Source: a virus
Taxonomy: Duplodnaviria; Caudoviricetes
Length of the DNA: 64,000 bases
IMG/VR virus record: IMGVR_UViG_3300037067_027643
Span: 64,001-128,000 of that record
Strand: one strand, 5' to 3'
In this document: positions 1-64,000 of the stretch, piece by piece
Layout of the letters: each line of letters starts with the position of its first letter
Position numbering within the stretch: the stretch's first letter is position 1
The notes under the pieces: model-generated
Database searches by the model: none
Told to the model about the DNA's origin: nothing
The model's input: only the letters and a program-made list of their open reading frames with translations
Made by a program: the position numbers and the translations under genes

Positions 1-532
1 ATTTTGGAAGTTCAAAACTATATTCATTTTCTCTATTTAATAATGTTTCATCAATTTTTTTATCATTAAAAGAAGTTAAATCAATAATTATATTTGTTGT
101 TTCTCCACATGCTGGATTTGGACATTTTATTTCTAATGGATATTCTTTACCATAACCCATAACTCTAGCAGCTATTAATAACGCATATTTATCGCCTAAT
201 AACAAATCATCATAATTAATTTTAGTTACAATTAATGATTTTAATATTTTGTCAACTGCTAATCCCTTTCTTACTAAATTTTCGGTTGTAAGAATATCCT
301 CTTCGGTACTTTCCATGTAGCGCATCTCAACTGTACCAAGTGACAATGGATTATCTTTTGGATAGCATAACCCTTTACTTGGTAAATCAATTATTTCAGT
401 TGGATATTGTTGATTACCCATTTTTGTTTCATCTGTATGTTTATAAATTTCACTTGGATGTGGTTCTAAATCTATAGGTTTTTTATTATTTCCTTTTGGA
501 AGATCGTCGTCAAATATTTTTTCGTTTGCCAT
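1..532 (-). CDS. T4 gp26-like baseplate hub subunit (3' end runs off window)
   Basis: Manually translated from ATG at 532: MANEKIFDD...YPTEIIDLPSKGLCYP...EEDILT...LLLGDKYALLIAARVMGYGKEY...CPNPACG; motif pattern typical of gp26-like hub proteins. Confidence 0.7.
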   Translation of the reverse strand, partial: MANEKIFDDDLPKGNNKKPIDLEPHPSEIYKHTDETKMGNQQYPTEIIDLPSKGLCYPKDNPLSLGTVEMRYMESTEEDILTTENLVRKGLAVDKILKSLIVTKINYDDLLLGDKYALLIAARVMGYGKEYPLEIKCPNPACGETTNIIIDLTSFNDKKIDETLLNRENEYSFELPK

Positions 533-597
533 ATTTTATTTATTTTTTAATTATTTTATTTTTAATATACAAAATCTTTTTCTATTTTCAAAATTTA

Positions 598-3500
598 TTA
601 TTTTTCATAAATATTTATCCAAGTAGATCCGACTACCCAATTTTGATTTGGAGATAAAACTGCTTGTGGATCATAATGGGCTCCTTGTTCACTGTTTCCT
701 CTAATCTCAAAATGTAGATGAACACCATGTGGAGGACACGCACCGTGACTACTTACACAATGTCCTTCTGCTCCCATATATCCAATTAAATCACCAGTTT
801 TTACAGTATCATTTTCTTTTACTAATAATATTTTAAAGTGATGATAGTTTGTAAAATATACCTTTTCATTGATAATATGTCTAATACTTATCTGATTTCC
901 TTTTGATTTTGTAATGGTTCCATCGTAAGAAGCATTTACTGGTATTTTACTATTATTATATTCTATTATTGTATTAAATCCGTTTGGTGTTATATCTATT
1001 CCATGATGATATTTTTGTGTTTCGTTTGTCAATGTTCTATATCCCATCGGAGACATATATGTTCCTGATGCTGGTATTTTAAAGTAATCGCTTAATGCTG
1101 GATCGTTTATTACTAAAACAGTATTTCCGGTATTACTTGTATTTGTTCCTTTTACAGTGGTATTATTAGTGGATGGATTTAAATTGGTAGGAGCTTCATC
1201 ACTTCCATCTTTTTTAACTGCTACTCTCATAACTGTATCTACTGTCGTTGTCCAATCATTACCTTGTACACTATGTTCTACATTTGTTATTGTAAAATAA
1301 GCTCCTTTTGCGTATCTATTTGGTAGTCCTGTTACATTTATACAGTTTCCAAATTTAAGTCCACTCATTCCATCTATTGTAAAATTAAGTTTAACTGGTA
1401 ATATTACTTTTGATGTCTTTTTATCTTCTGTATAACTATTATCATTACTTGTATTTCCTGTTCCTCCATGTGTTCCAACTAAATATGCTGTCATTGCTGT
1501 TTTAGCACTATCACAGGTTTCTTGAGTTCTTTCAATCATTAATTGAAACATAGCATTAAATAAACTTTTCTTTAATCCTGCTGGAGTTTGATCTACTTTC
1601 TTTTTAGGATCTTTTTCACTTATACCATCTCTCGCTACTCCATAATCTACATCACTTTGTTGAATATTATCATAAGTAATATCTCTTACCTGTCTTCCAT
1701 AAAACTGATATCCGTTTGTTCCCTTTGTTGAAATATCACTGGATCCTTTTTTTTGATTTACTCCAAACATTATATGTCCTTTAATATTTCCATCTACTTC
1801 GGTATTTATACTTAGTTCTCTCATCAAACTATCAACACCAAAACCAGTTAGATTTACAGGTAATATTTGTTCTCCCTCTTTCCAGGTGTTTAAATCTACT
1901 ACTGATATTGTATTAGGATTGTTTTCGTTCACAAAAAGTCCAAATTTCCAAGCCTGTCCACATACATCACTAATACCATTCAATAGAGCCATTACAAAAG
2001 CATCTAACGTATCAGTTTGTTCGTAAGTTTCTTTGATAAATTTTAGATTTACACATATATTTCTTACATATCCTTTATAAGAATTGTCAGTTGATTGAGT
2101 GTTATCTGTATTAGAATGAGTTCCACCAGCTGCTGTTCCTGTTCTTGTTTGTGCTATGTTTCCTGTATCTGGTTTTACATTACTTCCATCAAAATAAGGA
2201 ATGTTATCTGGAATAAATTTAACTACATCTTGACCACTTCCACCTCCAGCTGCCATACTTAAATCTAATGTTAAATTTCCAAATATACCGTTTCCTGGTA
2301 GTAAACAAATTAGCGGATCTCCACTCATTAAACATGGATCATTAAATATTTTAGTTCCATAACTATTTAATTTTGGAAATATAGGTTTAAATGTTGTTGG
2401 TGTTTTTACTGCTCCTCCAAATATAGAATCATCTGAGATTTCTATGTTTTTATCTTCTGTTTTTATTCCATTTATTTCTTCATTGATAGTTATATTATTA
2501 GTAATACAATCATCGCTTACATTTGAATTATCTTTAGAAACAAATCCAAGACTATTAGTTACAATAAAATCTTCTATAAATCCCCATGTTACATAATATT
2601 GTGTTTTTCCAGTTCCTATTCCTATAAATGTTGCTATTTTATCTAAAAATCCTTCTGGTTTCATATTTACCTTAGCAGAAAATCCTAACGGAATTGATCC
2701 TTCTGTGACAGCTACTTTATTTTGAAAACTTCTATAAATTTTAGAAGAATCAAGTGTGCTACTATTTGATTTATCATTATAAAAAAAGGCACTTCCACCA
2801 GGAGCATTGTCCATCCAACGATATATTTCTTCAAATACATAATCAATATTAGTTCTTGGTTTATTTTTACCTTCATTTTCTATCTTACCATCATCACCAA
2901 GTTCAATACTTTTTCCTATCATTCCTCTACTCATAGTTTTTATATCAGCACTTAAAAAAGTATCGGCCATACTAACCATTGTAGTAGAACAATCAAATCC
3001 ACCTTTATCATTTTGTTTCCATGTAAAATTGGATACCACTCCTTTTAAAGCATCATAATGACCTCCAGCAGCTTTTACTAATCTTTGTACTTCTCTTAAT
3101 ACACAGGTATCCATTTTTCTAGTAATATCAATATCCATCTTATAAGGATTTATATTACCATCTGGAAGTAAACTCCATCCCCATTCTAAAAAGCAAGCTA
3201 CACCTGGAGTCATATACAACATTTCTAATATTTCTAAATGTTCTACACAGAAACAAGTGTAATTTATTGTTGCTTCTCTTACAGAACCAAATGCCCCTTT
3301 ATTTTTAATATTTATATCTATTATACCTGGATTTGGAACATTTCTTATATTAGAATACAGTTCACTAAATCCGGAACGCATATCATTAAATTCTTTTCCT
3401 TTTGCTAGGCTTCCATTTAATATCCATTGTTTTCTTATCTCTTCATTAAACGTTGGAACCTTTTCTACCATTACAATATTAGTATCCTGAATATTAACTA

Positions 3501-3735
3501 CTGTTTTTCTAAAATCATTAGGTATTATATTAAATTCATTATTTTTTGGAGTTAGTGTAAACCCATCTTCTATCTTAGCATTTGATATTAATCTTACAAA
3601 TGATTGTTTTTGATGCATCCATCTAGAAGTACCTGTAAGAACAGAATTAGTGTGCAACCTATCTATTGCATGTTTCTGTCTATCCTCTAATGTTTTACGG
3701 AAAGGTTGTTCTATATTGGTTACAAAAAGTGCCAT
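598..3735 (-). CDS. Large baseplate/tail-associated protein with C-terminal M23 peptidase (virion-associated peptidoglycan hydrolase)
   Basis: C-terminal HHGID...VKTGDLIGYMG...HLHFE M23 motifs; ITNVEHSV...WTTTV hub-like motif; baseplate context. Confidence 0.7.
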   Translation of the reverse strand: MALFVTNIEQPFRKTLEDRQKHAIDRLHTNSVLTGTSRWMHQKQSFVRLISNAKIEDGFTLTPKNNEFNIIPNDFRKTVVNIQDTNIVMVEKVPTFNEEIRKQWILNGSLAKGKEFNDMRSGFSELYSNIRNVPNPGIIDINIKNKGAFGSVREATINYTCFCVEHLEILEMLYMTPGVACFLEWGWSLLPDGNINPYKMDIDITRKMDTCVLREVQRLVKAAGGHYDALKGVVSNFTWKQNDKGGFDCSTTMVSMADTFLSADIKTMSRGMIGKSIELGDDGKIENEGKNKPRTNIDYVFEEIYRWMDNAPGGSAFFYNDKSNSSTLDSSKIYRSFQNKVAVTEGSIPLGFSAKVNMKPEGFLDKIATFIGIGTGKTQYYVTWGFIEDFIVTNSLGFVSKDNSNVSDDCITNNITINEEINGIKTEDKNIEISDDSIFGGAVKTPTTFKPIFPKLNSYGTKIFNDPCLMSGDPLICLLPGNGIFGNLTLDLSMAAGGGSGQDVVKFIPDNIPYFDGSNVKPDTGNIAQTRTGTAAGGTHSNTDNTQSTDNSYKGYVRNICVNLKFIKETYEQTDTLDAFVMALLNGISDVCGQAWKFGLFVNENNPNTISVVDLNTWKEGEQILPVNLTGFGVDSLMRELSINTEVDGNIKGHIMFGVNQKKGSSDISTKGTNGYQFYGRQVRDITYDNIQQSDVDYGVARDGISEKDPKKKVDQTPAGLKKSLFNAMFQLMIERTQETCDSAKTAMTAYLVGTHGGTGNTSNDNSYTEDKKTSKVILPVKLNFTIDGMSGLKFGNCINVTGLPNRYAKGAYFTITNVEHSVQGNDWTTTVDTVMRVAVKKDGSDEAPTNLNPSTNNTTVKGTNTSNTGNTVLVINDPALSDYFKIPASGTYMSPMGYRTLTNETQKYHHGIDITPNGFNTIIEYNNSKIPVNASYDGTITKSKGNQISIRHIINEKVYFTNYHHFKILLVKENDTVKTGDLIGYMGAEGHCVSSHGACPPHGVHLHFEIRGNSEQGAHYDPQAVLSPNQNWVVGSTWINIYEK

Positions 3736-3738
3736 TTA

Positions 3739-3972
3739 TTAATATGTAGTTCTAGAAAACATAACAATAACTTTTATTAAATCTAAATCAATTTTTTCAA
3801 TATTATTCTCCAAACAAAAATTATAAAAAGTTTCTGTTATTAAATCATAGTATTCACATTCTCTTGTAATCTCTTGATAAAAATTCGTTTCTTTTATTAT
3901 ATTATATTTTTTAATAAAATTATTATCTTCACAATATTTTATCCATTTTTCAAATATTTCTTCTTTATTCAT
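3739..3972 (-). CDS. hypothetical protein
   Basis: 77-aa ORF tightly packed in operon. Confidence 0.5.
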   Translation of the reverse strand: MNKEEIFEKWIKYCEDNNFIKKYNIIKETNFYQEITRECEYYDLITETFYNFCLENNIEKIDLDLIKVIVMFSRTTY

Positions 3973-3973
3973 T

Positions 3974-4279
3974 TTATCTATTAGTATTAATGCTATTCAA
4001 ATCATTTTGAAACTTAGTAATATTCAATGGTATCCTTAATTGCATAGTCTTTCCAACATACAAACTTCCTTTTCCTAATCCGTTTGCTGTTGCTATTATT
4101 ACCCAATCACTTGGATTTTGAAAATATGTTTGTGTTATTAAATCCAGTCTATCAAATTTAGTTGCTTGTATATAAATATCAGTATCAGTTCTTGATATTA
4201 TTGGATACAAAGTGGTTTGATAAACTTTTTTATTTTTATTGTTGGAAATAATATTAGTTGATTTATATCTTTCTGCCAT
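3974..4279 (-). CDS. LysM-like / gp53-like baseplate wedge protein
   Basis: DRLDLITQTYF...WVIIATANGL...LRIP signature. Confidence 0.7.
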   Translation of the reverse strand: MAERYKSTNIISNNKNKKVYQTTLYPIISRTDTDIYIQATKFDRLDLITQTYFQNPSDWVIIATANGLGKGSLYVGKTMQLRIPLNITKFQNDLNSINTNR

Positions 4280-4323
4280 CTTTTTTACTATCTATTTTTA
4301 TATAAATAGTAAAATTGTAAAAT

Positions 4324-4830
4324 TTAAACATTATTAAAAATATTGTTGTATATATTATATGTATCATCATCAAATAAAACAAAGTTTATTTCTACATTAT
4401 TATCACATTTAATTGCTTCTTTTATTCCAATAGAAGCAGATATATGTTTTGGAAATCTAAAAACACCTGTAGCTATAGCTGGAATTGAAATCGATTTAAT
4501 ATTATATTGTTTAACTAAATCAAAAATATTTATATAACATTGTCTTAATTTATCAATTTCATTATAATAACCACCTTCCCATACTGGACAATAAGTATGA
4601 ATTATATATTTCGAAAATAAATTATATCCATTTGTGATAATAGTATCTGTACATTTCAAATCTCCATGTTGAATATTATAATCGTATAAATATTTAATTA
4701 ATTCTATTCCTCCACTATTTAATATATCACCATTTAATGTAGTTTCTTCCCAAGCTAATTCTGCATTTGTTGAATTTACAATACAATCAACTTTTTCTTT
4801 AATTATATTTCCTTGTTTTATTTTTATCAT
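4324..4830 (-). CDS. Macro-domain (ADP-ribose binding/hydrolase) protein
   Basis: GNIIKEKVDCIVNSTN, YIIHT, SISIPAIATGVFRFP motifs. Confidence 0.85.
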   Translation of the reverse strand: MIKIKQGNIIKEKVDCIVNSTNAELAWEETTLNGDILNSGGIELIKYLYDYNIQHGDLKCTDTIITNGYNLFSKYIIHTYCPVWEGGYYNEIDKLRQCYINIFDLVKQYNIKSISIPAIATGVFRFPKHISASIGIKEAIKCDNNVEINFVLFDDDTYNIYNNIFNNV

Positions 4831-6185
4831 TTAATCAATATTAAATTATTTTTTGGTCTACTACACGCTGTATAAAGTATTCTATTTCTTTCTTCAATTT
4901 TTGAATTATACATAATATCCCAACCCATTACTATAGTATTATTATATGTACTACCTTGGCTCTTGTGGGCGCTAATCGAATAATTATATTTTGTTGAGGC
5001 AAAATGATTCATATAAGCATAATATTTAATCCATTCTGTTCTTGCTCTTTCAGTTCCTTGTTTTTCTTTTAATGCTTTATTTTTTAATCCGTTTAAATAA
5101 GAATTGTAAACTACTTCACTATCTTCATGTAATATATGAATGTGATTAATTTTAATATTTCCTTGAATATCATACGATTTAACAACTGTATCATAATATT
5201 TTACTCTATCTTTTCCAAAATTTATACATTCTTCATCTATTTCAAAATCTTCTACCTCTACTTCTTCATTGGTATGTAAAATAATATGGTCGCCTTCCAT
5301 TACATTGCTATCCATTATCAATCGTTCTCCTCTCATTATTTTATTAGAAGCTTTATCTCCGTATAGCATATATCTTACTAATTCATTATATATATTAACA
5401 GTTTCATTTCTCCAAGCTATTATTTTTATATAATCACTATCCTGTTTATATTCATTACTTGTAAAATAATTATATATTGTTTCTATAATTTTATCTTCAT
5501 CTTTTGTTTTATTAAAAAATGTAATATTATTGTTCTTATCTACGTCTGGAATAGTTAATTCATTTATAAGATTTTTATTATTTAAGTTACTTCTGATATC
5601 AAAAGTTAATTTAATAATTGGGTTATCACTACATTGTCTTACGATTTTGGTCAATTTTTCTACTTGTATATTGTATTTCTTTTGTTTGTCCGGTAATAAT
5701 GGGATACTATCTAATTTATTTATTGGTGGAATCTGTGCTGGATCACCTACAAATATTATTTTTAAAGTTGGATATTTTAATAAATAATCAAATATTTCAT
5801 CATGTAGCATACTTATTTCATCCAGCACGAGATACTGATATTTGTCAACTTTACAAGGTAAATGTTTATCTCTTTTAAAATGTTGCTTACCAAAACCATC
5901 AATATGTTCTTTTAACCCTAGAGCACTATGGATTGTAGAGAATATTAAATTTGGATGTGTTATTTTGCAAGCTTCTCGAAATAAAACTTGAGTACTTTTG
6001 TGAGTCGGACCAGTGATTCCAATCATTTTATTTCTTGTAACCGATAATAAATATTTCACAAAATCTACAATTAAAAATGTTTTTCCACTACCCGCATACC
6101 CTCCAATTAAAAACATATTTTGGGTAGGATCGTTAATAAATTTTATTAATTCTTCTTTTATCGTTTGTTGATCTTTTGTCAGCAT
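4827..6185 (-). CDS. dda: Dda-like SF1B DNA helicase
   Basis: GYAGSGKT Walker A, LDEISM, GDPAQIPP, HKSQGSTY, YTACSRP. Confidence 0.85.
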   Translation of the reverse strand: MLTKDQQTIKEELIKFINDPTQNMFLIGGYAGSGKTFLIVDFVKYLLSVTRNKMIGITGPTHKSTQVLFREACKITHPNLIFSTIHSALGLKEHIDGFGKQHFKRDKHLPCKVDKYQYLVLDEISMLHDEIFDYLLKYPTLKIIFVGDPAQIPPINKLDSIPLLPDKQKKYNIQVEKLTKIVRQCSDNPIIKLTFDIRSNLNNKNLINELTIPDVDKNNNITFFNKTKDEDKIIETIYNYFTSNEYKQDSDYIKIIAWRNETVNIYNELVRYMLYGDKASNKIMRGERLIMDSNVMEGDHIILHTNEEVEVEDFEIDEECINFGKDRVKYYDTVVKSYDIQGNIKINHIHILHEDSEVVYNSYLNGLKNKALKEKQGTERARTEWIKYYAYMNHFASTKYNYSISAHKSQGSTYNNTIVMGWDIMYNSKIEERNRILYTACSRPKNNLILIK

Positions 6186-6377
6186 TATTTTTATTTTATT
6201 TTTTTACTATTTATATTTAATTAGAAAAAATAGATTAATTTTTAATATACAAAATTTTTATAAATAAATCACTATTTATGTTTTTTAAATTTTTTACTAA
6301 TTATATTTAAATGTACAAAAAATTATTTTAACAAACAAATAAAAAAAGAAATATTCAATAAAAAGGAGATATAATCA

Positions 6378-6869
6378 ATGGCTCAATTAATCGATAGTAA
6401 CGAAGCAATGTTTACAGCATTTGAACCTAAAGTAAAATTTAGATTTATTATGTATATAGCCGGTATTCCATCATTTATTATTAAAAAAGTAGATAGACCT
6501 AAATTTGAATCTGCTGAAGTAGTATTACCACATATTAACGTAGAACGTTATACTAAAGGTAAAAGTAAATGGAATGAAATAACAGCCGAATTATATGATC
6601 CTATTGTTCCTAGTGGAGCACAAGCTGTAATGGAATGGGTTAGAGCTGGTCACGAATCTGTTACTGGTAGAGATGGATATGCAGACTTCTATCAAAAAGA
6701 TGTTACTATTAACGTTCTTGGTCCAGTTGATGACATTGTTGAAGAATGGATACTTAAAGCTGCTTGGTGTAAGAGTGCTGATTTTCAAGATTTAGATTGG
6801 GCTGATGAAAGTAGTGCTTTGACTTGCAACATCACAATTCGCTACAATTATGCGCTTCTGAATTTCTGA
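6378..6869 (+). CDS. Tail tube protein (T4 gp19-like)
   Basis: FEPKVKFRF...KGKSKWNEIT...LYDPIVPSGAQAVMEW...EEWILKAAW; strong SD AAGGAG upstream. Confidence 0.8.
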   Translation: MAQLIDSNEAMFTAFEPKVKFRFIMYIAGIPSFIIKKVDRPKFESAEVVLPHINVERYTKGKSKWNEITAELYDPIVPSGAQAVMEWVRAGHESVTGRDGYADFYQKDVTINVLGPVDDIVEEWILKAAWCKSADFQDLDWADESSALTCNITIRYNYALLNF

Positions 6870-6912
6870 AAATCGTTGGTAGTCAAATACTTACAACAAA
6901 ATATTTTTATAA

Positions 6913-6947
6913 AAGAATTCCTATTAATTTATTTTAATGGGAATTTT
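6913..6947 (+). terminator. Intrinsic terminator after tail tube gene
   Basis: AATTCCTATTAA...TTAATGGGAATT inverted repeat followed by T-run, between convergent genes. Confidence 0.6.
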
Positions 6948-6962
6948 GATTTTATATCAAAT

Positions 6963-8979
6963 TTATTTTGTAATTTTTGGTGTGAACATAATTAATTCCA
7001 TAAAATAATCTTTAAATAAATTATATGGAATTTTTAATGTATGATTTTGAGTATTAACTAAATTAACTAATATTTTATTTTCGTATACATCTATATCTTT
7101 TAATTGACATTTTTCTCCTTGTACAATTGTATATCCACTTTGTTTATCGTGTATTGTAAAAGATGATTTATAATATTTATCTTCCATAAATTTAATTATT
7201 TTGATTATTACTTACAATAAACATTTACTAAATTTTTATTAATATCTTTAATTAATTCAGATAAACGAATTATTTCTTCATTTTTTAATTGAATTAATTG
7301 TTCGTAATGTTTTTCTTTTTGTGTTAAATTTACATTTAAAAGATTTTGTCTTTCTTCTAATTTAACAATTTCAATTTGAAGTTTTAATTTTTTATCAAAA
7401 CATTCTTTTAATGTATGTTCTATTTCATTTTGTTGTTCTTTTTGATATTTAAGAATCTCTTTATTAATTTTTAATATTTCTTCTTCTTTATATCTAAAAA
7501 GTTCTAATTCTACTTTTTCTTTTAATTTTTTATAGCCAATAATTTTCATAATTTTTAATCTTAAGTTAATAAATTGTTTTTTATATTGTAAGTATATAAT
7601 TCTGAATATTCCAAATATAACAAATATCCAAAATGGTATTACTATAAAATAATATATAATAGTATAAATCATTTTTTATGAAATTATTTAATTTCTAATT
7701 TATCTCTTAGTTTATTTAATAATCTAAGCCTATAAGATACATCTAAATATATTTGACATGCTTTACTTGTTCTATAAGAGGGATTACACATATTAATATA
7801 TAATTCATGTGCTAATTCTCTTAATTTTAATAATTCAAAATCTATTAAGTATTCTATTTCTTCCATAATTTTATTTTTTATTATTTAACTTCCAAACTAT
7901 ATCACTGTGATTAAATGGATACCACTTTTGAATTATATTTCCTACTCTTAATTCTACACTATCCATTCTTATACCAACAACTAATCCAACTTTATTCTTT
8001 TCTGGCATACAATTACTTCTATTATCATCGAATATAATTTCTTTATTAAAATATGGTAGAAAATCTAAATAATTATATAATTTTACTTTCATATTACTTC
8101 CAAAATATTTTATATTCGTGAACTCCTCTTATATCACAACAACGATAACCAGTTTTAACTTTCTTACCATCTAACAATAATTCTTTTATTTTTTCTTTAT
8201 ATTTATTTTCATTTTTACCACCAAAAAAACTTATTTCATACCAATCTATTAAATCATTTGGTCCAATTCGTTTTTCAAACATTTTATCATATAATTGTTC
8301 TATTTTCTTTTCTAAATCAAATAATTTACAACCACAATTAATCATTTTTATACCTCCTATATAATCTTCAGGGAAATATTCTGGAGTTTTACATGGATTT
8401 TCTAAACAATATTGAATTGCTTCTTTTTTAGTTGTATGTGTATTAATATTACTAGTATCATTATCTTCAAATGAAACCCATTTTGATACTAATGGATGTG
8501 ATTGTTTTTGTATAATTCTACCATTATACCAATATTCATCTACTTCTATTTGAACAGGTTTACTATTTCCGAATATATCTTTCATTTTTACTTTGATTTA
8601 TAATTTTCGTACAATATATCATTTGCTTTGGTTGTTAAGTCATCATACTCTTCATACAAATAATTAGGAATTTCTTCTAAATCAAATTCTTTAACTTTAT
8701 CGTAAAATTCTAACATCTTCTTTTTATTTTTTATTAAAATTGACTGTTCAAATTCATCTAATAATTTTATAAATTCTTCCATAACTTATATATTTTAGTT
8801 TAATACTACAAAAATAAGTAAAATTTTATTAATAATAAAATTTATTTTTATAATTCTTCAATTTCAATTAATCTTTCAGTTAACCACTTACTCAATTTTA
8901 AAGTTTCTTTGCTTCGAGCCTTTTTAAGTTCGAAGCCAATTCCGAAACTAGTTCTGTGCCAAATTCTAAATGTTTTCAT
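6963..8979 (-). other. Cassette of small hypothetical early-type genes (6963-7187, 7208-7672, 7684-7866, 7871-8092, 8094-8585, 8588-8782, plus untracked 43-aa ORF 8848-8979)
   Basis: Tandem packed ORFs downstream of a TTTG-N20-TATATTTG promoter; 7208-7672 has an N-terminal TM helix plus coiled coil. Confidence 0.6.
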
Positions 8980-9006
8980 ATTTTTTATTGTTTTAATTTA
9001 ACACTA

Positions 9007-9038
9007 CAAATATACAAATTAAAAACCACACTACCAAA
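9007..9038 (-). promoter_or_regulatory. Bacteroidota sigma70-type promoter (-33 TTTG / -7 TAnnTTTG)
   Basis: Minus strand TTTG-N20-TATATTTG. Confidence 0.75.
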
Positions 9039-9096
9039 TTTATTTTAAATTATTTTTATTACTATTTATATAAATAATCCAATATTAGTTATTATA

Positions 9097-9423
9097 ATGA
9101 ACCTAACTTTATCATCTATTCTAAAAGAAATCTATGTTTCTAACAGTCATTTTGAAACTGTAAAGGTTGACAATATAGTATTTGAATGTAAAACCTCTTA
9201 TACAGATGATGGTATTATATTTACTTTTAATCCAATTAACTCCGCAGAAAAATCAAAGATAAAAGATGAAAAGAAAACATCATTGGATATAATAAGATAT
9301 TTATCAAAATTATTCCAAAGTTGTAAATTTACCTCAACTAAAAAATCAATGAATTCTGGAATAAATATAACATTAGTACCAACAGAACTTTTAAAATATA
9401 TAAACAATCATATATCAGGCTAA
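9097..9423 (+). CDS. hypothetical protein with LSSILKE leader motif
   Basis: 108-aa ORF after ACTATTTATA motif at 9061. Confidence 0.6.
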   Translation: MNLTLSSILKEIYVSNSHFETVKVDNIVFECKTSYTDDGIIFTFNPINSAEKSKIKDEKKTSLDIIRYLSKLFQSCKFTSTKKSMNSGINITLVPTELLKYINNHISG

Positions 9424-9428
9424 ATAAC

Positions 9429-11663
9429 ATGGCAGTAGCATCATTCACACCTTCTAAAGATACGACAATATATCAATCACTTCCATTATTAAATAGTGGA
9501 TTGGATAGTATATTAGAACTTACCAAAGATACTACTAATAGCTCCAGAATATTAATACAATTTGATACTAATGAAATATCTCAATTCGTTACAGATAATA
9601 ATATTACTGGTAGTCATGATTTCTATTTAAACTTATATACTTGTGATGTAAATGAAATTCCTTACACTTATACAGTAGAATGTTATCCTATTAGTCAATC
9701 ATGGAATATGGGTATTGGTAAACGTGATGTTACTCCCTATGCAAAAACAGCTGCTAACTGGAGATATAGAACTGACAATGCTTATTGGGGTAATGTCACT
9801 AGTAATTTTTCTGGTAGCTACAACGATTATTTAAATTATATCAACTTAGCGGGACAATTTGATAGTTATTTCAACGGAAATATTGTAGGAATGATTAGTG
9901 GTACCATATTTGCTGGAAGTACTTATCGAGATCAATACGATCTTACAAAGTTGTATGTTACAGATGAGTTAGTTAGTCAATCTTTTAATGGTAAGTTAAT
10001 TGGAAACATAGATGCTTATATATCAAGTTCTGTATTAGCTATTGTTAGTGGAACAATTGATATCGATTATATTAGTGTTAATCAAGGTGGATATTATGAT
10101 AAAAATACAGTATATACTCAGTCTTTTGAATATGAAAACACTGATTTAAATATTAAGATTACTGGTTTAGTAGACAGTTGGATTACTGGAAGTTTAGAAA
10201 ATAATGGAGTATTACTTAAATTAACAGACACGGAAGAAAGTGCTTCTAGTTATACTTCACTTAAATATTTTTCAAGAGATACTCATACTATATATCCTCC
10301 TAGATTAGAACTTAGATGGAATGATAATAGTTTTGTTACTTCAAGTATTGTTTCATATACGTCAGAATCTGTTGTTAAACACTCATTTGCTTCAAATAAA
10401 ACTCCTATTACAGATTTTTCTTTCTTTTATCCACCGTTTGATACTCCTGTATTACCTACCAATGTTACTTATTCTTACAGTGATAGTGCAAGTTATACAT
10501 CTACTCATATTTCAGAATCTAGATCTAATGACTTTGATTATTATGTTAGTGATTATTATTTAACTGGAAAATATAGAGGTTTATTAAATGGACGATATAA
10601 TGGAATTTATAGTGGGATATTAAGTGGAAGTGTTGTTCCTTTTACTGCTATAGATATCAACAACACGTTTATTAGCAATATTAATCATGAATTTATTAAC
10701 AATGAACAATTTGATGGATATTTTAATGGTAGTTATTCTGGTAGTATAAATGGAGGTATTAATGCTATTATCACAGCTAGTAATGGATTAGATAATACTG
10801 TATTTGTTGGTAATATTATCGGTGCTTTTAATTATTTCAGTGGTAGCTATTCTGGAAGTTTTAATGGTGTTCCCGATAGTGGAGTTGGTATTATTACATC
10901 TAGTACAAATGTTACTGCCTCTTTAGATGGAATATTTAATGACGGTGCTGTTATTGCTACTTTAAGTGGTTCTTATATTGGTGCTATTGATTGTTCTTCT
11001 TATATTGGATCGTATAGTAGTTCTTTAAGTGGAGTTGCTGTTGCTTATTTAAGTGGAAGTTTAAGTGGTAGCTTAGATTATCCTTTTACTGCTTATACTA
11101 TATTGAATTCTAATACTACATTAGATAGTCAACTTAATAATATTACTACTAATGCTACATATATTACTTCTAGTGGATATTTTACTGGTTATAGTAAAGG
11201 ACAATTAGTAGATGGTATAGATTTATTTCAATATAATATTACTGGAAGTAGAACGTATATATATACTCAGTCTGTTAGTTTAAATCCTTTAACTGAAAAT
11301 GATATTGTACTATATTTAAATCCTCATTTAGCCGCTTATAATGTAGATAGTATTAACAGAATTAATATTGTTGGAAGAGAAAGATATCCACAAAGAACTT
11401 ATAGTAAAAATGAAAGTAGTTATTTAGAGATTAAATATTTACCTAGTAATTCTTATTATTCGATATTAGATGCTCATAGCAATGATATAATTGTTCCTTT
11501 TGATGATGTATATACAAAAATTAGTTGTGATGAAACTGGTAATTATTTTACTTTATATACAAAAGGATTACAAGTAAAACGCCATTATCGATTCGTATTT
11601 AAAATCGTAAGAAATGGTCAAGTTAATCTGTACGACGAAGATTTTATATTTAAAGTGATTTAG
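9429..11663 (+). CDS. Virion structural protein (DNRLRE-like N-terminus, SGS-rich repeats)
   Basis: KDTTIY...SRILIQFD, YFSRDTHTIYPPRLELRW; Ser/Gly-rich inserts. Confidence 0.6.
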   Translation: MAVASFTPSKDTTIYQSLPLLNSGLDSILELTKDTTNSSRILIQFDTNEISQFVTDNNITGSHDFYLNLYTCDVNEIPYTYTVECYPISQSWNMGIGKRDVTPYAKTAANWRYRTDNAYWGNVTSNFSGSYNDYLNYINLAGQFDSYFNGNIVGMISGTIFAGSTYRDQYDLTKLYVTDELVSQSFNGKLIGNIDAYISSSVLAIVSGTIDIDYISVNQGGYYDKNTVYTQSFEYENTDLNIKITGLVDSWITGSLENNGVLLKLTDTEESASSYTSLKYFSRDTHTIYPPRLELRWNDNSFVTSSIVSYTSESVVKHSFASNKTPITDFSFFYPPFDTPVLPTNVTYSYSDSASYTSTHISESRSNDFDYYVSDYYLTGKYRGLLNGRYNGIYSGILSGSVVPFTAIDINNTFISNINHEFINNEQFDGYFNGSYSGSINGGINAIITASNGLDNTVFVGNIIGAFNYFSGSYSGSFNGVPDSGVGIITSSTNVTASLDGIFNDGAVIATLSGSYIGAIDCSSYIGSYSSSLSGVAVAYLSGSLSGSLDYPFTAYTILNSNTTLDSQLNNITTNATYITSSGYFTGYSKGQLVDGIDLFQYNITGSRTYIYTQSVSLNPLTENDIVLYLNPHLAAYNVDSINRINIVGRERYPQRTYSKNESSYLEIKYLPSNSYYSILDAHSNDIIVPFDDVYTKISCDETGNYFTLYTKGLQVKRHYRFVFKIVRNGQVNLYDEDFIFKVI

Positions 11664-11877
11664 CTATTTCATTTTTTAATATTTCTCTATCTTCTTCATA
11701 AATTATATCATCTATAGTTAATCCTAATTTATCTAAGACTTTTACCACTCATAAATTTCCAATTGTTAAATGAGCTAAAGAATTAATTTCTGACGCTGTT
11801 AATGATACTTCTTTTCCCAATAAAAATTCAATTTGATTCTTCAATGAGTTGTCTTTGTTTGTTGTTAAATTTATCAT
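11650..11877 (-). pseudogene. Small ORF interrupted by in-frame TGA
   Basis: MINLTTNK...TIGNL-TGA(11749-11751)-VVKVLDKLGL...AKSL-TAA. Confidence 0.35.
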
Positions 11878-11885
11878 AATTTATT

Positions 11886-13925
11886 TTATTTAGGAATATG
11901 CAATTCACACATTCCATGTTTCTTTTCTAATATCGTTCCTTTGTAATCTTTATCCATTATGTGTTGAACAGTACAAACATACATTTCAGTTGATTCAGTA
12001 ACACTTCCTTGGAATTGTTTATTCCATGGATGTTTCATTAATTCTAATTGATTTCTGCAATTGCAACAACATTCTCCAGAATGCCATCCTTTATCACATG
12101 GAATATAATCATTACTTTTAATTGGATTATTATCTCTAAAAATTTGATTTTCATCTATATATTCAAAATCTTCGTCTTTTATTAATACTGGATTTCTAGT
12201 AAACCACATTCCACCATTCCAATATTCAATATTACAATCTTCTTTGTTTGGATATTTTACCCAATAATAACCTGGATTTCTTGTTTTCATATTTAATTTA
12301 TTTAATTTTACTATATTTAATCATACCAATATAATCAATAATAATTGGTTCAAATTCATATCTATGTTCTTTTATAAATTTCTCTCTTTCTTTTAATATC
12401 TTTTCAATTTCTTTAATTTGGAAACTTTTGTATGATTTAATTAATTTCATATTTGGATTAAATTATATTTTTGTACTACACTAATTAATTCCTCTTCGTT
12501 TTTTACATTTATTATAATATTTGCTTGTTTTACTGTAGTTATATCAATTCCTTGTTTTGTTCTACATATTCCTAATATATCTATATAATCAAATATTCCT
12601 TCTTTACCTGTGGTACTGCATTTTATGTGTTTTCCTTTACAATTTTCTAAAGTATTTATTTTAGCAAATGTTTTAAATGGTATATTTACTTTTAACATAA
12701 TTTATATTTTTAATTTAATATTAATAATAATTTATTATTTAACCACATCTTTAATTTTCTCAAAATTAACTACATAATGACTTGTTTCTTTTGGTTTATT
12801 TAGTGATTCACACCAAACACCATATTGTGCTGTTTCTGGATATAATTTTAATATTTCTCCAGTTTCATTATTTTTACTATAAGAATTAAATATAATTTTA
12901 GTTCCAACTTCTAAACCTAATTGTACATCATTTTCTTTTACCCATTCAATTATTTGATCTCTCATCAAATCATTATAACTATATTGTATAACATCTAAAT
13001 CTTCTACAATCAACGCACAAATATCATAACCATTCTTTTCAAACTCTTTACCCAATGTAAAACCATCTAAATCAAATGGCCAATTTAAAATTTCTTTTGA
13101 TATTTCGATACAATCATCTAAATCAGAATTTTTATTATAACTAATTATAATTTTTGCCATTTCTGTAGCTAGTTTATTTAAATTATCTTCTGTTAAACTA
13201 TCTGGTCTTTCTTGTACTTTATTATCCATAATAAATTTTTAATTATATTTATTTTATTTTTATTTTTACATTAACTAATAATGGTAAATCTTTTCCATTA
13301 TGATATTTAATTAATTCAATATATTTTTCATCTCCAATTATACCATCTATAGTCCATTTAGTTTTAATACCATTTTCATATATTGGTATTGAATATTTTA
13401 CTGTTTTACTCATTATTTTATAATCTAATTGCTTTATATATTGATTGTCTTTCAAATGAATTTTCTGCTCTATTAGCTTTTAAATAATTATGCCACTTTT
13501 CTAAAGCTTTTTCACTTGTTTTTGCGTCTACAAACCCAGATTCAATTCTTTCATCTCCATTACTATCTGGATAATCTGGATGCCTAACCCAAATAATTTT
13601 GAATCTATTTACTTGTATTTTATTATGCATAATACATAATTTTAGTTAAAATCGAATTAATTGCAACTTTATAGAAATCAATAGATACATCTGAGTTAGA
13701 AAAGAATTCTTTTGGAGAGTCCTTCCATAATTCATTATAAATATTAAATTTAACGTTTAATAATTCTGTAAAAGAAACCATATTTAAATTAAATTTTTTG
13801 AGTGTTTTTATCATAGATTCATTAGATGGTACATTAAAATCTTTTAATTCATCAAATTCATCATCACCAACCAATAAAAAATTTAATACTGCTATAGAAC
13901 ATTTTAATAATTCATTATTATTCAT
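11886..13925 (-). other. Cassette of small hypothetical genes (11886-12290, 12447-12698, 12735-13229, 13249-13455, 13418-13630, 13623-13925)
   Basis: Tandem ORFs downstream of promoter at 13953-13984. Confidence 0.6.
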
Positions 13926-13952
13926 AATATATTTAATTTTAAATTAACGATA

Positions 13953-13984
13953 CAAAAATAAGTAAAATTTTTCACTTTACCAAA
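13953..13984 (-). promoter_or_regulatory. Bacteroidota sigma70-type promoter
   Basis: TTTG-N20-TATTTTTG. Confidence 0.75.
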
Positions 13985-14047
13985 TTTATTTTTAATTTTT
14001 ATAATAGAAAATAATTTTGTATATTAAAATAAAAATTCTAAAACAAC

Positions 14048-17000
14048 ATGAAATTAAATAGTAAATTATCAAAAATTAAACACATTATTCACGTATCCGA
14101 TATTCACATTAGGTTACTTAAAAAACATAAAGAGTATCGTACAATATTTAAAAACCTTTATAACAGTATAGAACAATATGATAATACCAATACAATAGTT
14201 GTTATTACTGGTGATTTAGTTCATAATAAAACAGAAATGAGTCCAGAAATGATAGACTTAGTTCAAGAATTCATAACAGAACTATCTAATCGTTTTGAAA
14301 TCGTAATTATACCTGGTAACCATGATATCAACTTAAACAACCCAGATAGATTAGATGCACTATCACCTATTATTAAAATAATTCAAAGAAACAGTAAAAA
14401 CAATATACATTATATTAAAGATAGTGGTTATTATTGTTTAGCTAACTGTGGAATTAAAAATTATTCTGTATTTGAAAATGATATAATAATAGAAGATGAA
14501 AATTTTATCAATCAAGAATATAAAATTGGATTGTATCATGGAATTGTACAAGGTTCAACAAGTAATAGTGGTATTGAATTTAAAAATGCTAAAACTACAT
14601 TAGCTGACTTTGATGGTAATGATATAATACTTCTTGGTGATATACATAAATTTCAAACATTACAAGAATATCATACTAACAATGATAATGAAAAACGTCC
14701 ATCTGTAGCGTACCCAAGCTCATTATGTCAACAGAACTATGGAGAGAGTGAAAATAATCACGGATATCTACTATGGAACTTAGAAAATAGAAACTTTGAT
14801 TTTATTGAAATTGATAATCCTTACAAATATCATACATTACATATTGCTAATGGAGAACTAATAACAGATACCGCTAATATATCAAGTAACCCACATATTA
14901 GATTGATTGTAGATGATAACATTACAGAAAAATCACAAATTAGAGATATTAGTTCTCAATTAAAAAGTCAGTATAATGTTCAAAGTTTAATTATAAATCA
15001 TGCTAAACAACAAATAGAACAGAGTGGTGGTATTGATAATAATATAGAACAAATTAAAATTAATAGCAGTGATATTAAGAATGTAAATATTCAAAATCAG
15101 TTAATTAAAAAATTCTTAGAAAAGAAGCATAATGAAATAACAGAAGAACAGTTTAAAGCTATTGAAGATTTAAATATAAGAATCAATACATTAATTAAAA
15201 CAAATCCAATAGACAGTTCATCTGTAGTTGTAATTAAATATAAAAAATTAGAATGGAGTAATATGTTTACTTATGGTAAAGATAATGTATTAGACTTTAC
15301 TAATTTTAGGGATATATATGGTCTTTTTGCTAAAAATAAAGAAGGTAAAAGTGCTACTTTAGAAATTTTATTATATGTAATGTTTGACCAATGTAACAGA
15401 GCCAATAAAGCTGGAGATGTAATAAACTACAATGCTACTACATTTGATTGTAAGTTTAATTTTGAAATAAACAATATCAATTACTTTATAGAAAGACATG
15501 CTAAAAGAGCTAAGAATGGTAAAGTAAGTGTAGAAGTTGATTTTTATTATATCAATGAAAACAACGAAAGAAAATCTCTTAATGGAACAGAACGCAAAGA
15601 TACTAATAAAATAATAAGAAATTACATTGGAACATTTGAAAATTTAATAATGACTTCTGTTTCTCCACAAGATAAAAACTTAGGATTAATTGATACTAAA
15701 CAAGCCGAAAGAAAAGATTTATTTGCTTCCTTCTTAGATATTACTGTATTTGATTTATTATTAGAAATAGGGAATAAAGAAAATAGTAAAATTATATTAC
15801 AAATTAAAGAACTTTCTGCTAGAGATTTTGATAAAGAATTAGAAGATATTAATACTATATTAGAAGAAAATAATAAAAAACATACAGAACTAAATGATTT
15901 AAAAGCTATTAATTCTAATAAAAAAGAAGCGATAAATAATCGAATATTAGAACTTACTAAACAATTAATAGCAATTAAAACAGTAAAGGATATAAATGTA
16001 TTAAACAGTAATACAACCGCTTTATCAACTAAAAAAACTAATACCAACACTAATATTGAAACTGTTAATAATAATTTAAACATTTACAAAAATAATGCTA
16101 TTACATTAAAAACACAAATTGATCAGTATGATGACGTATTAATAAACGATAACATTAAATTAATAACAGAATTAACCAATAAAAAACAACCTTTAGATAA
16201 ACAACTGCATACTCTTACCGTAGAAGCTAAAGAAAAGAAACTTAAAATTGAAAAACTTAAAGACTTAGAATACGATAAAGATTGCTCTTTTTGTATGAAC
16301 AATATCTATGTCAAAGATGCGATTCAAGTAAGAGATTCTTTTGAACAAGATAAATTGGCTGGAAAAACACTATTAGAACAGATACAAGCGTTAGATACTC
16401 AAATATTAGAACTATATACTTATCAAACTCAAAAAACAGAATTAGATAGCTTAAAACAACAATTAAAACAAATACTTGACAATGATATTCCATTATGTAA
16501 AAGTAAGATTGAAAAATTTAATAAAGAAATAGAATTAATAGAATTACAAATAGTAGAAAATGCTAATGATATCGTTAAATACAATCAAAATATTGAAAAT
16601 ATCAAAGCTAATGCTATTGTTGAATCTGATATTAAAACAACAAAAGAAGAATTAAAAACAGTAACAAATGAAGGACAAACAATAGATAATAATATTCAAA
16701 CTATAATTAAAGATATTGCTATTAATGAAAACAAAATAACTAACATCAACAATGATATAATTAAACTTAAAACGCTTGAAATTCAATCTAAGGTATATAA
16801 TTATTATTTAGAAACAGTAAACAGACAGGGATTACCTTACGAATTGATTAGTAACATGATTCAATTCTTTGAAAATGAGATAAATTTAATTTTACATCAA
16901 TTTACGAACTTTGAAATTAGAGTTGAAATGTTAGATGGAGATATTGATATGTATATTGATTATGGAAACGGACAAAAATGGTTACTAGAATTAACAAGTG

Positions 17001-17269
17001 GATTTGAAAGTTTTGCTTCTTCTATAGCTATTAGATGTGCATTGTTGAATATTTCCAATACGCCGAGACCAAATGGATTTATTGTAGATGAAGGCTTCGG
17101 TAAAGCAGATGCTGATAATTTAAGTAATATACCACAAGTCTTTGAATATTTAAGTCAATATTTTGAATTTATTTTAATTGTAAGTCATATTGATGTTATG
17201 AAAGATAGTGTAAATTCAATTATAGAAATAACTAAAGATAGTGAAAATAAATCTCACATAAATTTTTAA
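14048..17269 (+). CDS. Fused SbcD/Mre11 (gp47) nuclease - SbcC/Rad50 (gp46) ATPase
   Basis: N-terminal SDIH, GDLVH, GNHD, GDIH phosphoesterase motifs; AKNKEGKS Walker A-like; coiled coil with CSFC hook; TSGFE signature; IVDEGFG Walker B; VSH. Confidence 0.9.
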   Translation: MKLNSKLSKIKHIIHVSDIHIRLLKKHKEYRTIFKNLYNSIEQYDNTNTIVVITGDLVHNKTEMSPEMIDLVQEFITELSNRFEIVIIPGNHDINLNNPDRLDALSPIIKIIQRNSKNNIHYIKDSGYYCLANCGIKNYSVFENDIIIEDENFINQEYKIGLYHGIVQGSTSNSGIEFKNAKTTLADFDGNDIILLGDIHKFQTLQEYHTNNDNEKRPSVAYPSSLCQQNYGESENNHGYLLWNLENRNFDFIEIDNPYKYHTLHIANGELITDTANISSNPHIRLIVDDNITEKSQIRDISSQLKSQYNVQSLIINHAKQQIEQSGGIDNNIEQIKINSSDIKNVNIQNQLIKKFLEKKHNEITEEQFKAIEDLNIRINTLIKTNPIDSSSVVVIKYKKLEWSNMFTYGKDNVLDFTNFRDIYGLFAKNKEGKSATLEILLYVMFDQCNRANKAGDVINYNATTFDCKFNFEINNINYFIERHAKRAKNGKVSVEVDFYYINENNERKSLNGTERKDTNKIIRNYIGTFENLIMTSVSPQDKNLGLIDTKQAERKDLFASFLDITVFDLLLEIGNKENSKIILQIKELSARDFDKELEDINTILEENNKKHTELNDLKAINSNKKEAINNRILELTKQLIAIKTVKDINVLNSNTTALSTKKTNTNTNIETVNNNLNIYKNNAITLKTQIDQYDDVLINDNIKLITELTNKKQPLDKQLHTLTVEAKEKKLKIEKLKDLEYDKDCSFCMNNIYVKDAIQVRDSFEQDKLAGKTLLEQIQALDTQILELYTYQTQKTELDSLKQQLKQILDNDIPLCKSKIEKFNKEIELIELQIVENANDIVKYNQNIENIKANAIVESDIKTTKEELKTVTNEGQTIDNNIQTIIKDIAINENKITNINNDIIKLKTLEIQSKVYNYYLETVNRQGLPYELISNMIQFFENEINLILHQFTNFEIRVEMLDGDIDMYIDYGNGQKWLLELTSGFESFASSIAIRCALLNISNTPRPNGFIVDEGFGKADADNLSNIPQVFEYLSQYFEFILIVSHIDVMKDSVNSIIEITKDSENKSHINF

Positions 17270-17272
17270 ATC

Positions 17273-17710
17273 ATGAATATAACTCCAGAAAAAATAACAG
17301 AATTAAAACAAAATGAAATATTTGTATTTGGTAGTAATGAATCTGGAATTCATGGAGCCGGAGCTGCTAAACAAGCTTTAAAATGGGGAGCTAAATATGG
17401 ACAACCAGAAGGATTAAAAGGAAATACTTATGCAATTCCTACTAAAAATAAATCAATAACAAGAACATTATCAATTAATGAAATTAAAATTTATGTTGAT
17501 AGATTTATTGAATTTGCTGTTATACATTCTGAATTGACATTCTTAGTAACTGAAATTGGTTGTGGATTAGCTGGATTAAAACCTATTGATGTCGCTCCAT
17601 TATTTGCTGATGTGGTTAAATTAAAATTAAATAATATTCATCTTCCAACTAATTTTATATTTGAATTAATGGTTAATGGTACTATAAAACCACTTCCAAC
17701 AGAAATATAG
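17273..17710 (+). CDS. Macro-like domain phage protein (A1S_2505-like family)
   Basis: IFVFGSNESGIHGAGAA...YAIPTK...FLVTEIGCGLAG. Confidence 0.7.
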   Translation: MNITPEKITELKQNEIFVFGSNESGIHGAGAAKQALKWGAKYGQPEGLKGNTYAIPTKNKSITRTLSINEIKIYVDRFIEFAVIHSELTFLVTEIGCGLAGLKPIDVAPLFADVVKLKLNNIHLPTNFIFELMVNGTIKPLPTEI

Positions 17711-17732
17711 CAATTAAAATAAAATATAAATT

Positions 17733-17769
17733 AAATCCACTATAAAGTTAACTTTATAGTGGATTTTTT
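17733..17769 (+). terminator. Intrinsic terminator
   Basis: Perfect inverted repeat AAATCCACTATAAAGTT-T-AACTTTATAGTGGATTT followed by T-run. Confidence 0.75.
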
Positions 17770-17819
17770 ACTTTTACTAAATTTTACTATTTATATAAAA
17801 ACAACAAATAAATAATAAA

Positions 17820-18269
17820 ATGAAAAATCCGGATTCCAGTAGTACAAATTTTGAAAATATAGAAGTATTCAAAGGCAAAACATTGGCTAATATATTTAAA
17901 GAAATTCATAATAATCACAAAGATAAAGATAAACAAATTACAGAACTAATAGACAGTTTAAAGCCATTAATTACTAACATTACGGATGCTATACAGTTAG
18001 TCCCATTACTTAAAGATTATTTAGACATTGGAATTAAAAACAATGAACAACTTGTTAAATTAGCAACAGTAATCCAAAGAGCAGTATCTGTTAATAAAAG
18101 TGAAAATGGTAGTGGAGATGATGATATGACTATTCCTAAAGAAGAACGTGAAGAACTATTAAAGAATGCTAAAATAGTAAATAAAAATAATGATCAAATA
18201 ACTAGCATGATGAAAAGCGTTAATGAAATAGTTGATCTAACTAAAAAAGAAAAAACAAAAGTTGAATAA
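17820..18269 (+). CDS. hypothetical helical protein (late-type)
   Basis: 149-aa ORF after ACTATTTATA at 17786. Confidence 0.6.
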   Translation: MKNPDSSSTNFENIEVFKGKTLANIFKEIHNNHKDKDKQITELIDSLKPLITNITDAIQLVPLLKDYLDIGIKNNEQLVKLATVIQRAVSVNKSENGSGDDDMTIPKEEREELLKNAKIVNKNNDQITSMMKSVNEIVDLTKKEKTKVE

Positions 18270-19442
18270 ATGCTTACAAATCCAAATCATATATCTACTA
18301 ACTATTCAAAAGAACAAAATCAATCCTCTGTATCACCCCCAGAAAGTGCAGAAGTAATAGATATTATATTAAGTAAAGATCACCCAGATTATAAAAGTAT
18401 TGAAGACATTGGAAAAATAAAATTTAGAAGAACCAACAGTGATACTAGTCAATCTGAAAATAACCTATCAATAGCAACACCATTAAATCCAAACTTTAAA
18501 ATATATCCATTACTACATGAAATAGTAAACATACATACATCTGCTGGAGTAAGTACATCAGTAATTAAAAATGGTACTCAATATTATTATTCACAACCAG
18601 TAAATGTTTGGAACTTAGTAAATCACAATGCTCTTCCAAATGCCGCTAGTTTTAGAGGAGACAATAAACCAAATACCTCACCAACAACAGGAAACTATCA
18701 AAACTTTACCGGAAATAGTAATCAAACCACCAATCAATCTGATAATATAAAATTTGGAGAAAGTTTTAAAGAAAAAGTAGTACCACAGTTACAACCGTTT
18801 GAAGGTGATATTGTAATGAGTGGTAGATGGGGAAATAATATTCGATTTTCAAGTATAACTAAACCAAATAGTAATCCATGGTCAGCTAAAGGTAGCGTTG
18901 GTGATCCTATTACAATTATAACAAATAGTCGACCTAACAATAACGAGGATATAAAAACAGAAGATATCAATAAAGATAGCGCTTCTATTTATCTTTGTGA
19001 CGGACAAAATATTCCTATTAAAGCTATTAGTAAATCAATGAAAAGTTATCAAACTAAACCTACTTACTTTGATAAATATAATAGTAAACAAGTAATTATT
19101 GATAGTGGACGTATATTATTCCATGCTAAAACTGACAGTATATTTTTAAATGCTAAACAGAGTATCGGATTAAGTTCTACAAATACTGTTAACATAGATG
19201 CTGATAAAGGTATATATTTTGAAAGTCCTAAGTTATATCTAAACAGTAAAGGAAAAGAACCACTTATTAAAGGTAAGAAATTTAATGATGAAATCGTTAG
19301 TCCGATGTTACAAGAACTAAGTAAATTAACTGTATTGACTCCACTTGGACCAGCTACAGTATCACCTAATCATATAATTGTATTTACGCAATTAATAGCT
19401 AAATTACAATTAATGCTTAGTCAGAAAGTTTTTATTGAATAA
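18270..19442 (+). CDS. Baseplate hub/spike protein (gp5/gpV-like)
   Basis: N-terminal OB-like AEVIDIIL..IGKIKF..PLLHEIV; PFEGDIVMSGRWGNNIRF; C-terminal beta-repeat spike. Confidence 0.6.
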   Translation: MLTNPNHISTNYSKEQNQSSVSPPESAEVIDIILSKDHPDYKSIEDIGKIKFRRTNSDTSQSENNLSIATPLNPNFKIYPLLHEIVNIHTSAGVSTSVIKNGTQYYYSQPVNVWNLVNHNALPNAASFRGDNKPNTSPTTGNYQNFTGNSNQTTNQSDNIKFGESFKEKVVPQLQPFEGDIVMSGRWGNNIRFSSITKPNSNPWSAKGSVGDPITIITNSRPNNNEDIKTEDINKDSASIYLCDGQNIPIKAISKSMKSYQTKPTYFDKYNSKQVIIDSGRILFHAKTDSIFLNAKQSIGLSSTNTVNIDADKGIYFESPKLYLNSKGKEPLIKGKKFNDEIVSPMLQELSKLTVLTPLGPATVSPNHIIVFTQLIAKLQLMLSQKVFIE

Positions 19443-19604
19443 TAGATAAAAGCTTATCTCTACTAATTTTATATTTTTGACAAATTGTTTCTACTCCGTC
19501 ATCTATTAAATAAATATCTGTTACATTTTTAGAAGTACCCACTTTATTATAATTTTCTTTTAATTCTTTAATTAATTGTTCTTTTAATGATAATTCTTCT
19601 TTAT

Positions 19605-20901
19605 TCATAATTCACAAAATTTATTAATATTTCTCAAACTTGTTAATTCTGTAGTTAATTGTTTCTTTGTATTTGGTGTTTCTAATACCGCTTTATTTGT
19701 ATCTACATTAAATGAAACTAATTTCCAAACATATCCACGATTCTTAGCCCATGATACATGGTATTTTCGTCCAATTATATATTCTTTTGGTATATCTTTT
19801 AATTCTGTCATATTTTATCCAAAATTAATCATACCTTCTGGATATTTCTTCCAAAATTTAACCAATTGTTTTATTGCTTCTTGTTTTAAAATATTTCTAT
19901 CAGTTTTATCAAAACAAGTAGAAGTATAATAAATATTATCATCATTATCTTCTAAATATTTTAACGTTTCTTCTAACGAAAATAAAATATCATCTGGATA
20001 ATCTCCTATACGAAATACATCATGTGGTAAATCGTTAGAAGAAATATAAAATATTTGTTTTTTACAATTATATGAAGTTACATTATAATTTGATGTATGA
20101 TACTTATTATATATAGCAATCTCACATAATCCTTTTTTAACAATTTTTAATTGTCTTTCAACAATAGCTTTTTGTTTAATTCCATAATCGATAGTCCATT
20201 CTGGATATGTTTCTAATAATTCTAAATCTATTTTATCTCTATGATTTATCATATTATCATAAAACTTAATAGATCTTTTATATGTATTAATAACATTATT
20301 TCTAACTTTATCTTTGCTTATATTATACGGTTTAAAAAACCAAGTATGACATCCCATATTATTTATTTTTAATTATTATTTAAACGGATTAAACCCACTA
20401 TATCTCAAATCATTTACATTTGCTATTCTACTATCATCTACTATAGTTTCTTCATTTGTTACTATTACAGAATCTTCTACATCACACCAATATTCTTCTG
20501 GTAAATTTTTATCAATATTAAACTTTTGATATAAAAATTCAGATATAGGTTCTTGTTTAACTCCATTTTCAAAATATACAACCTCTCTATAATCTCCAAT
20601 TTTAAAAATATTTTCTTTTAAAAATGGAGTATAAAACCTTTTTACATACTGACCTATGTACTTAATGTATTGTCTGTAATTAGTTTTGTTATTCATATTT
20701 ATTTTAATGATTAAATGACTCTTTATATGTATGACCACAATTTTTACATTTATATTCTACTCTTGTTATATATAAATTATAATTTCTTAATTTTCTACTA
20801 AACTGTTTAATTTCATTTGATAAAGAAACAGTTTCACGACTAATTTCTTTAAATTGACAAAATCCAAAGAAACATAAAATATTTTTAATTAATTGTATCA
20901 T
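19605..20901 (-). other. Four small hypothetical genes (19605-19811, 19815-20357, 20376-20738, 20704-20901)
   Basis: Tandem ORFs downstream of rtcB. Confidence 0.55.
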
Positions 20902-22283
20902 AAATTTAATATTTTTTTATTATTTTTACGTTCTTCTCTTTCCTGTTTCATTTTCTTATTAGCTTTTCTATCTTTCCATGATTCTCCTTCACTACTGTCT
21001 TTGATATTCAATATAGGTTTTACTCTATCAATTATTTCAATAGTAGGTTCCAATAATAGTTCAATTAATTCACTGTCTTTATAAGATTGTGGGCTTTCAT
21101 CTAATGTACCTTTACAAACAGAAGTTGAATAAATCCCTTCCATAGACTTTTTAAAATCATCTAAATTTACTGTTTCTTTTGCTTTAGTTCTACTCATTAT
21201 TCTACCGGCTCCATGAGCACAACTGTAATTCCAATCTGGATTAGATTTACCGACAGCGATAACCATTCCATCTCTCATATTAAATGGTATAATCATCTTT
21301 TTATCTTTGTAAGATGCTATTGCTCCTTTACGAATTATAAAATCATTAAAATCGACATAATTGTGAATTGACTCTATTACTTCATCAAATTTAGTAATAT
21401 TTAAAACTTCTTGAATAATATCTAACATTGTTTTTCTATTCCAAACTGCATACTGTTGAGCAAATATCATATCAAATAAATAGTTTATTAAATATTCATC
21501 TTGTAAGTATTCTCGATCTATTCCTATACCAAACTTTTTTTTAAGTGAATCAATTTTATTTGGTATCTCTTTCTTATCAACTGTATTTAATACAATTTCA
21601 TTTAATCGTTTACTGTAATTATTAGAAGATCCATTCATTTGTTTTTTAGCTTGATTTATCCAATATTCTGCTACCTTTAAACCAAAGTTTCTACTTCCAG
21701 AATGAATGGTTACATAATAATCTGTAAGTGCTTGATTTACACCTATTTCAAGAAAGTGATTGCCTCCACCCATTGACCCAATACTATTAAAAAACTTCTT
21801 GATATTCATTTTAATATCTTTTAATTTTTTAATTAACCATTGTTCACTATATAATGGAGCTACATAATTTGTATTATATTTAACATTAAATGCTTTTACA
21901 AACTTATCTGCTATTATCTGTACATCATTGTATGGAATATCAGTAAAAACAGGACTTTTATGTTCATTAAATCCCATTGGAATTCTATGTCTGATTTCCT
22001 TATTTATTTTTTCTAAATCTAAATTAGAAGCATTTGGAAACTTTCCACTAATGAGACCACAGCCAATATCAACGCCTATATAGCTGGGTGTTAAGTAGTT
22101 ACCTAATTCCATTGTAAATCCAATACAAATTCCTTTACCAAAATGAGCATCCGGTTGAATTCTTACTTTAAGTCCTTTTGATATTGGAGAATTGATAATC
22201 GAATATATTTGAGAAATTACTTCCTCCTCTACATTATCAATGAATATTTTTGCTGTTGTATATTTCCCTGTTAATTCTATCAT
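20898..22283 (-). CDS. rtcB: RtcB family RNA 2',3'-cyclic phosphate ligase (tRNA repair)
   Basis: PDAHFGKG, GVDIGCG, GGGNHFLE, IHSGSRNFG, HNY, RKGA, HGAGR, DESP..YK. Confidence 0.95.
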   Translation of the reverse strand: MIELTGKYTTAKIFIDNVEEEVISQIYSIINSPISKGLKVRIQPDAHFGKGICIGFTMELGNYLTPSYIGVDIGCGLISGKFPNASNLDLEKINKEIRHRIPMGFNEHKSPVFTDIPYNDVQIIADKFVKAFNVKYNTNYVAPLYSEQWLIKKLKDIKMNIKKFFNSIGSMGGGNHFLEIGVNQALTDYYVTIHSGSRNFGLKVAEYWINQAKKQMNGSSNNYSKRLNEIVLNTVDKKEIPNKIDSLKKKFGIGIDREYLQDEYLINYLFDMIFAQQYAVWNRKTMLDIIQEVLNITKFDEVIESIHNYVDFNDFIIRKGAIASYKDKKMIIPFNMRDGMVIAVGKSNPDWNYSCAHGAGRIMSRTKAKETVNLDDFKKSMEGIYSTSVCKGTLDESPQSYKDSELIELLLEPTIEIIDRVKPILNIKDSSEGESWKDRKANKKMKQEREERKNNKKILNL

Positions 22284-22293
22284 GATTTAACTA

Positions 22294-23211
22294 TTATAAG
22301 TTTCCTTTTAACATTAATGAATAAATATATTCTAAAAACAAATGAATAAAATTTTTAGGTTTTAATACATTAAAATTCTCTTCTCCTAAACATTTAAAAG
22401 CTTCTACGAAGTCACCAAAATATTGTTTAAATGCTACTTCTTTACATTGATGATTTTTAATTATTAACCAAATATCATAAACATGTTCTTGACCATAAAT
22501 TCCCATTGTATAAACTACATATTTATCTAAATCTTCTTCTGAAAGTTCTTCTATTGAATAATATGTTCTAAAACAATCTTTAATATAAGTCAATCTTGGA
22601 ATTGTTTCTTTATATAAGTCATTCCAACAAATTTCTTTTAATACCTTTTCCATAATTATTTATTTTTTGCTTTGATTCTTATTTATCCACTTTAATTCTC
22701 TTTCATATTTTTCTTTTTTACCGTCATAATTACATTTTTTATTATTTGCTAATCCAAATTGACCAATCTGTTTCAAAATCTTCTCCTGTCCTATATTTCC
22801 AAAATTCAACAGTAGAAAGTGATACTCCATCTTCCATAATTATAGTTAAATTACCTTTCATAGTAATCCATTCATCTGGACTGAAATATCTATGAGTCAC
22901 TTTTGCTCCAGATTTCATTGCTTCAATTGCTTCTTGTTTTGTCATTTTTTACAAATTTTAAATTCATTAATTCAACCATATTTAAATTAGTAGCTCCAAA
23001 GCGTTAGTTCCTTCTTTTCACAAAACTTTCTAATCTTCTTTATCATCTCGTCAGTTATTTCACCATTTGGTACTACACCTTGTCCAAACAAATAATTATA
23101 ATTACAATAAGCTTGACTCTCATTTCCCCAACTAATCGTTACAACTATCTGTCCAAATACCATTGTTTTTATAGTATAATCGACTGTATTATTATTTATC
23201 GTTGTTTTCAT
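22294..23211 (-). other. Three small hypothetical genes (22294-22653, 22742-22945, 22987-23211)
   Basis: ORFs between promoter 23251-23282 and rtcB. Confidence 0.55.
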
Positions 23212-23250
23212 ATTGTTTATTTTTATAGTTATTTAATTAATTTAACAGTA

Positions 23251-23282
23251 CAAATATACAACTATTATTTCAGACTACCAAA
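23251..23282 (-). promoter_or_regulatory. Bacteroidota sigma70-type promoter
   Basis: TTTG-N20-TATATTTG. Confidence 0.75.
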
Positions 23283-24195
23283 TTTATTTTGAGAAAAGAC
23301 TGAAAATATTTTAAAACAGCTACGTCTTTCATCTTAGCTTCTACTATTATAACCACATCTTTACCTAATGTATCCACTGGTTCATAAATATAATCAGCAT
23401 GTGATTGTTTACTCAATTTTTATCTACAACATTTTCAAATAACAATTTACTACTAGAATGATGAACGGTTGGAATTATATGTTTTGGCCATGTATTATAT
23501 GATAGCAAAAATGCTTCTTTGTATGTTAACTTACCCGAATTAATCTTATAATGTAATGAGTCAAATACAATTGGAATTCCTATTTGTTCATGTATAGCAA
23601 ATAAATCTTGAACTGTAAACATATTACATTTATCATCATTTTCTACAGTCAATCTTTTTTGAACATTCTTATCTAATCTATTGAAGTTTTCACAAAATCT
23701 ATCAATAGCACTGGTTTTATCTCCATAGCTTGCGCCTACATGAACATTTATCTTGGTATTATTATCAGCATTAAAACTCATTAAATCAAATATTCGGCTT
23801 GTAGCATTTAGTTCTAATACAGTTTTATCAACTACATCCTTTTTATTACTAGCTAAAACATTGAATGGTCCGGGATGAAAGGAAAGTCTAACATTGTTAT
23901 TTCTACAATAATCTCCAATAGTTTTTAATTCTTGAACGATTGTTTTATAATCTGGTAAATCTTCAAATCGATAAAATGTTTTTAAGGGAAAGAAGTCATC
24001 TGGAAGTCGATAAGCAAATATACCATTATCAACGTTCCATTTTAAAATAATTTTTAAATCTTGTATGTTTTTTATGATTAAATCATTAACAGCTTGTACT
24101 CCTTTAATACCAAAACTTTTTCTTGTAATGGTATGGCCAGTCTTACAGTCTGGAATTGATAAATTTATACAAGCATATCCGAAGATTTGTTTCAT
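23270..24195 (-). pseudogene. uvsE: UV-damage endonuclease UvsE/UVDE, split by a -1 frameshift near 23416
   Basis: GYACIN, RLSFHPG, INVHVG, RLTVENDD, PIVFDSLH motifs; conserved C-terminus SHADYI...IVEAKMKD lies in the -1 frame after the TGA at 23413. Confidence 0.8.
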
Positions 24196-24199
24196 ATTA

Positions 24200-25113
24200 T
24201 TACTTTACTGTTTTAATCCAATATCTATATTTTAGATTTTTAGCATGTTTTAAACCTTCTTTGCTTTTTTCTAATTGTTCATTCCAATAACTAATTAAAT
24301 TTTCTTTAGCATATTCAAATGTATCAAATGATGTTGTACTAGAAACTATATCTAAATCATAAAGAAACTCAGAGAAATCTTCTAATGTACCTATAAATCC
24401 TTCATCATAACTAATATAAAAAAGGTTTATTTCTTCTTCTGTAAATGTATCTAAAGACGATGACATATTATTCGATTATTAATTTTCCAAATACTTTTTT
24501 AAGTTTGGGTTTATCATTTACATAATCCATTAATTGAATATGATTTGGAAGCATTTCAATATTGTTTAAGTATTTTTGTGCAATATTATTAGCTCTTATT
24601 ACTAACAAATGTGCATACAAAAGACATATTTTTTGTTCTTCCATATTCCAACCAGTATAAGGTTCATCAAACTCCTCCAAAATTTCTAATGTTCCCAATT
24701 CTCCAACAAACATTTTAATAAACTTAGCAACCCTTGATGAATATTTATTTTCTTCCTCTAACTGAACTAATAAAGAATTAAATTTTTCCAATAAAACATC
24801 AAAGTTTCCTACTGGTTTAATATCTGATAATTCATATATGGTTGTTTTCATTATTTAATAATTTATTTACTACATTAATAGCATCCTTGAGTAAAATAGC
24901 TGTTTCTGTATTTCTATAAGCTATCTCAATAAAATATTTATTACAATCCTTGAATATTTCTTCTATGTTAGCAGCTGTTTTGTTAGTATATTCTTTAATC
25001 CATTCATCTTCATCTAACTCTCCTTGATTATAACTTGGATACATACCTTTAATTTCGCCAGCTTTAAAAGCATTTCTTAAATCTTCTTCTGTATATGTTT
25101 TCATAATTGACAT
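24200..25113 (-). other. Three small hypothetical genes (24200-24466, 24468-24851, 24832-25113)
   Basis: Tandem ORFs after promoter 25138-25169. Confidence 0.55.
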
Positions 25114-25137
25114 TTATTTTATTAATTTTTAAAAGTA

Positions 25138-25169
25138 CAAAGATAATAAAAAATTTTGATATAAACAAA
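25138..25169 (-). promoter_or_regulatory. Bacteroidota sigma70-type promoter
   Basis: TTTG-N20-TATCTTTG. Confidence 0.7.
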
Positions 25170-25199
25170 TTTATTTTTTAAGGAGGAAAAATAAAGTAG

Positions 25200-25271
25200 A
25201 GCCCATTTCTGGAATTGAACCAGAATATATAGTTTTGCGGACTACTGACTAAACCATTCATCCAAATGGGC
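25200..25271 (-). tRNA. tRNA-Cys(GCA)
   Basis: Cloverleaf; anticodon arm GTAGT-CCGCAAA-ACTAT; U73; C at position 33. Confidence 0.85.
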
Positions 25272-25278
25272 ATTTTTG

Positions 25279-25365
25279 CATACGTTGTAGGATTTGGACC
25301 CACGAGGAAGTATAAACTTCAATAGTTTTGGAGACTATCGCCTTCGACCACTTGGCTAAACGTAT
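25279..25365 (-). tRNA. tRNA-Trp(CCA) with long variable arm
   Basis: ATAGT-CTCCAAA-ACTAT; A1-U72, G73; V-arm GAAGT-TTAT-ACTTC. Confidence 0.85.
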
Positions 25366-25378
25366 GTATATCAATTAG

Positions 25379-25459
25379 TTGCGAGAGAGGGACTTGAACC
25401 CTCGAGGCTTACGCAATGGGATATGAGCCCATCCTGATACCAACTTCAGTCATCTCGCA
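25379..25459 (-). tRNA. tRNA-Met(CAT), initiator-like, enlarged variable arm
   Basis: ATGGG-CTCATAT-CCCAT with three consecutive G-C pairs; 12-nt V-region. Confidence 0.8.
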
Positions 25460-25465
25460 ATATAT

Positions 25466-26563
25466 TTATATTTCTAAAATTACATCTTTATGATCTAAAA
25501 TTAATTTGAAATTATATCCATGTTCTTTATAAGCTTTTAATTTATCTTTCATGTTTTGTTCATTGTATGTATAATTACTTTTTATTTCTACAATTAAATT
25601 TGTGTCTGGTAAATAAAAATCGGGTATTGCTGTTCTTTGTTTTAATAATTGTGTATCCCAATATGAAATTCTTAATTTTTCAACTTCATAATTAATTTTA
25701 TCTTTATCTAATTGGTTAGCATATTCTAATTCATACCCACTTCTATAAAATATTTGTTTATTATTCCAAGTAGTATGATATCCATGTTTATAATGTGAAT
25801 TTTTATTAATTACATTTAATTTTCCATGAATTATAGCATTTCCAGTACTTTCAGAAAAACATCGTAATTTAATATTAAAATAATTTATCACTTTATTAAA
25901 ATTTGATAAAGAATATCCATATTTCTCTGACATATCTGAAGTACTTAATTTTTCATCATAATAGTCTTCATATAGCATAATTCGAATTCGTTCAAATTCT
26001 TCGTAATAATTTTTGGTTCCTAATACATTTTTATCAAATCCAAAGTATTTTATTAAATTTGGAATTATTTGATATCGTTTACAAATTTCTGGATGTTTAC
26101 ATTGACCTTTTATTGATCCACACATTTTACAATCAACATTATTAAATCTTTTTCTTTGATATTCTAATTTACAAATATTACATAAACATTTTTTAATACT
26201 ATTTCTTTTATTAACAATAATATCGCTTCCGCATTTAACACATTTAGCTTCTTTTGTTTCTAAATTATTATCGTTTTTTGTACTATATTTATGAGAACAA
26301 TACGAAGAACAAAATCTACCACTACCATACGAACCATCTATTTCTATACCACATTCTTCACAATATAATTGCTTTATTTCAATTATTTTATTAGCATTAA
26401 TTATTGCCTTTTTCTTCTCTTTTGTTATTCTACATAATTCTATTTGTTCTTTTGTTATTATTCTACTTCTACTACATGATTTTGAACAAAATTTTCCAGT
26501 TCCATAAGAACCATTATGTTCATGTCCACATTTTTCACAAAATTTTTTATTTTCCATATCCAA
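25466..26563 (-). CDS. Putative free-standing homing endonuclease (Cys-rich Zn-finger repeats plus PD-(D/E)XK/TnsA-like domain) inside tRNA array
   Basis: CxxC...YGxGxFCSxxC repeats; YRSGYE...PDFYLP...IVEIK. Confidence 0.75.
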   Translation of the reverse strand: MDMENKKFCEKCGHEHNGSYGTGKFCSKSCSRSRIITKEQIELCRITKEKKKAIINANKIIEIKQLYCEECGIEIDGSYGSGRFCSSYCSHKYSTKNDNNLETKEAKCVKCGSDIIVNKRNSIKKCLCNICKLEYQRKRFNNVDCKMCGSIKGQCKHPEICKRYQIIPNLIKYFGFDKNVLGTKNYYEEFERIRIMLYEDYYDEKLSTSDMSEKYGYSLSNFNKVINYFNIKLRCFSESTGNAIIHGKLNVINKNSHYKHGYHTTWNNKQIFYRSGYELEYANQLDKDKINYEVEKLRISYWDTQLLKQRTAIPDFYLPDTNLIVEIKSNYTYNEQNMKDKLKAYKEHGYNFKLILDHKDVILEI

Positions 26564-26621
26564 ACTATTTTACATTTTATATATAAATAGTAAATAGTTT
26601 GAAAATAAATTCCGCAATATT

Positions 26622-26630
26622 TCAAAGAAC
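26622..26630 (-). promoter_or_regulatory. boxA-like element
   Basis: GTTCTTTGA between tRNA-Thr and the endonuclease gene. Confidence 0.6.
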
Positions 26631-26651
26631 AATTTTAATTTTATAAATTTG

Positions 26652-26724
26652 AGCCAATAGAAGGAATCCAACCCTCAACCCTTCCGGTACAAACGGATTG
26701 CTCTAGCAATTGAGCTATACTGGC
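26652..26724 (-). tRNA. tRNA-Thr(TGT)
   Basis: TCCG-TTTGTAC-CGGA anticodon arm. Confidence 0.85.
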
Positions 26725-26741
26725 ATTACATTATTATAGGG

Positions 26742-26818
26742 CGGTCTATAAGGAATTTGAATCCTTCTGAACATTCCGAGTGACAGTCGGACAGCCACAC
26801 CTAGCAGCTCCATAGACC
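26742..26818 (-). tRNA. tRNA-Asp(GTC)
   Basis: TCCGA-CTGTCAC-TCGGA; G73. Confidence 0.9.
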
Positions 26819-26842
26819 AATTATATATTATATTAATTTTAG

Positions 26843-26915
26843 TGAGACTATGAGGAATCAAACCCCAATCCTATGAACCGTACTCATAAATTCTATTCAA
26901 TTGAACTATAGTCCC
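26843..26915 (-). tRNA. tRNA-Arg(ACG)
   Basis: TATGA-GTACGGT-TCATA. Confidence 0.85.
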
Positions 26916-26930
26916 AAATTAATAATAAAG

Positions 26931-27003
26931 TATTCGGTACGGGAGTTGAACCCGTATGTCAAGATTGAAGGTCTTGAATCCTTACCAATTAGATGAACCG
27001 AAC
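26931..27003 (-). tRNA. tRNA-Glu(TTC)
   Basis: CAAGA-CCTTCAA-TCTTG; C at position 33. Confidence 0.85.
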
Positions 27004-27019
27004 AAATGTCTTGTATATG

Positions 27020-27092
27020 TAGCCAAAGATGGAATTGAACCATCGCCCTGTATCTTATAAGGATACTGCTCTTACCACTGAGCTACTTGGCT
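27020..27092 (-). tRNA. tRNA-Ile(TAT)
   Basis: GTATC-CTTATAA-GATAC; A73. Confidence 0.85.
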
Positions 27093-27103
27093 ATATTTAA
27101 TAG

Positions 27104-27178
27104 TGGAATCTATGGTATTCGAAACCATCTGCTGTTCTCAGTGCAAATGAGATGACCACCCTAGCAGTCCCAGACCCC
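27104..27178 (-). tRNA. tRNA-Ala(TGC)
   Basis: TCTCA-TTTGCAC-TGAGA; G3-U70. Confidence 0.9.
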
Positions 27179-27189
27179 GTTTATATTAG

Positions 27190-27264
27190 TTGGTGTAATT
27201 GGATTTGAACCAATGACCTCAATCTTATCAGGATTGTCGTCTGACCGGGCTGACATATACACCA
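27190..27264 (-). tRNA. tRNA-Ile(GAT)
   Basis: CAATC-CTGATAA-GATTG. Confidence 0.9.
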
Positions 27265-27274
27265 ATATAATTAG

Positions 27275-27346
27275 TGGAACTAGATGGATTTGGACCACCG
27301 ACCACTTCCTCTTCAGGGAAGCACTCTACCACTGAGTTATAGTTCC
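27275..27346 (-). tRNA. tRNA-Phe(GAA)
   Basis: CTTCC-CTGAAGA-GGAAG. Confidence 0.9.
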
Positions 27347-27356
27347 ATTGTATTTG

Positions 27357-27430
27357 TAGGAATACCAGGATTCAAACCTGGGATCTAGTGGATGTAAACC
27401 AATCGCTTTAATCAACTAAGCTATATTCCT
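27357..27430 (-). tRNA. tRNA-Val(TAC)
   Basis: ATTGG-TTTACAT-CCACT. Confidence 0.85.
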
Positions 27431-27440
27431 ATGTTATCAG

Positions 27441-27513
27441 CGACTCTAATACGGAATGATCGTATAACCTACCGGTTAACAGCCGGTTGCTCTACCAATT
27501 GAGCTATAGAGTC
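27441..27513 (-). tRNA. tRNA-Asn(GTT)
   Basis: ACCGG-CTGTTAA-CCGGT; atypical T-loop ATCATTC. Confidence 0.85.
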
Positions 27514-27522
27514 ATATATTAG

Positions 27523-27594
27523 TGCCTTCGAATCGACTTGAACGATTACTCTTACATCTTAAAAGGATGAGATTTTACATTAAACTACGAAGGC
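27523..27594 (-). tRNA. tRNA-Lys(TTT)
   Basis: CATC-CTTTTAA-GATG. Confidence 0.85.
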
Positions 27595-27599
27595 AATTG

Positions 27600-27682
27600 T
27601 GGAGGAAGAGTGATTTGAACACCCATAGCTTTTTGCGACGGATTTACAGTCCGCTGATTTCTACCCACTTACCATTTCCTCC
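27600..27682 (-). tRNA. tRNA-Tyr(GTA)
   Basis: GCGGA-CTGTAAA-TCCGT; long V-arm. Confidence 0.9.
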
Positions 27683-27702
27683 ATTATATATTATTATCTT
27701 TG

Positions 27703-27774
27703 AGCGAGATAACGGGTTCAAACCGTTGACAAAGCATTGGAAGTGCCTCATGTTATCAACTACACCAATCTCGC
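27703..27774 (-). tRNA. tRNA-Gly(TCC)
   Basis: AGGCA-CTTCCAA-TGCTT; U73. Confidence 0.9.
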
Positions 27775-27796
27775 TTAATTCATTTATATCAATACG

Positions 27797-27805
27797 TCAA
27801 AGAAC
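27797..27805 (-). promoter_or_regulatory. boxA-like element
   Basis: GTTCTTTGA between terminator and first tRNA of array 1. Confidence 0.65.
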
Positions 27806-27820
27806 ATTGTTTTTAATTCA

Positions 27821-27859
27821 AATAAAAAACCCAACTAGTTTTTTAATTTTCTGGTTGGG
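27821..27859 (-). terminator. Attenuator terminator of tRNA array 1
   Basis: CCCAACCAG-N12-CTAGTTGGG (one C-A mismatch) followed by TTTTTTATT. Confidence 0.75.
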
Positions 27860-27896
27860 TTTTATATATTTTATTATAATATATTTTTTAATAAAC

Positions 27897-28052
27897 TCAC
27901 CAACCAACATCTTTTGCTTCTTCTCCAAAACGATAATCATTATTTGTTTTTGCTATAAAAATACAACCGTCCACAAACATCATATTTTTATCTATAATGC
28001 TATTGTTCCAACATGTATTATTAATGACTGTATTATTTCGCTTTGTTTTCAT
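27897..28052 (-). CDS. Leader peptide 1 (51 aa) of tRNA array 1
   Basis: MKTKRNNTVINNTCWNNSIIDKNMMFVDGCIFIAKTNNDYRFGEEAKDVGW*; its 3' end TTGGTTGG is complementary to the terminator 5' arm. Confidence 0.75.
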   Translation of the reverse strand: MKTKRNNTVINNTCWNNSIIDKNMMFVDGCIFIAKTNNDYRFGEEAKDVGW

Positions 28053-28133
28053 TTTATTTTTTGTTATTACTTCTTTTTATTTTATATAAATAGTTAAAAA
28101 TAAATTAAAAATTTTCAATTTCAAATTATTTTA

Positions 28134-28165
28134 CAAAATTAAGTAAATTTTTTCACTCTACCAAA
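28134..28165 (-). promoter_or_regulatory. Bacteroidota sigma70-type promoter upstream of leader 1 (also ACTATTTATA motif at 28085-28094)
   Basis: TTTG-N20-TAATTTTG. Confidence 0.75.
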
Positions 28166-28232
28166 TTTATTTTTAATTATTTTAATATACAACATTATTT
28201 TCAAATAAACAAATAAAATTTAATTGTAATAT

Positions 28233-28997
28233 TTATTTATCCCAAATATTATTAAATTTTGAATAATCAATATCTTCGTATGGATATTTATCATTAAAAT
28301 ATTCCAATTTTACTATATCAAATGTATTTAATAATTTTTTATCATCTATCAATAAAATTTTTATATTTGTTTCATGAATACATTTCCACATTTTACATTT
28401 ATCATTTTCACTCATCCAACCTTTTACTTCAATATATACATCAAAATCAGGCAAATAAAAATCTGGCGTATAAGAACGAGATTTATCAAATTTGACTCTT
28501 ATTCTATCCCAATTTATTTTTAATTCATTTAATCGTTCCGCTACTGTTTTTTCCCATTTTCCTTGAACATTAATTATTTTATATCCATTATATATCGAAT
28601 ACCACAATATATTATTTCCTTTATTTTCTTCTAAAAATTTTATCCTATGTTCTGACATTTTCTTTCTTGATTCAATTGTATGGTTTTTATTATTCCAATA
28701 TGGTATTATTTCGCCATTTTCAAATTTCTGTTTAAGATTAATACTAGTATTTTTAAGTCTATCATCATTTTCTTTTGTTAATCCCTTATTCCATTTCATA
28801 TTTTCTTTTGATTCTTCGGGAAAGTCTAAAAATTTTTCTTTACCCGATTTTATTTTTCCAGAACTATATGATTTTTTTAAACCATTACTATTTTTTAACC
28901 TATTTGCTGGACATTGATTAAAATGCTCTGAACAACAATATTTACCATTTTTTAATTGATATTTTCCTTCTTGACCGCAATTATAAGCACACAACAT
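28233..28997 (-). CDS. Putative homing endonuclease (NUMOD3-like segment plus PD-(D/E)XK domain) between the tRNA arrays
   Basis: N-terminal CxxxCG...CC..C; WNKGLTKE; HTIESRKKMS; YTPDFYLP...YIEVKG. Confidence 0.75.
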   Translation of the reverse strand: MLCAYNCGQEGKYQLKNGKYCCSEHFNQCPANRLKNSNGLKKSYSSGKIKSGKEKFLDFPEESKENMKWNKGLTKENDDRLKNTSINLKQKFENGEIIPYWNNKNHTIESRKKMSEHRIKFLEENKGNNILWYSIYNGYKIINVQGKWEKTVAERLNELKINWDRIRVKFDKSRSYTPDFYLPDFDVYIEVKGWMSENDKCKMWKCIHETNIKILLIDDKKLLNTFDIVKLEYFNDKYPYEDIDYSKFNNIWDK

Positions 28998-29046
28998 AAT
29001 TTTTACTATTTGTTTACTTATAAATAGTAAAAATTATTATTTTTCG

Positions 29047-29120
29047 TATCCACAGAAGGAGTCGAACCCTCAACCATTGGGGTAGAATCCCAATATTCTA
29101 TCCAGTTGAACTATGTGGAC
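29047..29120 (-). tRNA. tRNA-Arg(TCT)
   Basis: TTGGG-ATTCTAC-CCCAA. Confidence 0.9.
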
Positions 29121-29127
29121 ATTTTGG

Positions 29128-29201
29128 GGTGGCACTCGAGGATTGAACTCAAATCAACAGATTCACAGTCTGCCCGCTTAACCATTTAGCGTAATGTCAC
29201 C
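29128..29201 (-). tRNA. tRNA-His(GTG)
   Basis: GCAGA-CTGTGAA-TCTGT; G-1/C73. Confidence 0.9.
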
Positions 29202-29216
29202 ATTTAAAAATTATAT

Positions 29217-29225
29217 TCAAAGAAC
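29217..29225 (-). promoter_or_regulatory. boxA-like element
   Basis: GTTCTTTGA between tRNA-Pro and tRNA-His. Confidence 0.6.
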
Positions 29226-29237
29226 TATTGTTATCTG

Positions 29238-29314
29238 TCTAGGCGGTGCGATTCGAACGCACGTTATGTCGTGTTTCCAAAACACGCTAGTTTAGCCATC
29301 TGCTGTACGCCTAG
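29238..29314 (-). tRNA. tRNA-Pro(TGG)
   Basis: CGTGT-TTTGGAA-ACACG; C1-G72, A73. Confidence 0.9.
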
Positions 29315-29320
29315 TTATTG

Positions 29321-29406
29321 CGGAAAAATAAGGATTCGAACCTTAGGGACTGTTACATCCACGTCATTAGCAGTGACGCACAATAGACCAACTCTGTCAT
29401 TTTTCC
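29321..29406 (-). tRNA. tRNA-Ser(GCT)
   Basis: CGTCA-CTGCTAA-TGACG; long V-arm; G73. Confidence 0.9.
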
Positions 29407-29413
29407 ATTATAG

Positions 29414-29487
29414 CAGCCAAAACTGGGCTCGAACCAATACTCCGACAGTCAAAGTGTCGTATGCTTTACCGATTACATTATTTGGCT
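29414..29487 (-). tRNA. tRNA-Gln(TTG)
   Basis: CGACA-CTTTGAC-TGTCG. Confidence 0.9.
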
Positions 29488-29494
29488 ATAAAAG

Positions 29495-29581
29495 CGGAAG
29501 GTTAGGGACTCAAACCCCAGATACGGTATTAGCGTATTACTAATTTTCAAGATTAGCTCTTCGTTCAGCCAGACACCTTCC
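29495..29581 (-). tRNA. tRNA-Ser(TGA)
   Basis: CTAAT-CTTGAAA-ATTAG; long V-arm; G73. Confidence 0.85.
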
Positions 29582-29606
29582 ATTTATTATTTACAATACA
29601 TTATTT

Positions 29607-29615
29607 TCAAAGAAC
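29607..29615 (-). promoter_or_regulatory. boxA-like element
   Basis: AGTTCTTTGAAAA between terminator and first tRNA of array 2. Confidence 0.65.
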
Positions 29616-29623
29616 TTATATTC

Positions 29624-29659
29624 AATAAAAAACCCTATTTACTTTTGATTTAAACAGGG
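29624..29659 (-). terminator. Attenuator terminator of tRNA array 2
   Basis: CCCTGTTTA-N9-TAAATAGGG (one G-U) followed by TTTTTTATT. Confidence 0.8.
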
Positions 29660-29688
29660 GTTGTAATGTTTTTATATATTATACTATA

Positions 29689-29808
29689 TCATCTATAAAT
29701 ATCACAATACACCTGTTCCCATTGACTATGTCTTGGTTGTAAGCACGATGGTCTACTATTAATTGAGGGTTGATGTTGATGATTATATGTAACGATATTT
29801 ATTTTCAT
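29689..29808 (-). CDS. Leader peptide 2 (39 aa) of tRNA array 2
   Basis: MKINIVTYNHQHQPSINSRPSCLQPRHSQWEQVYCDIYR*; ACTATTTATA motif upstream at 29836-29845. Confidence 0.8.
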   Translation of the reverse strand: MKINIVTYNHQHQPSINSRPSCLQPRHSQWEQVYCDIYR

Positions 29809-29870
29809 TATTTTTGTTTTATTCTTTTAATTTTATATAAATAGTAAAAAAATTTTAAAAAGTTATTTTG

Positions 29871-30272
29871 TTAATATTTAAGATATTCTCCATCATTTTC
29901 TTTTCCTGTTCCTAAGTATTCTTTAAATCCAGTAATAATTGACATTGCTCGATCCATACAAGGTTTTATTTTTTCATCTTCTCCCCATTTTTCAATTTTA
30001 TATTGTAATGGTTTATAATTTCTTAAAGAAATATCTGATTTTGTAATTAATCCATAGTTATTAGATTCTGTTTTAACTATTGTAAAAGAAACAAATGGAA
30101 TTGATTCTACTCTACCAATTATATGTTCATTCTTATTATTTAAAATAGATAAATCTTGTTCTTTATCTTCAATATTAACTAAACCAGTATATATTTCTCC
30201 TTCTACAATACTATATCTATCTTCTAAAGATTTATATTCGGTTTTATATTTTGTCCAGTTAATTGTTATCAT
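29871..30272 (-). CDS. hypothetical protein
   Basis: 133-aa ORF after TTTG-N20-TAATTTTG promoter at 30290-30321. Confidence 0.6.
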   Translation of the reverse strand: MITINWTKYKTEYKSLEDRYSIVEGEIYTGLVNIEDKEQDLSILNNKNEHIIGRVESIPFVSFTIVKTESNNYGLITKSDISLRNYKPLQYKIEKWGEDEKIKPCMDRAMSIITGFKEYLGTGKENDGEYLKY

Positions 30273-30332
30273 AGTTTCGATTTATTCTACAAAATTAAGT
30301 AAATTATTTCAATCTACCAAATTTATTTTTGA

Positions 30333-30975
30333 TTATTTTAAATGACAAGTACAAGTTCCTATTTCTATTCCATTATCATCATACAATATACCTCTATCAT
30401 GACATTGAAAACAATTTTCTTCTTTTTTGACTTCTTGTTCTATCTCATCAATTACACTATATATCTCACCGACCCATGTTCTTACTGGGTCGTTTAAATA
30501 ACCACCACTTACATCATCGTCAATAAGGCATTCATATTCTATATTCTTTGCTACATCAGCTAATCTTTTTATTTGTTCTTTGGTTATATTCATATTATTT
30601 ATCTTAAAAAATACCACACCACCGTTTGTTGTTTGTTAAACTAAAAATATAAAAATCAAATTATTATGAAAAAAATGATGTTTGGTGGTGTGATATATGT
30701 TTTTATTTTATTTATTTATAAATTTCGTTTAATTCAAATTTATCTCCATGACAACAACTAAATCCATCGTCTAAATCATCCATTTCACAAAATTTTATAT
30801 TATCTTTTAATCTCCATTTACAATAATCACATGTAAATTCGTGACTTGATAAGTTTATACAATATTTAGATTTTATTGGATTACAAAAACCATCTTTACT
30901 AATACAATTATCACATGATTTTTCTATTGACATATATTTTATTTTTAATATACAAAATCTTTTATTGATTTCCAA
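30333..30975 (-). other. Two small Cys-containing hypothetical genes (30333-~30593, 30712-~30933)
   Basis: CxxC motifs; true starts probably at the internal ATGs. Confidence 0.5.
30611..30696. repeat. 13-bp GC-rich inverted repeat enclosing an ~60-nt loop
   Basis: ATACCACACCACC ... GGTGGTGTGATAT (full pairing with one G-U on the minus strand). Confidence 0.65.
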
Positions 30976-30983
30976 ATTTATTT

Positions 30984-32578
30984 CTATCTTTCTATAACTA
31001 CATATCCATTTACAATCTTTGGATTCTCATCTTTTAAAATCTTCATGATCTTATTAATATCATATCCATTTACTGGTTGTACAACTATTTTATTAATACC
31101 ATACATTTTTATATGTCTTATATCATAATCACCTACAGGAATGGTTTTAAAATCAACTCGTTTATATCCAGACTTCTTTAACCCAGCTTTAATTAATCGT
31201 TTAGATATCTGTTGAACAGAGAGTTGAGAAGTGACTTCTTTGAGAATGGTTTGTTTGTATATATCTTTTAGTTTCATTATTTTATTTACTTCTATAAATG
31301 TAAATCAATCATTTTTAATTTTTTATCTTTAATCATAAAATGTCCGAAATTTTTACCTTTATAATATTTACTCATTGACTCATAACTATATATTGGATAT
31401 TTATTTTCATACATTAAATCGGTAGCTACTATTTTAACTTTAGCTATTTTAGGTAACATCACATCTATATACCTTTCTAATTGTACAGATAGTTTATTTG
31501 GAAAAATTTCAATATGATAATCATTATTAAAAAATCTATAAGTTTTATCTTTTACTTTTATAGTATTTAAAAAGAATTGAATCATATCTGTGTAATATTG
31601 CTTATCAACATCTAATTTAGTTACATTATTTTGTAATTCGTTTAATAATGTTTTTAGTTTCATCATTTTATTTTTCCTTTTAAATATGGGTTAAATGATA
31701 TTTCATTTTGAATAAATTCTTTCCGTATAATAGATTTATTTTTATAATTCCGAATAAAATTATCAAATTTACTTTTATTAAAACTCGATTCTAATGCAGT
31801 TCTTGATTTATAATCTATAAATTTTTCTATATCATCGTTTACATCTTCAACATCTAAATTTTTAAATTCGTGTTTTAAATATTTTTCTGCAATTTCACTC
31901 GCTATATAAATCATATCATCTATCTGTTCTTGTGTATAATTAGTATTACCGCTTTCATTAATACTATTATAAATATCTTTTAGTTTCATATCTTAATTCC
32001 TAATATATCTTTTTCTTTATTTGTTCGACAATACCATTCTGCTTCTGTTAATATACCATTAATTCCAGACCCAGCTAAATCTTCTGTTCTATCTTTAATT
32101 GTATCAGTATTTATTTTTATTTGAGGATATGTTCCTGTATAAATAGTAGCTGGTATTTTAAAAGCTTGTACTTCAAAAATAGATGGTAAATCATCTCCTA
32201 ACATATCATCGGGAACAACCGCAACCAATATCATCTTACCATCAACTGATTTTTGTCCTATCATTTTAAAATATGTTGTTTCCATAATTACTATTTTTAT
32301 ATATAATAATTTTATTTTTTCATACTTTTCAATATTCTATAAATTGTTGAAAGTTCGTTAGACATTAAATTATCTAATGATATCATACCAGATTTTATTG
32401 AAGTTGCATGTGGGTGATACATTTCATAAATTTTTAATAGAATTTGATGTCTTTGAGTGCTATTTAGTTTATGCCATATTTTTTCATAATAAGGATCAAC
32501 TTTACTTTCATTAATAACTTTCTTTGTAATATCTTCTACAAGTTTATTTAATTCTGAACGTTTAATTGTTGTTGCCAT
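30984..32578 (-). other. Five small genes, four with capsid-targeting-like leaders (30984-31277, 31292-31666, 31663-31989, 31986-32285, 32312-32578)
   Basis: MKLKDIY..ILKE, MKLKTLLNE, MKLKDIYNSINE, MATTIKRSELNKLVEDITKKVINE. Confidence 0.6.
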
Positions 32579-32825
32579 ATTTTATTTCCTTTTTTAAATT
32601 TATACCACAAATATATAACTATTATTTTAATTTACCAAATAATATATTATATAAATAGTAAAATTATTTTAATTATTACTTTTATTCATCAATCTTATAA
32701 GTTTAACAAGGCCCAAAAAAACAACTATAAAACCAAGTACAACAAAAATCTTAATTGGTAATAATAGTCCAAATAAAAATATAATTGAAAATAGTATTGT
32801 AAAATTCTTCATATTATTGCTTTAT

Positions 32826-34357
32826 TTATTTTAAAATCTTTTCAACTAACCTAATCGTCTCCTCGCTAGTGTTCTGCAACTGACGAAAATGTTCCAACTC
32901 AATCTTATTATCAATCAAAAACTGATTAGCCTTCCTCACAATCTGTCTCTTAGCTCTTTCGTTTACCATCATCTTCTCACTCTCATAATCTCCAAACCAT
33001 CCACTTCTATAATATCTTCCATTATAACCCCAACATTTATTCCAACTAGTAATATGTTCGTGCCTATAATGTGTTATCATGTTAGCCAACCACAACACCT
33101 TCTCATCCTTTATCACAGTTTTAAGATATGCACTACAAGAGAATACATGATTGCAAATTGGACATCTGAGATTATAACCTGATTTATGATAGTTGAAAAG
33201 TGGATTCATTGGATTATGGTTTAAGTTAGCATATATTCTATTATCTTTAACATTACCCAAGCTATATTATCAAAACTATGTGAACAGATAACCTTTTTAT
33301 CTCGAATTATATTTAGTAAATAACCTGAACTATTGTGATTATCTTTATCAAAAAATACATCCAAATTAATAGTTAGATTTTCAAATGTTGAAACTGTATA
33401 AATACATCTATCTTCGCTTACTCCGATTGACAAAATATCAAGATCTTCAAAATATAATAAAGCATTTAATACCATATTAACACTATTATTTATATCTATG
33501 ATATGTACATCTCCTAAATAGTCTGAGTTTAGTTGATATGACTTATCAAACATTTCTTTTAATTCTCTTTTGGTTTTCATATATTTTATAGTTTAAATGG
33601 TTTAATTTTCAAATCAAAATGTTCTATTAATTTATTTAATGTTTCTGGAGATGGAATAAAACCAAACTCAATTTTTAATTTTTTCTTAATCATATTTCGT
33701 TTTCTATCATATTCAATTCTAAATTTATTACTTCTATAAGTATTATTAGTATATTCTTCTATAAAAAATTTAATATCTTCAAAATTAAACTTTGAAATTA
33801 TACCGTGTACTACTCCAAATATAAAACCATGACTAGGTAATTTTATCATTTTAAATTCAGGATATTTATTACAATACCACAAAAATACTTTATTACAAAA
33901 TTTAATACTTTCGTAACATTCTTTATATATTTCATCTTCTGTCATATTATTATACAATTTGTAATCAGTATATAACTGTATATTTAAATAGTAAGAAAGA
34001 ATCTTAGATAACGATTGTTGTTTTGTTCTATCTACATTATTCCATGGATTAAAATAAGTTGAGTTTATAGTATGATCTAACATATTCTTAGGTATAAGCT
34101 GTTAAATTATCAACTGCTTCAAAATATAAACCAGCTTGTTTATAACTTCTTATATATTTAACCCATTTAGCATATGCTACATCTCTTGGATCTCCCTCTC
34201 CGTTTACATAACTATCTAGAGTTAAATCAAAAAACTTTTGTAAACTTTTATTAAATTTTTTATAATCATGTTTGCCTCCCAATCGTTGATATTCTTTATA
34301 ATAATGAGGTACCATTTCAAATTCATCTAAGTTTGTATAATCTACATTTTCTTCCAT
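32826..34357 (-). other. Four hypothetical genes (32826-33260, 33221-33580, 33586-34083, 34088-34357)
   Basis: Tandem ORFs; 32826-33260 has a CPIC...H...H zinc-finger-like motif. Confidence 0.55.
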
Positions 34358-34383
34358 TATTTCGACTTTTTAAATTGTTAATA

Positions 34384-34965
34384 TTATTTATTATTATTTT
34401 TCATATTATGTCCGCTTATATAATCTACTCTATAAGGTGGTTGATTAAGTAATGCTACTCTTTGTCCACATCCACATTTACAAACTTGTATTTCGTTTTT
34501 AAATACAATTTGTTTTACATAATCCATTTTATTCATTTTATGAACTAATCGAATATGATAAGTTAATAATCTTTCACTACCAAATTTTTCTGGACATAAC
34601 AAACATTGTATCTGATTTTGTTCTGCTCTTTCTTTATAATCTAATTGTTTAGGACGATATTCTCCATATTTTTCAACATATTGATCCGGTGTTAAATTAT
34701 GAGCATCACGTAAATGTGTATGAAATCCAGATAATGAACAAATACATGGACAACATTTACATTGAATTTTCTTAATTTTTCTTTTTCCTTCTTTTACATT
34801 TAATTTATTTTTTCTATATTCTCCATATTGTTCAACGTATTCTTCTACAGTTATTTCATTTGGATGTGTGTATTTCAAATGATTTGTAAAACCATAAGTA
34901 GATATCATGCTATCACATAATTTACATTTCATTTCTGGAGCTGTATTTACCATATTTCTTTTCAT
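34384..34965 (-). CDS. C2H2 zinc-finger repeat protein
   Basis: Three CxxC...HLxxxH..T.xxYVxxYG repeats and terminal CKCGCG. Confidence 0.7.
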   Translation of the reverse strand: MKRNMVNTAPEMKCKLCDSMISTYGFTNHLKYTHPNEITVEEYVEQYGEYRKNKLNVKEGKRKIKKIQCKCCPCICSLSGFHTHLRDAHNLTPDQYVEKYGEYRPKQLDYKERAEQNQIQCLLCPEKFGSERLLTYHIRLVHKMNKMDYVKQIVFKNEIQVCKCGCGQRVALLNQPPYRVDYISGHNMKNNNK

Positions 34966-35022
34966 AATGTTTAATTTTAATTATTTTTACAAATTTACGA
35001 ATAATTTTTAATATATACAAAT

Positions 35023-36117
35023 TTATTTTATTAATTGATAAACTATTTCTTTTAAACTTAAATCCATTTTTGCTTCTTCTTTATTTAATTCTATTATATA
35101 TTTTATTATTTTAAGCATTTCATTATCATTAAACCAATAACTAATTATTACATCATCTATTATATCTTTATCTGGAAATGTTGGTTGAAATATTCGAATA
35201 AATTTTAATATCATATTTACATATTTAAACATTTTTCCTAAATTATGTTTTTGAATATATCTATTAATATATTTCTTATTCATTATAATATCATTATAAT
35301 TTAATATATAATTTGGTATATGTGAATTTTCTTTTAATGTATCTACATTAATAATTTTTGGTAAATTATATAACGATATTTTATATAGTGTATATTGACT
35401 ATTTTTAATTAATTGAAGTTTTGTATAGTCATTTAATAATGAATTTATTTGTGTTAATTTTAAATTTTTAAATTTTAGTGGATGATGAAATTTACCTTCG
35501 ATTTCAAACACGTCATTTCCTATACGTATATCAAAATCTTTATTCTCAAAAATAAAATGATGTTCTCCTCCTATTATATCAAATATTTTATCTTCTGGAA
35601 TAGACCCCTTTCTTTTTTTATGAAATACATATACATTATCAATGTTATATCTATCTTTTATTGTCTGCCTATGTTTTTCGATATTATTATAATTTGGATC
35701 ATTATGATTTTTTTCTTTAGTTACTTTTATTTTATCTACTACTCCTGGTATATACATAGAATTAGTTACTCCATATTCTCTTAACATTGTTTCTACACAA
35801 GTCTTTTTCATTTTTTGTTTAGATTCTTCTGTATGTGGTTTTCTTGGAAAATGATTTTTTGTATAATCCCTAAACCAAATTCCAAACGGACTATCAACAA
35901 ATTTCATTTTTGTATTACATTTACCACATTTACATATCGGATATTCATTATTAAAATAATTTTGCATTATATATTGTTCATATGTTAACCCATGTACTCG
36001 TTTAATATGCCAATTTCTATCGTGCGCATTTTTAAATTTTACTCCATCTAAAATACATAATAATTCATGTTCTTTTGGAACTACATTTGCGTAACTTTTA
36101 TTTTGATTAATATTCAT
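35023..36117 (-). CDS. Putative homing endonuclease (Zn-finger, NUMOD3-like segment, very-short-patch-like nuclease)
   Basis: CKCGKC; HTEESKQKMK; YGVTN repeats; FDIRIGNDVFEIEGKFHH. Confidence 0.55.
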   Translation of the reverse strand: MNINQNKSYANVVPKEHELLCILDGVKFKNAHDRNWHIKRVHGLTYEQYIMQNYFNNEYPICKCGKCNTKMKFVDSPFGIWFRDYTKNHFPRKPHTEESKQKMKKTCVETMLREYGVTNSMYIPGVVDKIKVTKEKNHNDPNYNNIEKHRQTIKDRYNIDNVYVFHKKRKGSIPEDKIFDIIGGEHHFIFENKDFDIRIGNDVFEIEGKFHHPLKFKNLKLTQINSLLNDYTKLQLIKNSQYTLYKISLYNLPKIINVDTLKENSHIPNYILNYNDIIMNKKYINRYIQKHNLGKMFKYVNMILKFIRIFQPTFPDKDIIDDVIISYWFNDNEMLKIIKYIIELNKEEAKMDLSLKEIVYQLIK

Positions 36118-36201
36118 AAATTTATTTTATTGATGTAATTATTTTAATATACAAAATTATTTCTAGATAAACAAATTATTTTTAAAATGTTTTTAAGTAA
36201 T

Positions 36202-36229
36202 AAAAAACTGGATAATAATATCCAGTTTT
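36202..36229 (-). terminator. Intrinsic terminator after major capsid gene
   Basis: AAAAACTGGATA-TTAT-TATCCAGTTTTTT. Confidence 0.8.
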
Positions 36230-36255
36230 TATTTTTATCGTATAATTTCTATTGT

Positions 36256-37932
36256 TTATACGTAGTTTAAGTGGGTTACCACTAGCTTTCCGAAAAATTC
36301 GGGGCGAACTATTTTTTTTGCATATCTCGTAAGTACACCTTTTCTCGGCGTGAAGTTAGTACTATCATATACTAATGGTGTCATAATCAATGGAACATAA
36401 GGACAAAAAACGGCACCGCACTCTAAGAACTGACTACCTCTAAATCCCATCAATATGATATTTTCTTTCATATAAGGATTTTTGTAAACAGTAAAGCGAT
36501 TATTCAATAAACCTACTTTTTGTACTCCCATTGCAAATTGCATTTGGTTTCCATCAGTATCAGCTGCATAACCAGGAATTGATTCGATTATAGTAGCAAT
36601 ATCAGGAGAGCAAACCATAAAGTTAGCACCACCACGCATTGTTTTTTGGTGAATCTTGTTGCTGATTTTTTGCAATTTAGTACCTAAAGTTTGGAACCAA
36701 GTCTGTTGAGTATATTTAAGAGCGTATCCACTTTGTAAATCTTGACTTGTAAAGTTAGATTCACCATTAGTAGTTTGTCCTGTGTGTACAGTTCCTATTT
36801 TAGCTGACCAATAATCAGTTGTGATAGCGTTAAGAATCAACATATCTAAGATTTCTAAGTCAATTTCCATTGAAATATATTCACTCAACATACTTGTTAA
36901 TTCTGCTTCAGCATCAATTGAATGGTAAGCGTTTAAGTCCTGTGCAAATTCAGGAGTCCATACTGCTTTTAACTTTTTAGTTTTAGCAACAATTGGTTCA
37001 CTTCTCAATGATACGTTTATTTCTGGGATATCTAATGCGTTAGCACCTACTGATGTACCAGGAGCGTATTTATCGGGACCAGTTGTTCCACTTCCCCATG
37101 CAGGATCACCTTGAGCTTGGAAATCACCTCTATCGTAAGCTAATGGAGCTTTGCTATATTTTACCAATACTGTTGAAGCACTACCACTACACATAAAGGT
37201 TACATAACGAGTTGAAGCTGCTCCAGCACTTGTTACAGGCATTGTATTAGCTGGGTAATAAGCTTCGATACCACTACCACTAATATAGAAACTTCTTACA
37301 CCTTCTACATCGTGATTGGTTGTATTCATATCTACAGTTACTCTTTTCATTTCATCTGCTGCTACAGAAGCACTTAATGGAGCTGAATAGTTACAATCTG
37401 CCCAAGAAGCTGAAGTAATAGTTGTTGATAAACTTGCTGTATAGTCGTTAGTACTATATCCAAATCTACCTGCACCATATAAACCTTGTTCTGCATCAAA
37501 TGTTTGGTTAGTAATACCAAATACTGAATTGTTTTGTTCGTAAGTAGTATTAGTAGTATTGAAACCTGGTTGATCAGTTCCATATTTGAAATCTAAGTAG
37601 AATACAAGTCCACTAGGTAAGTTCATTGGTTGTACTGATACGAAGTCTTTAGCTGCTATTTCTGCAAAGATACGTCTTACTAATGGTAAAGCTACTCCTG
37701 ACCATTCTTCTGCACCTGTTGCTGTTCCTGTTTGTGATACTTCACTGATTAACTGTCTTGCTTGGTTTTCTAACAAAATAGCCATTCCATCTCTTTCGTA
37801 ATCACTTTTAAGACCGTCTAACAGTCCTGTTTTTTCCCATTTCTGGTTCAGAGCAATACTATCATTACGCATATTTTTATACGTAGATTTTATTTGTCCC
37901 TCTCCTATCAAATCACTAAATTTTTTATTCAT
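36256..37932 (-). CDS. Major capsid protein (T4 gp23-like)
   Basis: LLENQA, LPLVRR, VSVQPMNLPSGLVFYL, KLKAVWTPEFAQDLNAYHSIDAEAEL, CPYVPL, FTPRKGVLTRY. Confidence 0.95.
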   Translation of the reverse strand: MNKKFSDLIGEGQIKSTYKNMRNDSIALNQKWEKTGLLDGLKSDYERDGMAILLENQARQLISEVSQTGTATGAEEWSGVALPLVRRIFAEIAAKDFVSVQPMNLPSGLVFYLDFKYGTDQPGFNTTNTTYEQNNSVFGITNQTFDAEQGLYGAGRFGYSTNDYTASLSTTITSASWADCNYSAPLSASVAADEMKRVTVDMNTTNHDVEGVRSFYISGSGIEAYYPANTMPVTSAGAASTRYVTFMCSGSASTVLVKYSKAPLAYDRGDFQAQGDPAWGSGTTGPDKYAPGTSVGANALDIPEINVSLRSEPIVAKTKKLKAVWTPEFAQDLNAYHSIDAEAELTSMLSEYISMEIDLEILDMLILNAITTDYWSAKIGTVHTGQTTNGESNFTSQDLQSGYALKYTQQTWFQTLGTKLQKISNKIHQKTMRGGANFMVCSPDIATIIESIPGYAADTDGNQMQFAMGVQKVGLLNNRFTVYKNPYMKENIILMGFRGSQFLECGAVFCPYVPLIMTPLVYDSTNFTPRKGVLTRYAKKIVRPEFFGKLVVTHLNYV

Positions 37933-37951
37933 AATTTTTTAATCTCCTTCT

Positions 37952-39094
37952 TTATTTTTTATTGTTTGTTTGTTTATTATCATTACTTATGTTTGCTAAT
38001 TTTTGAAAGCGATCTCTTATTTCATTACTTTCTAAAATAACTTTTTTCTTGTTAACTTGGGTATTACCGACTATTCCTGATGCAATACTTTCGGTTAATC
38101 TTTTTGTTGTTCCGTTTACTTCTTTTTTAACTGATGTGGATTTTAAACTTTCTACTAATGTTACATATACTAATTTTACTTCTCTTAAACTGTTAGCTTT
38201 ATCCATATTATCAATTATCTTTAGTTTTTGAGATTCTGATAATTTTTCATATTGTCTAAATAATTTGTTAGCATATAAAAGTTTACTATTTAACAAGTTA
38301 ACTTCATTCATAGTAGTTTTTAATGACTTAATAACTTTGATAGCTTCTGATAAGTTTTTTTCAGCTCTTGCTGTTTTTTTCTTTTGTTCTTCTAATTCGT
38401 AATTGTTATATTCGTCATTAGGTTCATCTTCTTCTTTCATATCAGCTACTAATTCATCAATGTTGATGTCTTCATCATCGTCATCTGTTTTAGGTTCTTC
38501 TGCTGGAATTTCTTCTTCCTCTGTAGTTGTTTCTTTAGGTTCATCTTCTACTGGATCAGTATCAACTGGAATGTCATCTTCATCATTGTCTTCGTTTTCC
38601 ATTTTGATTTCGTCATCTTCTGTAGCTGGGTTTTCATCACCTTCAAGTTCTTTTAAGATTTCTTCCAATTCTTTTTCATCTTCTGATTTTTCATCTTCTT
38701 CTTGAACTGGTTCATCTTCTGTTTTAGGTTCGTCGTCTTCGATGTCAATATCTTTGTCATCTTCTTCTGATACTACTGGTTCTTCAGTATCAATTTTTTC
38801 TCCGTCTTCTTCTTTTACTGTTTGATCATCGTCGGCTGTAGATTTTACTTCGTCTTCTCCATCATCTTCCATTCCTTCTTCGTTAGTTGCTACTGGTTCG
38901 TCTTCGACTTCGATATTTTCGTCGTCTTCTCCACCTTCAACTTCTTGTTTAATTTTTTCACTAAACATTGCCTGTAATTTAGGATTGAATGCATCTGCTA
39001 TTGCTATTTTTGCATTTTTTAATGCTACTTCTTTAATCTGTTTAGCATCTGCAATTGCTTCGTCAAACAATGTTTTGTTTGTTGTTTTTGCCAT
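37952..39094 (-). CDS. Prohead scaffold/core protein (gp22-like)
   Basis: Highly acidic centre, coiled-coil C-terminus, directly upstream of MCP. Confidence 0.8.
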   Translation of the reverse strand: MAKTTNKTLFDEAIADAKQIKEVALKNAKIAIADAFNPKLQAMFSEKIKQEVEGGEDDENIEVEDEPVATNEEGMEDDGEDEVKSTADDDQTVKEEDGEKIDTEEPVVSEEDDKDIDIEDDEPKTEDEPVQEEDEKSEDEKELEEILKELEGDENPATEDDEIKMENEDNDEDDIPVDTDPVEDEPKETTTEEEEIPAEEPKTDDDDEDINIDELVADMKEEDEPNDEYNNYELEEQKKKTARAEKNLSEAIKVIKSLKTTMNEVNLLNSKLLYANKLFRQYEKLSESQKLKIIDNMDKANSLREVKLVYVTLVESLKSTSVKKEVNGTTKRLTESIASGIVGNTQVNKKKVILESNEIRDRFQKLANISNDNKQTNNKK

Positions 39095-39308
39095 AATTTA
39101 ATATCTCCTTAATAAGATTATTTGTTGTTTTTAATAGAAAATTTGTTTGTGTTTTCTATAATATAGATACTAGGATTAATCTATAATAGTTCGTTTTGAA
39201 TTTTTTGGGATGACACATATAAAAATGTCATATTTTAATATATAAGTAGTATTAAAAAAATAAAAAATTTGGAAAGATGGAAATATTTTTGTATAGAAAT
39301 GACAACTT

Positions 39309-40013
39309 TTAATGTAACTCTTTGATTATTACAGTAGTTACATCATCAAAAATATTTTTATAAATATTTTCTTGGAGAGTATATAATGTTGGTTTTTTTA
39401 AAATATTTCTTTGTTTTGGAAATTTTAATAATTCTGAATATGAACTTTGAATTAATTGTACTGATTTAATTACAGTTTTATCGACTTTATCAAATAATTC
39501 TTTTGTTTCTAATGTAGCTGTATTTATATTATTCTGAATAACTATAATGGAATGATTTCCTTTAACATAATTTAATATAAGTGCTATTAATGGTTTTAAT
39601 TTTACATCACTTGATATTTTCATTGTAGATATATCATCTGATAATGGAACATTATAACCATGACTTTTTATTCTATCAACTTCATGTTTAAATACTAAAC
39701 CATGCATTCCACCTACTTCTTGTAAATTATTTTGCATTATATAAACATGTATCATTTCATGTATAAGTAAGTTTATAAAATTATCATAGTCTCTTTCATA
39801 TAATTTATTCATTGCTAGATAATTAATTCTATATCCAGTATGTTTATTATAAACTCCATCTACATAACCACCATGCCTATTTGATGTAATCCATTTTAAA
39901 GGTATTTTTATTAATTTTCCAGAAAATAATTCATGATTTAACCTATCATACTCATGTTGTAGATTAAATTCTTTGTGGCTTATTTCTTGTAGAATTTTCT
40001 TTAATGATATCAT
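39309..40013 (-). CDS. SprT-like zinc metallopeptidase
   Basis: YDRLNHELFSGKL...LIHEMIH...HGLVFK. Confidence 0.8.
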   Translation of the reverse strand: MISLKKILQEISHKEFNLQHEYDRLNHELFSGKLIKIPLKWITSNRHGGYVDGVYNKHTGYRINYLAMNKLYERDYDNFINLLIHEMIHVYIMQNNLQEVGGMHGLVFKHEVDRIKSHGYNVPLSDDISTMKISSDVKLKPLIALILNYVKGNHSIIVIQNNINTATLETKELFDKVDKTVIKSVQLIQSSYSELLKFPKQRNILKKPTLYTLQENIYKNIFDDVTTVIIKELH

Positions 40014-40018
40014 ATCAA

Positions 40019-40708
40019 TTAATAATATTTATCATAATTGTTTTTTGCTGCTCCATTAAAGAAAGTTAACGCTTGATCTAATCTACATGGACCTTTTATT
40101 GCTCCTAAATATTTCTTTTCTCCGCTTTTTGTAATAATATCAACTCTAGCTATATAAGCTATATTACCATTTGTAATTGATTTTGGTAATGGATTTAACG
40201 TGAATTCAATTTCTGGATATTTTTCTTTTAATTGTTCTAATGATAAATTGTTATTAGTTTCTTCTTGTTCTTTTAAAACTTTTCTAATTGTATTTTCTAT
40301 TAATGTATTTAATTCAGTTCTTTTCATTTTACTTTCTGTTTTTGGGTTTTCTAATTTTGGTATTCTTATTCTTAATATTGATTTACCATTAATAGTAGGT
40401 GACCCATGTTCATCTTTTCCAATTTCCTTTACTACTACTAGTTTATTAAGAAATTTTCCAGTCTTCACGGTATCTCCAGGTTCTATATCTATTGTAATTA
40501 CTTCTCTTAAAATAGCAGATAATGATAATTTTTTATTTTCATTTTTATTAACATACTTAGCAGCTAATTGATAAAACATACTTTCCAGTTCGTGTGTATT
40601 TATTCCAAGCTGATCAGAAAAATCATGAACATCACTATCTGGAATATTTCCATCTGGATACTGTTTTAAAAACTCAATAACCTTTTGTTTTATTTCTGCT
40701 TTGCTCAT
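40019..40708 (-). CDS. Putative internal head protein
   Basis: Internal LSAILRE and MKRTELNTLIENTIRKVLKE motifs. Confidence 0.55.
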   Translation of the reverse strand: MSKAEIKQKVIEFLKQYPDGNIPDSDVHDFSDQLGINTHELESMFYQLAAKYVNKNENKKLSLSAILREVITIDIEPGDTVKTGKFLNKLVVVKEIGKDEHGSPTINGKSILRIRIPKLENPKTESKMKRTELNTLIENTIRKVLKEQEETNNNLSLEQLKEKYPEIEFTLNPLPKSITNGNIAYIARVDIITKSGEKKYLGAIKGPCRLDQALTFFNGAAKNNYDKYY

Positions 40709-40723
40709 TGTTAGTATCCTCTA

Positions 40724-41053
40724 TTACTTGTATTGAGATTTACTAGCTTCCTTTTCGTTCTTTACATCAACTTGATTATAAAATATAGCTTTATTTTTTG
40801 ATTCCCTCTTCTTAACCGATGGTTTAATAAACATTTGTCTATCTCTTAATTCTTGTATTCTACCCGATTCTCTTACTACTTTCTTAAATATTTTTAAAGC
40901 CATTTCAATATTACCATCAATTACCTTTACTGCACAAGCGGCTGTTCCATCTACTTTTGTTTTTTTAGGTTGACGTTTTGGTTCATTGTTATTATTAAAA
41001 TGTTGAGTTTGATTACTATCTCCTCCTTGTTTTTTCTTAGTTTGTTTTTTCAT
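40724..41053 (-). CDS. rpsU: Phage-encoded ribosomal protein bS21 homolog
   Basis: VKVIDGNIEMALKIFKKVVRESGRIQELRDRQMFIKPSVKKR matches the bS21 pattern. Confidence 0.85.
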   Translation of the reverse strand: MKKQTKKKQGGDSNQTQHFNNNNEPKRQPKKTKVDGTAACAVKVIDGNIEMALKIFKKVVRESGRIQELRDRQMFIKPSVKKRESKNKAIFYNQVDVKNEKEASKSQYK

Positions 41054-41076
41054 TAAATGGATTTTTAAATTTCTTA

Positions 41077-53265: not shown

Positions 53266-54954
53266 TTATAATTTAAAATCACTAAAAATTCCGTAAGCTA
53301 ATGATCCAGTTTCCCTATTATATAAAGTTACATTTATTAATCCACTCGCATAAGGTGTTACTGTTGTGGTTAAATATTCCCATGTATTCTCCGCTCCTGT
53401 AGCTGTTACTATTGAACTTGAAACTACGTCTTCACTTGAACTTATTATTAACTGAGGTTTTAAACTTCCACTATTTAGATCAAAATATGTCCAGCAACTA
53501 ATAGTTTTTACACTTCCACTATTTACTGTGATTGTTAATCTTTTTTGTCCAGCGTATGATATTTTTATAGCAGGTGTGGTTGTCTTATATGTATTCCATT
53601 CCATAGATACGTTAGAATATTCAAATGCTCCACAATCCAGTTTTCCATTTCCCATTCTTCTTGGTTGTCCTAAAATATCATAATCCTCTGTAAATACAAT
53701 AGGTGTATATGTTGAAGTAACTATTGATCCACTCCATGAACCTGTAACTGTATACGAACCTGTAACTGTAGAACAATATGCATAATCAGAAACTATTTCA
53801 TTTGGAGTTATTGATCCTGTAGCTTCTATTATCCAATTACTTGGATTTGCTGTTGTTGAATTAAATATTAAATAATCCTTATAAATTGATTGATATAATG
53901 ATTGACTATTATATGTTCCAATATTTACATAATCATTATTAGCTGTTGATGGACTAATTGTACCAGATACTGTTAAATCATGTATATCTGTACTCCAATC
54001 ATTTTCAAATATATTAAATTTAAGAACTTCTGCAAGTTTTAATATTTTTGAAATATCGTTATATCCTTCATATTTTGAGGATGTTGCTGTTCCTGTTATA
54101 AGACCGGCAGATATTATATTACATTGTGAATATGTACAATCAGTAATATTTAAATTAGTTGTAACACCATTAAATCCAGTATAACAATTTATAGATTTAC
54201 ATTTTTTTAGAATTGTAATAATATTACCAGTAAACCCATAAAAACAATTAAATGTATTACAATTATTTATATTAACTGCTAAAGATGCTATAAAGCCATT
54301 ATAGCAGTTTAATGCAGAACAATTTGTCGAAATTACATTTATAAACCCATGTCGATTTCCTATAGCTATACATTTAGTTGCTATTCCACTTGAAAATCCT
54401 CCAAGCCCAATAGAATTTTCACAGTTACAATTTTCAAACCCATATACACCACCAAGTCCAAAACATCTGACTGTTGTCATATAATAAAAACCACTATAAG
54501 TTGATGAAGAAATACAATCATAAGCAATATTTGTTAGTGCTGCTACACCGATTATTCCTCTATATGTACCCGCACTTGCTTGTCCATCAATAACTAAATT
54601 ATAAAAATTATTATATCCTTTTGAATTACAATTAATTATTGATGTGGTTGCGGTTCCAATTCCTGTTATTGAATTACATCCAGTTAATCTAACAGGTCCT
54701 GGTTTCATATCTAAAAAATATTTTGCTTCTTTATCTCCAATCCATTTTATTATATTACTAGAATTACCAGAAGTTGCAAGAACAACTAATTCATAAAATG
54801 TACTATTTGGTGAAAAATATACAGTATCTCCAGCTGCTACAGTACTAGTTGCTTTAGCCCATGTAGCCCAAGCATGACCAGCTCCAGTACCACTTAGATA
54901 TCCTAAGCCGTCATTTCCATTATCTCCATCCGGGCGTACAAAATATACTGCCAT
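53266..54954 (-). CDS. Beta-helix virion/tail-associated protein
   Basis: YFVRPDGDNGNDG...AGDTVY; Cys/Asn-rich NCxxGF repeats; DILGQPR..DCGAFEY. Confidence 0.6.
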   Translation of the reverse strand: MAVYFVRPDGDNGNDGLGYLSGTGAGHAWATWAKATSTVAAGDTVYFSPNSTFYELVVLATSGNSSNIIKWIGDKEAKYFLDMKPGPVRLTGCNSITGIGTATTSIINCNSKGYNNFYNLVIDGQASAGTYRGIIGVAALTNIAYDCISSSTYSGFYYMTTVRCFGLGGVYGFENCNCENSIGLGGFSSGIATKCIAIGNRHGFINVISTNCSALNCYNGFIASLAVNINNCNTFNCFYGFTGNIITILKKCKSINCYTGFNGVTTNLNITDCTYSQCNIISAGLITGTATSSKYEGYNDISKILKLAEVLKFNIFENDWSTDIHDLTVSGTISPSTANNDYVNIGTYNSQSLYQSIYKDYLIFNSTTANPSNWIIEATGSITPNEIVSDYAYCSTVTGSYTVTGSWSGSIVTSTYTPIVFTEDYDILGQPRRMGNGKLDCGAFEYSNVSMEWNTYKTTTPAIKISYAGQKRLTITVNSGSVKTISCWTYFDLNSGSLKPQLIISSSEDVVSSSIVTATGAENTWEYLTTTVTPYASGLINVTLYNRETGSLAYGIFSDFKL

Positions 54955-55003
54955 ATATTATATAATTTTTTAAATTTTAAATCTTTAAATGTTAGTTAAT
55001 ATG

Positions 55004-55285
55004 TCATAAATTCCAAACCAAATATGAATATAATGAACTTGTATAATTATTAAAACTAGAAGTTAAAATATAATTACTTTGTGATAAATATGTATTATTT
55101 ATTTTTGCATCAAATGAACTGCTATCTTGTAAATATGATTGTGTAAAATTATTAAATGAACTTGATGTTAATAAATTACTTGTATCTATAAAAGAACCAG
55201 TCAAAGAATTACTTGAACTAACATACATTAGATATTGATTATCTTGTAATCCTTCTTTATTAACAGGTATAACTACATTTTCCAT
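55004..55285 (-). CDS. Small protein made of the tail-fibre SSSF repeat
   Basis: YLQDSSSFDAKINNTYLSQSNYILTSSFN near-identical to a segment of 61784-64000. Confidence 0.55.
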   Translation of the reverse strand: MENVVIPVNKEGLQDNQYLMYVSSSNSLTGSFIDTSNLLTSSSFNNFTQSYLQDSSSFDAKINNTYLSQSNYILTSSFNNYTSSLYSYLVWNL

Positions 55286-55342
55286 TTAATTATAATATTT
55301 ATTAATCTTATATAAATAGTTTTAAAAAATAATTTAAAATAA

Positions 55343-57415
55343 TTAGTACAACCAACTCAAATCATCATCTCCTTTTGTACTATTACCGTTCCAATTTTTT
55401 CCACTTCCATAACCTTTATTATTAATATTCCAATTTTTCATAAGTGGTGAACCATAATGTCCTACATTTCCTCCTGTTGATACTACCGAGCCATAATAAT
55501 TATTTGAAGTATTAAACAATTCTAATGTCTTTCTATTTATTTCTACACCTTCTGACATTAATTTAACGGCTGTATCCCTTATCCACAAACCGATCCCCAA
55601 ACTTAAAACTAAATCGTCATTATACCCATGAGCAGCCTGTGCTTTATTATTTAACCAAATAAATACTTTTAATTCTTCTATAGTTCTCTTTGATTGTATA
55701 ACTACTAATTTTTCTCTTAATAGTAATTCTATCTTACTTACTAATAATGGTCTAGTTTTAGTTGATGTAGTAAATCCAGGCACTTTATCTTCATTACTTT
55801 TTAAATCATATCCTTTATTTAAATAACTTTGTACATCGGAAACTTGAGAATCTTTATAAGAATAAAATAAATTTGGATATTGTCTATCTACTGCTACTTG
55901 AATAGCTGCCCATCCAACATTTGCATTTTCTATTACTAATAATGCGTTATTATATTCAGTTGCTATATTTACTAATAAATGTCCATAATCTTTTGTTGGG
56001 ATCTGGGATCTAAATTCTGCTACTTGTACAAGGTTAACTACATCTATTACATGAAATGCTGAATAATCTGTTCCATCTCCTCTAGCAACGTCTGCTGCAA
56101 CTAAATATTGTTTATTATAATCTGGATAATCCCATATCCATAATGCTTGATCTATGCCTCTTTTTTCTATTGGTTCTTTTACATACGTTTGCTCATAAAA
56201 TTCTAATATTGAAAATTCTACTAATGTATTACCTGACGATTCGAAAGATGTATCGCAATTATGGCAGACTACATGTTCAGTAATATAAGAGTGGTCATCC
56301 TCTACTTCTAAATTATATACTTCAATTAATTTATCAACAATTAAATTTCCCTTATATAATACAGTATATTCATGATGTGTTCGTTCATTTTCTTTAACAT
56401 AAATAAAACTACAAACTTTATCACCATCATTAATTTCTTCTATTGATTTCCATTCGTTATCAAATGTATAAAATGGATGATTTGAAGTTACTTTTCTTTT
56501 TTTATGATTCTTTGATGTATTAAACTCATAATATTTATTTGATGTTTGTTCTACTTTTTTAATTACTTTTTTATAATTTCCTAAATGTGTTAATACTATA
56601 TCTCCTTCTGTGATTTCTTTTATTGGTGTTAATCCTTCTATTGTATGTATTAATGTATCTCCAGAAAAACATTCTTGAGCCGCTAGTTTTGGACCTAATA
56701 ATTCGTCTTGTTCTTGTCTCCAGGCTAAATCTCTTTCAGGATGTACATCCCATTTTAATTTTATTGGATTAAACTTTGTTTCATGTGCTTCTGCTTTTAC
56801 CCATTGTCTGTGAAATATATTACCAATACCATTTGGCGTCGAGAGCATTATACAATCTCCACCAGTACCAAGAGTTTGCTGTGCAGATGCCCAGATTTCA
56901 TTAATATTATCAATGAAAGCGCACTCGTCAAGTATTAAAAGAGCACAAGAATCAGATCTTCCAGCTGTCGGGCTGCTTGTTTCTGCTTGTACTTGTGAAC
57001 CGTTTTTCCATTTTATTGATAATTTATTATCTTCTGTAGTATGTGCATTTTTTTTAATCCAAACAGGTAAATCACCATACATTATTCTAACTTTAGTTAC
57101 AAGAGCCTTTGCAACTTTTTCTTTTGTAGCAATTACTAATACATTTTTATCATCATGAAAAATACATAACCAAAGTGCATAAGCAGCAACTAATGTAGAT
57201 ATTCCAAGTTGTCTAGATTTAAGAATAATATTGTATCTATGATTCATTAAATCAATTAATGTACGTTCTTGAAATGGATATAATTCAAAAAATATTCTAC
57301 CTCTTGTTTGATGCTGAATTCTACAATACTTTTTAATAAAATAAACTATATCAACTGCACATTTAGCATATTCCTGTTTTATTATTTCTCTTAGATTTTG
57401 TTCATCTGTTGGCAT
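55343..57415 (-). CDS. Terminase large subunit (T4 gp17-like) with mini-intein
   Basis: KSRQLGIST, LILDECAF, STPNG, ADVARGDGTDYSAF, DDLV; start placed at MPTDEQ to avoid overlap with the upstream gene. Confidence 0.92.
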   Translation of the reverse strand: MPTDEQNLREIIKQEYAKCAVDIVYFIKKYCRIQHQTRGRIFFELYPFQERTLIDLMNHRYNIILKSRQLGISTLVAAYALWLCIFHDDKNVLVIATKEKVAKALVTKVRIMYGDLPVWIKKNAHTTEDNKLSIKWKNGSQVQAETSSPTAGRSDSCALLILDECAFIDNINEIWASAQQTLGTGGDCIMLSTPNGIGNIFHRQWVKAEAHETKFNPIKLKWDVHPERDLAWRQEQDELLGPKLAAQECFSGDTLIHTIEGLTPIKEITEGDIVLTHLGNYKKVIKKVEQTSNKYYEFNTSKNHKKRKVTSNHPFYTFDNEWKSIEEINDGDKVCSFIYVKENERTHHEYTVLYKGNLIVDKLIEVYNLEVEDDHSYITEHVVCHNCDTSFESSGNTLVEFSILEFYEQTYVKEPIEKRGIDQALWIWDYPDYNKQYLVAADVARGDGTDYSAFHVIDVVNLVQVAEFRSQIPTKDYGHLLVNIATEYNNALLVIENANVGWAAIQVAVDRQYPNLFYSYKDSQVSDVQSYLNKGYDLKSNEDKVPGFTTSTKTRPLLVSKIELLLREKLVVIQSKRTIEELKVFIWLNNKAQAAHGYNDDLVLSLGIGLWIRDTAVKLMSEGVEINRKTLELFNTSNNYYGSVVSTGGNVGHYGSPLMKNWNINNKGYGSGKNWNGNSTKGDDDLSWLY
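56258..56671 (-). mobile_element. Mini-intein in terminase (138 aa)
   Basis: E/CFSGDT...TSNHPF...VYNLEVEDDHSY...VCHN/C. Confidence 0.9.
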
Positions 57416-57441
57416 TGTTTTAATTTTAAATTGTTTTAATT

Positions 57442-59829
57442 TTAATATATATAAGCACCAATGTCCCAAGCAGCACTTTGTTGTTTTGTTACAATACTCG
57501 GTAATTGTGTATCTGTTCCCCAAACTGTAGATGAATCTAAACCATCATCATAAGCCGAATCTAATGTTAATCCTGTCCCTATTGCTGTACTTCCTACTTT
57601 TAACGAATAATCACCATTTACATAATCTGTAAATAAATTATTTGCTTGCGTGTCATCTAATAAAATAGAATGAGTATCAAAACCAAGTGCCTGCCACTGT
57701 GTCCATGTTAACGCTGTTCCATCAATCTGTGCGAATTCTGTATCAGTATTCGTCTTGTAATAAATATTATAGTCTATTTCAGCATCTACAAGGTCGTTTG
57801 TAGTTGCCTGTATAAAAATTGTATTTATAGCAGTTCTATAATCACATATTATATTATTCTTAAATTTACATCCTGTAGAATAGCTGCCAGAATATATTGG
57901 ATCTTCCATTAATACCAATCCTATTGTGCTATATGTTGTTTCTGTCCATATTGCAGTATTGTTATACCATTCGACATCTGGAGCACCTTTTGCTAAAAAT
58001 GGATTACTTGTATTAACAACAATTTCGTGATGAATAACACTTGGATATGATACTCCAGCAGATTTTATTACATGGCCTAAAAATGTACCATCTATATAAT
58101 GATATTTTAATTCAACATTTTGCGAATAAATGAAAACACCATGTTGCATAGCCGGATCATTCCCATAATGAAATGGACCTAATAATTTATTATTTGAAAC
58201 AGTACTTCCATTTAATTTACCAAATGAAATATCACTTGGATTTTCCGTTCCTAATTGAATAAATGCATTATCCGAAATTTTGTTACTTATTAAATTATTA
58301 CTTATTGAACAAGTATATGATTCATTAATAGTAACAGTATAATATATTTTTCCAGAAACAGTAGAGTTTAATAAATTATTATTTATATTACCATTACAAT
58401 TTGCGACGGTAATAGCTGTTCCTCTGTTATTAAAATTATTATCACATATAGAAACACTATCAGTTGATGATGCTCCTATGATATTATATGTGTTATCAGT
58501 CAAGCTACCAGTTACTGAATTATTATCAAATGTAGTAACCCCTGAACCAGACAAATTAAGAATTGTTCCACTACTTCCAATTGTAGTAATTGTACTATCA
58601 CTTATATTAATTGTTTTAACTCCGGTATTATTTACACAAGATAAAACTGGTTTAGTATTAACTTTTATTTTACAATGTAATAATGACAATGAAAATATAT
58701 AATCTTTTACTGCGTCAACGTAGGTATTAGCATAATAATCACAATCATTCATTATAATAGTCGAAGACGTTGCAAGATTATAAATAAAACCTGTTGAAAT
58801 ATTTTCTGTAAATTTACAATGGTTTAATGTGAGAATAACTCCATATAAAGTAAAAATATAAGAAGTTGGTTTAGTAAATAAACAATTATTATAAACTATA
58901 TTCCCTCTAATTTCTTGTATTCCCTTTAAATAACTATTGTTTAAGGTTATCAAATTAACACCCGCTGAATTTCTGATATCATTAGTGGATCCCATTATTC
59001 GTTGATTACTAAAAGAAACATTACAACCGGCGTTGTTAAATAGAATTTTATTAGCTAAAGTTGCTTCACATGAAAAGTTTTTTATATTAGTGGTAGAAAC
59101 TGTAGATGAATAAGTATATGTTCCACTTGTTGTGCTTATTAGTTTATTTCGTCCAATACCAATTATTGTTTCGGTTTTTCCAACAAATGTTAATATTTCA
59201 TTATAATCTCCAGTTTTAACATAACAAGTCTTATTGTTGCCTACAGAAATAAATTTCGTAATTGTAAGATATGATTTTGCTTTTGTACCATCATTAGGAG
59301 CACTATCACTTCCTAATTTGCTCACCCATAGTGCGTTTATATCTTCTGTTGGAACTTCATAGTAAGAATTACAAGTCGTTAATTGTGTTCCGGTTTTTAC
59401 ATTGTTATATAAAACTACTTCCATTACTCTAGGTTCATAAATTTCAACCCCATTATTATCTAATACTTGATTTGTATGTTTACAAAAAAACTTATGTTCG
59501 TAATCGATATCTTGATAAAGAGAAACCACTGGTATCTGATTTGGTGTAGCGCTTCCAGAAGCATATAAATAATAATTTAAATCGGAAGCTATTAATTCAG
59601 TATCTTCTGCTGGAGCTGATATAGTAGCTGAACTTTTATATGGAAAACCTCTTTTCCAATTTGTAGGAAAATCATACCCTGTAATTAAAAAATGTCTAGC
59701 ATTTCCTGTTTTATCTTTAAAATATTTATTTCCTGAAATGGTAATTATTTCTCCATTAAGATGAACATTAGCATCCTTTTGATAAGGTATTATTCTTGTA
59801 ATGCTTTTCCACCAATTTAATATTGCCAT
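57442..59829 (-). CDS. Right-handed beta-helix protein (tailspike/depolymerase-like)
   Basis: WVSKLGSD..DGT motif; Asn-ladder repeats; DYNIY; DYSLKVGSTAIGTG; WDIGAY. Confidence 0.65.
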   Translation of the reverse strand: MAILNWWKSITRIIPYQKDANVHLNGEIITISGNKYFKDKTGNARHFLITGYDFPTNWKRGFPYKSSATISAPAEDTELIASDLNYYLYASGSATPNQIPVVSLYQDIDYEHKFFCKHTNQVLDNNGVEIYEPRVMEVVLYNNVKTGTQLTTCNSYYEVPTEDINALWVSKLGSDSAPNDGTKAKSYLTITKFISVGNNKTCYVKTGDYNEILTFVGKTETIIGIGRNKLISTTSGTYTYSSTVSTTNIKNFSCEATLANKILFNNAGCNVSFSNQRIMGSTNDIRNSAGVNLITLNNSYLKGIQEIRGNIVYNNCLFTKPTSYIFTLYGVILTLNHCKFTENISTGFIYNLATSSTIIMNDCDYYANTYVDAVKDYIFSLSLLHCKIKVNTKPVLSCVNNTGVKTINISDSTITTIGSSGTILNLSGSGVTTFDNNSVTGSLTDNTYNIIGASSTDSVSICDNNFNNRGTAITVANCNGNINNNLLNSTVSGKIYYTVTINESYTCSISNNLISNKISDNAFIQLGTENPSDISFGKLNGSTVSNNKLLGPFHYGNDPAMQHGVFIYSQNVELKYHYIDGTFLGHVIKSAGVSYPSVIHHEIVVNTSNPFLAKGAPDVEWYNNTAIWTETTYSTIGLVLMEDPIYSGSYSTGCKFKNNIICDYRTAINTIFIQATTNDLVDAEIDYNIYYKTNTDTEFAQIDGTALTWTQWQALGFDTHSILLDDTQANNLFTDYVNGDYSLKVGSTAIGTGLTLDSAYDDGLDSSTVWGTDTQLPSIVTKQQSAAWDIGAYIY

Positions 59830-59833
59830 ATAT

Positions 59834-60217
59834 TTATTTTAAATTAATTGAAGCCCAATATTCAGTATTATCATATATTAATGTAATCAAATTTACTTGA
59901 TTTAAAGTATTATCAAAAACATCATTACAATTAATTCCTGAAAAAACAATACTTCCAGTTCCATTACCTACTGCTCTCCAAATTGAACCATAACCAGCAA
60001 TTGATCCTGTCGTATTAGGTGTTATTGTCAAACTACTAGAAATAATTTCAGTGTTATATACTGTCACTGGTGTTGTAAATGATACTGAATAACTTGGATA
60101 TAAGCTTCCGGTTTGCATATATGTAAATGTAGTCCCAGTTCCTCCATTAGATCCGGAATTAACCATATCCATTTGTCCTGTAATTGGATTTAATTTATAT
60201 TGTATTGTATCTGTCAT
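59834..60217 (-). CDS. Small virion structural protein
   Basis: YKLNPITGQMD N-terminus; beta-rich. Confidence 0.5.
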   Translation of the reverse strand: MTDTIQYKLNPITGQMDMVNSGSNGGTGTTFTYMQTGSLYPSYSVSFTTPVTVYNTEIISSSLTITPNTTGSIAGYGSIWRAVGNGTGSIVFSGINCNDVFDNTLNQVNLITLIYDNTEYWASINLK

Positions 60218-60238
60218 ATATTATATTTTAAATTTAAA

Positions 60239-61765
60239 TTATTTACTATCTATCAACCATGATACATCTTGTACTATTACGGTATCTCCATTTGTTCCAT
60301 TTGTTGTTACCCACAATTCAAAATAATCATTTGCTGTAACTTCTTCTAAATATACAGTTGTTGATATTGGATAAGTAGAAGCATTTGACGCACACGAAAC
60401 TGTCATCTGACCAAATATACCATATAATACATTACCATTCTTTACAATAGCTATATCCGTATTCCTTCCATTTCTAGAATTAATGACATTACAACTTACC
60501 CACATCATCATATCTCTTGTATTTGTAGGTTGATAAAGAACTTTATTAGCTGTTATTGTAAATTTTGTCTGATATGAACTTGACTTTACGTATGATCTTG
60601 TCGTTGTTGTCAATCCAGAAGTATTGCAACTCTGTGCTACCCATCCTTCATCAGTTGTATCAAAACTAATAATCCATTCTTTTGATGCTACGACTTGAGT
60701 AACTGTCACTGTTGTTACATTACTTAACGCTTCTAAAGCTGCTTTAAAATTTGCCGCTGATACATTATATGCAATAGCTGCTGTTGTCTGATCACCTACT
60801 GTATATGTAAATGTTCCAGCTGTTGCTGCTAAATCAAAGGATAATATTGTTTTTGATAAAAATCCAGCAGCTTTATAAAATGTATTTGCTGTTGTTATTG
60901 TAGTGGTAGTTGTATTATTTAAAATTCCAACTTTAGCATGTGGGTTTTTATTTTCATACCCTGGATTATTAACAAGTACTATTCCTGCATCTCTATTTAA
61001 TGGTGATACTCCTCCCGAAAAATTAAAACCAGAAAAAAATGTTCCAACATTATTAAATGTACAATCAGAAATAGTAGTTATTCCAGTATAAACATAATTA
61101 CCAGTTCCTCCGGTATATTTTACTGCTATTTGATTTGAAGAATTTATAAAAAAACATGTATTAATATAAAATCCGCCGGTATTTGCTTTTAATAAATCAA
61201 TTCCTATTCCACAATTTTCGAATGTCACAACCTCACAATCTAAATATTGATTAGTTTCTGTTGTATTTATTCTTATTGCCGCTGTTGTTATATTTAAATA
61301 TAAGGCATTAAATGTAAATATATCTGTTCCTTTAGTATCGTATAATCCAATATTAAATGTATCAATTATTATATCAGTTACTTCTGTTCCTATATTTACA
61401 GTTCCATCAAAATTAATTGCGTTTTCTGTAGATAATGTACCATAGCTTGTTAATGTATTTCCAGCTAATGTTACTTTATTAATATCACAATTTGTTTTAA
61501 ATGAAAACATAGGTTTATTAGTTAAACCTGTTGATGCTTCTATTATTGTAATAAGACTACCTAATCCTCTAATTTGTAAATCGTAACTGGAATTATTAAC
61601 TGTAATTGTATCTGTTATTAAATGATGTCCAGCGTCTACTAATATTTCCATATTACTTGTAGCACTAGAATTAAAATAATCAACTGCTTCTTTTAGAGTA
61701 TCATATTGTCCAGTAGATCCTACATATATTCTTTGATTTAATTTATATGGTTTTATATATGTCAT
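60239..61765 (-). CDS. Beta-helix tail-associated protein
   Basis: IYVGSTGQYDTLKEAV pectin-lyase-like start; TAAIAYN..ALEAL module. Confidence 0.6.
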   Translation of the reverse strand: MTYIKPYKLNQRIYVGSTGQYDTLKEAVDYFNSSATSNMEILVDAGHHLITDTITVNNSSYDLQIRGLGSLITIIEASTGLTNKPMFSFKTNCDINKVTLAGNTLTSYGTLSTENAINFDGTVNIGTEVTDIIIDTFNIGLYDTKGTDIFTFNALYLNITTAAIRINTTETNQYLDCEVVTFENCGIGIDLLKANTGGFYINTCFFINSSNQIAVKYTGGTGNYVYTGITTISDCTFNNVGTFFSGFNFSGGVSPLNRDAGIVLVNNPGYENKNPHAKVGILNNTTTTTITTANTFYKAAGFLSKTILSFDLAATAGTFTYTVGDQTTAAIAYNVSAANFKAALEALSNVTTVTVTQVVASKEWIISFDTTDEGWVAQSCNTSGLTTTTRSYVKSSSYQTKFTITANKVLYQPTNTRDMMMWVSCNVINSRNGRNTDIAIVKNGNVLYGIFGQMTVSCASNASTYPISTTVYLEEVTANDYFELWVTTNGTNGDTVIVQDVSWLIDSK

Positions 61766-61783
61766 TTTATATATTCCTGTTTA

Positions 61784-64000
61784 TTAAATTATAAGCCAAT
61801 TACTTCCATTTGATATAATAAATAATGCATCTTGTGTATTTAATACAAATGTTACGCTTCCATCTATTGTTTCATTATTATATCCGTCTAATATTATAGA
61901 ACCTGTACCACTATTTTTAATTATAAACTCTTTTCCTTTTATTCCAACACTTGTAGGTATATTAACAGTAAAATTTCCAGTAGTACATTCTATAGCTAAA
62001 TCTGATAAAGACATAGAATATGAACTACTAATTCTTGATAATGGTTGATAAATTAAATTATTTATTCTTGAATCAAATGAACTACTATTAATACTTAACG
62101 AACTTGATTCTGCTGCTGTTAAATGATATCTTTCTGTAGATATTCCTCCTTGAATTCCACTTAAATCATTATGATTTGCTGTTGTTGACAATGCAAAGGC
62201 TGCTGCAAATATACTATCAATTTGATACGATGTATCCAAACTTTGTTGAACTATTATTCTACCTACTAATATAGCATGAGATGTTATTAATGATGGTAAA
62301 TTTGCTGGTGGTAAACTTCCTTGAGCTTCTAATAATGTATAGTTTCCTTCTCCTAAAACTAAATAACATTCATTTTCTACTTCAACACCTCTATAAATAT
62401 AATTTACCGCATATTTATTTGGATTTAGACTATGTAATCCAGTATTATCATTGTATTGAGTATTATTGTATGTTGTTACCAGACTAGAAGTTTGCCAAGC
62501 TCCGCCAATTTGATATAAAAAATATAAACTATTGGCTGAAGAATTAAATTCGGATAATGTATAACTATTTGCTCCGACCCAAACAATACCTTCTGTTAAT
62601 GTAACTATTCTTGTTGGTGTTTCTCCTAACATTAACCCACTTTGTAATCTATATCTTTGTGTTTTTATTATCGATTGATGTAATTTATTTACAAGTGCTA
62701 AACCTAAATTATTCCAAGGTAATAAATGTAATCTTGTTCCTTCTCTGTATACAGTGAATACTGGTATTATTGTGGTTTCATTGATAATAGTAACATCTGT
62801 TGTAACTCTAATTATCGGGGTTCCATCATTATAATCAGCTATTACGTAATTTGTTGTTAAATCTGTTAATAAAAATGTACTTCCAGTTATTTCGTATGAA
62901 CTTATAGGAGCACTTCCATCTGTTTTACTATTTAAATTATATACTCCATCATTACCCACAATAACAGATCCACTCAAATTATCTTCGTATGTTGGTGATA
63001 ATATTATACCAGTTGATAATCTATCAAATGTGGTTGTTGCATTCCAATCACCTAAACCATTACTTAAATATTTTACATGAGTTCTTGGGTTGATTTGTAA
63101 CTTATAAGATTTTCCGTTGATTGTATCAGAACCAGATGGTAACACTTTTATTCTATTTGTTATATTTACAGAACCACTTTCATCTAAGATATATATAAAT
63201 TGTCCTTCTCTTGTCGAAGATGGTAATGTTACTATTCTTTTTGCTGATATACTCGTATATGATATAAGTTGATCATTTGATCCAGTTACGCTATAATCAC
63301 TATCTGAAACAGGAATTCTTGTTATTTCTATATTATCTAACCTATTATCAAAACTTGTACTATCATTATAATAGCTTTGTGAAAATATATTAAAACTAGA
63401 AGTTAATAAATAATTACTTTGAGAAAGATAAGTATTATTTATTTTTGTATCAAATGATGAGCTATCTTGTAAATAAGAACTGGTATCTAATTTTTGATTT
63501 ATCAAATTTAAAAAACTTCCACTATCTATTTCATAACTCGATGTAAAATTATTAAATGATTCTGTTATATTATTTATTTTTGTATTAAATGAACTACTAT
63601 CATTAAAATAACTACTTGATATATTTAAAGTAGTAATAAATTGTTGTTCTGTTAAATGTTGATAATCACCTGTATTTAAATTACTTGTACTATTATGGTC
63701 AATTGTACTCGATTGGGCAAATGTAGTAGAAAATGCACTTTGTATTAATCCAGTAGATGCTCCTTTTTGAACTATTATTCTTCCAATTAATATTCCAATA
63801 TTTACTAATTTAGCTGGTACATCACTAGGTAATGTCGATGCTAATGCGGTTGTTGTATCGCTAAATTGTCCTGTTGACCAGACATACCCAGCTTCATTAC
63901 TATTTTCTGCTTTAAATTTATATACCCAAAGAGTTGAATAATAACTTCCACTTAATTCAAGTAATTCGGTTCCATTATCAAAATGAGTATTATCATAATA
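61784..64000 (-). CDS. Tail fibre-like protein (5' end outside window)
   Basis: Frame open from 64000 to 61784; duplicated ILxGRIIVQ domain and TI(N/D)G modules; SSSF repeats. Confidence 0.65.
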   Translation of the reverse strand, partial: YYDNTHFDNGTELLELSGSYYSTLWVYKFKAENSNEAGYVWSTGQFSDTTTALASTLPSDVPAKLVNIGILIGRIIVQKGASTGLIQSAFSTTFAQSSTIDHNSTSNLNTGDYQHLTEQQFITTLNISSSYFNDSSSFNTKINNITESFNNFTSSYEIDSGSFLNLINQKLDTSSYLQDSSSFDTKINNTYLSQSNYLLTSSFNIFSQSYYNDSTSFDNRLDNIEITRIPVSDSDYSVTGSNDQLISYTSISAKRIVTLPSSTREGQFIYILDESGSVNITNRIKVLPSGSDTINGKSYKLQINPRTHVKYLSNGLGDWNATTTFDRLSTGIILSPTYEDNLSGSVIVGNDGVYNLNSKTDGSAPISSYEITGSTFLLTDLTTNYVIADYNDGTPIIRVTTDVTIINETTIIPVFTVYREGTRLHLLPWNNLGLALVNKLHQSIIKTQRYRLQSGLMLGETPTRIVTLTEGIVWVGANSYTLSEFNSSANSLYFLYQIGGAWQTSSLVTTYNNTQYNDNTGLHSLNPNKYAVNYIYRGVEVENECYLVLGEGNYTLLEAQGSLPPANLPSLITSHAILVGRIIVQQSLDTSYQIDSIFAAAFALSTTANHNDLSGIQGGISTERYHLTAAESSSLSINSSSFDSRINNLIYQPLSRISSSYSMSLSDLAIECTTGNFTVNIPTSVGIKGKEFIIKNSGTGSIILDGYNNETIDGSVTFVLNTQDALFIISNGSNWLII

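Follow-up and report, generated by a model that had tools for sequence, protein, structure and literature searches.

The multivalent attenuators of enterobacteria, exemplified by the ilvGMEDA leader (Ile, Leu and Val) and the thr leader (Thr and Ile), use a short translated leader with several regulatory amino acids, in which antiterminator and terminator pairings are mutually exclusive and ribosome stalling leads to read-through. Attenuators of the translation apparatus, among them that of pheST-himA (pheM leader), use codon sensing to control a decoding component for the same amino acid and thus form a feedback loop. In T-box riboswitches, too, the state of a tRNA determines which of the two structures, terminator or antiterminator, forms ahead of translation-related genes. 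Two further systems are relevant here: the antitermination leader of rrn operons (boxA, NusB/NusE), which concerns stable RNA, and the tRNA cluster of phage T4, which is interrupted by endonuclease-like ORFs and is not known to be under leader-peptide control.

Here we describe two tRNA units found in a 64,000-nucleotide stretch (hereafter the window) of the 286-kb genome of an uncultured phage. Each unit is likely (probability about 0.8), judging from sequence alone, to be a ribosome-mediated (leader-peptide) transcription attenuator placed before tRNA genes. The resemblance to ilvGMEDA and thr extends to the short leader with several regulatory amino acids, the mutually exclusive pairings and the predicted effect of stalling. 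In contrast to these operons, the units would regulate tRNAs and not biosynthetic enzymes, their leaders devote one codon or a few to each of 5 to 15 amino acids rather than using runs, the antiterminator lies in or at the end of the ORF without an identified upstream 'region 1' partner, and a boxA-like element follows the terminator. The predicted feedback on decoding of the same amino acids is that of pheST-himA, where, however, one amino acid is served by its aminoacyl-tRNA synthetase and not many by their tRNAs. T-boxes recognise uncharged tRNA by direct binding and need no translation, whereas here the codon signal is tied to the reading frame of an ORF. The boxA-like element GTTCTTTGA resembles its rrn counterpart in lying in a transcribed stable-RNA leader and in recurring inside the arrays, as in rrn spacers, but it sits after a regulated terminator, and its binding of Nus factors is only inferred. 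Finally, as in T4, endonuclease-like ORFs interrupt the cluster, although the 22 tRNAs are here distributed over separately gated blocks. No published account of leader-peptide control of tRNA genes was found in the literature searched, in agreement with the original prediction, which knew of no multi-amino-acid attenuators on phage tRNA arrays.

The phage encodes a Gp23-type capsid protein, indicating that it is T4-like. Its 22 tRNAs form three blocks and represent 19 amino acids, Leu being absent. Both units are on the minus strand and follow one order: phage promoter motif, short ORF, hairpin with U tract, GTTCTTTGA, tRNAs. This anatomy had been claimed beforehand and held, with all features at the places given for them. 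In the direction of transcription the features are the following:

29829..29850, minus strand: promoter-like motif TTTTTACTATTTATATAAAATT upstream of leader 2 (position-weight-matrix, PWM, score 26.5)
29689..29808, minus strand: leader 2 ORF, 39 codons and TGA
29711..29719, minus strand: leader 2 antiterminator core GGAACAGGT, pairing with the hairpin 5' arm
29622..29659, minus strand: attenuator hairpin 2 (29659-29633; 9 bp, 9-nt loop, -8.1 kcal/mol) and U tract TTTTTTATT
29607..29615, minus strand: boxA-like GTTCTTTGA, 26 nt ahead of tRNA-Ser(TGA)
29046..29581, minus strand: tRNA array 2, Ser(TGA), Gln, Ser(GCT), Pro, a boxA-like element (29225-29217), His, Arg(TCT)
28233..28997, minus strand: 254-aa zinc-ribbon/endonuclease-like ORF, inserted between the two units
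28078..28099, minus strand: promoter-like motif TTTTAACTATTTATATAAAATA upstream of leader 1 (PWM score 24.1)
27897..28052, minus strand: leader 1 ORF, 51 codons and TGA
27892..27907, minus strand: leader 1 antiterminator TTGGTTGGTGAGTTTA, covering the stop with the two codons before it and 5 nt after it
27816..27863, minus strand: attenuator hairpin 1 (27863-27826; 12-nt loop, -11.5 kcal/mol) and U tract TTTTTTATTT
27797..27805, minus strand: boxA-like GTTCTTTGA, 23 nt ahead of tRNA-Gly
26651..27774, minus strand: tRNA array 1, Gly, Tyr, Lys, Asn, Val, Phe, Ile(GAT), Ala, Ile(TAT), Glu, Arg(ACG), Asp, Thr
26622..26630, minus strand: fourth boxA-like GTTCTTTGA, immediately past tRNA-Thr
25466..26563, minus strand: 365-aa zinc-ribbon/endonuclease-like ORF that splits the array (weak DUF7487 and Phage_endo_I matches)
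25199..25459, minus strand: block of tRNA-Met, tRNA-Trp and tRNA-Cys, amino acids also sampled by leader 1

The 254-aa and 365-aa ORFs have promoter motifs of their own (29033-29012 and 26596-26575, respectively). Since leader 1 samples Met, Trp and Cys, the block of these three tRNAs is probably the distal end of the leader 1/array 1 operon. An RtcB gene (20898-22283; Pfam 7.6e-55) lies 3 kb downstream of the tRNA region. The promoter motif ACTATTTATA occurs in 40 copies genome-wide, 29 of them with an ORF start no more than 120 nt away; the PWM was built on 29 training sites, all of which score at least 13.5. The ORFs of leaders 1 and 2 start 27 and 21 nt past their motifs, and a PWM scan of the hairpin-to-tRNA intervals in the window revealed no further copy (best score in the leader 1 unit, 3.4). 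The leaders lack a Shine-Dalgarno sequence, and use of their start codons is only inferred.

The codon content of leader 1 follows the tRNAs behind it almost without exception: 50 of its 51 codons belong to the 15 amino acids (G, Y, K, N, V, F, I, A, E, R, D, T, M, W, C) of the 16 tRNAs in question, comprising the complete array 1 set of 12 and, in addition, Met, Trp and Cys. The sole codon outside this set is AGC (Ser), and Leu, Pro, His and Gln are absent, so that the predicted content of leader 1 (every array 1 amino acid and none of these four) held. Only 18 of 51,739 windows of 51 residues in the long ORFs of this phage equal this purity, which ranks first among 277 small ORFs (40 to 70 codons, any frame). 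With the end of the stop codon as reference, the antiterminator spans -11 to +5, and its duplex with the hairpin 5' arm has an energy of -11.6 kcal/mol; when a ribosome is placed on the stop codon in the fold, the antiterminator is masked and hairpin 1 is restored.

Leader 2 had been predicted to have a core mostly of His, Gln, Pro, Ser and Arg, and this also held, as 16 of the 20 codons at positions 10-29 (HQHQPSINSRPSCLQPRHSQ) specify these amino acids, the maximum among 57,319 windows of 20 residues in the long ORFs of the phage being 12. Its flanks are written in codons of the array 1 type, 19 of its 39 codons falling in the set of the other array. The antiterminator core pairs with the hairpin arm at -9.4 kcal/mol, and the predicted complementarity between the 3' part of each leader and the 5' arm of its terminator is therefore confirmed for both units. 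The geometry is less clean than that of leader 1. Counted back from the end of the stop codon, the core occupies the stretch at 22-31 nt, where a ribosome parked on the stop overlaps the antiterminator only marginally; in the constrained minimum-free-energy (MFE) fold this ribosome misses the core and the antiterminator stays paired. Thus the claim that a ribosome at the stop masks the antiterminator held for leader 1 and not strictly for leader 2, where termination would need kinetic coupling or steric exclusion, given that the core is outside the cover of the stop-codon ribosome.

When the nascent RNA is folded as it stands before the 3' arm has been transcribed, the MFE structure of both units pairs the hairpin 5' arm with the ORF tail. 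The window hairpins (-8.1 and -11.5 kcal/mol), followed by U tracts reading TTTTTTATT(T), are weak relative to comparator hairpins of -12 to -21 kcal/mol, and a simple terminator scan called neither of them because their loops exceed 8 nt. Arg is encoded by CGA/CGT in leader 1 and by three AGA codons in leader 2; this predicted split held as an observation, but is weak evidence alone (p about 0.02), since AGR makes up 77% of the Arg codons of this phage genome-wide. No sequence homologues of the two leaders were found beyond identical copies, and it is therefore the design, not the sequence, that is conserved.

The recurrence of this design was assessed with 27 non-redundant leaders, the two of the window included, from IMG/VR loci retrieved with hairpin/boxA or boxA-only patterns. 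It is present in 25 other non-redundant phage loci, in four loci of the phage's own lineage and in the cultured Cellulophaga phage phi4:1. An ATG-initiated ORF of at least 24 codons, ending 10-50 nt before the hairpin, is found in 27/27 loci (2.1 expected from dinucleotide shuffles). The ORF tail pairs with its own 5' arm at -12.0 kcal/mol, against -7.55 kcal/mol with permuted arms (z -10, 27 leaders), and outpairs the ORF head in 26 of the 27. Leader residues are served by the leader's own array at a fraction of 0.536, compared with 0.378 for permuted pairs (z 8.4; z 8.8 at the codon level), and 97.5% of array amino acids occur in their own leader (78% in permuted pairs). This match remains without the window's leaders (z 7.7 and 8.1; none of 200,000 permutations as high), so that the predicted co-variation of leader and array in related phages, with shuffled pairs as the null, held. 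Of the three reading frames, only that of the ORF carries the signal (z 8.45, compared with -0.4 and -1.5), and most of it comes from codons ahead of the antiterminator (z 8.9) rather than from the tail (z 1.8). Partial relatedness among the comparator loci means that independent events are fewer than the permutation p-values imply. Anatomy, alternative pairings, codon match, recurrence and co-variation in other phages are thus shown in silico.

The relatives from the same lineage were found only through RtcB homology and hence provide an independent ascertainment. In four loci of these relatives the leader's match to its own array ranks 1, 1, 2 and 1 of 31, and in one of these loci a QQQQQ leader precedes four tRNA-Gln genes. 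In phi4:1 the leader MKIQRLHLQELEQPIISGGTGV, a leader-type ORF annotated as a CDS, precedes tRNAs for Pro, Glu, Gln, His, Leu, Leu and Arg. One relative, L087, and phi4:1 have leader and hairpin and lack GTTCTTTGA. Other loci vary in different ways: some arrays have a promoter and boxA and no leader, and in 8/27 comparator loci a second, Bacteroidota-type promoter lies between U tract and tRNA, which would bypass the switch.

Of the five copies of GTTCTTTGA in the genome, four are in the tRNA region on the tRNA strand, where base composition predicts about 0.03 by simple arithmetic. Among loci fetched by the two pattern scans, 62 of 303 GTTCTTTGA sites have a tRNA within 100 nt downstream. The location of the element ahead of stable-RNA operons and inside them is beyond chance, with copies inside arrays without an ORF, and in some comparator loci it overlaps a promoter spacer. 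It also stands ahead of 16S genes in three bacterial loci; two of three Bacteroidota rrn leaders examined carry related motifs, with GTTCATTGACAGATTG and ATCATAGACATATTGGA in Flavobacteriia rrn leaders (the host of the phage is unknown). We regard GTTCTTTGA as a likely rrn-type boxA, NusB/NusE binding and antitermination being inferred.

In the proposed mechanism, RNA polymerase would initiate at the phage promoter motif, with translation of the short ORF following behind it as it advances. An undelayed ribosome would cover or unwind the 3' end of the ORF while the hairpin is made, allowing hairpin and U tract to form and transcription to end ahead of the tRNAs. When a charged tRNA is scarce, the ribosome would stall further upstream and leave the ORF 3' end free to pair with the hairpin 5' arm, so that no terminator forms and the polymerase continues. 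Once transcribed, the probable boxA may recruit NusB/NusE and keep the polymerase processive over the long array, which is not translated. The match between the codons of a leader and the tRNAs of its own array would close a negative feedback loop, with tRNA shortage turning the corresponding genes on and accumulation turning them off. Leader translation, termination at the hairpin, the direction of regulation, the response of read-through to charging, boxA function and the trigger are all inferred; no RNA run is listed that contains the stretch. The central claim, that codon-matched attenuators control the arrays, thus passed both folding and co-variation, every computational test named in the original prediction, and has no experimental support.

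The best-surviving alternative keeps the same attenuator hardware and takes its natural signal to be tRNA attack, in which particular species are lost either to anticodon nucleases of the host or to decay of host tRNA induced by the phage. The leader would then report the depleted species and the array supply replacements, aided by the RtcB RNA ligase; in a bolder form, equally no more than possible, each leader is a counter-defence sensor for loss of its tRNA subset, through nuclease cutting or through host tRNA decay following shut-off, and switches on only the needed replacement array together with the ligase. PrrC-type nucleases are known to cleave tRNAs in the anticodon loop, damage that T4 mends with a ligase of its own. 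The division of the code between two separately gated arrays would permit a selective response, an RtcB gene is nearby, and RtcB adjoins tRNA genes in L087. Against this reading, data on nucleases, the host or infection are lacking, ribosomes would stall just as well under starvation or host shut-off, the leaders sample up to 15 amino acids, well beyond the targets of any known nuclease, and in most RtcB-bearing relatives the arrays are not beside RtcB. The predicted link to anticodon nucleases consequently remains an untested inference.

It is unlikely that leader translation acts otherwise than via an intrinsic terminator, for instance by blocking Rho loading or by affecting stability or processing of the transcript 5' end. 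The weak window hairpins and the C-rich, G-poor core of leader 2 would be compatible with such a route, as would the fact that boxA-type complexes mainly counter Rho. However, comparator hairpins are strong (-14 to -21 kcal/mol) and have long U tracts, and the conserved alternative pairing of tail and arm has no role in a Rho model.

Two further readings are very unlikely. In the first, hairpin and GTTCTTTGA are merely an rrn-like leader (boxB-like stem and boxA) for processivity, with incidental, untranslated ORFs. E. coli rrn leaders indeed have a hairpin and then boxA, GTTCTTTGA occurs inside arrays without an ORF, and some arrays have promoter and boxA only; yet the excess of ORFs over the shuffled expectation, the frame-specific codon match, the co-variation of ORF tail with hairpin arm and the leaders with hairpin but without GTTCTTTGA in L087 and phi4:1 argue against it. 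In the second, the short ORFs encode small functional proteins followed by ordinary terminators, and the arrays use their own downstream promoters, as the promoter-like sites in 8/27 comparators and the annotated CDS of phi4:1 would suggest. However, the peptide sequences are not conserved and their composition nevertheless tracks the neighbouring tRNAs, the window has no promoter motif between hairpin and tRNA, and an ordinary terminator requires no complement within the preceding ORF. A T-box riboswitch is rejected, as cmscan of 24800-30300 at E up to 1 matched no T-box or other Rfam family to the leaders and returned only tRNAs and chance plastid-UTR hits, which fall on tRNA genes.

Under the attenuator reading that we favour, production of a tRNA set is probably restricted to times when ribosomes are slow on the matching codons, and the hardware would sense slow decoding of any cause, be it nuclease attack, host shut-off or starvation. 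If the counter-defence reading were true, the leader sequences would record the tRNAs that the phage expects to lose.

Both tRNA arrays lie on the minus strand and follow the same order, in which a promoter-like motif, a short leader ORF, a hairpin with its U tract and the boxA-like element GTTCTTTGA precede the tRNA genes.

Features of the tRNA region and its neighbours (window coordinates)
20898-22283, minus strand: RtcB RNA ligase (Pfam, 7.6e-55), just downstream of the tRNA region
23413-24195, minus strand: UvdE UV endonuclease (6e-51), just downstream of the tRNA region
25278-25365, minus strand: tRNA-Trp, 88 nt, unusually long for its type
25378-25459, minus strand: tRNA-Met, 82 nt, unusually long for its type
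25466-26563, minus strand: Cys-rich zinc-ribbon/endonuclease-like ORF, 365 aa, with its own promoter motif; weak DUF7487 and Phage_endo_I matches
26739-26819, minus strand: tRNA-Asp, 81 nt, unusually long for its type
27522-28097, plus strand: 191-codon ORF antisense to tRNAs and leader 1
27805-27797, minus strand: unit 1 boxA-like GTTCTTTGA
27863-27826, minus strand: unit 1 hairpin, then TTTTTTATTT
28052-27897, minus strand: unit 1 leader ORF, 51 codons
28099-28078, minus strand: unit 1 promoter-like motif, weight-matrix score 24.1
28233-28997, minus strand: second Cys-rich zinc-ribbon/endonuclease-like ORF, with its own promoter motif; weak DUF7487 and Phage_endo_I matches
29615-29607, minus strand: unit 2 boxA-like GTTCTTTGA
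29659-29633, minus strand: unit 2 hairpin, then TTTTTTATT
29808-29689, minus strand: unit 2 leader ORF, 39 codons
29850-29829, minus strand: unit 2 promoter-like motif, weight-matrix score 26.5
Unit 1, downstream order, minus strand: 13 tRNAs (Gly to Thr), the fourth GTTCTTTGA, the 365-aa endonuclease-like ORF, tRNA-Met, Trp, Cys
Unit 2, tRNA order, minus strand: Ser(TGA), Gln, Ser(GCT), Pro, a second GTTCTTTGA, His, Arg(TCT)

The source of the window (bases 64001-128000) is a single contig of 285,744 bp and 25.5% G+C; among the genes of the window is one for a major capsid protein of T4 type (Gp23 family, 4e-75), and its DNA is contained in one groundwater and one landfill metagenome. All 22 tRNA genes of the genome are found at window 25199-29581 and serve 19 amino acids. 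Leucine, 8.2% of the proteome and mostly encoded by TTA, is the sole amino acid without a tRNA, and Leu codons are likewise scarce in the leaders (none in leader 1, one in leader 2). An alternative genetic code was rejected: no suppressor tRNA is present and the standard code yields 180 ORFs of at least 150 codons, and TGA was therefore taken as a stop. The two endonuclease-like ORFs break up the tRNA region in the manner of homing endonuclease genes, and parts of them share about 71% DNA identity with Prevotella Lak megaphages; similarity to GenBank phages, the Lak megaphages among them, is confined to tRNAs and endonuclease genes. The antisense ORF at 27522-28097 is almost certainly spurious. 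RtcB also adjoins tRNA genes in a relative (locus L087), a proximity that fits a theme of tRNA repair or tRNA damage without providing a test of it.

The promoter motif ACTATTTATA is present in 40 copies in the genome, 29 of them with an ORF start at most 120 nt away; its recurrence before ORFs is thus shown, and its function as a promoter is inferred from sequence alone. Written as TTTTTACTATTTATATAAA(T/A), the motif (about 40 genome copies, for example at window 28078-28099 and 29829-29850) resembles in its 3′ half the late promoter of phage T4, TATAAATA. With a weight matrix trained on the 29 ORF-linked sites, real sites score at least 13.5, and no second promoter motif was detected between the window hairpins and the first tRNAs, where scores reach only 3.4 and -12.4. 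As far as this motif can tell, transcription of the arrays must therefore cross the leaders. The sequence TATAAATG after the boxA of unit 1 was rejected as a promoter element, its occurrence being at chance level in DNA of 25% GC.

The codon content of both leaders lies far beyond the normal range of the genome. In leader 1, 50 of the 51 codons specify G, Y, K, N, V, F, I, A, E, R, D, T, M, W or C, i.e., the amino acids of the 16 downstream tRNAs, the one exception being a single AGC. This purity is matched by just 18 of 51,739 51-residue windows of long ORFs and ranks first among 277 small ORFs (40-70 codons, any frame). Since leader 1 samples Met, Trp and Cys, the distal tRNA-Met, Trp and Cys appear to belong to the array 1 operon, of which they were probably part, as inferred from the sequence, before the endonuclease gene inserted. 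Leader 2 is less clean, with flanks of mixed codon set, and 16 of its codons 10-29 (20 codons) encode His, Gln, Pro, Ser or Arg, against a maximum of 12 in 57,319 long-ORF windows. Under strict two-codon wobble rules, tRNAs of the own array read 46 of 51 codons in leader 1 and 15 of 20 in the leader 2 core; the exceptions are mostly GTY, GGT or CCC, belonging to four-codon boxes with a U34 phage tRNA. The original prediction had also pointed to a split of Arg codons, CGA/CGT in leader 1 and AGA in leader 2. This holds as described, but is merely mildly improbable and weakly informative, because AGR accounts for 77% of Arg codons.

Alternative RNA structures were examined in nascent-RNA folds that begin at the start codon and stop within the hairpin loop, with the 3′ arm not yet made. 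In the minimum free energy fold of both units, the 3′ portion of the ORF, which would act as antiterminator, forms a helix with the 5′ arm of the hairpin. That of leader 1 (27907-27892) comprises the stop, the two codons ahead of it and the five bases after it, and when it is masked by a ribosome footprint centred on the stop, the terminator hairpin folds instead. In leader 2, a distance of 22-31 nt separates the antiterminator core, GGAACAGGT (29719-29711), from the end of the stop downstream. A ribosome positioned there covers only the helix extension, and the constrained fold leaves the core paired. The predicted masking of the antiterminator by a ribosome at the stop codon thus held for leader 1, while leader 2 would need a kinetic or steric argument. 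The window hairpins are weak and were overlooked by a simple terminator scan.

Among 5.8 billion proteins, the leader 1 peptide has no homologues other than identical copies, found on contigs of 9.4 kb and 0.8 kb. No natural variation was seen at the leaders, the landfill-run contigs being identical across both, and the 133-aa neighbour gene led to no relatives. Relatives of the capsid protein and of UvdE are 43-64% identical; the fetched flanks of two capsid loci (L001, L002) are free of tRNAs, and UvdE-relative loci do carry tRNAs (11 in L101). Since the leaders lack sequence relatives, the design was searched for in place of the sequence, by scanning IMG/VR with the pattern GGTTTTTT-N8-30-GTTCTTTGA and then with the extended boxA alone, GTTCTTTGAMRTRTTGG. 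In the fetched loci, GTTCTTTGA at the start of an array is mostly preceded by a strong hairpin and U tract. Even in the boxA-only scan, which did not require a hairpin, a leader and hairpin occur at about 14 of 20 array-start sites (11 adjacent, 3 displaced by an insert), the remaining sites having a promoter directly before the boxA. All 34 hairpin loci, which represent 27 non-redundant leaders including the two of the window, have an ATG-initiated ORF (24-51 codons) whose end lies 14-45 nt ahead of the hairpin; dinucleotide shuffles lead one to expect 2.1 of 27. A canonical Bacteroidota promoter (TTTG, 17-21 nt, TAnnTTTG) lies ahead of the leader in 13 of the 27. Leader length and array size are uncorrelated (rho 0.15). 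The comparator loci are partly related, so that independent events number fewer than 27; family-level clustering of the leaders was uninformative, as the threshold merged nearly all of them.

The codon match and the antiterminator were then tested on this set. Firstly, leader content was expected to co-vary with array content beyond a null of shuffled pairs. When tRNAs on the same strand with gaps below 1200 nt are taken as one array, the own array serves 0.536 of the leader residues, compared with 0.378 for shuffled pairs (z 8.4), and at the codon level 0.464 compared with 0.308 (z 8.8). Without the two leaders of the window, z is 7.7 for residues and 8.1 for codons, with no value as high in 200,000 permutations; z is 5.7-7.5 when arrays are defined more strictly. 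Conversely, 97.5% of array amino acids are present in the own leader (78% for permuted pairs). The match is confined to the ORF frame (z 8.45; -0.4 in the +1 and -1.5 in the +2 frame) and so reflects codons rather than base composition. It is concentrated upstream of the antiterminator (0.584 vs. 0.377, z 8.9) and weak over the remainder up to the stop (z 1.8), which fits the mechanism, because stalling must occur upstream for the antiterminator to stay free. Secondly, the 3′ part of each leader was compared with the 5′ arm of its own hairpin. The last 13 codons pair with this arm at a mean of -12.0 kcal/mol, compared with -7.55 for permuted arms (z -10) and -4.3 for the first 16 ORF codons, the tail being stronger than the head in 26 of 27 loci. 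The tail/arm pairs differ by locus (e.g., GGGTGTGGGT/ACCCACACCC, GAATCGGG/CCCGATTC and GGAGATGG/CCATCTCC) and yet pair, and pairing is therefore kept by co-variation.

Relatives located by RtcB homology alone (56-60% identity, 25-27% G+C, contigs up to 330 kb) carry different arrays, each with its own leader. An ORF tail complementary to the hairpin arm was found in every RtcB-linked case, and these leaders rank 1, 1, 2 and 1 of 31 against their own arrays. Codon-matched leaders also stand ahead of two tRNA blocks in phi4:1_13, a cultured Cellulophaga phage.

Leader units in RtcB-linked relatives and in phi4:1_13
RtcB relative: leader MRNFSKHSKSFKFW..., before Lys, Lys, Trp, Ser, Phe, Phe, Ser, His, Tyr
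RtcB relative: leader rich in N/I/Y/C/M/E, before Glu, Asn, Asn, Met, Cys, Ile, Tyr
RtcB relative, L095:1300-1515 (G002:C1, about 217,300-217,515): leader MNNNISNMIQQQQQTYV with five successive Gln codons, then two tandem hairpins with U tracts and four tRNA-Gln genes
phi4:1_13, KT962245.1 87065-87133 (L448): unannotated leader MKIQRLHLQELEQPIISGGTGV, hairpin 25 nt past the stop, then Pro, Glu, Gln, His, Leu, Leu, Arg
phi4:1_13, KT962245.1 87989-88108: second ORF, 39 codons, annotated as hypothetical protein Phi4113_075, 30 of 39 residues among the amino acids of the 11 tRNAs that follow

The MNNNISNMIQQQQQTYV unit would represent a single-amino-acid version of the design, again from sequence alone. 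The annotated TTG start of Phi4113_075 falls inside the promoter and may not be the true one.

Five copies of GTTCTTTGA exist in the genome, four of them in the tRNA region and on the tRNA strand, where about 0.03 are expected from base composition; the fifth (genome position 226910) is not in a tRNA context. A tRNA lies at most 100 nt downstream of 62 of the 303 GTTCTTTGA sites in the loci retrieved. The element also precedes 16S genes in some bacteria, and two of three Bacteroidota rrn leaders fetched carry the related GTTCATTGACAGATTG and ATCATAGACATATTGGA. Because of this enrichment before and within arrays and its presence before 16S genes, GTTCTTTGA (RNA GUUCUUUGA) is probably best read as an rrn-type boxA, by analogy and without NusB/NusE binding data. 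Of the 120 bacterial loci that share the pattern, no more than two are beside tRNAs and three before 16S genes; the architecture is therefore typical of phages and not common in hosts. In the two tRNA-linked cases, the bacterial-genome contigs L433 and L439, the hairpin-boxA immediately precedes tRNAs (Asp, Asp, Asp, Glu, Glu; and Leu), and both contigs might be prophages or phage contigs binned into MAGs.

Eight of the 27 comparator loci (L176, L193, L155, L119 and four others) have a Bacteroidota-type promoter (TTTG, ~19 nt, TAnnTTTG) between the U tract and the first tRNA, with a spacer that in several cases consists of the boxA-like motif. Such promoters, inferred from their sequence, would allow array expression independently of attenuation.

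The simplest reading remains classical ribosome-mediated attenuation applied to tRNA genes, to which we assign a probability of about 0.8; translation, termination and the direction of regulation are inferred, with no expression data. In this reading, fast translation of the leader would lead to termination before the tRNAs, and a ribosome stalled on a codon of the array set would leave the antiterminator free, so that the polymerase passes; each array would then form a negative-feedback loop on its own tRNA supply. The boxA, placed after the regulated terminator, may protect the long untranslated transcript once the decision has been made. The device would report slow decoding whatever its cause, be it nuclease attack, host tRNA decay after shut-off, codon-usage mismatch or starvation.

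Rfam holds no family matching the leaders, and full-text literature searches (subscription journals not covered) yielded no description of leader-peptide attenuation of phage tRNA genes. The attenuation mechanism itself is known; what is new is its use on tRNA genes, with leaders enumerating the amino acids of the array. If the reading holds, this would to our knowledge be the first case of tRNA genes under feedback control by how fast their own codons are decoded. Because Cellulophaga baltica and phage phi4:1 are available in culture and the phage has the design, the idea can be tested directly, and the leaders would be compact natural sensors of decoding capacity, of use in synthetic biology. 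They also allow operon structure in uncultured phages to be read from the sequence alone, as for Met, Trp and Cys, which appear to go with array 1. The reasons why phages carry tRNA genes have long been debated; the competing proposals are compensation for codon usage, decay of host tRNAs and evasion of anticodon nucleases. If our reading is true, a leader that turns its array on when precisely its own codons are decoded slowly would mean that the phage itself treats shortage of those tRNAs as the relevant signal.

Follow-up and report, generated by a model that had tools for sequence, protein, structure and literature searches.

Transcription of tRNA array 1, a block of 16 tRNA genes in a large phage, is probably gated by a ribosome-mediated attenuator in which translation of a short leader peptide decides, in the style of the trp operon, whether RNA polymerase reaches the tRNAs. 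The window (the whole stretch of DNA that was analyzed, 64,000 nucleotides) comprises bases 64001-128000 of a virus record of 285,744 bp at 25% G+C, and the record was rated 100% complete by CheckV, an estimator of viral-genome completeness. A T4-type major head protein is encoded at 36256-37932 of the window. The codon composition of the leader, the alternative pairings open to its RNA, the layout of the cassette and the co-variation of leaders with array content in relatives are observations on the DNA itself. From them we infer that the leader ORF is translated, that the terminator works, in which direction the switch turns and what its physiological trigger might be.

ARAGORN places 22 tRNAs in the phage genome, every one of them in two minus-strand arrays within the window. 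Rfam confirms 18 of the 22, with the Ala, Asp, Pro and Ser(UGA) tRNAs falling below its threshold, and detects no tRNA in the rest of the genome. Array 1 has 16 tRNAs of 15 amino-acid specificities, 14 of the 16 confirmed by Rfam and the Ala and Asp tRNAs called by ARAGORN alone. Its first part (26651-27774, minus strand) reads Gly, Tyr, Lys, Asn, Val, Phe, Ile(GAU), Ala, Ile(UAU), Glu, Arg(ACG), Asp and Thr, its last part (25199-25459, minus strand) reads Met, Trp and Cys, and no terminator-like site was seen between the two. The Trp (88 nt, 25278-25365), Met (82 nt, 25378-25459) and Asp (81 nt, 26739-26819) tRNAs are unusually long and apparently carry extended variable arms. The second array (Ser, Gln, Ser, Pro, His, Arg(UCU)) is preceded by a paralogous cassette 2 (29582-29845, minus strand) made of a promoter box (29845), a 39-codon leader rich in His, Gln, Pro, Ser and Arg (AGA), a terminator and a boxA-like element. 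The whole tRNA set (25199-29581) reads all amino acids but Leu and is near the minimum for decoding, with U34 for each four-codon box, ACG and UCU for Arg, and GAU and UAU for Ile. ARAGORN at a very low threshold made 163 calls that were only noise and were discarded. An alternative genetic code was rejected in favor of the standard one, as the 180 long ORFs stop at TAA (146), TGA (19) or TAG (15) and there is no suppressor tRNA. In related giant phages, a CTA-anticodon (TAG-reading) tRNA accompanied by up to four Gln tRNAs (L110:1961-2032; L104:1515-1849) suggests TAG recoding there, of which the window's own genome gives no sign.

Array 1 is interrupted by an endonuclease-like gene of 365 aa (25466-26563, minus strand) with its own promoter box (26591), and a second endonuclease-like gene (28233-28997, minus strand) lies between the tRNA arrays. 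Both have Cys-rich N-termini. The first shares ~71% nucleotide identity with Prevotella Lak megaphages, a similarity by which it is probably a mobile homing-type element. That Met, Trp and Cys codons are kept in leader 1 suggests that the 16 tRNAs formed one unit before the insertion. The endonuclease gene's promoter may now also express the Met, Trp and Cys tRNAs, independently of leader 1.

Leader 1 lies between a phage promoter box and a predicted intrinsic terminator, with all elements on the minus strand. The box, ACTATTTATATAAAAT (28094-28079), is followed after 26 nt by the first ATG, which starts leader ORF 1 (28052-27897; 51 sense codons and a TGA at 27899-27897) and has AAA as the second codon. 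Both leaders have an A-rich start and no Shine-Dalgarno sequence, a pattern shared with the phage's other genes, of which only 32 of 180 have a Shine-Dalgarno-like core. The genome has ~25-30 copies of the box, one of them before leader 2 (29845) and another before the endonuclease gene (26591), and nearly all others precede normal genes of 88-1211 aa. Outside the window, at ~133729-133860 (plus strand) of G000:C1, a box without a gene is followed by ~80 nt leading to a GAGTGGGA...TCCCACTC hairpin and a T run, and this may be a small RNA. Downstream of leader 1, the spacer contains a small AU-only hairpin (27883-27863), and the predicted terminator (27863-27820) consists of a 5' arm AAAACCCAACCAG (27863-27851), a 12-nt loop, a 3' arm CUAGUUGGGUUUU (27838-27826) and a U tract UUUUUUAUUU (U6, ending at 27820). 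It ends 45 nt before tRNA-Gly, the first tRNA of array 1, which starts at 27774. Its predicted folding energy is about -9.4 (core) to -12.0 kcal/mol, and with its 12-nt loop and internal C/A mismatch the terminator may be leaky. A simple sigma-70/terminator scan was uninformative in AT-rich DNA and misses the 12-nt-loop terminator. Some 30 terminator-like sites occur genome-wide, and only the two before the tRNA arrays follow a promoter box and a short ORF; the order of promoter box, short ORF and terminator was found nowhere else in the 286-kb genome.

Fifteen nucleotides past the U tract lies a boxA-like element, GTTCTTTGA (27805-27797). The genome has 5 copies in 286 kb, 4 of them inside the tRNA arrays on the transcribed strand (27797-27805, 29607-29615, 29217-29225 and 26622-26630, all minus). 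Each attenuator is followed by one copy, a further copy lies mid-array, and the last precedes the endonuclease gene. The extended form is GYTCTTTGAAATAWTG, and GTTCTTTGA(A)ATAWTG is enriched in arrays. A related phage has GCTCTTTGAAATACT where the window phage has GTTCTTTGA. The element resembles the rrn boxA (GCTCTTTAA-type), a likeness of sequence only.

Leader 1 is built almost entirely of codons that array 1 can read. A first-pass annotation of the region had counted 50 of 51 codons from the classes served by array 1 with a lone AGC Ser, and a recount reproduced these figures, placed the exception at codon 18 and gave 49 of 50 when the start is set aside. The classes are G, Y, K, N, V, F, I, A, E, R(CGN), D, T, M, W and C, all 15 are present, and the ARAGORN specificities agree exactly with the statement that these are the amino acids of the 16 downstream tRNAs. 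Likewise borne out was the occurrence of both Ile classes (ATT and ATA) and of Trp, Cys and Met at least twice each (2, 2 and 3 times, with Met including the start); Arg is encoded by CGA and CGT. The annotation had proposed computing the probability of so many allowed codons under genome codon usage, in which the allowed classes amount to 74.7% of codons. The binomial probability of at least 49/50 is 8.2e-6, far beyond chance. Moreover, leader 1 ranks 1st of 629 among genome ATG-ORFs of 30-90 aa, where the runner-up is an antisense junk frame, and when a 50-codon frame was slid along the ORFs of 100 aa or more, 49/50 was attained at 0 of 59,069 positions. The presence of 15/15 classes among allowed codons only has a probability of 0.057.

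Per codon, the composition evidence is weaker than that for leader 2, as the annotation had cautioned, because the allowed set spans about 75% of codon space. Leader 2 has 18/38 codons in the classes of its own array (S, Q, P, H and AGR-Arg; P = 1.6e-5; rank 2/629). As to the features singled out as informative for leader 1, the absence of Leu and the choice of Arg codons, there are zero Leu codons (P = 0.014), and the Arg codons are CGN in 2/2 cases (P ~0.05 with a CGN share of 23%). Arg codons are split between the leaders, with three AGA in leader 2 versus CGA and CGT in leader 1. The avoidance of Leu would reflect the lack of a tRNA-Leu among the phage's own tRNAs, and CGN would be used because array 1 has the ACG anticodon, with AGA left to leader 2. 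The final GTT GGT TGG is set by pairing, which makes half of the Trp codons (1 of 2) and most of the Gly codons (2 of 3) structural and not sensing. Decoding of GGT, GTC and GTT by the phage UCC and UAC tRNAs requires four-way U34 wobble. The leader 1 peptide has no homologs except itself. We note that both leaders close with TGA (27897-27899 and 29689-29691), the stop of only 19 of 180 long ORFs, and that TGA also ends the Gln and K/S/F/W/H leaders of relatives.

The end of leader 1 is complementary to the terminator. The antiterminator (A) arm, TTGGTTGG (27907-27900, minus strand), lies in the codons GTT GGT TGG, abuts the TGA and is complementary to CCAACCAG in the terminator 5' arm, with which it forms 8 bp (one G-U). 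The pairing of the tail GTT GGT TGG TGA with the terminator, as originally claimed, thus survived examination, and an equal or better complement arose in 2.4% of trials when codons and spacer were shuffled (P = 0.024). In folds, the helix extends over a bulged UGA as GUUU:AAAC, with the GUUU at 27896-27893, and so the whole terminator 5' arm is sequestered and the small AU-only hairpin enclosed. The antiterminator is the minimum-energy structure of nascent RNA that lacks the 3' arm. When the RNA is masked to 11 nt beyond the stop, as by a ribosome at the stop codon, the antiterminator is lost and the 5' arm is free. Because the A arm takes up the final three sense codons, it is covered once a ribosome has reached the stop; the proposed geometry, with a terminating ribosome sitting on the antiterminator arm, therefore holds. 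Folding energies are similar, -9.7 kcal/mol for the antiterminator versus -12.0 for the terminator, and when the full-length RNA is folded the terminator has the lowest energy at nearly every ribosome position. Thus, the choice between them must be kinetic, as in classical attenuators. Within leader 1 we saw no upstream complement of the A arm, no pause hairpin and no anti-antiterminator of the trp 1:2 type. Untranslated leader 1 RNA folds into the antiterminator and, with no upstream partner for the A arm, should be read through.

No diverged ortholog of leader 1 was present in the collections searched. Back-translated IMG/VR scans with the leader peptide and the neighboring 133-aa protein gave no match, and a search of 5.8 billion proteins with the leader 1 peptide returned only itself. 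Two other contigs contain leader 1, at 100% and 99.87% identity. Near-identical DNA is present in groundwater and landfill metagenomes, and the landfill-run contigs over the region are identical there and so provide no natural variation. Among public sequencing runs, none of those listed as containing this DNA is an RNA run. A scan of metagenome contigs for RtcB found nothing above 64% identity and no arrays beside RtcB, 80 loci gathered by major capsid protein had no tRNA within 10 kb, and the only blastn matches in GenBank phages were to individual tRNAs and to the endonuclease genes.

Relatives with arrays of other compositions were reached through RtcB, at 56-60% identity, and whatever precedes each array head was tabulated mechanically. 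Conservation in relatives had been named as a check on the leader, and the equivalent test in these phages favored the reading: leader composition shifts with the tRNAs of the array, and a change in the antiterminator arm is accompanied by one in the terminator arms. Arrays of four and of two Gln tRNAs are preceded by MNNNISNMIQQQQQTYV (QQQQQ) and a predicted multi-hairpin attenuator with two terminators, and the leader stop codon abuts the chain of alternative hairpins. When folded with a ribosome at the stop, the Gln cassette forms two tandem terminators; with a ribosome on the Gln run, an antiterminator replaces the first of them. Glu-Asp-Asn-Asn-Cys-Ile-Ile-Tyr arrays (3 records) are preceded by MNNMNNIYRIYRNCNINYNMEEICINMNNDYINDDENIVRRTG or close variants, a leader rich in N/I/Y/C/E/D with 35/42 codons in the classes of its own array (P = 6e-9), and AAGAACTGG right before its stop pairs with the terminator 5' arm. 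Lys-Phe-Trp-Ser-His arrays (2 records) have leaders rich in K/S/F/W/H (P = 2-4e-5). In a matrix of leaders against arrays for five cassette families, the best match was always the leader's own array, and complementarity between the ORF tail and the terminator 5' arm was significant in each relative family (P = 0.001-0.02).

The two K/S/F/W/H cassettes, L107 and L087, differ by the same compensatory change in the A arm and in both arms of the terminator, with GTTTGGA/TCCAAAC in one and GTTCGGA/TCCGAAC in the other. Moreover, the conserved AAAAACCAAG.TT.GGA is read in different frames in L107 and L087, and the upstream control tract holds frame through a 9-nt indel. A frame-independent tail and a frame-keeping head indicate that constraint acts on the tail at the RNA level and on the head through its codons, as an attenuator predicts. 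Other relatives contribute observations of their own. G+C-rich stretches that resemble tRNAs and have acceptor and T-arm motifs lie between the attenuator and the first tRNA called (L106:2980-3115; L103 ~5290-5470, minus strand), and default ARAGORN misses them; a large insertion is present in one, and one gives a Leu(UAG) call at low threshold only. L109 carries a further cassette (~5850-5940, minus strand), in which MYRNLYINEEMCNNEIINNIDDTSQLTEK is followed by a terminator with the 5' arm CAGTCAA, complementary to the TTGACTG right before the stop, and then by an 83-aa ORF and a tRNA-Met (5922-5994).

How leader 1 would control array 1 can be described stepwise. A genome profile search found no match to multisubunit RNA polymerase (PF00562) or sigma-70 region 2 (PF04542), and none to single-subunit T7-like RNA polymerase (PF00940), the last being a weak blank since the control matched in no genome. 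With no phage RNA polymerase found, intrinsic terminators of the host enzyme are relevant. Host RNA polymerase would start at the phage promoter box, and a ribosome would at once translate the 51-codon leader. If all classes are decoded fast, the ribosome would reach the UGA and cover UUGGUUGG while polymerase makes the terminator; the hairpin would then form and transcription would end before tRNA-Gly. A slow TGA stop would hold the ribosome over the antiterminator arm. Slow decoding in any one of the 15 classes would make the ribosome lag, UUGGUUGG and GUUU would pair with AAAC-CCAACCAG, the antiterminator so formed would block the terminator, and polymerase would enter the 16 tRNA genes. 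The tRNAs of array 1 would then resupply exactly those decoders that had limited translation of the leader.

Why decoding would slow is a separate question, and host tRNAs could be scarce, cleaved or out-competed. Because a ribosome is blind to whether a tRNA is missing or uncharged, the physiological trigger is something that we infer. An RtcB-type tRNA splicing/repair ligase (20898-22283, minus strand; PHROG E = 8e-116) is encoded 3 kb downstream of array 1, which fits tRNA damage being a stress for the phage. Published work describes phage tRNAs as counter-measures to tRNA-cleaving defenses (PMC11555353, PMC12409363). Together with the nearby RtcB, that work favors tRNA depletion as the most sensible signal.

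The same attenuator could instead report amino-acid supply, aminoacylation or general translation capacity, as in starvation or host shut-off, with the array switched on as a by-product or as an infection timing device. A stalled ribosome cannot distinguish missing from uncharged tRNA, and charging is what classical attenuators such as the trp and his leaders sense. Moreover, untranslated RNA forms the antiterminator, so the gate would open as well whenever translation is blocked globally. Extra tRNA, however, gives no relief from amino-acid starvation, and the match of codon class to anticodon (CGN versus AGA, both Ile classes, no Leu) needs a product that relieves the stall. RtcB 3 kb downstream also points to tRNA damage as the stress, and we consider a supply signal unlikely. 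Perhaps, leader and terminator only insulate the array from upstream transcription, and GTTCTTTGA, acting as a promoter element or as a processing signal, independently drives or shapes expression of the tRNAs. The 9-mer is enriched in arrays (4/5 genome copies) and also occurs mid-array and before the endonuclease gene, as such a role might have it, but it is closer to the rrn boxA than to any promoter consensus, and downstream of it no -10-like partner is spaced workably from where the tRNA begins. Insulation, moreover, explains neither the codon matching nor the antiterminator, and a role of this kind seems distinctly improbable.

Finally, leader 1 might be just another small gene of the phage, or an ORF that arose by chance, with an ordinary operon-end terminator behind it, its composition match a coincidence and the tRNAs expressed by constitutive read-through or from another start. 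Small orphan ORFs abound in phage genomes and the peptide has no other homologs; 75% of codon space is allowed, and the promoter box is general to many genes. Coincidence, however, would have to account for leader probabilities of 8e-6 and 1.6e-5, each top-ranked in its own class, for complementarity located at the stop codon, and for a design that recurs in relatives with compositions matched to different arrays. Nor does the genome hold another cassette of promoter, short ORF and terminator, and the 45 nt from terminator to tRNA-Gly contain no convincing promoter. We therefore give coincidence very little credence and conclude that attenuation of array 1 by translation of leader 1 is the probable reading.

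Attenuation of array 1 may be one case of something broader. We speculate, with the chances about evenly balanced, that large phages run a decoding-speed homeostat in which a sampler ORF before each tRNA block measures how fast codons are read and opens the block on demand, for example, when tRNAs are depleted by host anticodon nucleases or by host shut-off. Leader 1 would be an extreme of that design, one kinetic sensor integrating 15 amino-acid classes, and leaders 1 and 2 together would cover the near-complete minimal decoding set, all but Leu. If leader 1 acts as proposed, phage tRNA arrays would gain a regulatory logic of supply on demand per codon class, and the grouping of big-phage tRNAs into particular blocks would be explained. 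The arrays would also be linked to the current picture of phage tRNAs as counter-measures to tRNA-cleaving host defenses (PMC11555353, PMC12409363). The decoding-speed sensor would be directly testable, and compact, programmable "codon-speed" switches would become available to synthetic biology.

Leader-peptide attenuation is textbook knowledge for amino-acid operons and one synthetase operon. Full-text literature searches, with most subscription journals outside their coverage, returned no account of leader-peptide control of tRNA genes. Leader 1 shares its logic and parts with trpL, hisL and pheL, and the Gln cassette of the relatives is of essentially the same type, but leader 1 has no run of control codons and would integrate delay over the whole ORF. 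The ilvGMEDA (Ile/Leu/Val) and thr (Thr/Ile) leaders of enterobacterial amino-acid operons are likewise short, translated and supplied with codons for several amino acids; in them ribosome position sets terminator versus antiterminator, and slow decoding leads to read-through. Those leaders, however, regulate biosynthetic enzymes and have their codons in runs, whereas leader 1 would regulate phage-encoded tRNAs and samples 15 classes once to a few times each, with three elements (A arm, 5' arm and 3' arm) and no evident 1:2 pause or anti-antiterminator. T-box riboswitches also couple tRNA status to read-through of translation-related genes, but they bind uncharged tRNA directly and without translation, and an Rfam cmscan at gathering thresholds found no T-box or other riboswitch in the window, only tRNAs. 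GYTCTTTGAA, placed after each attenuator and within untranslated arrays as boxA is in rRNA operons, resembles the rrn-type boxA of processive antitermination (NusB/NusE) in sequence only. The pheST attenuator with its pheM leader is chromosomal and serves the synthetase of one amino acid (phenylalanyl-tRNA synthetase) and not tRNA genes, but in it, as proposed for array 1, a component of the decoding apparatus is attenuated and the product relieves the stall.

Follow-up and report, generated by a model that had tools for sequence, protein, structure and literature searches.

Phage tRNA genes are usually regarded as constitutive codon-usage helpers, and lately they have been described as decoys or replacements against tRNA-cleaving defences (PMC10264068, PMC11464382, PMC11555353). 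The control of their expression is hardly addressed in the literature. The locus analysed here raises this question. Six tRNA genes lie behind a short ORF and a hairpin with a U-tract, and we asked what decides whether RNA polymerase reaches them. The original prediction, made from the letters alone, was that the codons of the ORF control a terminator ahead of the tRNAs. Our analysis supports that reading because all of its sequence-level parts are present, the codon match is unique in the genome, a second and non-homologous module in the same genome has the same design, and three leader families in other phages match their own arrays. The module, called leader 2, is likely a leader-peptide attenuator through which transcription of the Ser-Gln-Ser-Pro-His-Arg array would depend on how fast those codons are decoded. 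The phage would then probably make these six tRNAs only when ribosomes decode the leader codons slowly.

The tRNA locus and the origin of its transcript

The window (the whole stretch of DNA that was analysed, 64,000 nucleotides) comprises bases 64001-128000 of a virus record of 285,744 bp with 25.5% GC. The major capsid protein encoded there is of the T4 type (Gp23, E 4e-75), and its closest cultured relatives, Flavobacterium phages among them, are 52-55% identical. Judged by its sequence, the phage is a huge T4-like phage with Bacteroidota-type promoters and boxA. The 22 tRNA genes lie at 25199-29581, all on the minus strand, and are split into three blocks by two endonuclease-like ORFs. Genes for an RtcB RNA ligase and a UvdE endonuclease are found near the tRNA region. 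The same phage is present in one groundwater and one landfill metagenome. Over the tRNA/leader region, the contigs of the landfill run are identical and thus offer no natural variation for comparison.

Table 1. Features of the leader modules and of their analogues in other phages. Positions are those of the window unless a record name precedes them.
Feature	Position	Strand	Remarks
Host-type (Bacteroidota-like) promoter motif TTTG-N20-TAATTTTG	30290..30321	-	Repeated cassette, upstream of a 133-aa ORF
Promoter-like motif ACTATTTATATAAAAT with T4 late-promoter-like TATAAATA core	29830..29845	-	23 nt upstream of leader ATG
Leader ORF 2, 39 codons + TGA	29689..29808	-	Translation MKINIVTYNHQHQPSINSRPSCLQPRHSQWEQVYCDIYR
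Proposed control tract, codons 10-29	29722..29781	-	16/20 His/Gln/Pro/Ser/Arg-AGA; genome-wide maximum, unique
Segment 1, 5' part of ORF	29772..29798	-	Predicted to pair with segment 2 (protector helix); full-length MFE -26.4 kcal/mol
Segment 2, antiterminator 5' strand GGAACAGG-ugua-UUGUGAU	29701..29719	-	Codons 30-36; from folding
Segment 3, AUUACAA-cc-CCUGUUUA	29651..29667	-	Common to antiterminator 3' strand and terminator 5' arm; from folding
Segment 4, terminator 3' arm UAAAUAGGG then UUUUUUAUU	29624..29641	-	Predicted hairpin dG -9.1 kcal/mol
boxA GTTCTTTGA	29607..29615	-	11 nt after U-tract, 25 nt before tRNA-Ser
Array 1: tRNA-Ser(UGA), Gln(UUG), Ser(GCU), Pro(UGG), His(GUG), Arg(UCU)	29046..29581	-	Downstream of leader 2; proposed regulated array
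Second boxA	29217-29225	-	Between tRNA-Pro and tRNA-His
Leader 1 module	27775..28094	-	ACTATTTATATAAAAT-type promoter motif, ORF, hairpin, boxA, then 13-tRNA array
Leader 1 ORF, 51 codons	27897-28052	-
Leader 1 hairpin AACCCAACCAG/CUAGUUGGGUU + U-tract	27821-27861	-
Leader 1 boxA	27797-27805	-
Gln leader, 17 codons, MNNNISNMIQQQQQTYV	L099:1068-1214, L110:897-1044		Before 4 Gln tRNAs (L099), 2 (L110)
L098 leader, MRN then FSKHSKSFKFWSSK	L098:4864-5033	-	Before Lys-Lys-Trp-Ser-Phe-Phe-Ser-His
N/I/Y/E/D/C/M/R-CGC leader, 43/44 codons	L097:4568-4809, L096:4455-4690	-	Before Tyr-Glu-Asp-Asn..Cys-Met-Ile..Arg(ACG)

The module runs in the order promoter motif, leader ORF 2, 9-bp hairpin with U6, GTTCTTTGA, and the six tRNAs of array 1 (Table 1). 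The ACTATTTATATAAAAT motif has about 30 copies upstream of ORFs in the genome, and an identical one lies ahead of leader 1 at 28079-28094. An ORF lies downstream of 24 of these copies, and the combination of a short ORF with a terminator behind it is confined to the two tRNA leaders. Farther upstream, the TTTG-N20-TAATTTTG cassette has the Bacteroidota -33/-7 pattern, from which its putative promoter role derives. The cassette recurs at 28134-28165 and at four other places, and the same type precedes the leader in the relative L098. No terminator was seen between this promoter motif and leader 2, so early transcripts should enter the leader too. Within the interval between leader ORF 2 and the tRNAs, no -33/-7 type promoter motif was visible.

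By its context, the ATG of leader 2 ranks in the top 1% of all ATGs and reaches the 82nd percentile when compared with long genes. The start codons of both leaders stand in gene-like contexts, and their distance from the promoter motif resembles that of real genes. We infer translation of leader ORF 2 from these signals, which are compatible with it. Gene-like spacing and start context would also suit an ordinary small late gene that encodes a 39-aa peptide and ends at its own terminator. Expression of the tRNAs would then come from leak-through or an unrecognised promoter, with coincidence or local composition accounting for the codon match described below. Small ORFs are numerous in T4-type phages, which speaks for this explanation, but a PHROG search with the product of leader ORF 2 gave no match, and the U-tract is followed by boxA after a gap of only 11 nt with no -33/-7 motif visible between the ORF and the tRNAs. 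We regard the small-gene explanation as improbable, and further evidence that bears on it is given with the codon and folding results.

The sequence GTTCTTTGA occurs in five minus-strand copies in 286 kb, compared to about 1.5 expected per strand, and four of the five are inside the 3-kb tRNA region. Of 53 Bacteroidota 16S leaders, 18 have it on the sense strand, and not one of the 53 has it on the antisense strand. In these leaders, it is positioned at about -100 to -340, mostly at -100 to -190, and is usually extended as GTTCTTTGAAAATATTGAA. Both the 9-mer and its AT-rich ..ATTG extension match the boxA of the 16S leaders, and by this match GTTCTTTGA is the boxA of Bacteroidota rRNA leaders. 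A role as a promoter had been considered for GTTCTTTGA and was dropped because of the same match. BoxA works in nascent RNA (PMC10250234). This property, the 11-nt gap to the U-tract, and the lack of a visible -33/-7 motif in the interval indicate that the tRNA transcripts most likely start upstream of the terminator. The terminator would thus be a gate and not the end of an unrelated gene.

The presence of boxA raises a different explanation for the hairpin. Hairpin and GTTCTTTGA together could be an rrn-like boxB-boxA antitermination signal or an RNA processing site that works independently of translation, which would make the ORF irrelevant. A hairpin (boxB) does precede boxA in rRNA leaders (PMC10250234), and the boxA match to Bacteroidota rrn leaders is real. 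However, the 12 nt preceding boxA in those leaders are purine-rich and have no U-tract, whereas the hairpin of leader 2 runs into U6 in the manner of an intrinsic terminator. Further boxA copies, in the middle of the array and after array 2, have no hairpin, and a boxB-boxA element leaves the codon match unexplained. We judge this explanation to be very unlikely. A shuffling cassette of the PeSL type, which in T4-type phages combines a stem-loop with an early promoter, was rejected as a candidate; no promoter motif follows the hairpin, and the hairpin-plus-boxA combination is found only at tRNA arrays.

Codon content of the leaders in this and other huge phages

The core of the original prediction was a tract at codons 10-29 said to match the downstream tRNAs, and the reading quoted there agrees exactly with the sequence at 29781-29722. 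Sixteen of these 20 codons specify His, Gln, Pro, Ser (TCA, TCG, and AGT twice) or Arg-AGA, both Ser boxes are represented, and one or more cognate codons exist for every one of the six downstream tRNAs. The predicted scarcity of His, Pro, and Gln in the proteome holds (H 1.6%, Q 3.3%, P 2.9%). The His/Gln/Pro/Ser/Arg-AGA codon classes account for 17% of codons in 228 long ORFs, and the binomial test that had been proposed gives P(at least 16/20) = 1e-9 relative to this frequency. An empirical null was obtained from 945 ATG ORFs of at least 30 aa across the genome, in which the next best 20-codon score was 13 compared to 16 in the tract. A scan of 170,678 stop-free windows in six frames found six 20-codon windows with at least 14 such codons, all of them within leader ORF 2. 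The tract is the unique maximum in both genome-wide scans, which makes the enrichment real and not something common to this AT-rich genome at large. No enrichment is seen when the tract is read in its other two frames (5/20 such codons in one, a stop in the other), which argues against the small-gene explanation.

The match is not perfect. Amino acids of other arrays or Leu are specified by codons 2-9 (K I N I V T Y N) and by four codons within the 20-codon tract, and leader 2 holds 19 codons that belong to other arrays. Leader 2 is thus not purely specific for array 1. All of its codons specify amino acids for which the phage has a tRNA, except for one TTA (Leu). This is the single Leu among the 88 codons of leaders 1 and 2, compared to 8.2% Leu in the proteome, and the phage has no Leu tRNA.

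A paralogous module precedes the next tRNA block. Leader 1 is followed by a 13-tRNA array and then by an inserted endonuclease gene and Met-Trp-Cys tRNAs. The two modules share a 28-nt promoter-motif block and a GGGTTTTTTATT..GTTCTTTGA tail, and the ORF and hairpin of leader 1 are unrelated in sequence to those of leader 2. After the start codon, 49 of 50 codons of leader 1 fall into the 15 amino-acid classes of arrays 2 and 3, which were merged for this test because only the inserted endonuclease gene separates them; array 2 alone would give weak enrichment. The mismatch count of leader 1 is the lowest of 575 ORFs. Leader 1 lacks His, Gln, Pro, and Leu. The Arg codons are divided between the leaders, with both Arg codons of leader 1 being CGN, corresponding to tRNA-Arg(ACG), and those of leader 2 being AGA (three times), corresponding to tRNA-Arg(UCU).

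No orthologue of leader 2 was found in cultured phages, IMG/VR, or viral and metagenome contigs. The DNA search of cultured phages returned nothing beyond single tRNAs, the 3' half of tRNA-Ser had no match in viral or metagenome contigs, and no exact match to the tract was found elsewhere. The neighbouring 133-aa protein has no relative in IMG/VR, and its only homologue (55% identity) has no tRNAs downstream. The capsid-protein relatives have no tRNAs nearby. One record, L083, is the same phage as the one analysed here.

Analogues were instead sought via RtcB in other low-GC huge phages and were found in records L096, L097, L098, L099, and L110. These records contain three further leader families with the same design and no sequence similarity to leaders 1 or 2. 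The leader of L099 and L110 contains CAG CAA CAA CAA CAA (QQQQQ). Its stop codon adjoins a UUGGGU that can pair with ACCCAA, the terminator 5' arm, and a second terminator comes next, followed by the Gln tRNAs. The L098 leader has 14 consecutive codons, FSKHSKSFKFWSSK, that are exactly the downstream tRNA set, and GUUCGGA occurs both within this ORF and in the terminator 3' arm. In L097, the tRNAs that follow correspond to N/I/Y/E/D/C/M/R-CGC, a set to which 38 of the first 39 leader codons belong, and the unmatched tail V-G-R-T-G is the antiterminator strand. Boxes resembling boxA, CTCTTTGAAA in L097 and ATCTTTGAAA in L096, lie past the terminator. The two pairs of related records could be compared directly. 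L099 and L110 differ in the leader by 3 synonymous and 0 non-synonymous changes, with intact stems, changed loops, and a compensatory U-A to A-U exchange. L096 and L097 differ by 2 synonymous changes, 1 D>N change within the array set, and an in-frame one-codon indel. On this comparative sequence evidence, both pairs evolve as expected of coding, structured RNA. No convincing leaders were seen in LR756508.1, with its 28 scattered tRNAs, or in Flavobacterium phage immuto, two phages whose capsid protein is related, so not every related phage has such leaders.

A 5x5 matrix compared the five leaders with the five arrays. Every leader shows its strongest enrichment for its own array (P 1e-5, 9e-6, 7e-10, 2e-5, and 1e-4), and the true pairing of leaders and arrays is the best of the 120 permutations. 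An ordinary small gene would need the same coincidence in five unrelated leaders, each time with the right array. The matrix also bears on what the leaders would sense. The same switch could respond to amino-acid supply or to the overall rate of translation, with the codon match only tuning its sensitivity. Charged tRNA is the signal in classical attenuators, and its level is set by amino acids no less than by the amount of tRNA. The 19 codons of other arrays in leader 2 and the 15 amino-acid classes of leader 1, which make it nearly a general translation gauge, also favor such a response. Yet the cross-matches between leaders and foreign arrays are poor, the Arg box is divided between the leaders exactly like the two Arg tRNAs, and a general gauge would need no avoidance of Leu, the amino acid without a phage tRNA. 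We therefore hold a response to supply or rate to be rather unlikely and prefer decoding speed at the codons of the array as the signal.

Predicted RNA switch

The predicted terminator of leader 2 starts 28 nt past the stop codon and consists of CCCUGUUUA (29659-29651), a 9-nt loop, UAAAUAGGG (29641-33), and U6, with a 9-bp stem (dG -9.1). The original prediction had named an antiterminator in which GAACAGG-ugua-UUGUGAU (29718-29701) pairs with AUUACAA-cc-CCUGUUU (29667-29652). RNAfold predicts this very pairing when the terminator 3' arm is withheld, which mimics the moment at which RNA polymerase has completed the 5' arm, and the fold has -14.4 to -15.1 kcal/mol. In the full-length minimum free energy structure (-26.4), nt 11-37 of the ORF pair with nt 96-123 as the 1:2 helix, and the terminator forms. 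The predicted 1:2, 2:3, 3:4 arrangement of leader 2 is classical. The design recurs in all five families, where a stretch at or near the 3' end of the ORF repeats the terminator 3' arm and pairs with the 5' arm; in leader 1, this stretch is formed by the last codons GUU GGU UGG UGA. In four of the five families, the antiterminator is part of the minimum free energy structure when the 3' arm is withheld.

The strength of the competing helix was ranked among 73 hairpin-plus-T-run candidates in the genome. Leader 2 ranks 6/73, and first among the compact terminator-like candidates, and leader 1 ranks 29/73. With these ranks, the structure alone would not carry the attenuator claim, and an antiterminator that is not statistically compelling by itself is a point in favor of the small-gene explanation.

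The effect of a ribosome was modelled by folding truncated transcripts with a footprint of -15..+14 nt. The leader 2 antiterminator is predicted in about 78% for stalls at codons 2-20, in 35-47% at codons 27-37, and in 76% at the stop codon. With the ribosome at the stop codon, no more than the UUGUGAU half of segment 2 is covered, and the GAACAGG:CCUGUUU core stays free. This partial masking indicates that termination after full translation probably also relies on a re-formed 1:2 helix. The same model is classical for leader 1, with 76-80% antiterminator for stalls up to codon 44 and 1-2% at the end of the ORF. The antiterminator of the original prediction, which overlaps the terminator 5' arm, is reproduced by folding and is mutually exclusive with the terminator. 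When the full transcript with footprint was folded at equilibrium, the terminator was preferred for most stalls in the leader 2 tract, and the switch would therefore have to be kinetic. The equilibrium full-transcript footprint model was dropped; it gave no discrimination for leader 1 or L097 and favored the terminator in most of the leader 2 tract.

Proposed mechanism and known systems

In the model that we favor, transcription would begin either at the promoter-like motif, 23 nt ahead of the leader ATG, or at the farther host-type promoter, and polymerase would come to boxA and the tRNAs only by passing the hairpin and U6 terminator. Whether the terminator acts would be decided by the ribosome on the leader. 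When charged His, Gln, Pro, Ser, or Arg-AGA tRNA is scarce, the ribosome would linger in the first two thirds of the leader and mask segment 1, so that segment 2 (GGAACAGG..UUGUGAU) could pair with segment 3 (AUUACAA..CCUGUUU) and no terminator would form. An RNA polymerase that reads on may acquire a Nus antitermination complex at boxA and transcribe the array. When decoding is fast, the ribosome would cross segment 2 (codons 27-37) and then be released. Segment 2 would be occluded or recaptured by segment 1, the 3:4 hairpin would fold, and transcription would stop. The net effect of the stalling, switching, and regulated read-through that we infer would be negative feedback, with tRNA output tracking decoding demand.

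A broader role is conceivable. The leaders may form a phage-borne sensor of the tRNA pool that activates each tRNA block solely when the very tRNAs of that block run low in the cell, which would amount to a demand-regulated counter-defence. The supply might fall because AT-rich phage codons are mismatched to host tRNAs or because host defences cleave tRNAs. A setting of tRNA damage and repair would agree with the RtcB ligase encoded nearby. This extension is tentative, and we see the balance as tipping slightly against it. If it is true, the counter-defence combines a test track for ribosomes, a kinetic RNA switch, and an antitermination signal borrowed from rRNA. The more modest consequences follow if the modules work as read. 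The phages would then re-use host rRNA boxA for tRNA arrays, the leaders would provide a ready-made and sequence-readable sensor of decoding speed at chosen codons, and the tRNAs handled as limiting by a phage in its host could be inferred from sequence alone. The locus adds the boxA test and the cross-phage specificity matrix. We found no published leader-peptide attenuation of tRNA genes, phage or cellular, in a literature whose coverage was incomplete, so that its absence is not proven.

The module resembles several known systems in part. It is like rrn-type boxA/NusB-NusE antitermination in having the 9-mer on the transcribed strand ahead of long untranslated structured RNAs. It differs in that boxA here lies ahead of tRNA arrays of the phage, right behind a terminator proposed to be conditional, and Nus-factor binding is putative. 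T-box riboswitches sense the state of a specific tRNA and choose between terminator and antiterminator, as the module would, but a T-box, with its stem I, T-box sequence, and specifier loop, binds uncharged tRNA directly via that loop and needs no ORF. An Rfam search at E<=1 over 24000-31000, including 29582-29870, returned tRNAs only and no T-box. In Escherichia coli, the pheM leader peptide mediates attenuation of pheST, the Phe-tRNA synthetase genes, and this is feedback on the decoding machinery for the codons that are sensed. The phage module would share this logic, but pheM is a cellular element that senses a single amino acid and controls a synthetase, whereas tRNA genes are the target here.

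A further correspondence is with the multivalent attenuators of enterobacterial amino-acid operons (ilvGMEDA, thr, his, trp, leu, and pheA). There, too, a short ORF enriched in regulatory codons is followed by an intrinsic terminator whose 5' arm can pair with an upstream segment overlapping the 3' end of the ORF, and the position of the ribosome decides between the two folds, as it would in the phage. In both cases, the antiterminator is weaker than the terminator, which would make the choice kinetic in the phage; a kinetic choice is accepted for trp attenuation. The differences are that the phage module would regulate tRNA genes and not biosynthetic enzymes, that five amino acids and six tRNAs are represented in a dispersed 20-codon tract instead of a tight run, and that a ribosome at the stop codon would mask segment 2 only partly. 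The setting is also different, namely a phage of a Bacteroidota-type host, without a Shine-Dalgarno sequence and with boxA after the terminator. If the modules work as read, the classic logic of trp and his attenuation extends to the tRNA genes themselves.

tRNA complement and layout of the tRNA region

The whole 286 kb genome encodes 22 tRNAs that serve all amino acids but Leu. Leu codons are nearly avoided in the two leaders, the short ORFs with terminators that precede the tRNA arrays (1 of 88 codons, compared to 8.2% of the proteome). Three of the tRNAs, for Trp, Met and Asp, are over-long, and the class II shape of tRNA-Trp(CCA) is uncommon for Trp. Over-long tRNAs are also found in the huge-phage records L096-L098 (Asn, Met, Glu, Cys, and Lys).

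The tRNA region consists of three blocks divided by two endonuclease-like ORFs. The first of these ORFs stops 7 nt short of tRNA-Met, and a promoter motif of its own lies at 26591. The arrangement is similar to that of the T4 and T5 tRNA regions with their homing endonuclease insertions. Two extra copies of boxA, the 9-mer shared with Bacteroidota rRNA leaders, were located within the tRNA region, and a preceding hairpin is absent at both. The presence of RtcB close by is compatible with a tRNA-repair context.

Coordinates of the features (window positions unless another record is named)
Feature	Position	Strand	Remarks
Endonuclease ORF 1	25466-26563	-	Zinc-ribbon, PD-(D/E)xK-like; Phage_endo_I/DUF7487 matches across ORFs 1 and 2
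Endonuclease ORF 2	28233-28997	-	As ORF 1
Extra boxA	29217-29225	-	Between tRNA-Pro and tRNA-His
Extra boxA	26622-26630	-	3' of tRNA-Thr, ahead of endonuclease gene
RtcB RNA ligase and UvdE UV endonuclease	20898-22283 and 23413-24195	-	Just downstream of tRNA region
tRNA-Trp(CCA)	25278-25365	-	88 nt; variable arm a 5-bp stem-loop
tRNA-Met(CAU)	25378-25459	-	82 nt, over-long
tRNA-Asp(GUC)	26739-26819	-	81 nt, over-long
Second tandem terminator	L099 1165-1195; L110 about 1000-1030		3' of the Gln leader's attenuator
CUA-anticodon tRNAs (amber suppressors)	L106 about 1835-1906; L111 about 1170-1241 of reverse strand	+ (L106)	ARAGORN
Promoter cassette	30290-30321, 28134-28165, about 13951-14004, 8786-8870, 23264-23290, 9031-9056	-
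Motif tttttACTATTTATATAAATA, examples	29830-29845, 28079-28094, 26576-26591, 49498, 53210

Identical and related phage DNA

Landfill-metagenome contigs, from a different study and year than the source of the groundwater phage, show 0 differences from it over window 27700-30400, the tRNA-leader region. Between L099 and L110, whose Gln-rich leader ORFs precede Gln tRNAs, the base pair closing the second terminator's loop has switched from U-A to A-U, a compensatory change. ARAGORN called the CUA-anticodon tRNAs in L106 and L111, which represent further huge phages (LR756508.1 and G001), and these tRNAs hint at stop-codon recoding in both.

Two putative promoter motifs

A promoter cassette of ~50 nt, AAATAAATTTGGTAGA.TGAAA.AATTTACTTAATTTTGTA, is repeated in the window and is also carried by the relative L098. 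Its pattern is that of Bacteroidota promoters (-33 TTTG/-7 TAnnTTTG). The second motif, tttttACTATTTATATAAATA, occurs in ~30 copies genome-wide, 1-67 nt 5' of start codons, and its core is identical to the T4 late-promoter sequence TATAAATA.
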